Assembly (NCBI GenBank): GCA_965248535.1 | Contig: CBDFJR010000004.1 | Coordinates: 1-36,332 of the forward strand | Source of the DNA: Phormidesmis sp. | GTDB lineage: Bacteria; Cyanobacteriota; Cyanobacteriia; Leptolyngbyales; Leptolyngbyaceae | Reading direction: 5' to 3' | DNA length: 36,332 nucleotides | Shown: positions 1 through 36,332 of the stretch, one piece after another | Numbering within the stretch: position 1 is the first letter of the stretch | How the letters are laid out: the number at the start of each line of letters is the position of its first letter | The notes under the pieces: generated by a model | Database searches by the model: none | What the model was told of the DNA's origin: nothing | The model's input: the letters and a program-made list of their open reading frames with translations, nothing else | Position numbers and translations under genes: made by a program

Positions 1-61
1 GCCGGAGTTTCTAATGCTATCTGTGTAGAATTCAGATGAGACCTTTGCGATCGCCCCTACT

Positions 62-383
62 ATGCCGCAAGAATCGTCTGAGCAGCCTGAATCTAAGCCT
101 GAAAAAGATTTGACCTTACAAGATCAATTGGCAGGATTTTTGATTAAGGTTGTCAAGCTTGGAGAGGTCGGGATTGGTAGCGTTTATGGGCTTTACTCGC
201 TTTTTCTGGAAGAGAATGCAGCTAATAGCGATCGCTTCCACTCTAATAGGATTCACTTTCTCCTATGGGGCGAAGTTGCTGGAACCGATTCACCGGGGCA
301 ATGAGAAGCGGTTGGGAAAAGTAGGAGAGGCGGCTGACAAAAAGATTGATAGTTTGGTTCAAGGAACGATTCATAATGAATAA
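62..383 (+). pseudogene. Frameshifted, probably truncated membrane-protein gene fragment
   Basis: ORFs 62..304 and 150..383 join into one ~106-aa reading with two hydrophobic segments if one base near 224-227 is removed (GCT AA[T]A GCG ATC GCT gives ...ENAAKAIASTLIGFTFSYGAKLL...). Resemblance to N-termini of cyanobacterial NACHT-type proteins is from memory only. Confidence 0.5.
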
Positions 384-411
384 TTGCTTGATTTGAGAAT
401 ACCTTTGATTG

Positions 412-621
412 TTATTCCACCACTTCAACCAGATCATCGATCGTCACCTCAAAAGCCTTCGCAATTTTATAAACCGCACTCAAATCAACAGTATTCAATT
501 CGCCACGCTGCACATAGCTTTTGAGTGTACTGTAATTAACTCCAGCCCTTTTAGCGACTTCTGTAAGCGTCCAACCTCGCTCATCAGCAAGCTCTCGAAT
601 CTTTAATCTAACTAACCCCAT
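412..621 (-). CDS. XRE/Cro-C1-type helix-turn-helix transcriptional regulator
   Basis: 69 aa with the pattern LKIRELADERGWTLTEVAKRAGVNYSTLKSY...IAKAFEVTIDDLVE, typical of HTH_3/HTH_26 proteins. Confidence 0.9.
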   Translation of the reverse strand: MGLVRLKIRELADERGWTLTEVAKRAGVNYSTLKSYVQRGELNTVDLSAVYKIAKAFEVTIDDLVEVVE

Positions 622-628
622 TTAAGTC

Positions 629-657
629 TTGACATGGACGCAATTGCGTCCTTTAAT
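629..657 (+). promoter_or_regulatory. Sigma70-type promoter with a palindromic operator in the spacer
   Basis: TTGACA (629-634), 17 bp, TTTAAT (652-657). The spacer holds the perfect 16-bp palindrome GGACGCAATTGCGTCC (636-651). Confidence 0.7.
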
Positions 658-747
658 AAGGTTTGTACATTGAAAAGCGATCGCTCTTTTCGCCTGGAAA
701 ACTTGAGAGCGATCGCTACTTCTTATCCCATTACGGGAGGTAAGCAT

Positions 748-999
748 ATGATATCAGGATCGCAGCCGTCAGCAACGGTTGGTGACAGTTTTGTGCGCAG
801 TTACCGCGATCGGTTGTCTCCTTGGTGCATTATTCAGCTTTTGCCGAAGATGCAGCGCCGTGTGGTGGTTCGGTTTCGGCGGCGGAATGATGCGACGGAA
901 CATTTGCGGGTGTTGAAGCGGCTGAACCCGATCGGGGACTATGAACTCCTATTTGATGCGGCAGGTCAAGAACTAGCACAGGGTGAGGCACCGATGTAG
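748..999 (+). CDS. Small basic hypothetical protein (83 aa), divergent from the XRE gene
   Basis: GGAGG ribosome-binding site at 736-740 before ATG 748, preferred over the ORF-track start at 634, which lies inside the promoter. Core sequence YRDRLSPWCIIQLLPKMQRRVVVRFRRRNDA. Confidence 0.75.
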   Translation: MISGSQPSATVGDSFVRSYRDRLSPWCIIQLLPKMQRRVVVRFRRRNDATEHLRVLKRLNPIGDYELLFDAAGQELAQGEAPM

Positions 1000-1004
1000 C
1001 AGAT

Positions 1005-1032
1005 GAGGGGGTGCGATCACCCTCTTTCTTTC
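1005..1032 (+). terminator. Putative intrinsic terminator
   Basis: GAGGGGGTG-cgat-CACCCTCTT stem followed by a T-rich tail, just after the stop at 999. Confidence 0.55.
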
Positions 1033-1179
1033 ATGAAAAATCCTCTAACATTGCTGGTAGAGGACAGTGTTCCGGGTAAATAAGATACCTTAAACTTACA
1101 GGTTTTCTAAACTTGAAAAAGTGCACTAGCGAACAGTAAAGCGGTTCATTGTCAAAACTTTAGTTGCCTTTATAACTCT

Positions 1180-2151
1180 ATGCCGACCTATACCGGAATT
1201 TCTAGCGAAGCGTTTAGACACCCTCTCGATCGCCAAGCCGAACAAGCGCTCCGCAGCATCCCAGGGTTTGATGGGGTGGCACGAACATTTGTGGAGTTTA
1301 TCTATGAGCGTCCTCGGTTTGTCTATTTGATGGGGAACAGCATTCAGGTCGGGCCGCGCCAATATGCCAGTGTTTATCAGATTTTTCGCGAGTGCTTGCG
1401 AGATTTAGATATTCAGTCAGAGCCGACGCTGTTTGTTTCTCAGGCTCCTCTGGTTAATGCTTATGCGCTGGGACAAGAGCGCCCGTGTGTGGTGCTGAAT
1501 ACGGGACTGTTGGATTTGTTGAGCGATGTGGAACTGCGATCGGTGATTGCCCACGAACTCGGACACCTCAAATGTGGTCACACAACTCTGACGCAGATGG
1601 CAATGTGGGTCAGCACGGTGATCTCTGGATTGGCAGAGATGACGTTTGGGTTGAGCAGTCTGATCAGCACAGGCTTGCTCTTAGGGTTTTATGAATGGGC
1701 CCGCAAAGCCGAACTGTCTGCCGATCGGGCCGCTCTGTTAGTGATGGGTGATCTCAACCCTGTGTTGCAAAGCATGATGCGACTGGCGGGAGGCAGCAGC
1801 AAATATGCCCATGAGGTGAGTCTAGAAGAGTTTGCGCGTCAGAGCGATCGCTATCAAGAACTCGACCAAGACGGACTCAATCAGGTTTACAAATTCTTGC
1901 TTTATAACAACGTCTCTGAGGGTGTTTTTCTGACCCATCCGTTCACCGTCGAGCGGGTTCGCTATCTTCAAGAGTGGTCAAACTCTCAGGAGTATCGCCA
2001 AATTCGTCAGGGTGAGTATCCACGATCGGGGGCAGAAGGCGCAGTCAACGTTCCGAGAGAGACAGCTAGCGCAACGGATGCTGAGCAACTACGACGACAG
2101 ATTGAAGCATTGCAGCAGGAAATCGACCAGATCAAGCGCGCTGATGAATAG
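1180..2151 (+). CDS. M48 family zinc metallopeptidase with C-terminal coiled coil
   Basis: NAYALG, AHELGH (HExxH), ELSADR and THP motifs; C-terminal EQLRRQIEALQQEIDQIK. Confidence 0.92.
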   Translation: MPTYTGISSEAFRHPLDRQAEQALRSIPGFDGVARTFVEFIYERPRFVYLMGNSIQVGPRQYASVYQIFRECLRDLDIQSEPTLFVSQAPLVNAYALGQERPCVVLNTGLLDLLSDVELRSVIAHELGHLKCGHTTLTQMAMWVSTVISGLAEMTFGLSSLISTGLLLGFYEWARKAELSADRAALLVMGDLNPVLQSMMRLAGGSSKYAHEVSLEEFARQSDRYQELDQDGLNQVYKFLLYNNVSEGVFLTHPFTVERVRYLQEWSNSQEYRQIRQGEYPRSGAEGAVNVPRETASATDAEQLRRQIEALQQEIDQIKRADE

Positions 2152-2159
2152 CCGCTGCT

Positions 2160-3782
2160 TCACCAAATTCCGCGTTTGCCCGTAGGTCTGATCGTCATCC
2201 AGTTTGTTCGGGCCATTGTCAACTGCTCAGGACTCAACTTTGCCCCGGTGAGATTGGCCCCACAAAGATTGGCACCCCGCAGGTTTGCATTGAGTAAGTA
2301 GGCCCCACTCAGGTCTGCGCCCCGCAAGTCAGCCCCCTCTAGGTCAGCATTGCTGAGATAAGCTTTGGTCAAATTGGCATCACGCAAATTAGCGTGACTG
2401 AGATTGGCGCGTCCAAAGTTAGCGCTGATCAGGTTGGCTCCTTGAAGATTGACTCTCCGAAAGTTTGCCTGATGGAAAACGGCATTCGATAAATCAACTT
2501 TTGCCAGCACTAACTCTGCTAAATCATAGGAAGCAAAATCTCGTTTCCCTTTGCTGTAATAGCTCTTTAGCCCTTGAGCATCTAGTTTGGGTGAGCTACT
2601 CGATTGTCCTCCTCCAGAGGTTGCAGTGCGTCCACTAGAGTCACGGCCCTTAGCAACCGTGGTGGGTGGCTTGGCAGCTAAAACGCGGTTGCGAGTCAGC
2701 CCAGACTGGAGGCTGGTCGATTCAGTGCGGGTCTGACGTGCTCTAATCGCCATCGCCGCACGAGCGTTGGGCGAGGCGGAGGGAGAATCTTGAGAATCCA
2801 TTCCAGATGTGTCGCCTCGCCTGCGCCCGGCGCTATTGGGCTTGGCGGGCACGTTTGTCATGCCGCTGGCCAAACTTTCTAGATAGGGTTCCATGTCTAA
2901 ATCTCGGAGAATCTCGTTGGCCGACTGATAGCGGTGACGAACGGAGACTTCTAGCATTTTTCTGAGAACTTTGGCAAAGTGATCACTCACCTGGACTTGT
3001 TTTTGCCAAACTAGCTCTCCGGTGGCGGGGTCATAATCTAAGTCTTTAGGCGATTTTCCGATTAGCAGATAGATGCAGGTGACTCCCAGCGCATAGAGGT
3101 CGCTGGCATAGACCGGACGCATTGCCATTTGTTCAGGGGGGGCAAAGCCGGGGGTGCCGATCGCATAAGACGTGAGGGCAGTCTGTTCTGAGAGACTCGC
3201 GTTTATATCGCTCACCTGATTTTTGACCGCCCCAAAGTCGATCAACACCAGCTTGCAATCGTGCGATCGCCGAATTAAGTTGGCAGGCTTAATGTCGCGG
3301 TGAATGACTTGATGACTGTGAATATATTGCAGAATAGGCAAAATTTCGCTGAGAAAGACTTTAATTTTTAGTTCGCCAAAGGTGCCTTCTCGCTTGACTT
3401 CTTGTTGGAGCGTGGCTCCACTGACATATTCTTGAACTAGATAAAATTCTTGATTGGCCTCAAAATAGTCTAGAAGCTGAGGAATTTGGGGATGGTTACC
3501 AATCTTTCCGAGGGTGCGGGCTTCTCGCTCAAATAAATCTCGTGCCATCTGCAAAATGTGGGGGGCAGTGGCAGTGGGGCGTAGCTGCTTAATCACGCAG
3601 TGGGGCTGACCCGGCAATTTTTCGTTGCAGGCTAAAAAGGTCGCGCCAAAGCCGCCTTGTCCGAGAGCGTGCAGAATCCGAAAGCGATCGTTGAGCAATA
3701 GCTTAGAGCCACAGGCCTGACACGATTCAGTGTGGATTAGGTTTTCAGGGTGTGGACAGACTGGATTCAAGCAGTAGCTCAT
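2160..3782 (-). CDS. spkB: Ser/Thr protein kinase with N-terminal Cys-rich ribbon and C-terminal pentapeptide repeats (SpkB-like)
   Basis: MSYCLNPVC...CQACG; LGQGGFG, HRDIKPAN, DFG and GTPGFAPPEQ kinase motifs; A(N/D)Lxx pentapeptide repeats. The gene symbol is inferred from domain architecture. Confidence 0.85.
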   Translation of the reverse strand: MSYCLNPVCPHPENLIHTESCQACGSKLLLNDRFRILHALGQGGFGATFLACNEKLPGQPHCVIKQLRPTATAPHILQMARDLFEREARTLGKIGNHPQIPQLLDYFEANQEFYLVQEYVSGATLQQEVKREGTFGELKIKVFLSEILPILQYIHSHQVIHRDIKPANLIRRSHDCKLVLIDFGAVKNQVSDINASLSEQTALTSYAIGTPGFAPPEQMAMRPVYASDLYALGVTCIYLLIGKSPKDLDYDPATGELVWQKQVQVSDHFAKVLRKMLEVSVRHRYQSANEILRDLDMEPYLESLASGMTNVPAKPNSAGRRRGDTSGMDSQDSPSASPNARAAMAIRARQTRTESTSLQSGLTRNRVLAAKPPTTVAKGRDSSGRTATSGGGQSSSSPKLDAQGLKSYYSKGKRDFASYDLAELVLAKVDLSNAVFHQANFRRVNLQGANLISANFGRANLSHANLRDANLTKAYLSNADLEGADLRGADLSGAYLLNANLRGANLCGANLTGAKLSPEQLTMARTNWMTIRPTGKRGIW

Positions 3783-4626
3783 TCAGCATTACCCGCGTTG
3801 ATTGTGAGTAGTGGGATATTGCTACCCTGCCCTGATGATCTGGGCGCAGACTTGATGACTATAAGGTCATAGATGGCGGCGATTCATTAAAGAGTCTCTA
3901 AAGTTGAGTGATTTCAACTTAAAGTCTCTATAAACTAGCAGCGTTGGTGCCCCTAATTTGCTGAATGCTCCTGGTTATACAGGATACCCACGCGGTCAGG
4001 GTCTGCCAACAACAATAGCGCGAACTTTCCTTTCAGAATGGACAATTTTGAGAGAGATTGGGCGATCGCGCAAAGGCCGCCTAGAGCCGAGTCAACTAAA
4101 AGACGATTACTCAGAATTTTAGAACACCTTCTCCTTAGAATCGTAGACTGTGAAAATCAAGCTTGTCTAGGTAGGTTTTGATGACATTGGAAGGGCGACC
4201 GTCTGAGACTAGGCTCTCAAGACAGCCTAGGGCTGATTTGCTCCCTCTCGAAGCTCCCTTAACGTTCTTAAATAGGAACAGAGTTTTGACAAAGCTCGTT
4301 CATATAAGGGAATTTAGGGATTCTTCAAGAGGTTTCTCTAAGGTGGGAGAGCTTGCAGATAGCCCTGATCGTAGAGGTGATATTCATCTCCTGCTACTTA
4401 ATACTTGAGCTAACTATAACTTCCGTAAGTTTGTGAGAGATCACCCTGAAATTAAGCCAGAAACCCCACACAAAACACTGAGAAGATTCTGTAGCAAAAA
4501 GAAAACTATTTCTATTTTGACGAGTGGATGAAGAGATTGGGGAGATGAGTCAGACCCCTCTCTGTCTCATCCTTTGCCTGGGAGCGGTAGAATGATTCAG
4601 ATTGACGTAGATCAAAAGCAGGCTCA

Positions 4627-7077
4627 ATGCGTATTTCTCTGAACTGGCTGCGGGAACTAGTGGATATTTCAATGCCGCCGGAGGCTTTGGCTGAAATGCT
4701 GACGATGGCAGGGTTTGAGGTAGAAGACATTGAAGACCGCCGCACCTGGGCAGAGGGGGTAGTGGTGGGCAAAGTGCTAGAGCGCGACCCTCATCCCAAT
4801 GCTGATCGCTTGAGTGTTTGCAAAGTCGATATCGGGGGAGATGCGCCTTCGACGATCGTTTGCGGAGCGGCCAATGTGCGATCGGACATTTTTGTGGCGG
4901 TGGCAACGCTGGGAACTTATTTGCCCAAGGTTGACCTGAAGATCAAGCCCGCTAAGTTGCGGGGTGTTGCTTCAGAGGGAATGATCTGTTCGTTATCTGA
5001 AGTGGGGCTGACCAAAGAATCAGACGGTATCCACATCTTTGATGAGTCGGTGTTGGGGGCGCTCAAGCCCGGACAGGATGCTCGACCTCTGCTAGGGCTA
5101 GATGACGTAATTTTAGATCTGACCTCAACGGCCAATCGGGCCGATGCGCTGAGTATGGTAGGCGTGGCCCGCGAGATTGTGGCGCTCACTGGTGTGGCGC
5201 TGAGATTGCCGCAGGCAGAAAAGCCCACGGTTCAACAACTCGCTGGGGGCGGCAGTTTGGCAGTCAAGGTTTTAGAGTCTCAGGCTTGCCCGACCTATAT
5301 TGGCACCACGATCGTGGGCGTAACCATCGCGCCGTCTCCGCTATGGCTGCAACAACGCCTACAATCTGCGGGCATTCGGCCAATTAGTAATGTGGTCGAT
5401 GTCACAAACTACGTTCTCTTAGAGTGGGGGCAGCCGCTTCACGCTTTTGATCGCGATCGCCTTGTCACCGTGGCGGGCAGTGATGCGTTGACGATCGGGG
5501 TGCGCTTTGCTCAAGCTGAAGAATCGCTCAAAACCCTAGACGGCACTACTCGGACGCTCTACGAGCAAACGCTTTTGATCACGGCAAACGACCAGCCCGT
5601 GGCCCTGGCAGGGGTGATGGGCGGCGCAGAAACCGAGGTCTATGAGGGCACTCAGAATTTGATGCTAGAGGCGGCTCTTTTTGACACGGCGGCGATTCGG
5701 CGATCGGCGCGATCTCAAGGCTTGCGGACTGAAGCATCGGCGCGCTATGAGCGCGGGGTAAATTGGGCAGAGCTAGAAACCGCCTGCCGTCGAGCTTTAA
5801 AGCTGATTGTTGAATTGGCGGGGGGCACGATCGTGGCTCAAGAAACCGCAGATTCTCGCTTGAGTGAGGCGGCCTTGACCCGAACGATCACGCTGCGCCT
5901 AGAGCGGGTCAATCAAGTGCTGGGCATGGTTGAGTTAGATGACGATATTGGCGATCTCCCGGCTAGAGATGTCGAGCGGACTCTTTCGGCCTTGGGCTGT
6001 GAGCTTGCGGTGATCAAGCCCGATGTTTGGTCGGTAACAGTGCCGTTTTATCGCCATCGTGACTTAGAGCGGGAGATCGATCTGATCGAAGAGATCGCTC
6101 GAATCTATGGCTACAACAAATTCTGCGACACGTTGCCTGAGAAGACAGAGCCGGGATATTTGTCGATCGAGCAAGCCATCACCCGCAAACTCCGCGAGTC
6201 GCTGCGCGCTGCTGGGTTGACCGAGTTGATTCACTATTCGCTGGGTAAACCGGAGTCAGAGAGTCAAGTGATTCTCGCTAACCCTCTGTTTACTGAATAT
6301 TCTGCCCTACGGACTGATTTGATTTCGGGCTTGATCGATGCGTTTCAGTTCAACTTAGAGCAGGGGAACGGGGCGCTGAACGGCTTTGAGTTTGGTCATG
6401 TGTTTTCACGCGAAGAAGACGGCTTGACCGAAGCCGAGTTTATCGCCGGAATTATGGGCGGCGACCCGACTCACGGTAAATGGGTGCGAAGTGGACGAGA
6501 GCAGCCCCTGTCTTGGTTTGAGGCTAAGGGAATGTTGGATGCGGTGTTTAAGCGAGTGGGGTTGGCGATCGAATATCAGCCCGATCGCCGCGACGAGCGG
6601 CTGCACCCCGGACGGACGGCCTCGCTCTGGAGTCAGGGCAATCGCCTCGGCACCTTTGGGCAACTCCATCCTCAACTCAGGCAAGAGCGCGATCTGCCCG
6701 ATGAAGTCTATGTGTTTCAACTCGATCTGAATGTGGCGATCGCTCAACTCGAACAAGATGAGATTCTGATCCCCACGTTTCAGTCTTATTCGACTTATCC
6801 GTCGTCTGATCGCGATCTGGCATTTTATATCCCCACGACGGTTGCTGTAGCAGAGTTGAAGCGGTTAATGACCAAGACAGGCGGCAAACTGTTGGAATCG
6901 GTTGAGTTATTTGATGAATATCGGGGCGATCGCGTGCCCGAAGGTCAGCGCAGTTTGGCATTTCGACTGGTTTATCGAGCGGACGATCGCACCCTCACCG
7001 ATGACGACATTGCACCCCTGCAACAAAAGGTGCGCGAGGCGTTAGTCGAGAAATTTAGAGTCGAACTGAGAAGCTAG
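4627..7077 (+). CDS. pheT: Phenylalanine--tRNA ligase beta subunit
   Basis: [67 protein letters not shown] and a C-terminal anticodon-binding domain. Confidence 0.98.
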
Positions 7078-7085
7078 GAGCGTGA

Positions 7086-7358
7086 ATGATGCCCAAATAT
7101 GTGATGTGGGGAAGCTATTGTGAGGACGTTCTAGAAAAACGGACTCCCTATCGTCAGGCCCATTTAGACGGGCTGGCAACCCAAAAAGCGGCAGGCGTGC
7201 TGGTGACGATCGGGCCCACCAAGGATGTCACCAAAGTTTTTGGGATCTATGACGCGCCAGACGAGGCAACCGTGCGTCAGATCGTGGAAGCTGACCCCTA
7301 TTGGCAGCATCAGATCTGGACTGACTATGACGTGAAAGAGTGGATTCAAGCCGTGTGA
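7086..7358 (+). CDS. YciI family protein
   Basis: R..HL, GP and DPY motifs in a 90-aa protein. Confidence 0.88.
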   Translation: MMPKYVMWGSYCEDVLEKRTPYRQAHLDGLATQKAAGVLVTIGPTKDVTKVFGIYDAPDEATVRQIVEADPYWQHQIWTDYDVKEWIQAV

Positions 7359-7375
7359 ACTGGATGGGAGCCGAT

Positions 7376-7882
7376 CTAACGTCCGTTGAGTTGGTTGACC
7401 AGATGCACGAGTTCTGGAAGGATTAATTTTTCTAGAGCCAGCCTGACGGCATTTGAAGAACCTGGAACCGAAAAGATCAGCTTGCCGCTATAGACTCCAG
7501 CGATCGCTCTAGATGCGATCGCTCGTGACCCAATTTCTTGATAGCTGAGAACCCTAAAAAGCTCTCCAAACCCTGGCAGCGTTTTTTCTAGAAGAGCCGC
7601 GATCGCGTCATAAGTCGTGTCTCTGGGGGCGATGCCCGTTCCGCCATTGACGATAATGGCTTCTAGATCCTGCCGTTGGCTGAGACTCTGAAGCTGTGAA
7701 CGAATCTGATCTGGTTCATCCTTGACCAGGATGTATGCCCCGATCGAGTGCCCCGCATTGCCTAAAAGCTGCTGGGTCAGTTGACCACTGCGATCGGTTT
7801 CGGGGGTGCGAGTGTCGCTCACGGTAATAACAGCACAAGCCACTGTCATACCGAGAGCGTCAGGGTGAGGAGGATGGGTCAT
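7376..7882 (-). CDS. MogA/MoaB family molybdenum cofactor biosynthesis protein
   Basis: VITVSD, D.SG, GGTGIAPRDTT, LPGFGELFR, SRA and PGS motifs. Confidence 0.93.
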   Translation of the reverse strand: MTHPPHPDALGMTVACAVITVSDTRTPETDRSGQLTQQLLGNAGHSIGAYILVKDEPDQIRSQLQSLSQRQDLEAIIVNGGTGIAPRDTTYDAIAALLEKTLPGFGELFRVLSYQEIGSRAIASRAIAGVYSGKLIFSVPGSSNAVRLALEKLILPELVHLVNQLNGR

Positions 7883-7891
7883 GAAGTCTGA

Positions 7892-8230
7892 CTATGACGA
7901 CTTAGAAAAGCCTAAACCATTGCGTTCAGCATAGCGTTCCATAAAGCGCATGAAGCGATCCCACTCTTCGACTGACTTCATCACATAGAGAGCTTCTAGG
8001 GCTTCGGGCTTGCCGTTGACAAACTTGGCATTGACTTCGCGGGTGATGATTTCGCCCTCTTCGTCGATCATATATAGCCCTGTGACATCTTCGGTGACAT
8101 CATTGCTCAAAGCGGTGGGCTTCTCAAAATAGAAGGTGGCCGTTCCATTTGTGCCGTCTTTAGAGCGGGTCAACCGCACATCAGGAATCACATCTTCATC
8201 AACACCCCTGGAAAATTGCATTTGCGCCAT
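7892..8230 (-). CDS. psb28: Photosystem II assembly factor Psb28
   Basis: [19 protein letters not shown]...MIDEEGEI...[22 protein letters not shown]. Confidence 0.97.
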
Positions 8231-8289
8231 AGTTATAAAATTGCGATCGTGGTTCAGTCAATTTATATTCTCCCATTTTACGGAACCCT

Positions 8290-8327
8290 AAAAAAGGGGA
8301 AGGGATCAGGTTTTAAGCTGATCCTTC
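8290..8327 (-). terminator. Putative intrinsic terminator after the SLH gene
   Basis: Minus strand reads GAAGGATCAG-cttaaaac-CTGATCCCTTC, then CCCTTTTTT. Confidence 0.6.
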
Positions 8328-8333
8328 ATGGGT

Positions 8334-10617
8334 CTAAGCGTTGACAATATACTGCGAGTTGAGCGATGCCACGCGGCCGTCGCGCACTAGGGTTTGATAG
8401 ACCATTGCAGACACTTCGGCTCTTGTTGCATCCCGATTGGGGCTAAATTGGCGCACGTTGGGGTAGTTGACAATAATCCGATCTTGGGTGGCGGCGGCGA
8501 CGCGATCGAGCACGTTTTGCGGGATGGCGCTGCGATCGTCATATAAATTCAGGGCGCTGACATCTCCGGGCGGCAGGTTAAATCCACTGGCGAGTGACAG
8601 CACTAGCTGAAGTCGGGTCACATTCTGATTGGGTTTAAAGGTGCCGTCAGGAAACCCGGAAATAAAACCTGCCCGATAGGACTGATCGATCATCGGCTTT
8701 GCCCAAAAGTCGGCGGCCACATCAGGAAACTTGAAGGCTTCGCGTTTAGCAGCCGGGTTAAAGGCTTTGGCGATAATGGTGGCATATTGGGCGCGGGTCA
8801 TCGGGGCATCGGGTTGAAAACTGCCGTCCGCAAACCCCTTAATAAAGTTCTGATTGGCTAACCCCAACACAAAGTCTTTGGCCCAGTGCTGCTGAATATC
8901 GGCAAACATCGCCACTGAAGTATTGGCATCGACGATGAAGGCAGACGCGATCGCGGGGGCGCGATTGGTTGCCACTAGAGATTGATAAACCAGAGCGGCG
9001 ACCTCAGCACGGGTGATATCCATCGCGGGTCGCAGTTGCGCCACATTGGGGTGGTTGACCACCAGACGCTTTTGAGTGGCGGTCGCGACTAAATCGGTGG
9101 CATAGCTAGGAATCTCTGCCCGATCGCTATAAATGCCCACCGCACTGGATGTTCCACCTGTTAGACCTAACCCGTTGACGAGAGACACAAGCGCCTGAAC
9201 GCGAGTCAAATTGAGGCCGGGGCGAAAGGTGCCGTCGGGAAAGCCCGCAATAAAGCCCATGCGGTTAGATTTGGTGATGAAGTCAAGCGCCCAGAAGTTT
9301 TGGGGCACGTCTGAGAAGGTTGTGGCGGTTTGTTTGAGCGGCAGATCATAGGCTTTGGCGACGATCGCGGCATATTGAGCACGGGTCAGCGGGGCTTCGG
9401 GCTTGAAAGTGCCATCGGGGAAGCCGCTGATCAGATTTCGACTGATCAATCCTTGAATGAAGGTTTCTGCCCAGTGGCCGCGAATGTCGCTTAACCCACT
9501 GCTGGGCGCGGGGGTCGGGTCGGACCGGAGTTGGGAGTCGGAACGGGAACGGGAATCGGGGTAGGTGCTGGAGTTGGAACCGGAATCGGTGCGGGAATTG
9601 GGATTGGAACGGGAATCGGAGTCGGAACGGAATGGGAATCGGAACTGGACTAGGCGTTGGGGTGGGTACCGGAACTGGGCTAGGCGTTGGGGCGGGCGTA
9701 GGCGTTGGGGTGGGTGCCGGAGTCGGGACTTCGCTAACGAGAAACTCGATCGGGCCTTGCACTTTATTGGGCGTTAGCTGGTTGCCCGCCGACGCGATCG
9801 TAACGGGTGGACTGGTGACATTTTGAACATCAAATTCACCATTGTCTCGAAAGATGTTGCCGCCGGGGTCTTGACTGCTGCCTAAGTTAGGAGCCGATCG
9901 CTCTAGGGAGACTAGCCCGCTTTCGGTGTTGCGCTCTACGGTGTTGCCGCGCAAAACCGGACGGGCGGCTTTTGACAACACAATGCCAGAGCGGTTTTCA
10001 AAGATGCGGCTGTCGGTGATTAGCGGCGCGGCGTTGTCTCCGATCGCTAGCCCAAACCCAGTATTCTGAAAAACGTTGCGGCGAAATTCGCCCTTGGTGT
10101 CACGAACGATCGACACGCCATTGGCAGCATTTTGAAAAAACACGTTGTCATTGACGATCGGGTTGGCGGTGCCTGTCGCAAACACGCCTTCTCGTTTGCA
10201 GTTGACAAAGGTGCAGTTGGCGATCGTCGGAGCGGTCGATTCAATCCAGGCTCCGGTGCCGCGTGTTTCAGAGTTAGTGACCGTGACTCCGCGCAGTTGG
10301 GCGTTGTTTTCTAGCTTAAAGGTCACCATCTGATTGGCAAACGTGGGGCTAGCAAAGGTGCCGCCGCCTGTGATTTGAATGCCGCTGCCTTTATTGGATT
10401 CGTTGCCCAGCACCGTCACCCCAGAGGGAATGACGATCGGAAAAACTTCGCCCGATGCCGTGCTGTAGGTGCCAGGGGCGAGTTGAATTTTGGTTCCAGA
10501 TTTAATCTGTTGCAGAGCACGGGCGATCGTCTTAAAGGGCGCGGCTTGGCTGCCTGCTGCGCTATCGCTGCCGCTCGTCGGGTTGACAAAAAGAGTAGGA
10601 GACGGGGACTGAACCAT
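8334..10617 (-). CDS. DUF1565/parallel beta-helix domain, Pro-Thr linker and two SLH triads; frameshifted in this sequence
   Basis: N-terminal LFVNP..GSD...PFKTIARAL..IQLAPGTYS...GEVFP and beta-helix repeats. C-terminal D..GHWA, GFPDGTFKP...TRA SLH repeats. ORFs 9346..10617 and 8334..9449 join through PTPAPSSGLSDIRGHWAETFIQGL once indels at about 9518-9630 are corrected. Confidence 0.85.
9505..9730 (-). repeat. Low-complexity (Pro-X)n linker coding repeat
   Basis: Imperfect 6-bp period encoding PTPAPTPTPTPAPTPSPVPVP...PIPVP. Confidence 0.9.
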
Positions 10618-10793
10618 ATTTTTATGCGTTAAATGGGCGAGGGGGCAAGCTTATTTTCTAGTAAAAACAGCCTCAGATCAGACGATTCCAGGAGGGGCTA
10701 GAGGCTCTTTATAATACTCACCGGAGGGAAAAGTAGCGCATAATTCCGTTTGGACGTTAGGGAGAAGCCGGATTCTCAACGGGAGGTCTGGCA

Positions 10794-12026
10794 TTAGCGG
10801 CGAATCAGTTTTTGGACGATCGAACGATATTCTTCAGCAATTTTTGTAGCGGTGTTGTTGAGTCCGGGTTCCAAAATCAGATCGCCGATCGTGTCGAGGG
10901 CGCGTTCATTAATGCCGTCGATCAAAAGCTCAGGCATGGTGAGATGCTCTTCTGCTATTTTTTTGAGGGTGGGCGCGAGATTTTTTTGGGCAGCGATCGC
11001 CCGCAGCGCCTTTAGCTCTGAGACTGACAGGTGAGTTAAAAAGTCAGTCCACTCAGCCGGGAGGTCAGGAGAAGCCGATTTGATCACTGAGCCGTTGGCT
11101 GGCTGACTAGCTGGCACGATCGAGACTTTATTGGTCACATCAGTGACTTGGTTCGGGACTGACACTGCTTTTAGGGCAGAAATTTCGTGGTCGAGGGTTT
11201 CTTTTTGCTGACGACGATCGAGAATCTGGGTTTCTAACTGACCGAGTTCTTCATGCAACGATGAGATTTGAAGCTGCAATTGCTCGATCGCTGCTTGCAG
11301 AGATTTTGAGCCAGTCTCAACCTGCTGGCGTTTGGGTTCGGCTGAGAGCAAAAATTGATCGAGTTCCGATCGATAGCGTTCTAGCTCGTTGATCTGCGGC
11401 TCCAAGGTCAATAAGTCAGCTTCGATGCGCTGTTTTTGCCCAGTCAGGGTGACGATCTCCTGAGTTAACGTTTCTCTAGTGTGGGTCTGTTCGAGAATCT
11501 GCGCTTTGATCTGATTGAGTTCTGCTTGAATCGTGGTGAGACTCAGTTCGGCTTGCTGTTTAGCTGTCAGCGTGGATGACAGTGATGCTTTGAGGTCTGA
11601 TTCTTGGCGCTCTAATGCCTCAAGTTTGGTCTGACGCAGATAGGCTTGACTAGTCGGTGCCTGAACTGGAGCCGCCGGGTGAGTCAGGTTCCAACTAACG
11701 GCGGCTTTGGGTTTATAAGTGGGCTGAGTTTGGGGAAAATCAAGATTTTGGGCCATGCGATCGTGTTCTTCGCTCAAGGTTAGCAGCGCTTCATAAGCCT
11801 GCGATCGCTGCTGCTGCAACCCGCGAATATGCCCCATTAACTCGGCGGCGCGCTGCTCAAACAAGCGATGATAGCGACGTTCGGCGACGGCGACCCCAAT
11901 CAAACTGGCTAAGAATGTAATCAACCCCGTCAGCAACGCCCTGCCAAAATCTCTGCTGGTCACAAAGCTCACACCAAAGCTGACCGCAAAGGCAACCAAA
12001 CTGAGAAGAAGGCGACTTTTGAACAT
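10794..12026 (-). CDS. Membrane-anchored coiled-coil protein with C-terminal TerB-C-like domain
   Basis: Likely start ATG 12026 (MFKSRLLL). Two hydrophobic helices, a long heptad region, and C-terminal MPELLIDGINERALDTIGDLILE matching the TerB_C pattern. Confidence 0.75.
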   Translation of the reverse strand: MFKSRLLLSLVAFAVSFGVSFVTSRDFGRALLTGLITFLASLIGVAVAERRYHRLFEQRAAELMGHIRGLQQQRSQAYEALLTLSEEHDRMAQNLDFPQTQPTYKPKAAVSWNLTHPAAPVQAPTSQAYLRQTKLEALERQESDLKASLSSTLTAKQQAELSLTTIQAELNQIKAQILEQTHTRETLTQEIVTLTGQKQRIEADLLTLEPQINELERYRSELDQFLLSAEPKRQQVETGSKSLQAAIEQLQLQISSLHEELGQLETQILDRRQQKETLDHEISALKAVSVPNQVTDVTNKVSIVPASQPANGSVIKSASPDLPAEWTDFLTHLSVSELKALRAIAAQKNLAPTLKKIAEEHLTMPELLIDGINERALDTIGDLILEPGLNNTATKIAEEYRSIVQKLIRR

Positions 12027-12150
12027 AGCGATCGGGCTTGACAAGCCAGGGTTTAAAGGAATCGGTTTGTAATCAAAGTGTACGCGCTCTAGGCGGCGTA
12101 GTCGCACTTTGGAGCCTAAACGTGGTGGATTGGGAATGTAATCTGATTTT

Positions 12151-13383
12151 TCACCTCTCGGTTTTGATCATCCGATCGAGCGATCGCAAAATGGCGATCG
12201 CCACCACGACACTCAAGGCGAGGACTAACCAAAAACCATGGGCGATCGTCGCAGACTGATCTAACGCCCACCCTCCCAAAGGCGGCCCAATAAAATAACC
12301 CGCCGCCCAGCACTGAGAATTGATCGCTAAATAGATTCCTCGCAGCGATTCGGGCGCTAGATCAACCACTAGCGACGATGCCGCAGGCATATAAGTCACC
12401 GTGGCCAGTGCCAAAACGCTCATGCCTAAGATGGCCCAAACGAGGTGCCCCTGTGAGACTATTCCGGTGATGCCGATGAGCGCAAACCCAAGCCCCCACA
12501 GCGCTGCTGACAGCATCAACACTCTAGAACGGCTAAATCGATTTAAGGCACGAGCGATCGGCAATTGGCAAATCACAGATAACGTTAAATAGGCCGTAAA
12601 CAACGCACTAATCACAGCCGGAGCAAAGCCCCGATGAGCGCTATCTAAATGCAAAAAGTTACTGAAATAGAGCGGGATCGTGCTATCGATCTGCACAATG
12701 TAAGTGGTGAATAACGTATTCACTAGCGCATATACTAAAAGACGCTTGTCGGTGAATGCGATCGCCCATCCCTGCCCGCGAGGTCGCTCAACAAATTGAT
12801 TAGTTTCGGCGATTGCAAAATAGATCACACCGAAGAATACTAAAAATGAAAGCCCGTCAATTAAAAACAGCGATCGATATAAACCTGTCAAACTGATTAA
12901 TAATCCCCCCAATACGACTCCGATGCCCAGCCCCAGCGCATCTGATAAGCGCGTGATCGAAAACGCCTCGTTGCGCTGTAGGGGAGTGGTCAAGTCTGCC
13001 ACGACCGCTTCGGTAGCGGGCCAATATAGCCCCATGCCCAACCCCATCAGCAGACTGCCGCCGACAAACGTCGAGAAATTATAGGACTCGGCCAGAGTAA
13101 AGGACGCGATCGCTGAAACCACCGCCGACAGCAATAAAGTTCGTCTGCGACCCCAAAATTTTGAGTCGGCAAAACTGCCGCCCAATGCCCGCCCCACCAT
13201 GCCAGAAATCGAGGCGCTGCCTAGCCCTAACCCGACAGCGGTTGCCGATAGCCCGACTTGATTGACAAAGAAAATTGGCGCATAAAATAGGGTGAATCCG
13301 GTGCCGATCTGTGAGAGCAGCCGACCCAAGGCGAGAATCCAGACTTCATGGCGAAGATGGGGCAGCCAGGCGAGGAGTTTCAT
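12151..13383 (-). CDS. MFS transporter
   Basis: About 12 hydrophobic segments; motif A (GGSFADSKFWGRR) and the second-half RALNRFSR motif. Confidence 0.92.
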   Translation of the reverse strand: MKLLAWLPHLRHEVWILALGRLLSQIGTGFTLFYAPIFFVNQVGLSATAVGLGLGSASISGMVGRALGGSFADSKFWGRRRTLLLSAVVSAIASFTLAESYNFSTFVGGSLLMGLGMGLYWPATEAVVADLTTPLQRNEAFSITRLSDALGLGIGVVLGGLLISLTGLYRSLFLIDGLSFLVFFGVIYFAIAETNQFVERPRGQGWAIAFTDKRLLVYALVNTLFTTYIVQIDSTIPLYFSNFLHLDSAHRGFAPAVISALFTAYLTLSVICQLPIARALNRFSRSRVLMLSAALWGLGFALIGITGIVSQGHLVWAILGMSVLALATVTYMPAASSLVVDLAPESLRGIYLAINSQCWAAGYFIGPPLGGWALDQSATIAHGFWLVLALSVVVAIAILRSLDRMIKTER

Positions 13384-13543
13384 AAACGTGACTCAAAATT
13401 AAGGAGCGCAGATTAAATAAAACCAGAATTCATCCAAAGAGCGTAACCGTGTAGCGGCACGGTATTGCTGTGCCCAGTGTCTGTGCCAGTAACCGATGTT
13501 ATTTGATGCGCCCTCCTGAGTCAGTGAGGCTATGAACGACTGC

Positions 13544-13587
13544 AAAAAAGAGCCAGAATTCAGGAAACGTCCTAAACTCTGGCTCTT
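13544..13587 (-). terminator. Putative intrinsic terminator of the pil operon
   Basis: Inverted repeat AAGAGCCAGA (13548-13557) / TCTGGCTCTT (13578-13587), followed by a T-run on the minus strand. Confidence 0.7.
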
Positions 13588-13622
13588 ATAGAGTATCTTC
13601 AATGGCTCAACCAGTCGCCTAT

Positions 13623-15835
13623 CTAGCGGCTGCCAGGATTTTGCTGTAAAACCTGACGCACTTCTGGCCCTGGCACATAGCCATAACCAAACGTTGAGCG
13701 ATCGGAGTCATCAATAATCTGCGGACTCAGCAGCACAATCACTTCTCGGCGCTGGTTATTGCGCTCGGTGCGGCGGAACAACGCCCCCAAAATCGGGATG
13801 TCTCCCAAAATGGGCACCTTGGTGACCGTAGTGCGATCTTGCTCTTGAATAATTCCTGACAGCACCAGCGTCTGCCCATCGCGCAGCCGAATCTGACCTG
13901 ACTCTAGCTTGCGTTCAGACAGCAGCGTGATGATGTTGTTTGCGCCACCAATGTTAACCGATTGGGTGCTTTCGGGCTGCGAGATCGAGGGAGCCACCGA
14001 TAGGGAAATAAAGCCGTTGTCATCAATGCGATCGACCTTGACGGGCAAAATCAACCCGGCAGACTTCTTCTCAGCCGTGACGGTGACGGTTGCCACAGAG
14101 CCAGCCCCCGAGCTCGTCACATTCTGCGTAAAGTTGGTGATCACTTCTTGCGTCAGGTTAACGGTCGCGGTTTGTCCTTCCTGCACGACCAGCGTCGGGT
14201 CGGTCAAGATCTTAGCGTTACCACTGACAACCGATGCCTGTAGCTGGGCAAAAAAGCTGCGGACGAAGTTGACTGGCGACCCATTGACTAGACTAGCAAC
14301 CGTGCCTGTTGTGTTGTTGCTGGCATCTGATTGTGCCGTGCTCGTTCCGGGAGTGCTGCGCCCAAAGTTAAGCACTGCAATGCCGCCCTGGTTGACGATT
14401 TGTGAGTTGCCGACCCCAAAGGAGAACGTAGTGCCAAATCGCCGTAAGGCGAGCAGATTTACGTCAATCACTTTGACGTTGACGGCTACCATCCGCCGTC
14501 TTGAGTCAAGCTGAATCAATTGACTGGTCGCGAGTTCGACTTGGCGAGAGGTGCCGATCAGGGTGATGGAGTTGGTGCGTTCGTCGCCCGATACCTGCAT
14601 CCCTCTCAGCAGGGGCGTAGAGTCTCTAAACTCGGCGCGCTGCACCTCGACTCTGGTTTCGGTGGTGGTTTCGGTGGTGGCGGGCTGGTTTGCCGCTGTT
14701 TGTTGAGCGCCTTCTAGCTGGGCTGCTGACTGAGCGACGACCGTTCTAACCTGCCGCTCTCTGGTCACCGCGCTCTCGGCCCCTAACCCGACCAAAAAGT
14801 TGACTGCGCTGCTGACAGAAATTTGATTGAGGCGTAGACTCCGCGCTACTGCGCCCCGCGCCGCGTTGGGCAACCGGGTGCCGACGAAAATAGTGCGCCC
14901 CGATCGTGTCGCTTCTAAACTGCCACATTGACCTCCGCCGCCCTGCCCCGTGGTGGTCACCGGGACGCAAGCCAGTCGCAGCACATAGTTAAAGACATCC
15001 TGCACGGACTCGTTTTCGATGTCTAGGGAGATAGTGGGCCGCCCGATCGAGCCGTTTGGGCCGCGGCTGCGCCCGTTTGCCCGCTCGGAGACTCACTGTA
15101 GGCTAAGTTTAGCCCAGCAGCTCTAGCCAGAAGAGACAGCACCTCACGGACGGGCGCATCGCGCAACACTAGCCGAGGAATGCGTTCTGCGGAACCCAAA
15201 TCGATCGAGGAGGGCGACACATCAATCGGCGCGACAGTGATATCGCCTACGGGTGGGGCGACGGCTCGCGGCAAGAAAGGCGGCACAGGAGACACTGGAA
15301 CCGAAGGCGGCGAGGTGGTAATGGTCGGGTTGGGCACTAAGGGCGCGATCGGCACCCCCAGCGGTGGAGCGGGCGTTGACGCAGGGGCTTGAGCCACTGC
15401 CGCCGGAGCCTGAGCAGTGGGCGTTGACGCACCCCCAGCGCCACTGACGCTCAAAATCACGCCCTGGGCGTTGCGGCTGGCAATCTGACCTGTGGGCGCG
15501 GTGTTGCCCTGCCCCACTACCGTTACCTGAATGCCATTACCCCCAACGGGGGTGACGGTGATCGAGGCAATTCCCGGTGCTGGGTTGTTTTGCTGAAAGG
15601 ACTGATTGCCCCGCAGTTGGGTATTGAAGATATAGGCCGTCCAAGTGTTGCCCCGGTTGACGTTAAACACTTGCGGTGCGCGTTCGCCCGCCTGAGTTTC
15701 TAACACCACATCGACCCCCGATCGACTGGGATTTAAGCGCACGTTGGTGACTTGAGTTGGGGCTGCACTTGCCGCCTGGGTCGCCATTAGCACGATCGCT
15801 GCTGCGGCTCCGCCGATTTTATAAAACTCCTTCAC
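13623..15835 (-). CDS. pilQ: Type IV pilus secretin PilQ (AMIN, N-domain, secretin); split by a 1-bp frameshift
   Basis: Signal peptide, AMIN domain, RLVLRDAPVREVL; DERTNSITLIG; RLRDGQTLVLSGIIQ...KVPILGDIPILGALFR. Adding one G to the run at 15036-15038 restores GPTISLDIENESVQDVFNYVLRL across the junction. Confidence 0.9.
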
Positions 15836-15908
15836 GGGTTCACTCCTCTCTCAACTTAAAAAACGGTGGAATTTAAACACAAACCGAGCAGTCTTGCTGG
15901 CGCTCTGG

Positions 15909-16820
15909 TTATTTGGGTGCAGCGGGTGCAGCGGTCGGGCTAGGAGTGGGCGTTACGATGGCCTTCTTGTCCGCCGCATTGAGAGGCATTAACGCTTCCA
16001 TTTGAAAGGAAGTCGTGATTTTGGTGTCGGGCTGGCAGTTGGTCAAAAAGCGCACGATACCCCCCGGTGCAATCTCATAGAGACCGCCGGGCACCAGAGC
16101 GCGACTCTTATCACCGATTTCAATCTTGAGATTTTTGAGCAATAGCAGCGGCTGAAGCCGCTCGATCGTTCTAAAAATGGACTGAGTTTGGTTAAAGTTG
16201 CCCTGGAACTGCACGTCGATCGCCTGGCGTTTGAGCTTGTTATCGATCGCTGCACCGAGGGAGCCATCGGCCACGATCTCAGTGCCTTTAACATCGGGGG
16301 TAAATTTCTTCAGCTTTGCCTGGGTCACCAAAGAGCCTACTTTGTCCTCAAATTTTTGGGAGGTGACAATATCAGAATATTGATCGCGCACCCAAGCCGG
16401 ACAACTGTTGAGCTTTGCCTTAGTGGCCGCAGTGCTGTTGGTGTTGTTTTTATCAATCAACTGATTGATGTCTAGCAATAGCGTATTCAATGTCTTATCA
16501 GTTGCAAATAACGATAAAACCTGTTCACGCTGCTGATTTACTTGAGTAAGTTTTGCTTTAGCCTCCTGAATCTGTTGTTTGATCGATGCCTGTTGATTAA
16601 GCTGTTCATTCTTCTCTTTCACCTTGGCATCTAGCGATTGATAAGACTCCCAAGTAGGGCTGACAACAAAATTCCAGAGCAGCCCAGCACTGATCAGCCC
16701 GGCAACGGCCAGAGCGACCCCTGAGATAACGGGTGTGAAGGTGATGCCAAAGACGACCGGATAGCTAGGGCCCGCGTCAAAGTCTGAATCTTGAGGAATA
16801 AAATCTCCACCTGCCGTCAT
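15909..16820 (-). CDS. pilO: Type IV pilus assembly protein PilO
   Basis: YPVVFGITFTP plus a TM helix, coiled coil, TLLLDIN and GNFNQTQSIFRTIERLQPLL; lies between pilN and pilQ. Confidence 0.88.
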   Translation of the reverse strand: MTAGGDFIPQDSDFDAGPSYPVVFGITFTPVISGVALAVAGLISAGLLWNFVVSPTWESYQSLDAKVKEKNEQLNQQASIKQQIQEAKAKLTQVNQQREQVLSLFATDKTLNTLLLDINQLIDKNNTNSTAATKAKLNSCPAWVRDQYSDIVTSQKFEDKVGSLVTQAKLKKFTPDVKGTEIVADGSLGAAIDNKLKRQAIDVQFQGNFNQTQSIFRTIERLQPLLLLKNLKIEIGDKSRALVPGGLYEIAPGGIVRFLTNCQPDTKITTSFQMEALMPLNAADKKAIVTPTPSPTAAPAAPK

Positions 16821-17638
16821 GGTTTAATTACTCCCTTTTCTTTGAGGGCTTCAATACGAGTCACGAGTCCAACGGCTCCTTTACGATCGAGTTCGCGAAT
16901 TAGCTCCGAGGCAGGCACTTCGCTCAGGGCTGTTTGGAGGGAAAATTTAACACGCGGAGGCAGCTTAGGAGTCTCATAGTTGGCGCTAGAGCCACCTGCT
17001 TTAGAGCCAGCTAAATCTAAGCTCTGAAGGGCTTGAGGGTCGGTGAGATCGGCGCTGATCAGCTTGGTTTGAGCGCTCTGCAAAAAGTTAGACTGCTGCA
17101 AGGTCAAGAGAAAGTCATTGACATCATTAAATGAGTTGGCCACGCCCTCAACTAGCACCAGCCCTGAGACAGGCGGCGGGGTTTGACCTGCGGCGACTGG
17201 TTTAGCAGCCGGGGCCTTAGAGGGGTCAACTTGCGTAATGCCGATCAACTGCACATTAGGCGGCAGGCGATCGCGAATGTCTTGGGCCATCGCTGACCAG
17301 GGTTTGATCTGGTTAAACACGGTTGCTAGAGCTTGAGTCTCGTCGGTGCCTTGCTTGATCTGGGTGTTGATTGACGCGAGATCTTTCTTCTGAAGTTCAA
17401 GGTTGCCAAGCTGACTGTCTAGCTCGGCCTGCCGTTGCTCTAGCTCACCGTTTTTGACTTGCAGAAGCCCCCACAGGGCTAACAGCGCTACTGGAAAGAA
17501 GACTCCGGCCGCTAACCCCCAATAGAGAGGGCGACGATCGTCGCCTGCAAAGGTCGGGGTTTTGCGCCCGCCTCGTCTAGATCCATCGGTTTTATAGTCG
17601 GGTCGATCGTTGAGAAAATTAATGTCTAAGCTATACAT
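16817..17638 (-). CDS. pilN: Type IV pilus assembly protein PilN
   Basis: N-terminal INFL PilM-binding motif, TM helix, PWSA...IRDRLP and SFNDVNDFLLTLQQS; 4-bp overlap with pilO. Confidence 0.93.
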   Translation of the reverse strand: MYSLDINFLNDRPDYKTDGSRRGGRKTPTFAGDDRRPLYWGLAAGVFFPVALLALWGLLQVKNGELEQRQAELDSQLGNLELQKKDLASINTQIKQGTDETQALATVFNQIKPWSAMAQDIRDRLPPNVQLIGITQVDPSKAPAAKPVAAGQTPPPVSGLVLVEGVANSFNDVNDFLLTLQQSNFLQSAQTKLISADLTDPQALQSLDLAGSKAGGSSANYETPKLPPRVKFSLQTALSEVPASELIRELDRKGAVGLVTRIEALKEKGVIKP

Positions 17639-17639
17639 C

Positions 17640-18755
17640 TCACCATGCCTCCCGCAGTCCTAACCCCAACACAACGCCTAACCCTGGTCGAGCCGCTAAC
17701 GGAATCTCTTGAGGCGACTCGATCGAGAGGGCTGCCACTGGGTCAACCGAGTTGCAGGGCAAACTTAGGCGCTGGGTCAAAAATTCATCGAGTTGCCCGA
17801 TCGAGGCCCCTGGCCCTGCCAGCAATAGTTGAGCGACCTCCAGGTTTTCGCCCTGGTTGAGATAAAAATCAATCGATCGCCGCAGCTCGTCAGACAACTC
17901 GCCTAAGACTCTGAGCATGGCTGCCGTGCCGGGGTTGGTGCCCGGATTCATTCGTGGGCTGCCCATCGTATCCATTGGATTAGCGGGAATCGTCATGCCT
18001 TGCAGCAAATCAATGCTGCGAGACGGCGGCAAATTCATCGCCCGTGACAGGGCGCTTTGGATCTGAAAACTGCCGATCGGCACCGTGCGTGAAAATTGCG
18101 GCACCCCATCGACGGTGATCGAGATCTCGGTGCTCTCAAACTCGATATCCACCAGTGCCACGGCTTCTTGAGGGGCAAACTGCCTCAATTGTTCGCGAAT
18201 GGTGCGAATCAGGGAAAAGCTGCTAATCTCTAAAACATCAACTTGCAGCCCGGCTTGTTGGAAGGTGTTGATGTAGGTATCTGTGATTTCTTTGCGCGTC
18301 GCGACCAGCAAAACCTGAACTTTTTCGATGCCGTCTTCGTCAACAAATAGGCCGAGTTTTTGATAGTCTACGTCGGCTTCTTCGCGGGGGAACGGCAGAT
18401 ATAACCCGGCTTCTTGGTTTAACACCATTTCCCGCAATTCTTGATCGTCAAGCTCTGCGGGAACTGGAATAATTCGAGTGACTGTATCGCGTCCACCTGG
18501 CACGGCTGTTGCGGCTTGTTTAACTTTAATCTTATTGTCTGCTAACGCGGTTTGAATTAGCTCAGACATAGCGGGAGGATCGATGATTTGCCCTTCTTGA
18601 AACACTCCCTCAGGCACGGGAACTGTCACGTAGCTGGCAAGCCGAAACCCTGAGCCTTGCTTGCGTAACTGGGCAATATTGATCCGATCGGGGGCTAACT
18701 CTATGCCAACCCCTTTAGACTTTTTAGAAAAGAGACCTTTTAGACCGTTAACCAC
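17640..18755 (-). CDS. pilM: Type IV pilus assembly protein PilM
   Basis: GVGIEL, YLPFPREEADVDYQ, ELRRSIDFY and VVLGLGLR motifs; first gene of pilMNOQ. Confidence 0.96.
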   Translation of the reverse strand: MVNGLKGLFSKKSKGVGIELAPDRINIAQLRKQGSGFRLASYVTVPVPEGVFQEGQIIDPPAMSELIQTALADNKIKVKQAATAVPGGRDTVTRIIPVPAELDDQELREMVLNQEAGLYLPFPREEADVDYQKLGLFVDEDGIEKVQVLLVATRKEITDTYINTFQQAGLQVDVLEISSFSLIRTIREQLRQFAPQEAVALVDIEFESTEISITVDGVPQFSRTVPIGSFQIQSALSRAMNLPPSRSIDLLQGMTIPANPMDTMGSPRMNPGTNPGTAAMLRVLGELSDELRRSIDFYLNQGENLEVAQLLLAGPGASIGQLDEFLTQRLSLPCNSVDPVAALSIESPQEIPLAARPGLGVVLGLGLREAW

Positions 18756-19282
18756 AGATTTGTTAGCCCACTAAGAGATAATTTGAAACCGAGGCTGGGG
18801 GAAGGAATCGCCGTAAAACGGTCAGATTCAAGAGCATAGTACACAATTTAATTCAGAATGACTCGTTTGCACACAAAGATACAAATATTCGGGGTTCATT
18901 CTAAAATATCAACTGAATCTTTGGCAAATAGTTTGCTTGATAAGATTAGACTCCCTAAAAAATGATCAGCTCATTTACTGAGTCAATTTTGGCGATCTTC
19001 TCTCAGACAAAAATCTTTTAGACTCAGATAAACTAATTCGACTAACGGGTTAGGAGTTGGAATCTGCAATCGGTTTGGGGCTAAAAAATCCTCCTTTGAG
19101 GGCGCGATCGGGAACTCACTTGTGAATACTACACGCATTTTCAGAAAATGACGATCGAAAAATAAAGTTTAGGATGGCGATCGGTCATTGGAGTTTTAAC
19201 AGGTTTCTAAATCTGAGCATTATCGGGGTCTGGCACTTGATTCATCCTCAAATGAGGCTAGTCTAAAAAAACCGCTTCATGC

Positions 19283-19316
19283 AGAAAGCCCGTGTCACAA
19301 TTGCAACACAGGCTCT
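19283..19316 (-). terminator. Putative intrinsic terminator
   Basis: Minus strand AGCCUGUGUUGC-aauu-GUGACACGGGCU is a 12-bp stem whose G-U pairs form only on this strand, followed by UUCU. Confidence 0.65.
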
Positions 19317-19345
19317 AAGTTTTTGGGATTTCATTCTTCAGTCTT

Positions 19346-20155
19346 TCATCCCCCAGCACACTTTTGTGACCAGTTGGGAATCGCAGTTCTTGCGGCTGAC
19401 AGCGTTTCGAGGCGACTGCGGTAAGTTCTCAGTTGCGATCGATACACTTGATTAGTCGGGGCACTTTCTAAAGCCCGATCGACAATGGCGATCGCACCCT
19501 GCCAATTTTGAGAACAGGTCGCTTGCAGCAGTTGAGCATCTAACCTCTGAGTATTGGGGTTGTTGGCAACTTGATTGGCGATCGCTGTTCTCACAAACCC
19601 GGTTGTCTCGCGACCACTGTCTGTCTGAGTGGGCGTTTGTGGAGTCGTGGGTTGAGTAACTTGAGGCGTTCTAGAAGCCGGAGCCGGATTGGTGCGGGGC
19701 TGAACAATGACCCTCGGAACATCGCTAGGTAGCACGATCGTGCGGATTGTGTCGGGGTTTGCGGTCGGCTGATTGGGCTGGGTCAAACTCGGCGTATCAA
19801 TGCCAGAGACACCAGGATTAGTAATTGGCTGAGAGCCGTCAACGCTTGGGTTGGGCTGACTCAAACCCGGAGTCGGATTGTTTCCCCCCGATACGCCTGG
19901 GTTGGTGACGGGTTGATCCATTCCTGATCCACTATTTCCCGATGATGCAGGGCTGCTGATGCCCGAAATCCCTGGGTTTCTGGTGGCTCCACCATTCACA
20001 GACGACGCAGGACTGCTGATGCCGGAGATGCCTGGATTTCTGACGGGTTGATTTGACCCAACTTGGGCGATCGCTCGATTGATCCAGACTCCTGACAAGA
20101 GCGATGCAGTGGTGAGAGCTGCGATCGCTGCGATTTGTGAACCCCTGATCATCAT
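19346..20155 (-). CDS. Secreted hypothetical protein with NPG(I/V)SG repeats and a small C-terminal helical domain
   Basis: Signal peptide ending AIA-Q; P/S/G/N/T-rich repeats; C-terminal LLQATCSQNWQGAIAIVDRAL...NWSQKC. Confidence 0.75.
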   Translation of the reverse strand: MMIRGSQIAAIAALTTASLLSGVWINRAIAQVGSNQPVRNPGISGISSPASSVNGGATRNPGISGISSPASSGNSGSGMDQPVTNPGVSGGNNPTPGLSQPNPSVDGSQPITNPGVSGIDTPSLTQPNQPTANPDTIRTIVLPSDVPRVIVQPRTNPAPASRTPQVTQPTTPQTPTQTDSGRETTGFVRTAIANQVANNPNTQRLDAQLLQATCSQNWQGAIAIVDRALESAPTNQVYRSQLRTYRSRLETLSAARTAIPNWSQKCAGG

Positions 20156-20346
20156 AGTTGTCCTCTTATCATCGTTATTAATGCAGGAATTGTGGAACAG
20201 TCAACCCCTAATCACCTCTGTCTGAAGAGAGGAAAACTGAAAAATATTGAGGGACGTGAGCAAATAGACTGCTCGCAAAACTCAAATCTGATCACTCTGG
20301 CGATCAGGTAAACTGAGCTACGCGATCGCCATTTAATAGAGAAAAG

Positions 20347-21639
20347 ATGCGTCAGATTAAAGCCTGGAAAACGTTTGGACTGTTGGCTCTGTTAGGCTGT
20401 GTGCTCAGTTGGCTGGTGAGTTGTGGCAGCGCCCCGTCGGGCAGCAATCAAGCATCGAACAAGCCAGAAGTCGAATTTTGGACGATGCAGCTTAAGCCGC
20501 AATACACCGATTATTTCAATCAACTGATCGCCGCTTTTGAGACGCAAAATCCGGGGGTTAAAATCCGCTGGGTTGACGTGCCTTGGGCAGAAATGGAGCG
20601 CAAGATTCTAACGGCGGTGGCAGCCAAAAGTGCGCCCGATGTGGTCAATCTCAACCCAAATTTTGCGACTCAGCTAGCCGAACGCAATGCTTGGTTAGAT
20701 CTCGATGCCAAGATTCCGGCTGAGGTGCGTCAGCAATATCTGTCAAATATCTGGCAGTCGAGCACGCTGAACGGCAAAAGCTTTGGCATTCCGTGGTATT
20801 TGACGACGAGAGTGGCGATTTATAACACTGACCTGTTAAAGCAGGCAGGAATCAGCAAACCTCCGGCGACTTATGCAGAGCTTGCTCAAGCCGCCAAACA
20901 AATTAAAGAAAAAACGGGAAAATATGCGTTTTTTGCAACGGCGGTGCCCGAAGATTCAGGTGAGATTCTCGAATCTTTTGTGCAAATGGGAGTGCCGTTA
21001 GTCGATGCTCAAGGAAAGGCAGCCTTCAACACTCCCCAAGGCAAAGCTGCTTTTGAATATTGGGTGAATCTGTACAAAAATGGACTGATGCCCAAAGAAG
21101 TGTTGACCGAGGGGCACCGTCACGCGATCGACCTTTATCAGCAGGGGCAAACCGCAATTTTGGCATCGGGGGCCGAGTTTTTGAAGACGATCGAGAAAAA
21201 CGCGCCCACGATCGCGCAAGTTTCAGCCTCGGCTCCTCAACTCACAGGTGACACAGGCAAAAAGAATATCGCAGTGATGGATTTGCTGATTCCCAAAGAC
21301 ACTGACCAGCCTGAGGCGGCGCTGAAGTTTGCGCTATTTGTCACCAATAATGAAAATCAGCTTGCTTTTGCTAAAGCTGCCAATGTTTTACCCTCCACGA
21401 TTAAAGCCTCGCAAGATAGCTATTTCACGACGGCTCCTGCCAATGCAACTGCGGTAGACAAAGCCAGAATTGTCAGTGCCAGTCAGCTTAAAAGTGCAGA
21501 AGTGTTGATTCCGGCGATGAAAAACGTTAAAGAATTGCAGAAAGCGATCTATCAAAATCTGCAAGCGGCGATGTTGGGGCAAAAGACCGTCGATCAGGCG
21601 ATCAACGATGCTGCCCAAGATTGGAATGGGCGATCGTGA
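20347..21639 (+). CDS. Carbohydrate ABC transporter substrate-binding lipoprotein (family 1)
   Basis: Lipobox LVSC; FWTMQL, APDVVNLNP and GIPWY...YNTDLLKQAG. Confidence 0.9.
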   Translation: MRQIKAWKTFGLLALLGCVLSWLVSCGSAPSGSNQASNKPEVEFWTMQLKPQYTDYFNQLIAAFETQNPGVKIRWVDVPWAEMERKILTAVAAKSAPDVVNLNPNFATQLAERNAWLDLDAKIPAEVRQQYLSNIWQSSTLNGKSFGIPWYLTTRVAIYNTDLLKQAGISKPPATYAELAQAAKQIKEKTGKYAFFATAVPEDSGEILESFVQMGVPLVDAQGKAAFNTPQGKAAFEYWVNLYKNGLMPKEVLTEGHRHAIDLYQQGQTAILASGAEFLKTIEKNAPTIAQVSASAPQLTGDTGKKNIAVMDLLIPKDTDQPEAALKFALFVTNNENQLAFAKAANVLPSTIKASQDSYFTTAPANATAVDKARIVSASQLKSAEVLIPAMKNVKELQKAIYQNLQAAMLGQKTVDQAINDAAQDWNGRS

Positions 21640-21680
21640 TTCTTGGTGCGCTCCCAGGTTCTATCGATCCATAATTATTT

Positions 21681-22538
21681 ATGAACCCACTGATCGAATC
21701 CAACGGATATCAGCCCCAGGCGATCGACACATCTATCGACAGCGATCGCTATCAGTTTCAGCTTTTGCGGCAAAAAACTCCGGGAGAACGGTTTGCGATC
21801 GCTGCCCAAATGATTCGCTGGGCAAAAACAGTGTCGCTACGCGGGATGAGGAAAGCGAGAGAAGACTTAGCGCCTGAATATTTTGCGAAGTCAGTGCTGC
21901 AAGAAAAATGGATTCCTCTATTAACCCCAACGGGAGACGAAACGATGTGGATTCAAGATCCTGGCGAAATTGCGCGAATCTTGCATTCTGTCTTGGAGTC
22001 ACTCAACATTCCCTACTACATCACTGGGGGAGTTTGCGCGATCGCCTATGGTGATCCTCGAACCACTCGCGCTCTAGATATTGTCGTGGAAGTTGAGCGA
22101 TCGCAAATTATGCCAATGGTTGACCAACTCGAAGCGGCCGGGTTTTACTGTCCCCCTAGTGCGGTTGAAGACATTCAATCAGGCAGAGCTAGGACGTTAA
22201 GCGTGACTCACAGGCAACTGATCCTAAATGCGGACATTGTTCTAAACGATGACACTGCCTTTGACCGCTCAAAAATGGCGCGACGGAGACTGGAAGCGAT
22301 CGGGTTAGATGAGTCTGAACGCTTTTGGCTGGCTTCGCCTGAAGATCTCATTCTTGCCAAACTGCTATGGGGACGGCAAAGCCAGTCAGAAAAACAATGG
22401 CGCGATGTTCTAGGAATTTTGAAGGTTCAGGGCGACAGGCTAGAGTTTGCCTATCTCACTCAATGGGCGGCGCGTTTGGATTTGATTGAGTTGCTCGATC
22501 GGGCATTGGTCGCAGCGGGAATCAAAGGAGTGTCTTAA
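21681..22538 (+). CDS. Nucleotidyltransferase-fold protein (MenT/AbiEii-like) with fused N-terminal helical domain
   Basis: YYITGG...YGDPRTTRALDIVV, ASPEDLILAKL and SEKQWRDV motifs; ~88-aa N-terminal extension. Confidence 0.75.
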   Translation: MNPLIESNGYQPQAIDTSIDSDRYQFQLLRQKTPGERFAIAAQMIRWAKTVSLRGMRKAREDLAPEYFAKSVLQEKWIPLLTPTGDETMWIQDPGEIARILHSVLESLNIPYYITGGVCAIAYGDPRTTRALDIVVEVERSQIMPMVDQLEAAGFYCPPSAVEDIQSGRARTLSVTHRQLILNADIVLNDDTAFDRSKMARRRLEAIGLDESERFWLASPEDLILAKLLWGRQSQSEKQWRDVLGILKVQGDRLEFAYLTQWAARLDLIELLDRALVAAGIKGVS

Positions 22539-22544
22539 AGCTAA

Positions 22545-23060
22545 TCAATCTATTGAGTAACCCATAAAAAAGAGTTCCGATGGTTCGTCATTCTCATAAA
22601 CAGTAAAGTAGAAACTTTCTCCACGTCCCATTTCATCAGCAAGCTCTCCCCATACGTCAAAATCTTCTTCATCAAGATACTCTTCCTGGATAATGACCTG
22701 CGCTACTAACTCACGTCCAGGAGTATTTGTTCTGAAAAGACGTATCAACCATTCGTTTGATAGAGGAGAAGATGCTAAGAAAGCTGGGGAGTCAGATATT
22801 CTTTGGATATCCAAGATCGAGCAAGTTCCAGATTCTTCACCTGCTTCAACAGCTTCTTCTATTGAGGAATGCTTTGCCCCAGGCGCAACTGAGTTTGCAT
22901 CAGGTGGAAATTGAAAATTAGACATGAATAAACTTGGGTCATGCATATACATGGCAGGATTGTATCGACCTGCTTCAAACTCGCGTTGACGAAGCCCTTG
23001 CAACGCAGCGCTAACATCTTTCTGATACTGAGTGAAATAGTAATACGGATGAGAAGCCAT
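22545..23060 (-). CDS. Acidic hypothetical protein (171 aa)
   Basis: Clean ORF from ATG 23060; AALQGLRQREF, GTCSILDI and ELFFMGYSID; very D/E-rich. Confidence 0.75.
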   Translation of the reverse strand: MASHPYYYFTQYQKDVSAALQGLRQREFEAGRYNPAMYMHDPSLFMSNFQFPPDANSVAPGAKHSSIEEAVEAGEESGTCSILDIQRISDSPAFLASSPLSNEWLIRLFRTNTPGRELVAQVIIQEEYLDEEDFDVWGELADEMGRGESFYFTVYENDEPSELFFMGYSID

Positions 23061-23191
23061 AGGAAACCTCGTGCAAATTCACTCTATATTTCCCAAAATA
23101 TGTCCTAATGATCGTTTTATTGTGAAAAGTCCGTTGAAACGCGCTGAGGAGGTTGAATCGTTTGCCGAGTATACTCCAGTGAACTTTTTCC

Positions 23192-24511
23192 TCAAATCGT
23201 TGATCGCGTCTTCTCAAAAAAATCACCAATCAAGTACAGCGATCCACAGAGCACGATCGGGGCTTCCTCCGACTTCTGCATCGCTGACTCTAATCCAGCA
23301 AACACATCTTCATGAACGCAACAATCAGCCAATTCAGGACAAATTTTCTTTGCTAACACCGCCAACTCTTGAGGGTTTGCCGAACTGTGACCCGGAACGG
23401 GAACGAGAGAAACCCGATCGCCGCTTCTCAGCAGTGCTTTAAACACGTCGGCGTGATCTTTCGTTGATAACATTCCCATTACCCAATGGATCGGAGATTT
23501 TTCTAAGGTGTCTATAAATTGACGCAGCACCTCAGCGCTAGCAGGATTGTGGGCACCATCAATGAGAATCTGACGATCTTTGTAATCGAACCACTGCATC
23601 CGTCCGGGCCATTGTGTTTTGGCAATGCCGTTAGTGATGGCTTCGTCAGGAAACTCCCAGCCGTCTTGTCTGAGCAATTGCAGCGCCGCGATCGCCAACG
23701 CCGAGTTATGCAACTGAATCGCTCCCTGCAACGGCACCTGATAGTGAAAGGATTTGACTAACTCGATCGAGCCTTCTTCGCCTGTCTCTAGCTTTAGCTC
23801 ATATTCTTCGGTGCCTTGATAGTCTGCCCAACCGTTGCCGAGATTTTTGGCAGGCTTGGGGTAGATTGTGGGGCAATTTAACGCCAAGGCGCGACGATTG
23901 ACCACGGCTGCTGCCTCGCTGGGAATTTGACCGATCACTGCTGGACAGTCGGGTTTGAGAATGCCTGCTTTTTCGCGGGCGATGTCTGCGAGGGTGGGGC
24001 CGAGGCGCTGCCAGTGCTCTAAGCTGAGGGAGGTAATCACCGTGACGAGGGGACGATCGCAGACATTCGTCGCGTCTAACCGTCCGCCCAAGCCGACCTC
24101 GATCACGGCCAGATCGACCTTTTGTTGAGCAAAATAGAGCCACATCGCTGCGGTGAGCACTTCAAATTGAGTTGGAGAGGGGCGATCGGGGCGAATGGCT
24201 GCTTCAACCTGCTGCAACACTTGCTGGAGATCTTCGGGTGAAATGGGCTGGTCACGGATACAAATGCGTTCACACCAATTCACCAGATGCGGCGAGGTGT
24301 AGCGCCCCACTCGATAGCCTGCTTCGGTCAACACGGCCGACAGATAGGCGCATACAGAACCTTTGCCATTGCTTCCGGCAACGTGAATAATCGGCACCCG
24401 ATCGTGGGGGTCGCCCAACTCTGCCAACAGGTGTTGAATCGCGTCTAAGCCGAGATTGACTCCGAAGTGCTCAAATTTTTCGAGGAAGGCGGCGATCGAG
24501 GAATGCGTCAT
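23192..24511 (-). CDS. folC: Dihydrofolate synthase / folylpolyglutamate synthase
   Basis: IHVAGSNGKGS, YTSPHL, EVGLGGRLDATNV, EKAGI, WPGR, DGAHN and CGSLYLIG. Confidence 0.97.
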   Translation of the reverse strand: MTHSSIAAFLEKFEHFGVNLGLDAIQHLLAELGDPHDRVPIIHVAGSNGKGSVCAYLSAVLTEAGYRVGRYTSPHLVNWCERICIRDQPISPEDLQQVLQQVEAAIRPDRPSPTQFEVLTAAMWLYFAQQKVDLAVIEVGLGGRLDATNVCDRPLVTVITSLSLEHWQRLGPTLADIAREKAGILKPDCPAVIGQIPSEAAAVVNRRALALNCPTIYPKPAKNLGNGWADYQGTEEYELKLETGEEGSIELVKSFHYQVPLQGAIQLHNSALAIAALQLLRQDGWEFPDEAITNGIAKTQWPGRMQWFDYKDRQILIDGAHNPASAEVLRQFIDTLEKSPIHWVMGMLSTKDHADVFKALLRSGDRVSLVPVPGHSSANPQELAVLAKKICPELADCCVHEDVFAGLESAMQKSEEAPIVLCGSLYLIGDFFEKTRSTI

Positions 24512-24555
24512 GAAGGATCGTGGATTGGATAATGTCGGTTAGTTGCAAGGGCCCT

Positions 24556-24580
24556 GGGCACGGCAATGCCATGCCCGTAC
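24556..24580. repeat. Degenerate REP-like palindrome
   Basis: GGGCACGGCA-a-TGCCATGCCC-GTAC; hairpin with a terminal tetranucleotide resembling GTAG/CTAC-class REP elements. Confidence 0.55.
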
Positions 24581-24674
24581 ATTGCTAGATGGAATTAAAA
24601 TCAACGCGATCGGATTCTGAATCCTCCAACCCTTATGGTATTCTTCTGTTCTTGTTTGATCCATGCGTTGTTCG

Positions 24675-25595
24675 ATGAAAAAAATTCTGTTTTCCGGGTT
24701 TCTGTTTCTATCTTTAGTGGCGCTGTCAGCCTGTAACTCGACGACCTCGCCAGAAGCGGCTAAACCTGCGGCTCAATCTAAAACTTTTACGACGGGGGCG
24801 ATTCCTGACCAAGATCCCGAAAAGTTGCAGCGTCTTTACAGTAAATTGTCCAAATATTTAGAAGCCGAGTTAAAGGTGCCCGTTGTCTATAAGCCTGTGA
24901 CGGACTATACGGCGGCGGTGACTGCCTTTAAGGTTGGCGACCTAGACATGGTGTGGTTTGGCGGTTTGACGGGGGTGCAGGCGCGCTTGCAGGTGCCGGG
25001 GGCTGAAGCGATCGCGCAACGAGATATCGATGCTCAGTTTCACAGTGTGTTTATTGCCAACAAAAAAAGTGGACTTCAGCCGATTCAAGATCTCAAAGAT
25101 CTGACCGTTTTGAAGGGTCACAGTTTCACGTTTGGCAGCGAGTCTTCGACTTCAGGGCGCTTGATGCCGCAATATTTTCTTCAGCAAGCCGGGGTGAAAT
25201 TAGAGGGCGATTTCAAAGGGCAGGCGGGGTTTTCTAAAAATCACGATGCCACGATCGAGCTAGTCACCGCAGGCACCTATGATGCGGGCGTATTGAATGA
25301 GCAAGTTTGGAAAAAGCGCATTAAAGAGGGCAAAGTTGATCTCAATCAGGTTGAGGTGATTTGGCGATCGCCCGCTTTTTTTGATTATCACTGGGTGATG
25401 AATCCGAGTGTGAAAGAGCGATTTGGAGCCGATTTTTCGCAAAAGGTGCAGGCTGCGCTGATGAAACTCGATCCCAATGTGCCTGATCAAAAAGAGATTC
25501 TGGAACTGTTTGGGGCGGCTAAGTTTGTGCCGACGAAAAACGAGAACTATGCGACGATCGAGCAAGTTGGAAGAGCGATCGGCAAGATTAAATGA
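24675..25595 (+). CDS. PhnD-like ABC substrate-binding lipoprotein (putative selenate/oxyanion subfamily)
   Basis: MKKILF start and lipobox LSAC; AIPDQDPEKL, WFGGLTGVQAR, FGSESSTSGRLMP and DYHW. Alternative start at 24663. Confidence 0.85.
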   Translation: MKKILFSGFLFLSLVALSACNSTTSPEAAKPAAQSKTFTTGAIPDQDPEKLQRLYSKLSKYLEAELKVPVVYKPVTDYTAAVTAFKVGDLDMVWFGGLTGVQARLQVPGAEAIAQRDIDAQFHSVFIANKKSGLQPIQDLKDLTVLKGHSFTFGSESSTSGRLMPQYFLQQAGVKLEGDFKGQAGFSKNHDATIELVTAGTYDAGVLNEQVWKKRIKEGKVDLNQVEVIWRSPAFFDYHWVMNPSVKERFGADFSQKVQAALMKLDPNVPDQKEILELFGAAKFVPTKNENYATIEQVGRAIGKIK

Positions 25596-26353
25596 CGGTT
25601 CCAGCCCCCGTTTTTGAACTCAAGCAGGTGTCTCAGCAGTTTGGCAATTTTTTGGCACTGACGGATATCAATCTGCAAATCTATTCTCATGAGCGGGTGG
25701 CGCTAGTGGGGTCAAGCGGGGCTGGAAAAAGCACGCTGCTGCGATTGTTGAATGGCAGCGTGCGATCGACCCAGGGCGAAGTCTGGGCAATGGGAAGAAA
25801 TCTGAGCCAACTCAATGCAAAGCGGCTGCGGCAAGTTCAACAGCAAATTGGCACGATTTATCAACAGTTGCATTTAGTGGATAATCTGCGAGTGATTCAC
25901 AACGTTAACGCCGGACACTTGGGGCGATGGTCATTTTTGAAAGCGTTAACGTCTTTGATCGTGCCGTTAGAAACTGAGACTGCGATCGCCGCTTTGAGTC
26001 AAGTGGGCATTGCTGAAAAGGTCTATGAGCGCACCGATCGGCTTTCAGGCGGACAGCAGCAGCGAGTCGCGATCGCCAGAGTGCTGGTTCAAAATCCGCT
26101 AGTGATTTTGGCAGACGAACCGATCGCGAGTCTTGACCCCGAACTTAGCCGAGAGGTTATGGATTTGCTGCAAACCCTTGCCCAACAAGCCGATCGGACT
26201 TTAGTGATTAGTTTGCATGATGTCGATTTTGCGCGAAGTCACTGCGATCGCATGATCGGGTTACGGCAGGGAAAAATTCTTTTCGATGCGGCTCCTCAGC
26301 AAGTCTCCTCTGATCTGATCGCCGATTTATATCGATTGGATTCCCACTCATGA
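25592..26353 (+). CDS. PhnC-like ABC ATP-binding protein
   Basis: GSSGAGKST, LSGGQQQRVAIAR, ADEPIASLDP and SLH motifs; ATGA overlap with the upstream gene. Confidence 0.93.
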   Translation: MTVPAPVFELKQVSQQFGNFLALTDINLQIYSHERVALVGSSGAGKSTLLRLLNGSVRSTQGEVWAMGRNLSQLNAKRLRQVQQQIGTIYQQLHLVDNLRVIHNVNAGHLGRWSFLKALTSLIVPLETETAIAALSQVGIAEKVYERTDRLSGGQQQRVAIARVLVQNPLVILADEPIASLDPELSREVMDLLQTLAQQADRTLVISLHDVDFARSHCDRMIGLRQGKILFDAAPQQVSSDLIADLYRLDSHS

Positions 26354-27984
26354 GGGTGATCACTCCTGCATTCAAATGGGGTTTGATCGGGGTTGCCGCA
26401 ATCGTACTCTCACTTCTGCAAGCCGGACTTTTTCGACAAGATTTATTCAATCTCAACGGTGTGCCGCTCCTGTGGAGATTTATAGTTGCTAGCGTTCATC
26501 CAGATTTTAGCGTTGAGTTACTTCAAACTACTTTTAATGCAACGATCGCTACATTGGCGTATGCAGTCTGCGGTACGTTTTTTAGCTTAATTTTAGGAAT
26601 GATTGGCGGCGTTTTAGCTTCTGAGGTTTTGTGGTTGTCGTTTGGGTTGCCTTCGCGTTTTTGGCTAGTGATTCGAGCGATGATCGCGATTCCTCGCGCT
26701 ATTCATGAATTGATCTGGGGACTGTTTTTTGTCAACATTTGGGGACTCGATCCTTTAACGGCGATCGTGGCGATCGCGATTCCGTTTGGCGCAATCACCG
26801 CGAAAGTGTTTTCTGAAATTCTAGACGAAACGCCGCGCCAGCCACTATTGACTTTGCTAAATAGCGGTGTTCCTCCGCTCACTGCCTTTTTCTATAGCCT
26901 ATTACCCCAAGCGTTTCTAAATCTATTGTCTTATGGATTCTATCGGTTTGAATGCTCCATTCGTTCGGCTGCTGTGTTGGGAATTATCGGCGCAGGTGGG
27001 TTGGGGCATGAAATCTTTCTCAGCTTGCAATCACTGCGCTATGAGCAACTTTGGACGTTTTTCTATGCGCTGTTTATTCTCAACGGATTGGTTGATCTGA
27101 GCAGCGCCGGGTTGCGACGACGATTGGGATGTTCTAGCCGTCTCGATTTGAACCTTCCCACAAAAAGAAAGATCACTCAAAAATCGACTCAGAGTTATTG
27201 GCTGCTGATTCCGATTTCTCTGGTTCTGCTGGTTCTTTGTTTTAGGTTTATCAATCCTGATTTCAGCAAACTTTGGGCCCCACGCACTCAGCAATTATTG
27301 GGTCAGTTTGTGCAGTCTGCCTGGCCGCCCGATCTCAGTGGAGTGCCGCAGTTAGTTCCGCAAGCGATCGAGACCGTTTCGATGTCGGTGCTGGCGATCG
27401 CGTTCTCGGCGGTTGGGGGTCTGCTGCTTGCATTCCCGGCGGCTAACAATTTCTTTTTGCCGGGGGGTCTGCTTAATCAGCAAGGCAAAAGCAGCTTAGT
27501 GCCGCAAATGATGCTAATCGGGTCACGAGCCGTTTTGCTGATGTGTCGGGCGATTCCGGCTCCGATTTGGGCACTGGTCGTTCTATTTGTCTTGTTTCCA
27601 GGCATTTTACCCGGCGCGATCGCCCTCGGTCTACACAATCTAGGCATTTTGGGGCGCTTGATGGCAGAAGTGATCGAAAATCAAGATCAGCGTCCGCTCG
27701 AAGCGCTCAAAGCTCAGGGAACCCCAAACTCGCTGATTTTTCTCTATGGAGTTTTGCCCCTCACCCTACCGCGATTTTTAGCCTATTCGCTCTATCGATG
27801 GGAGGTCTGTATGCGTGAAACCGTGATCGTCGGGCTGGTCGGCGCAGGCGGCCTCGGACGATCGCTGACCGAGCAACTGAGCAGCTTTGATTATCGAGCG
27901 CTGATCGTCACGCTAGCAGGCTTTTTAATGCTGACTTTTTTAGTCGATTGGGTCAGCGCCACCGCCCGGCGATCGCTGCGATAA
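26350..27984 (+). CDS. PhnE/PtxC-like ABC permease with two fused permease domains
   Basis: Two repeats: RAIHE...YRFECSIRSAAVLGIIGAGGLG and RAIPA...YRWEVCMRETVIVGLVGAGGLG. Confidence 0.9.
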   Translation: MRVITPAFKWGLIGVAAIVLSLLQAGLFRQDLFNLNGVPLLWRFIVASVHPDFSVELLQTTFNATIATLAYAVCGTFFSLILGMIGGVLASEVLWLSFGLPSRFWLVIRAMIAIPRAIHELIWGLFFVNIWGLDPLTAIVAIAIPFGAITAKVFSEILDETPRQPLLTLLNSGVPPLTAFFYSLLPQAFLNLLSYGFYRFECSIRSAAVLGIIGAGGLGHEIFLSLQSLRYEQLWTFFYALFILNGLVDLSSAGLRRRLGCSSRLDLNLPTKRKITQKSTQSYWLLIPISLVLLVLCFRFINPDFSKLWAPRTQQLLGQFVQSAWPPDLSGVPQLVPQAIETVSMSVLAIAFSAVGGLLLAFPAANNFFLPGGLLNQQGKSSLVPQMMLIGSRAVLLMCRAIPAPIWALVVLFVLFPGILPGAIALGLHNLGILGRLMAEVIENQDQRPLEALKAQGTPNSLIFLYGVLPLTLPRFLAYSLYRWEVCMRETVIVGLVGAGGLGRSLTEQLSSFDYRALIVTLAGFLMLTFLVDWVSATARRSLR

Positions 27985-27986
27985 TT

Positions 27987-29372
27987 TCACAGATTGTCGT
28001 CAACAAGCCGGGGAATTTTGACGGTAACCTTGGTGCCGACTCCTTCTTGACTGTCTACTAAAATCTGGCCGTTTTGCAGATCGACACACTTTTTGACCAC
28101 AGCTAAACCTAACCCAGTCCCCGCGATCGCATTAGCCTTTTGACCTCGATAAAATGGCTCAAACAGGCTCTCTTGATCCGTTTGTGAAATGCCCATGCCC
28201 TGATCGCAAACTTGAAAGATAATAGTGTCGCGATCGCAGCTTAAAATTAGCTGAATCGTTCCTCCTTGAGGCGAATATTTCACTGCATTTGACAATAAAT
28301 TACTGAAAATTGAATAAAGAAGCTTTTCATCTAACTGAGCATGACTATAGTCACACTGGCTAATTAGTCGAAATGAATGAGTTGCCAGGCTAGAACACTC
28401 CAAATCCTCAATTAAGTTCAGACAAAATGCTTCTAAATCAACTGACTCTGGTCTGCACTCTAACTTACCTGCTTCGGCTCTAGTCAGAGTTAAAATATCG
28501 GTCAATAATTGCACCATTAGCTTTGCAGAAGATTGAATCCGCTGCAAACTTTTCTCTTTTCGGTCTGCTGTCCACGGTTGATGACAGTCTAAAAGCAATT
28601 GCGCTGATCCTAAAATCACACTTAATGGAGTTCTAAACTCGTGAGAAACCATTGAAAAAAAACGCAGCTTAAGCTCACTCATCTCCTTTTGTTGAGCTAA
28701 TTGATGTTGAATTGCTTCTGCATTTTGCCGTTTAATCAACTGTGAATAAAAGGCAAAAAAGCCCGAAAACAACAGTGAAAATCCCAAAATGTTCAACCCA
28801 ATCTCGATCAATCTTCTGGTACGAGTGCTGGTCTGATATTGAACGATCGACCGCTTTAAATTCTGTTCTTCTTCAAATTGCATGTCAGCAATGACCGCCT
28901 GAATCTGCCCTCGCAGTTGAACACTGCGATCGGTGATTTTAGTCTGCTCAATCACTGTGTCTTGATCGGTTTGGCGCAGATCGATCGACCGAGCCAAAAG
29001 CGCTAACCTTTGCTGAATGAGTGCCTCTAACTGCACAAGGCGCTGGGACTGCTGGGGGTGATCTGACATTAACCATCTTAGGGTGGTCAACTCAGGCTCA
29101 AACTGAGCGATCGCGACTTGATAGCGGGTTAGCTCTTGACGATCGCCATAGTAGATATACCCCCGTCGCCCCGACTCAGCCACGGTCATGGTCGAAAAGA
29201 CATTCCCCAAGGTTTTGATTACTTCATAGGTCTGCTGCGATTTTTTGCTGCTCTCGATTAGCTCAGTCGCATTTTGATACGAGACAAAACTGCCGCTTCC
29301 CATCAGCAGGGTCAACAGCCCAAACCCTGCCGCCAGCCATTTTCCTTCAGACGACCACTTAAAAAAAGTCAT
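27987..29372 (-). CDS. CHASE3-domain sensor histidine kinase
   Basis: TM helix, AESGRRGY...Y CHASE3 pattern, TM helix, H-box SHEFRTPL, NLLSNAVKYS, DQGMGI and GTGLGL. Start at ATG 29372 or TTG 29399. Confidence 0.92.
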   Translation of the reverse strand: MTFFKWSSEGKWLAAGFGLLTLLMGSGSFVSYQNATELIESSKKSQQTYEVIKTLGNVFSTMTVAESGRRGYIYYGDRQELTRYQVAIAQFEPELTTLRWLMSDHPQQSQRLVQLEALIQQRLALLARSIDLRQTDQDTVIEQTKITDRSVQLRGQIQAVIADMQFEEEQNLKRSIVQYQTSTRTRRLIEIGLNILGFSLLFSGFFAFYSQLIKRQNAEAIQHQLAQQKEMSELKLRFFSMVSHEFRTPLSVILGSAQLLLDCHQPWTADRKEKSLQRIQSSAKLMVQLLTDILTLTRAEAGKLECRPESVDLEAFCLNLIEDLECSSLATHSFRLISQCDYSHAQLDEKLLYSIFSNLLSNAVKYSPQGGTIQLILSCDRDTIIFQVCDQGMGISQTDQESLFEPFYRGQKANAIAGTGLGLAVVKKCVDLQNGQILVDSQEGVGTKVTVKIPRLVDDNL

Positions 29373-29713
29373 GCTCCTATTTTCTGAGGTCAGCCGCAAA
29401 ATTCAATATTTTAAAGTTGTGGAGACTCAAGTTTAAGAAATAATAACTATTCTGTCACGGAAGAATCTTCAAGTTTAAAGATTGGTTGTGTTCAACATAC
29501 CAGTACGGTATATTGACAACCATCAATTAAGGCTTTTATTCAGCCTTTTTCAGTATTTACACATATCAGTCATTGTGGTTGATCTGAGTCAAGATCGTCC
29601 CCGGTTGCTGACGTGTCAACGTGTGTTCTAGGAGTCATTGAACGCAGACAGTTTGTGCTGCCCGTTCAGTCACGCCGTCTATCGTTAATTTTTGACCAGT
29701 TTGGGCTAAACTC

Positions 29714-30781
29714 ATGACTCGATCAGCATCTATTCGGACTCAGGGTATCTCGACTTCTCGCCCCTCAGAAACTCTGTCTGACGACCATCCTCCGACGGAC
29801 AAAGCAAAGTCAAATCTGCACACGCTAGCAGCGACTTGGGCCCGAAAGTATATTGTCTCAGTGACTTCAGACTATGACGAAGCGCAGATCAGAAAAATCG
29901 ATCGCTTCTCAGACTACGCTTCCACAGAAGGGCGAAAATATACCACTGAGAAGCTGATGCAAAGCCTGAAATTGGCGAGTGCCCAAGCTTGGTCAATGAC
30001 CGAAGACCTTTTAGCCGTCGAAGTTTTGCGTCATGGAATCGATTCAAAATTGCTTGACCCCTGGCAAATCGCCGCAGACTCTCATCAGCTATTTGAGAAA
30101 GCACTGCTGTCTTATGGGGATCAACTCACCGCCCAGCGTCTTTCGGTTGTGATAGGCGACGACTGTGGGCGGTTGCGACAAAAATATACGGCACAAGACC
30201 CGCGCACGATCGGCTTTGTCAGTATGCAGTTTCACCACACAGGCAAAATTCTCGTCAGCCAGCTTTCGCCCGCCGAACAGGTGCTATTTTCGCCCTATAT
30301 CAAAGTCATGGACGATCACATGTATATGCCGCTGCGAGAAGCTTATCAGGCTGCCGCAACCCATGATACCGATTCTCCTGAGTTGATCACCGTGCAAAAC
30401 TTGTTGCCCCTCAGCAGCCGGGTCGCCCATCGCGTGTGTGAGCAAATTCATCGGCTCAATCCCGGCTACCAAACCTACAGCGGCAGCCTCAATTCGTCAG
30501 ATGTCAGAATCTCCAGCATCCGAGATGTTGAAATGTTTCAGGTTTATCTCTGTCTGTGCATTTTAGAAGGCAATGTATCGTCCGTGCAGAGCCAGTTGTT
30601 TCCCCTCTGCGTGATGCTCTACCCCCGATTGAAGGTAAAGTGGCAAATGGTGCAAGATATGTTGCAAGTGATGGGCTGGGAGCTATATGGGCAACTGTCA
30701 CCCAAAGATATGTCGGTTTTGATCCCCTATCTGCGAACGTTGACAGAAATGTTTTCTCCAGATGTGTTTCAGCCGAGTTAG
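29714..30781 (+). CDS. Hypothetical protein; C-terminal half phycobiliprotein/globin-like
   Basis: Long ORF 37 bp upstream of the response regulator. Residues ~230-348 align ungapped by eye with allophycocyanin alpha as recalled (see findings). Confidence 0.75.
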   Translation: MTRSASIRTQGISTSRPSETLSDDHPPTDKAKSNLHTLAATWARKYIVSVTSDYDEAQIRKIDRFSDYASTEGRKYTTEKLMQSLKLASAQAWSMTEDLLAVEVLRHGIDSKLLDPWQIAADSHQLFEKALLSYGDQLTAQRLSVVIGDDCGRLRQKYTAQDPRTIGFVSMQFHHTGKILVSQLSPAEQVLFSPYIKVMDDHMYMPLREAYQAAATHDTDSPELITVQNLLPLSSRVAHRVCEQIHRLNPGYQTYSGSLNSSDVRISSIRDVEMFQVYLCLCILEGNVSSVQSQLFPLCVMLYPRLKVKWQMVQDMLQVMGWELYGQLSPKDMSVLIPYLRTLTEMFSPDVFQPS

Positions 30782-30818
30782 CCGATTACGGCGAGTCAAG
30801 ACTCATTGAGGCGGCTTC

Positions 30819-31505
30819 ATGCGAATTTTAGTCGTTGAAGATGATGTGCAACTAGCTGAAGTGCTGACTGAGGCCCTGACCGATCGCCAATATGCTGTGG
30901 ATGTCGTGCAAGACGGAGAAGTGGCGTGGGAGTGGTTTAACTCCCTTCACTATGATCTGATTGTGCTAGATCTGACCCTGCCAAAACTGGATGGGGTGAG
31001 TTTTTGTCAACGCCTGCGAAGTCGCAACTTTACTGCCCCGGTGATGATGTTGACGGCCCGTGACACGATCGCTGACAAAATCATTGGGTTAGATGCGGGC
31101 GCAGATGACTATATGGTTAAGCCCTTTGACCTGCAAGAGCTAATGGCCCGCATTCGAGCGCTCTTGCGTCGAGGCAGCAGCGCCATCCTGACTGGGTTTG
31201 GGTGGGGCAGTCTGCGTCTCGACTCTAGCACCTATGAAGTCACCTACAAAGACGAGCCGATTCAGCTAACCCCTAAGGAATATGCGCTGCTAGAACTGCT
31301 GGTAACCAATGGGCGGCGAGTGTTAAGCCGCGCTGGGATCATTGAACGCATTTGGACGCTGCAAGACCCACCCACCGAAGAGACGGTTAAGTCTCACATC
31401 AAAGGTTTACGCCAAAAGCTCAAGGCCGCTGGTGCCCCAGACGACTTGATCGAAACCGTTCACGGGCTGGGTTATCGGCTCAAAAAGACCGAGGAAAGCG
31501 CCTAA
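30819..31505 (+). CDS. OmpR/PhoB family response regulator
   Basis: MRILVVEDD, LDLTLP, LTARD, GADDYMVKPF, LTPKEY and TVHGLGYRL. Confidence 0.96.
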   Translation: MRILVVEDDVQLAEVLTEALTDRQYAVDVVQDGEVAWEWFNSLHYDLIVLDLTLPKLDGVSFCQRLRSRNFTAPVMMLTARDTIADKIIGLDAGADDYMVKPFDLQELMARIRALLRRGSSAILTGFGWGSLRLDSSTYEVTYKDEPIQLTPKEYALLELLVTNGRRVLSRAGIIERIWTLQDPPTEETVKSHIKGLRQKLKAAGAPDDLIETVHGLGYRLKKTEESA

Positions 31506-31541
31506 ATATGGCTATGGAACAGGTGACTCGACTACCGACCG

Positions 31542-34500
31542 CTATGGCTCAACAAAGATCATGCCTGCGGCAAGTTGAATCACATTTAGCTCAGTGTTGT
31601 GGCGATCGACGATCATCTTCTTCTTGATTTCTAATTCTCGGTTCACTTTGCGGAGTTGCCCTTCTGTGGCAGGCACCATTCGGAGCTTGCCTGATTGTTG
31701 AAAGGTTTGAATGCGTTCTTCAAGCTGTTGTTGGCGACGATCGGCGTAGCTTTCTGCACTGCGTCGTTGAACGTTGCAACGGCTGTCATTCTCAGCATCA
31801 AATTCTGCTGATGCCTGATCAAAGCCTGTTTCTAGTGCATCATCGCAATCGCAATAAAGTGCCAAGACTCGATCGAGATCTTCTAACAAATTAGCGGCAT
31901 TCAGCTTTGCTTTTCCCCAACGGGCTGCCCGATAGACGAGGCGTTCTGATTGATCATCAGACAATAATTTGCCATCGGAATATTGAGCAACTTTGTAAGC
32001 AAGACGGCTCTCAGAACGCAATCCCTGAAACAGCCAGTGATGAATCACATACACATATTGCCCCGGCGCAACATCAACGTCTGACTGCTGACAGCGAATG
32101 GCTGCGATCGGGTGAATCTGAGCATCATTGTCGTAGCTGTGCCGAATCCATTGAATCAGCGGATGGGTGGGATCAAGCAGCTCGATCGGCTTTCCTTTAT
32201 CTCTGCCCGGTTGTTCTGCAAGGCGAGGGTCAAACAAACAAAGCGCAGGCGATCGATGTAAGCGAGTTTGAGTCGCAAATCGATGGTGCTTGAGGAACAA
32301 CTCTAAATCTCCTTTGGCATCTTCGGTGAGCTTGATCTCAGAGATAGCCTCTCTACCTTGAACGGGTTTAATGGTGGTGCCCAAATAATAGCGAGCAAAA
32401 TAGTCTTCAACAAATGAGTGTAATTCTTCTGAGGTCAGCCATCGACCTTGATTGCGGCTTTTGCTAACCGCATCAAGAATTTGATCTGAGAACGCCATTA
32501 GATTGACGGATTCTTGTTCTAATTGGTCTTGTTGGAGGCGTTGTTTGAGGATGGCGCTGGCAGTTTCGTCAGCGCGTTTGAGTCGCTCGGCATCGGTCAG
32601 GTCGGGTTCAAAGAGTGTAACGAGGAGTTTTTCGGTCGCCTCTCCGAGAATATTTTCTAAATCGCCAATGCTTTCTTGAAAGACATTGATGCGCTGATAT
32701 AAGCGATCGAGAATCCGTTCTTCAATCGTGTCTACCAAACTGAAATTAATGATTGAGATGCGATCGGCTTTTTGCCCTAAGCGATCAATCCGTCCAATTC
32801 GCTGTTCGACTCGCATTGGATTCCAGGGCAAATCATAATTGATCAAAAAGCGACAGAATTGCAGGTCAATTCCTTCGCTGCCGACTTCTGAAGACAAGAG
32901 AATTGAGGTTTTGCCTTGCTTAAATTGTGCCAATATGTCTTGTTTTTGATCACCCATCCCACCCAAGATCAAACTGGTCTGAATTCCATCTGCTTCTAAG
33001 CGGCGTTGCAAATAGTGGAGGGTGCCGCGAAAGTAGGCGAACAGAACAAATTGCTCGTCTGGATTTTTCTTAAGTTCGCGGCGTAGACACTGAACAAGCG
33101 ATCGATATTTGGTGTCTTCAGATTCGAGTTGAGCGTAGTTAATAGTTTCTAAGGGCAATGTCTCCCGATCGGGCAATGGTTCAGTTTCTAACTGCGTCGT
33201 TGAAATGCCCGATTCCCAAAATAGTTCATCTTGAAATTCATCCAATATTCCTTGCTCTGACCAGGTTTTTAGCGCCGCGACAAGACAGCTTGCCATCTGC
33301 CGCTGACGGGCAATCAATCGAAACAGTGAAACACCTTGCTTGCCTCTGCTTTGTTTGCGAATGGCTTGAGTCACCGACTCATAAATTTCTTTTTCTAAAG
33401 TAGAGAAATGAACCTTTAACGTTTGTGGGGCGCGTTCAACCCGATCGGGTAACACATCGCGTTTACGACTGCGGGTGAGATATTGACTGACTAATGAAGC
33501 GCTTTCTAGTTTGTAACCGAGTCTGACTTGTGTTTCTGCGTCGATCGTCTCCGGCGTTTCCAACGTTTTTTGAATTTGCTTCAATACAGAATTATGTTGA
33601 AAGTAATCGGACTGAAGGGCACGATCGAGTTCACGCTTTGCCGTTGAGAAATTGGGAGGATGACTCCACAGCGATCGCAGCGCCCGAATCAGCGGCGCAT
33701 TTGCCTCCAACATTTGATGAAAAATTGTCTCGTCAAAAAAGTCTTCTGGGCTAACGATCTTTAGCAGTTGATACAGGTTATTGTTCTGAGTCTGAATCGG
33801 GGTTGCTGTCAGCAGCACTAGATGACGAGCCGCATCTCTCACCAGTTGCCCTAAACGATGATTGGCGGTGGCTTGGTTGCGGAGATAATGCGCTTCATCA
33901 ATAATCACCAAATCAAACACACTCAACTCATCGGCAGCAGGATTGTTGTTGTTATTGTTGTCTAACAATCTTGCGAGTTCTGCCTTGGCTCCCGAAGTGG
34001 TTTCATCTTCCCAATTGGCGCTGGGGCGAAGCCCTTCTAAGCTAGCGATACACACAAAGGGATGCTGATATTGGCTTTGCAAAACGTGCTTGACTTCTCC
34101 TAAGAGCGCTTGGGCGTTGGTGAGGTTGGCAATGATATTAAACCGTTGTTGCAGATCATCGCGCCATTTTTCTCGCAAAATTGCAGGACAAATGATTAAT
34201 AAACGACGGGCATCGGCTCTGGCTTGCAGTTCTTTCCAGATGTATATCGCCTCGATCGTTTTCCCCAGTCCTACTTCGTCTGCAACCAGCAATCGCCCTA
34301 CCGGAGATTCTAAAAACTTCAGCACAGGTTTAAACTGATGCGGGTAGAAGTCGGTATGGCTCGACTCCATGCTGTAGAAGATGTTGGTTAATTGCCCTTT
34401 TACCTTCTCAAACGTGAGAATTCGGCGCAGATCATCGGCTCCGCTAAATTTTCCTTGTTCTAACAGCGCAAAAAGTCCTTCTGGTTCTCCACAAAGCTCT

Positions 34501-34673
34501 AAAAGGTTGTAGGGCTTATAGGATTTTTCGTTGGGGCTAAATTGAACTTGCACGAGCAGCCGAGTTCCAGAAGCGCGAGTTTTTCCGGTCGTGGTGCCAC
34601 GATGTCCCGGATTGGCTTTTACACGCACTTCTTGCCCGGAAATAGCCGGGTTCCAACTAGTAGGGTCACTCAT
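31542..34673 (-). CDS. SNF2-family (RapA/DrmD-like) SF2 helicase/ATPase
   Basis: YPHQ, ADEVGLGKT, DEAH, LTATP, SEVGSEGIDLQ and YDLPWNPMRVEQRIGRIDRLGQ; C-terminal helical/coiled region. Confidence 0.93.
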   Translation of the reverse strand: MSDPTSWNPAISGQEVRVKANPGHRGTTTGKTRASGTRLLVQVQFSPNEKSYKPYNLLELCGEPEGLFALLEQGKFSGADDLRRILTFEKVKGQLTNIFYSMESSHTDFYPHQFKPVLKFLESPVGRLLVADEVGLGKTIEAIYIWKELQARADARRLLIICPAILREKWRDDLQQRFNIIANLTNAQALLGEVKHVLQSQYQHPFVCIASLEGLRPSANWEDETTSGAKAELARLLDNNNNNNPAADELSVFDLVIIDEAHYLRNQATANHRLGQLVRDAARHLVLLTATPIQTQNNNLYQLLKIVSPEDFFDETIFHQMLEANAPLIRALRSLWSHPPNFSTAKRELDRALQSDYFQHNSVLKQIQKTLETPETIDAETQVRLGYKLESASLVSQYLTRSRKRDVLPDRVERAPQTLKVHFSTLEKEIYESVTQAIRKQSRGKQGVSLFRLIARQRQMASCLVAALKTWSEQGILDEFQDELFWESGISTTQLETEPLPDRETLPLETINYAQLESEDTKYRSLVQCLRRELKKNPDEQFVLFAYFRGTLHYLQRRLEADGIQTSLILGGMGDQKQDILAQFKQGKTSILLSSEVGSEGIDLQFCRFLINYDLPWNPMRVEQRIGRIDRLGQKADRISIINFSLVDTIEERILDRLYQRINVFQESIGDLENILGEATEKLLVTLFEPDLTDAERLKRADETASAILKQRLQQDQLEQESVNLMAFSDQILDAVSKSRNQGRWLTSEELHSFVEDYFARYYLGTTIKPVQGREAISEIKLTEDAKGDLELFLKHHRFATQTRLHRSPALCLFDPRLAEQPGRDKGKPIELLDPTHPLIQWIRHSYDNDAQIHPIAAIRCQQSDVDVAPGQYVYVIHHWLFQGLRSESRLAYKVAQYSDGKLLSDDQSERLVYRAARWGKAKLNAANLLEDLDRVLALYCDCDDALETGFDQASAEFDAENDSRCNVQRRSAESYADRRQQQLEERIQTFQQSGKLRMVPATEGQLRKVNRELEIKKKMIVDRHNTELNVIQLAAGMIFVEP

Positions 34674-34702
34674 TGGTTATACGCCTTTGCTCTTGGGTAA
34701 CT

Positions 34703-36331
34703 TCATCTCGGTTCGTTGGCTTTAGGTGCTTTACCCATCGGATCTTCTCCTTTAGGGGGTGCTGGCTTGATTTGCTCCATCTCGCTTGGAAGTCTTATCT
34801 CTGGCTGCTCTCCAGTAGGGATCGACAACCCATAGGCGACTGCAAATCGATGAAACTCGCGGTTGCTGATGCCGTTCGTTTCCAAATCTTTGGGTGCTGG
34901 CAGCGATCGCACCGCATACTCTGGAATTCCATAATTCTTGTGTGGAACATCTTTGTGAGTTGAGGTGATCGCCTGCGTGTAAAAAGAAGTTTGTCCGCCA
35001 CCACCGCCGATTAAAATTTCTAAAGGTTTCTCAAAGCCACGCCGCGATAGCTTGAAGCCGTGCTCACCATATCTCTGACTCCCCTTAGAGACAACATCAG
35101 CAATCATTCGTTGAATCTCTTTTCGAGCCGTACTCGCTTGAAATTGATCGGAATAACGGGTCGAGTTTCCACAGATAGTGTTTTTAGCATCCGTTTCTGC
35201 AATCCCTAACTCCTGTGCCAGCCGATGAGAAAAGGCAGTCACACCCAAAGGATTGACTTTGCCAAAGAAAAAATCAACTTTCTTCTCGCCGTCATCATTC
35301 CAGTACCGAAACGAGCTTCCGTCTAGAGTTCCATCGCCCACATCAAAGAGGACATAAAATCCTTCATCCACTTCACGCGAGTTGAGTAACGACCACACTT
35401 CAGCCGCGATTTCTGGAATCGCATGGCAATCGATCGGGGTTTCTTTTAGCGTTGCTCTCAGTGGTTTCATGCGATCGCGCAAATTCTCGATCGTCATCTG
35501 CTCAGTCTGAGGTTCATTACTTAACAACCAGGCGAGCGAGAGAACTTTTTGAAAGCGGTTCTTTGCTGGAGAATCACAATACTCAACCGGAACGCCAACA
35601 TTCGCAGACCAATCAATTTTCTGGTTGATGATCAGTTCTGGTTTGTTATGGCGAATCCAAGCTTTAGCGCGAGTCATGACACGATTTAAATAATAGGCAC
35701 AAAGATTTTCAATGGTTTCGGCATCCCTCAGTCCTGGTAATTTTTTGAGCTGCCAGCTTTCCGCACTTTGAGGAAGATCAAAATTTGCCAGACGCATTTT
35801 GATAAATTCCACCGTTGTCTGCACCTGATTTTCATAGGGTTGCCATTCAGAAGCGGTCAATCCAGCAATCAACGTGCCATCGGGCAGAATTCCGATTTTT
35901 GTCGGCAGTAAGGCTTCTTCTAGGTGAGTAGCTTCGTCGGTAAAAGTGACAACCTCCGATCGGTCTCTCGCCACATCTCGAAAACAAACTTTTGTAAAGC
36001 TGGTGCCAAAATCAATCCCTAAGTTCAGCACCAAATCTTCTAAATCATTAAGTCCGTCAACGTCAGGAGGACTGATCGGAGCCTGCTCAACTTCGGGTTC
36101 TAGTCCGATTGGCAAGGGTTCGTCAGTTTGTCGAGCTTCGATCGTCCTCAGCCGTTCTTGAAGTTGCTCGATTTGTTCTACAAACTTAGGAAATGCTTGT
36201 TGCAGGGCTTGAAACTCACCCCAATTGAGAGCCGTCGCTTGAAGCTGTTGACGAATGACTAAAATCTCTTGAGATAAATTTTCCCGCACTTGAGAGAGTT
36301 GCGCGTTTAACCCTGAATCTGTCGTTAGTGC
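34703..36331 (-). CDS. Coiled-coil plus actin/Hsp70-like (ASKHA) ATPase; 5' end lies outside the window
   Basis: LGIDFGTSFTKV (phosphate 1), IPEIAAE (connect), FDVGDGTLD (phosphate 2), IGGGGG (adenosine) and AVAYGL. The frame stays open upstream of GTG 36289 to the window edge (ALTTDSGLNAQLSQV). Confidence 0.82.
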   Translation of the reverse strand, partial: ALTTDSGLNAQLSQVRENLSQEILVIRQQLQATALNWGEFQALQQAFPKFVEQIEQLQERLRTIEARQTDEPLPIGLEPEVEQAPISPPDVDGLNDLEDLVLNLGIDFGTSFTKVCFRDVARDRSEVVTFTDEATHLEEALLPTKIGILPDGTLIAGLTASEWQPYENQVQTTVEFIKMRLANFDLPQSAESWQLKKLPGLRDAETIENLCAYYLNRVMTRAKAWIRHNKPELIINQKIDWSANVGVPVEYCDSPAKNRFQKVLSLAWLLSNEPQTEQMTIENLRDRMKPLRATLKETPIDCHAIPEIAAEVWSLLNSREVDEGFYVLFDVGDGTLDGSSFRYWNDDGEKKVDFFFGKVNPLGVTAFSHRLAQELGIAETDAKNTICGNSTRYSDQFQASTARKEIQRMIADVVSKGSQRYGEHGFKLSRRGFEKPLEILIGGGGGQTSFYTQAITSTHKDVPHKNYGIPEYAVRSLPAPKDLETNGISNREFHRFAVAYGLSIPTGEQPEIRLPSEMEQIKPAPPKGEDPMGKAPKANEPR

Positions 36332-36332
36332 T

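Follow-up and report, generated by a model that had tools for sequence, protein, structure and literature searches.

A tandem protein of Phormidesmis with a distant phycobiliprotein domain and a predicted second globin

Few pigment proteins have been studied as well as the phycobiliproteins. Their alpha and beta subunits are separate chains of ~160-170 aa that carry the bilin Cys, are encoded in apc/cpc/cpe operons and assemble into the phycobilisome. The bilin-binding domain of ApcE forms part of a longer chain with several domains (~650-1150 aa), which has a loop insertion and REP linker domains and belongs to the phycobilisome core; the 4XXI paper reportedly deals with an ApcE phycobiliprotein domain that is without the usual Cys-84. 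Montgomery et al. are said to have described, in 2004, the AplA protein of Fremyella as an allophycocyanin-like paralogue outside the phycobilisome that is single-domain, Cys-bearing and chromophorylated.

[quoted passage not shown] BBAGs are presented by Rockwell, Martin and Lagarias (2023) as non-antenna phycobiliprotein paralogues, some with and some without a CXRD motif, that bind bilins without lyases; BBAG-2 proteins bound biliverdin despite having no CXRD (PMC10151467). Each BBAG has one globin only, and its gene clusters with those for V4R, Fe-S, FDBR or haem-oxygenase proteins. Photoglobins are found for the most part beyond the cyanobacteria; a B12-binding domain is fused to them or lies adjacent, and their motif is of the CXQD type. 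According to one account, they often have Ser or Thr at the Cys site (PMC8717448). In photocobilin globins, biliverdin is reported to be held without a Cys link in a phycobiliprotein-like pocket, and an Asp contacts rings A-C, its replacement lowering affinity (PMC10979010).

Here we describe an open reading frame (ORF) in a 36,332-nt stretch of Phormidesmis sp. DNA (the window). Whereas phycobiliproteins are separate subunits with a bilin Cys in apc/cpc operons, this product places two domains on one 355-aa chain, with Ser at the Cys position and no such operon. It resembles the ApcE domain in being part of a multi-domain chain and, if the 4XXI domain is as reported, in having no Cys at the usual site, although it is unlike ApcE in its lack of the loop insertion, REP domains, length and core location, and the same genome encodes a separate ApcE. 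The likeness to AplA would be that both are phycobiliprotein paralogues that are not part of the phycobilisome. In contrast to BBAGs, the present protein is predicted to have two globins rather than one, and the family is not clustered in the BBAG manner: no V4R, Fe-S, FDBR or haem-oxygenase genes were among the neighbours in the window, at 78 related loci or at 12 paralog loci. The genome has its own BBAG cluster on another contig (Fer2, two PF00502 globins and two V4R proteins). Unlike photoglobins, the tandem protein has no B12-binding domain, and none was found in its annotated neighbours. We found no description of a tandem phycobiliprotein-like family in the open-access literature; the tree in Fig. 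S11 of PMC10151467 might include such sequences.

Architecture of the tandem protein

The ORF (29714..30781, forward strand) is an open frame with an ATG start that translates to 355 aa, and a search of the genome found it to be the one member of the tandem family. Its N-terminal tail, aa 1-28 (29714..29797), differs in length and aligns poorly among close homologues, and is predicted to be disordered (pLDDT <50 at residues 1-27). Short helices follow at aa 29-69 (29798..29920; DSSP helices 29-43, 46-51, 56-60 and 65-69, pLDDT ~60); in the model they may correspond in position to the phycobiliprotein X/Y helices, and W42, A43 and Y46 were invariant in the close-homologue alignment. The predicted model and its fold matches then place a first globin domain of phycobiliprotein type at aa 70-204 (29921..30325). 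A connecting segment at aa 205-217 (30326..30364; predicted helix 207-215) contains Pro206, the sole residue that was fully invariant across the wider family (77/77 representatives). The second globin domain, aa 218-348 (30365..30757), is assigned as a diverged, true phycobiliprotein homologue on both sequence and predicted fold. The AF2 model had a pLDDT of 83.6 and a pTM of 0.81. A homo-oligomer prediction with three copies of aa 36-355 scored 0.00, which is "no answer" either way; neither an NCBIfam search nor PADLOC matched the 355-aa protein. On our best explanation, the ORF would encode a soluble, stand-alone protein with two phycobiliprotein-type globins in tandem.

The preliminary description of this DNA had compared the C-terminal residues with an allophycocyanin alpha sequence and proposed a gap-free similarity. 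Comparison with ApcA from the same genome (L079:1483-1965) upheld that proposal. The two align ungapped at an offset of 187 over aa 223-348, with 20/126 residues identical (16%), and every match position that had been listed is an identity (P250, G257, R270, D271, G286, Y303, L306, M320, L328, S329, D332 and Y339). The sequence stretches quoted at that stage, and Cys242, Cys280, Cys282 and Cys299, are all present in the translation. The ungapped BLOSUM62 score was 39, a value reached in 0/2000 shuffles (best ungapped score of each: mean -53, sd 10, maximum -2). Many phycobiliprotein positions are nonetheless lost: the domain departs from Y73, A79, R90, Y94, A98, G111, E114 and D154 of ApcA, all invariant among the phycobiliproteins of this genome.

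Taken one at a time, the profile statistics are marginal. Pfam PF00502 matched aa 214-344 with profile positions 22-152 of 155 (E 5.6e-4) at 20.3 bits, below the cut-off of 22.2, versus 81.7 and 28.6 bits for the genome's own BBAGs; in a six-frame genome search the score was 21.8 bits, rising to 22.3 once neighbouring matches were counted in. The same profile was matched by 30/32 family members at E <= 0.1 (best 1e-7), and a precomputed match exists for 23 among the 120 homologues listed. Members of the sister clade described below scored above the cut-off, at 24.7-36.4 bits, with two of the nine tested giving no match. In hhalign, the C-domain profile aligned to six phycobiliproteins of the genome over 118 ungapped columns with E 9.7e-4, at a probability of only 21.9%. 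A reciprocal search of 24,665 ORFs of the genome with the family HMM returned, as its best five non-self matches, ApcA (9.8e-4), an ApcD-like protein (1.4e-3), CpcB (2e-3), ApcB (6e-3) and a BBAG (0.046). A whole-length family profile found a phycobiliprotein chain as its best match among PDB sequences, at E 0.15; the other rows of that search (E 0.21-0.76), mostly TAL-effector repeats, were set aside as chance matches.

Structure comparison pointed the same way. Foldseek returned nothing for the C-domain at E <= 0.001, its E values being 0.007-0.08; 31 among the 39 matches listed were phycobiliproteins or smURFP, with TM to target of 0.65-0.85. In VIA-align, where helical models can score Z ~14 against unrelated chains, the best match was allophycocyanin 8or7_A (Z 14.8, rmsd 2.2 A, 127 residues), and the top six rows were all phycobiliproteins or ApcE (ApcE at Z 13.4-13.6). 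Phycobiliproteins ranked above photocobilin (12.0), sensor globins (10-11) and haemoglobins (<= 9.4), in agreement with the antenna-type globin fold that had been suggested earlier. With a shared fold, a gap-free alignment to allophycocyanin alpha, and the Gly, Arg-Asp and Tyr kept, we conclude that aa ~218-348 is a true but distant phycobiliprotein homologue.

For the N-terminal half, the evidence comes from the predicted model, by which aa ~70-204 would form a second phycobiliprotein-type globin. This predicted fold was not part of the preliminary description. A model of aa 36-216 had a pLDDT of 84.9, and its best VIA-align match, to be read against the same background for helical models, was the ApcE bilin domain 4xxi_A (Z 14.2, rmsd 2.4 A, 115 residues), with 8imk_G at Z 12.8 (2.7 A, 122 residues). 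Rows 1-8 were all phycobiliproteins or ApcE and the ranking order was that of the C-domain, photocobilin scoring Z 9.4-10.3. The top Foldseek rows were allophycocyanin alpha, at E 0.025; when the tail was included, the model aligned over 151-186 columns to allophycocyanin and phycocyanin chains with a high rmsd of 7-11 A. The phycobiliprotein fold is thus shared by this domain in the predicted model. At the level of sequence, PF00502 matched 0/29 N-domains, hhalign gave a probability of 0.3% against the phycobiliproteins of the genome, an N-domain HMM run over the genome found no phycobiliprotein, and a comparison with PDB sequences found nothing. Aligning the N half to the C half by hhalign gave only a local match of 25 residues (aa 177-201 with 321-345; probability 9.6%), which hints at a G/H-helix motif common to both halves but is not significant.

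Bilin-site residues across the family

When 2599 candidates were searched, 768 proved to be homologues at E <= 0.001. The unnamed family has members in 298 cyanobacterial species genomes, and was present in 53/401 genomes of a phylum sample. Pfam searches of the longer members (404-497 aa) revealed no other domain. A quick tree of 77 representatives resolved clade I and a sister clade, clade II; family branches are long, with a median end branch of 0.87 changes per column. The family at this extent, its Cys-bearing sister clade and the N-domain globin prediction are new to this analysis. Nearly all sources that name family members annotate them as "hypothetical protein".

The motif Ser268-Ile-Arg270-Asp271 (30515..30526) is the counterpart of the Cys-x-Arg-Asp bilin motif, C81-L-R83-D84 in the genome's ApcA. 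Its Ser codon, AGC at 30515-30517, is followed by ATC CGA GAT (Ile-Arg-Asp). The earlier proposal that Ser stands at the bilin Cys while the Arg-Asp pair is kept holds: Ser268 aligns with C81, and S268, R270 and D271 were invariant in 32 homologues. R270, D271 and Y303 align with R83, D84 and Y116 of ApcA, and the conserved helix-F Tyr of phycobiliproteins contacts the bilin, according to an excerpt of PMC8717448. Of the four pocket positions that are best known, the C-domain retains three (Gly ahead of helix E, the Arg-Asp and the helix-F Tyr), with Ser at the Cys.

Conservation in the wider family centres on this site. Across the 77 divergent representatives, D271 was kept in 75, G257 and R270 in 74 each, and C299 in 72; helix E, which bears the Ser-x-Arg-Asp motif, is the most conserved block family-wide, and mean conservation peaks, at 0.72, in block 271-285. 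Position 303 was Y in 35, F in 26 and M in 7. Position 268 itself was S in 38, C in 15, T in 10, A in 3, V in 3 and G in 2, among others. The question whether some homologues keep a Cys at 268, raised in the preliminary description, can be answered in the affirmative: all 15 such representatives belong to clade II, 14 of them to one well-supported subclade, and Cys was found in 0/29 clade I rows. Clade II admits C, S, T, A, V, M, L and F at this position; the family as a whole thus does not require covalent attachment, and a structural role could instead fall to the Arg-Asp. The family thereby adds to the non-antenna relatives a tandem architecture and a natural Cys/Ser/Thr/hydrophobic series at the attachment site.

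Possible roles and gene neighbourhood

Our best guess, by analogy with the photocobilin globins that hold biliverdin without any Cys and with BBAGs as a further precedent, is non-covalent bilin binding by the C-domain. It would bind a linear tetrapyrrole (phycocyanobilin or biliverdin) through Asp271, Arg270 and Tyr303. The N-domain would have lost the motif and may serve as a built-in partner, as an alpha subunit partners beta. The protein would not be an antenna part, and might more likely sense, buffer or pass on free bilin. Taken together, a tandem-globin protein whose C-domain holds a bilin non-covalently in a non-antenna role seems to us evenly poised between right and wrong. If a bilin is bound, the family would offer a natural test of covalent versus non-covalent binding within one scaffold, a candidate for free-bilin handling or sensing in cyanobacteria, and perhaps a new starting point from which to build small fluorescent or optogenetic proteins. 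A further-reaching version, which we advance only tentatively and think rather unlikely, is that the family is an undescribed class of bilin-binding globin: a single-chain alpha-beta-like pair acting as a cytoplasmic sensor or carrier, non-covalent in clade I and covalent in the clade II subclade that has the Cys. Were this so, a tandem relative more diverged than the BBAGs could inform the origin of the alpha/beta heterodimer.

In a rival reading the protein carries no chromophore. Both folds might be scaffold only, for instance to dock, cap, assemble or regulate phycobilisome parts as an alpha-beta mimic, with the Arg-Asp in a structural role; an antenna fold would then have turned into a plain scaffold. 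The Cys-less clade I, the hydrophobic residues (V, M, L, F) allowed at 268 in clade II, the loss of most other phycobiliprotein invariants, an N-domain without any motif, and the lack of a bilin-synthesis or lyase gene close by all fit such a role. We nevertheless judge it unlikely, though by no means negligible, because in a long-branched family the strongest conservation falls on the bilin-contact residues G257, R270, D271 and position 303, because one subclade has a Cys, regained or retained, at precisely position 268, and because Cys-less globins of the same clade bind bilins, as reported in parts of PMC10151467 and PMC10979010. A further rival turns on the conserved cysteines, which could be ligands of haem, of a metal or of an iron-sulfur cluster, or act as a redox switch, making the protein a redox or haem sensor and not a bilin binder. 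Cys282 (30557..30559) lies on helix E (262-285 in the model), 11 residues past Asp271 and, by helix periodicity, probably on the same face as the motif; Cys299, on helix F (Cys299 to Tyr303, 30608..30622), is one helical turn ahead of the Tyr that aligns to the conserved phycobiliprotein Tyr. We infer the shape of the pocket, the packing of both domains and the facing of these two cysteines. The globin fold, the retention of C299 in 72/77 and C282 in 60/77 representatives, and a ChaN-type haem-binding gene upstream at 7/78 loci are in keeping with a cysteine-based sensor. Haem-binding globins, however, have a proximal F8 His, and helix F has none in either domain (aa 140-159 and 289-302); in the close-homologue alignment and among the 77 representatives, helices E and F of the two domains had no conserved His. 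Haem globins also ranked below phycobiliproteins in both fold searches. Cys242 and Cys280, present here in addition, are for the most part jointly swapped for Tyr/Trp in clade II (among the 77 representatives, 45 have Y and 47 have W), and so look like a packing pair rather than a ligand set. We regard a cysteine-based role as improbable.

The preliminary description had also taken the two-component locus around the ORF as a clue to function. The neighbours are an OmpR-type, RppA-like response regulator (30819..31505, forward strand; Response_reg and Trans_reg_C), a divergent histidine kinase (27987..29399, reverse strand; CHASE3, HisKA and HATPase_c), a phosphonate transporter and DrmD. The regulator, which scored 227 bits against the RppA model (cut-off 250), begins 37 nt downstream of the ORF with no terminator-like site seen in the gap, and the two are probably co-transcribed in Phormidesmis. 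The tandem protein might be the signal input of the adjacent two-component system (CHASE3 kinase and RppA-like regulator), passing on a light, bilin or redox signal. The layout is the same in two Phormidesmis genomes, in another lineage a regulator follows the family gene after 48 nt, and four small genomes encode a SasA-like kinase two genes downstream. We probed the link by tblastn with the kinase and regulator of the window at 78 + 42 + 5 loci. Regulator and divergent kinase adjoin the gene at only 2/78 related loci, both in Phormidesmis, and in the phylum sample of 30 loci, this one included, an adjacent regulator was present only here and at one other. The two regulators differ in OmpR subtype (RppA-like versus PhoB/RpaB-like), so the pairing is not inherited. 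Since the two-component neighbourhood is not conserved, it finds no support as a functional clue, and a sensor working through these partners has little chance of being right; the link to the RppA-like regulator may be local to Phormidesmis rather than a family property.

The idea that the fold is used outside any apc/cpc operon was, in contrast, sustained: it is encoded by a single tandem gene, and no phycobiliprotein gene was among the recurrent neighbours at 78 loci. Lyase, haem oxygenase, PcyA and apc/cpc genes were likewise absent from those recurrent neighbours, and from beside the 14 family genes at 12 paralog loci. ORF clustering over the 78 loci and Pfam searches of paralog neighbours gave, in place of a conserved functional partner, housekeeping synteny plus ChaN. 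Housekeeping genes are the commonest neighbours (RsmI at 32, PfkB at 22 and nucleoside hydrolase at 21 of the 78 loci), which also speaks against a two-component partnership; inositol monophosphatase is a further member of this syntenic set.

Kinship of the C-terminal domain with phycobiliproteins

The open frame at 29714-30781 (+) translates to a protein of 355 aa, P0001, and every protein stretch quoted in the preliminary description was found exactly in this translation. That description had proposed a phycobiliprotein-like domain in the C-terminal part, with Ser268 at the bilin Cys site; the codon is AGC at 30515-30517, followed by Ile-Arg-Asp. As the reference for alignment we used ApcA of the same genome (Phormidesmis assembly GCA_965248535.1), located by a PF00502 search of the assembly. 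Residues 223-348 aligned to it at an offset of 187 with no gap needed, and the twelve matching positions named earlier are all among the 20 identities over 126 residues. The ungapped score was 39, a value reached by none of 2000 shuffles, for which the best ungapped score had a mean of -53 and a standard deviation of 10.

An AlphaFold2 model of P0001, with a 32-sequence alignment as input, was all-helical and of good confidence (pLDDT 83.6, pTM 0.81). Among the matches to this model listed by Foldseek, 31 of 39 were phycobiliproteins or allophycocyanin-derived smURFP (TM to target 0.65-0.85, rmsd ~2.4 A, ~127 columns), with nothing at E <= 0.001. VIA-align compared models with 48,161 representative chains; for aa 218-348 the top six rows were all phycobiliproteins or ApcE, and photocobilin (12.0), sensor globins and RsbR (10-11) and haemoglobins (<= 9.4) ranked lower. 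The predicted fold of the C-domain is thus a phycobiliprotein-like globin, as the preliminary description had anticipated, and its nearest structure by VIA-align is allophycocyanin (8or7_A, Z 14.8, rmsd 2.2 A, 127 residues).

Sequence tests of this kinship are marginal one by one, yet agree in direction. PF00502 matches aa 214-344 at profile positions 22-152 of 155 (E 5.6e-4), with a score of 20.3 bits, slightly below the 22.2-bit cut-off; among the 32 close homologues, 30 match this profile with E <= 0.1, the lowest being 1e-7, and distant family members exceed the cut-off at 24.7-36.4 bits, two of the nine tested having no match. A phmmer search of PDB sequences returned three chains only, every one a phycobiliprotein (best E 0.011); a whole-length family profile did more poorly than this single-sequence search (E 0.15), and an NCBIfam search of P0001 gave no match. 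By hhalign, a 29-sequence C-domain profile paired with six phycobiliproteins of the same genome over 118 ungapped columns (E 9.7e-4, probability only 21.9%), placing Ser268, Arg270 and Asp271 on Cys81, Arg83 and Asp84.

The most telling of these tests was a reciprocal one. The C-domains of 77 divergent representatives, with no phycobiliprotein among them, were made into an HMM for the family, which was then searched against each of the 24,665 stop-to-stop ORFs in the genome. Its top non-self matches were ApcA (9.8e-4), an ApcD-like protein (1.4e-3), CpcB (2e-3), ApcB (6e-3) and a bilin biosynthesis-associated globin, or BBAG (0.046), with an ApcF-like protein and CpcA slightly below BBAG. The C-domain is a true homologue of phycobiliproteins. 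Judged by the family HMM (ApcA 19.5 bits, BBAG 14.1 bits), it is by descent nearest to phycobiliproteins proper, by a small margin.

The N-terminal half of the protein

Tandem recombinant haemoglobins among the Foldseek matches, and RsbR-type matches on aa 73-216 by VIA-align, led us to suspect a globin in the N-terminal half as well. A separate model of aa 36-216 (pLDDT 84.9, 29-sequence alignment) had as its best VIA-align match the ApcE bilin-binding domain 4xxi_A (Z 14.2, rmsd 2.4 A, 115 residues), on a scale where helical models may score Z ~14 against unrelated chains. Rows 1-8 were phycobiliproteins or ApcE throughout, followed by photocobilin, RsbR and sensor globins, and the top Foldseek rows were allophycocyanin alpha chains (E 0.025). 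The models suggest that this half is a second phycobiliprotein-type globin, unseen in the preliminary description.

At the level of sequence, PF00502 matched none of 29 N-domains, hhalign against phycobiliproteins gave a probability of 0.3%, a search of PDB sequences found no relevant match, and an N-domain HMM retrieved no phycobiliprotein from the genome. The only hint of such a duplication in the sequence is a motif of 25 residues, G..L...LSP.E....PY, which sits at equivalent places near the ends of the two domains (aa 177-201 and 321-345; probability 9.6%). Going by the VIA-align ranges, Asp122, invariant in the N-domain, may be the counterpart of Asp271; Ile119 and Ala121 would in that case occupy the Cys and Arg sites. 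Between the domains, the segment AAxH..DSPxLxxVQxLLP (30350-30409, aa 213-232) weakly resembles the TAL-effector repeat consensus, matching many TALE chains at E 0.2-0.8; we took this likeness as chance.

Family distribution and the attachment site

Of 2599 candidates from a word-indexed protein search, 768 matched at E <= 0.001. Those listed, 120 of the 768, are 321-397 aa long and 55-87% identical; where a source gives a name, it is nearly always 'hypothetical protein' (two JGI entries read 'Phycobilisome protein'), and 23 carry a precomputed PF00502 annotation. An exhaustive HMM search of 1.84 billion representatives gave 202 matches at E <= 0.001, and the best 150 of these, every one at E <= 5.5e-12, are accordingly family members or fragments. 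Names in the clusters of ten representatives are only 'hypothetical' or 'uncharacterized', from Microcoleus, Tychonema, Scytonema, Oscillatoria, Leptolyngbya and Allocoleopsis. The ESM Atlas clusters containing P0001 bear the automatic name 'Phycobilisome protein domain-containing protein', and 52-59% of their members have PF00502, so routine annotation has already seen the C-domain in part of the family, though not in P0001. Longer members (404-497 aa) have no further Pfam domain. In open-access papers and bioRxiv we found no description of a tandem phycobiliprotein-like family.

A relative is encoded in 298 of 312 candidate stretches (GTDB contigs, one genome per species). When the phylum is sampled evenly, the family is present in 53 of 401 genomes, which represent 29 of 152 genera. 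One genome may contain as many as five matches; the genome of P0001 has a single copy.

Ser268, Arg270, Asp271, Cys280 and Cys299 are invariant in 32 close homologues. In the wider family, taken as 77 full-length representatives, the residue at 268 varies (S 38, C 15, T 10, A 3, V 3, G 2, and L, M and F 2 each); Arg270 is retained in 74, Asp271 in 75, Gly257 in 74, Cys299 in 72 and Cys282 in 60. The helix E block, 271-285, is the most conserved stretch of P0001 (mean top-residue frequency 0.72). A quick IQ-TREE tree of the 77 rows is divided by a branch with SH-aLRT 100. Clade I, 29 rows including P0001, has S 25, G 2 and T 2 at position 268, and no Cys. Some homologues do keep Cys there, as H-S-C-L-R-D, and all 15 belong to clade II (48 rows), 14 of them to one starred subclade of 25 rows. 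Cys at 268 is not certainly ancestral and is not required.

The neighbour that recurs most in 78 related loci is RsmI (32, convergent); PfkB (22) comes next, followed by a nucleoside hydrolase (21), an inositol monophosphatase (14) and a ChaN haem-binding protein (7). The genes around 14 clade II members (12 loci) are mutually unrelated, and no lyase, haem oxygenase, PcyA, V4R or B12 protein is among them. Two clade II genes lie head to tail, ~180-630 bp apart, in two other genomes (L121:2676-5176 (-) and L126:7215-10123 (-)), tandem paralog pairs reminiscent of alpha/beta gene pairs. In one genome (L122:3352-6855 (+)) the gene immediately upstream of a clade II paralog encodes a dCache-HAMP-GAF-GAF-MCP protein, with the domain layout of a cyanobacteriochrome-like chemotaxis receptor, and a convergent four-PAS protein comes after the paralog; the PAS protein also occurs in a second genome (L123). 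Four genomes of ~2.5 Mb have a KaiB-HisKA-HATPase (SasA-like) kinase two genes downstream of the family gene, SasA being a circadian output kinase type. At L132:3201-5780 (+), and in the same layout at L133-L135, the next ORF after the family gene, which it overlaps, is 108 aa long, has no Pfam match and precedes this kinase.

Predicted function and genomic setting

In phycobiliproteins the CXRD Cys forms a thioether bond, and the Arg and Asp hydrogen-bond the chromophore (PMC10151467); the ligand positions are three, namely the Cys, the Asp and a helix-F Tyr (PMC8717448). In photocobilin globins biliverdin sits in a pocket like that of the phycobilisome and, with no link to a Cys, is bound through an Asp contacting rings A-C; His in place of that Asp reduces affinity (PMC10979010). 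BBAG-2 proteins lack CXRD and still bind biliverdin (PMC10151467). We predict that the C-domain would hold a linear tetrapyrrole non-covalently, that the N-domain, its motif lost, would serve as a fixed partner, and that P0001 would act outside the antenna, perhaps sensing, buffering or delivering free bilin. We hold the homology and architecture part of this explanation with high confidence; the functional part we regard as evenly balanced.

The main rival, a pigment-free scaffold, is unlikely. Conservation in the family is concentrated on the Gly, Arg-Asp and Tyr positions, those that hold the bilin in phycobiliproteins. A haem or redox role based on cysteines is improbable. Cys242 (30437-30439) and Cys280 (30551-30553) are both Cys in the group of P0001, and the majority of clade II members have Tyr and Trp there (Y 45 and W 47 over the 77 representatives). 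This joint change looks more like two packed residues that covary than like a set of ligands, and suggests that the residues touch and possibly form a disulfide in P0001.

We give equally little weight to P0001 as the input partner of a two-component system. On one side of the gene is a divergent CHASE3 histidine kinase (27987-29399 (-)); on the other, 37 nt downstream, is an OmpR-type regulator (30819-31505 (+)) whose top model is RppA (227 bits, below the 250-bit cut-off); the 37-nt gap holds no terminator-like site, and the gene is likely co-transcribed with the regulator in the window. The two-component locus of the preliminary description is present at this gene but is not a family property: two of 78 related loci have the family gene between kinase and regulator, and each of the two is from Phormidesmis. 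A regulator is adjacent in 2 of 30 phylum-sample loci, this one counted in, and that of the other locus is PhoB/RpaB-like, not RppA-like.

The non-covalent mode predicted for P0001 is most like that of photocobilin and BBAG-2, both non-covalent bilin globins. P0001 is not a canonical phycobiliprotein, as it lacks the Cys and an alpha/beta gene pair and scores below the Pfam cut-off; its tandem build and missing V4R, Fe-S or FDBR cluster rule out a BBAG, and, lacking a B12 partner, it is no photoglobin either. The actual BBAG cluster of this genome is on a different contig (C5, ~1.591-1.596 Mb; L085:144-3038 and L088:1468-2657) and matches the classic cyanobacterial cluster described in PMC10151467. 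Alongside a 2Fe-2S ferredoxin-like protein it encodes two V4R proteins and two PF00502 globins, of which the first scores 81.7 bits and has W-K-R-D at the C-x-R-D site, and the second scores 28.6 bits.

Immediately upstream of the kinase, a phosphonate-type ABC transporter (24663-27984 (+); binding protein, ATPase and double-length permease) is retained at the same place in the two Phormidesmis loci (L001, L002). Beside the regulator, a 1043-aa SNF2 helicase (31542-34673 (-)) matches DrmD of DISARM, an anti-phage system, over its full length (PADLOC PDLC02623, E 1e-302). Beyond it, a 528-aa ORF without a Pfam or PADLOC match (34703-36289 (-)) extends to the contig end. The window is the complete contig C4 of a five-contig, 5.03 Mb assembly, and its end may cut a defence island.
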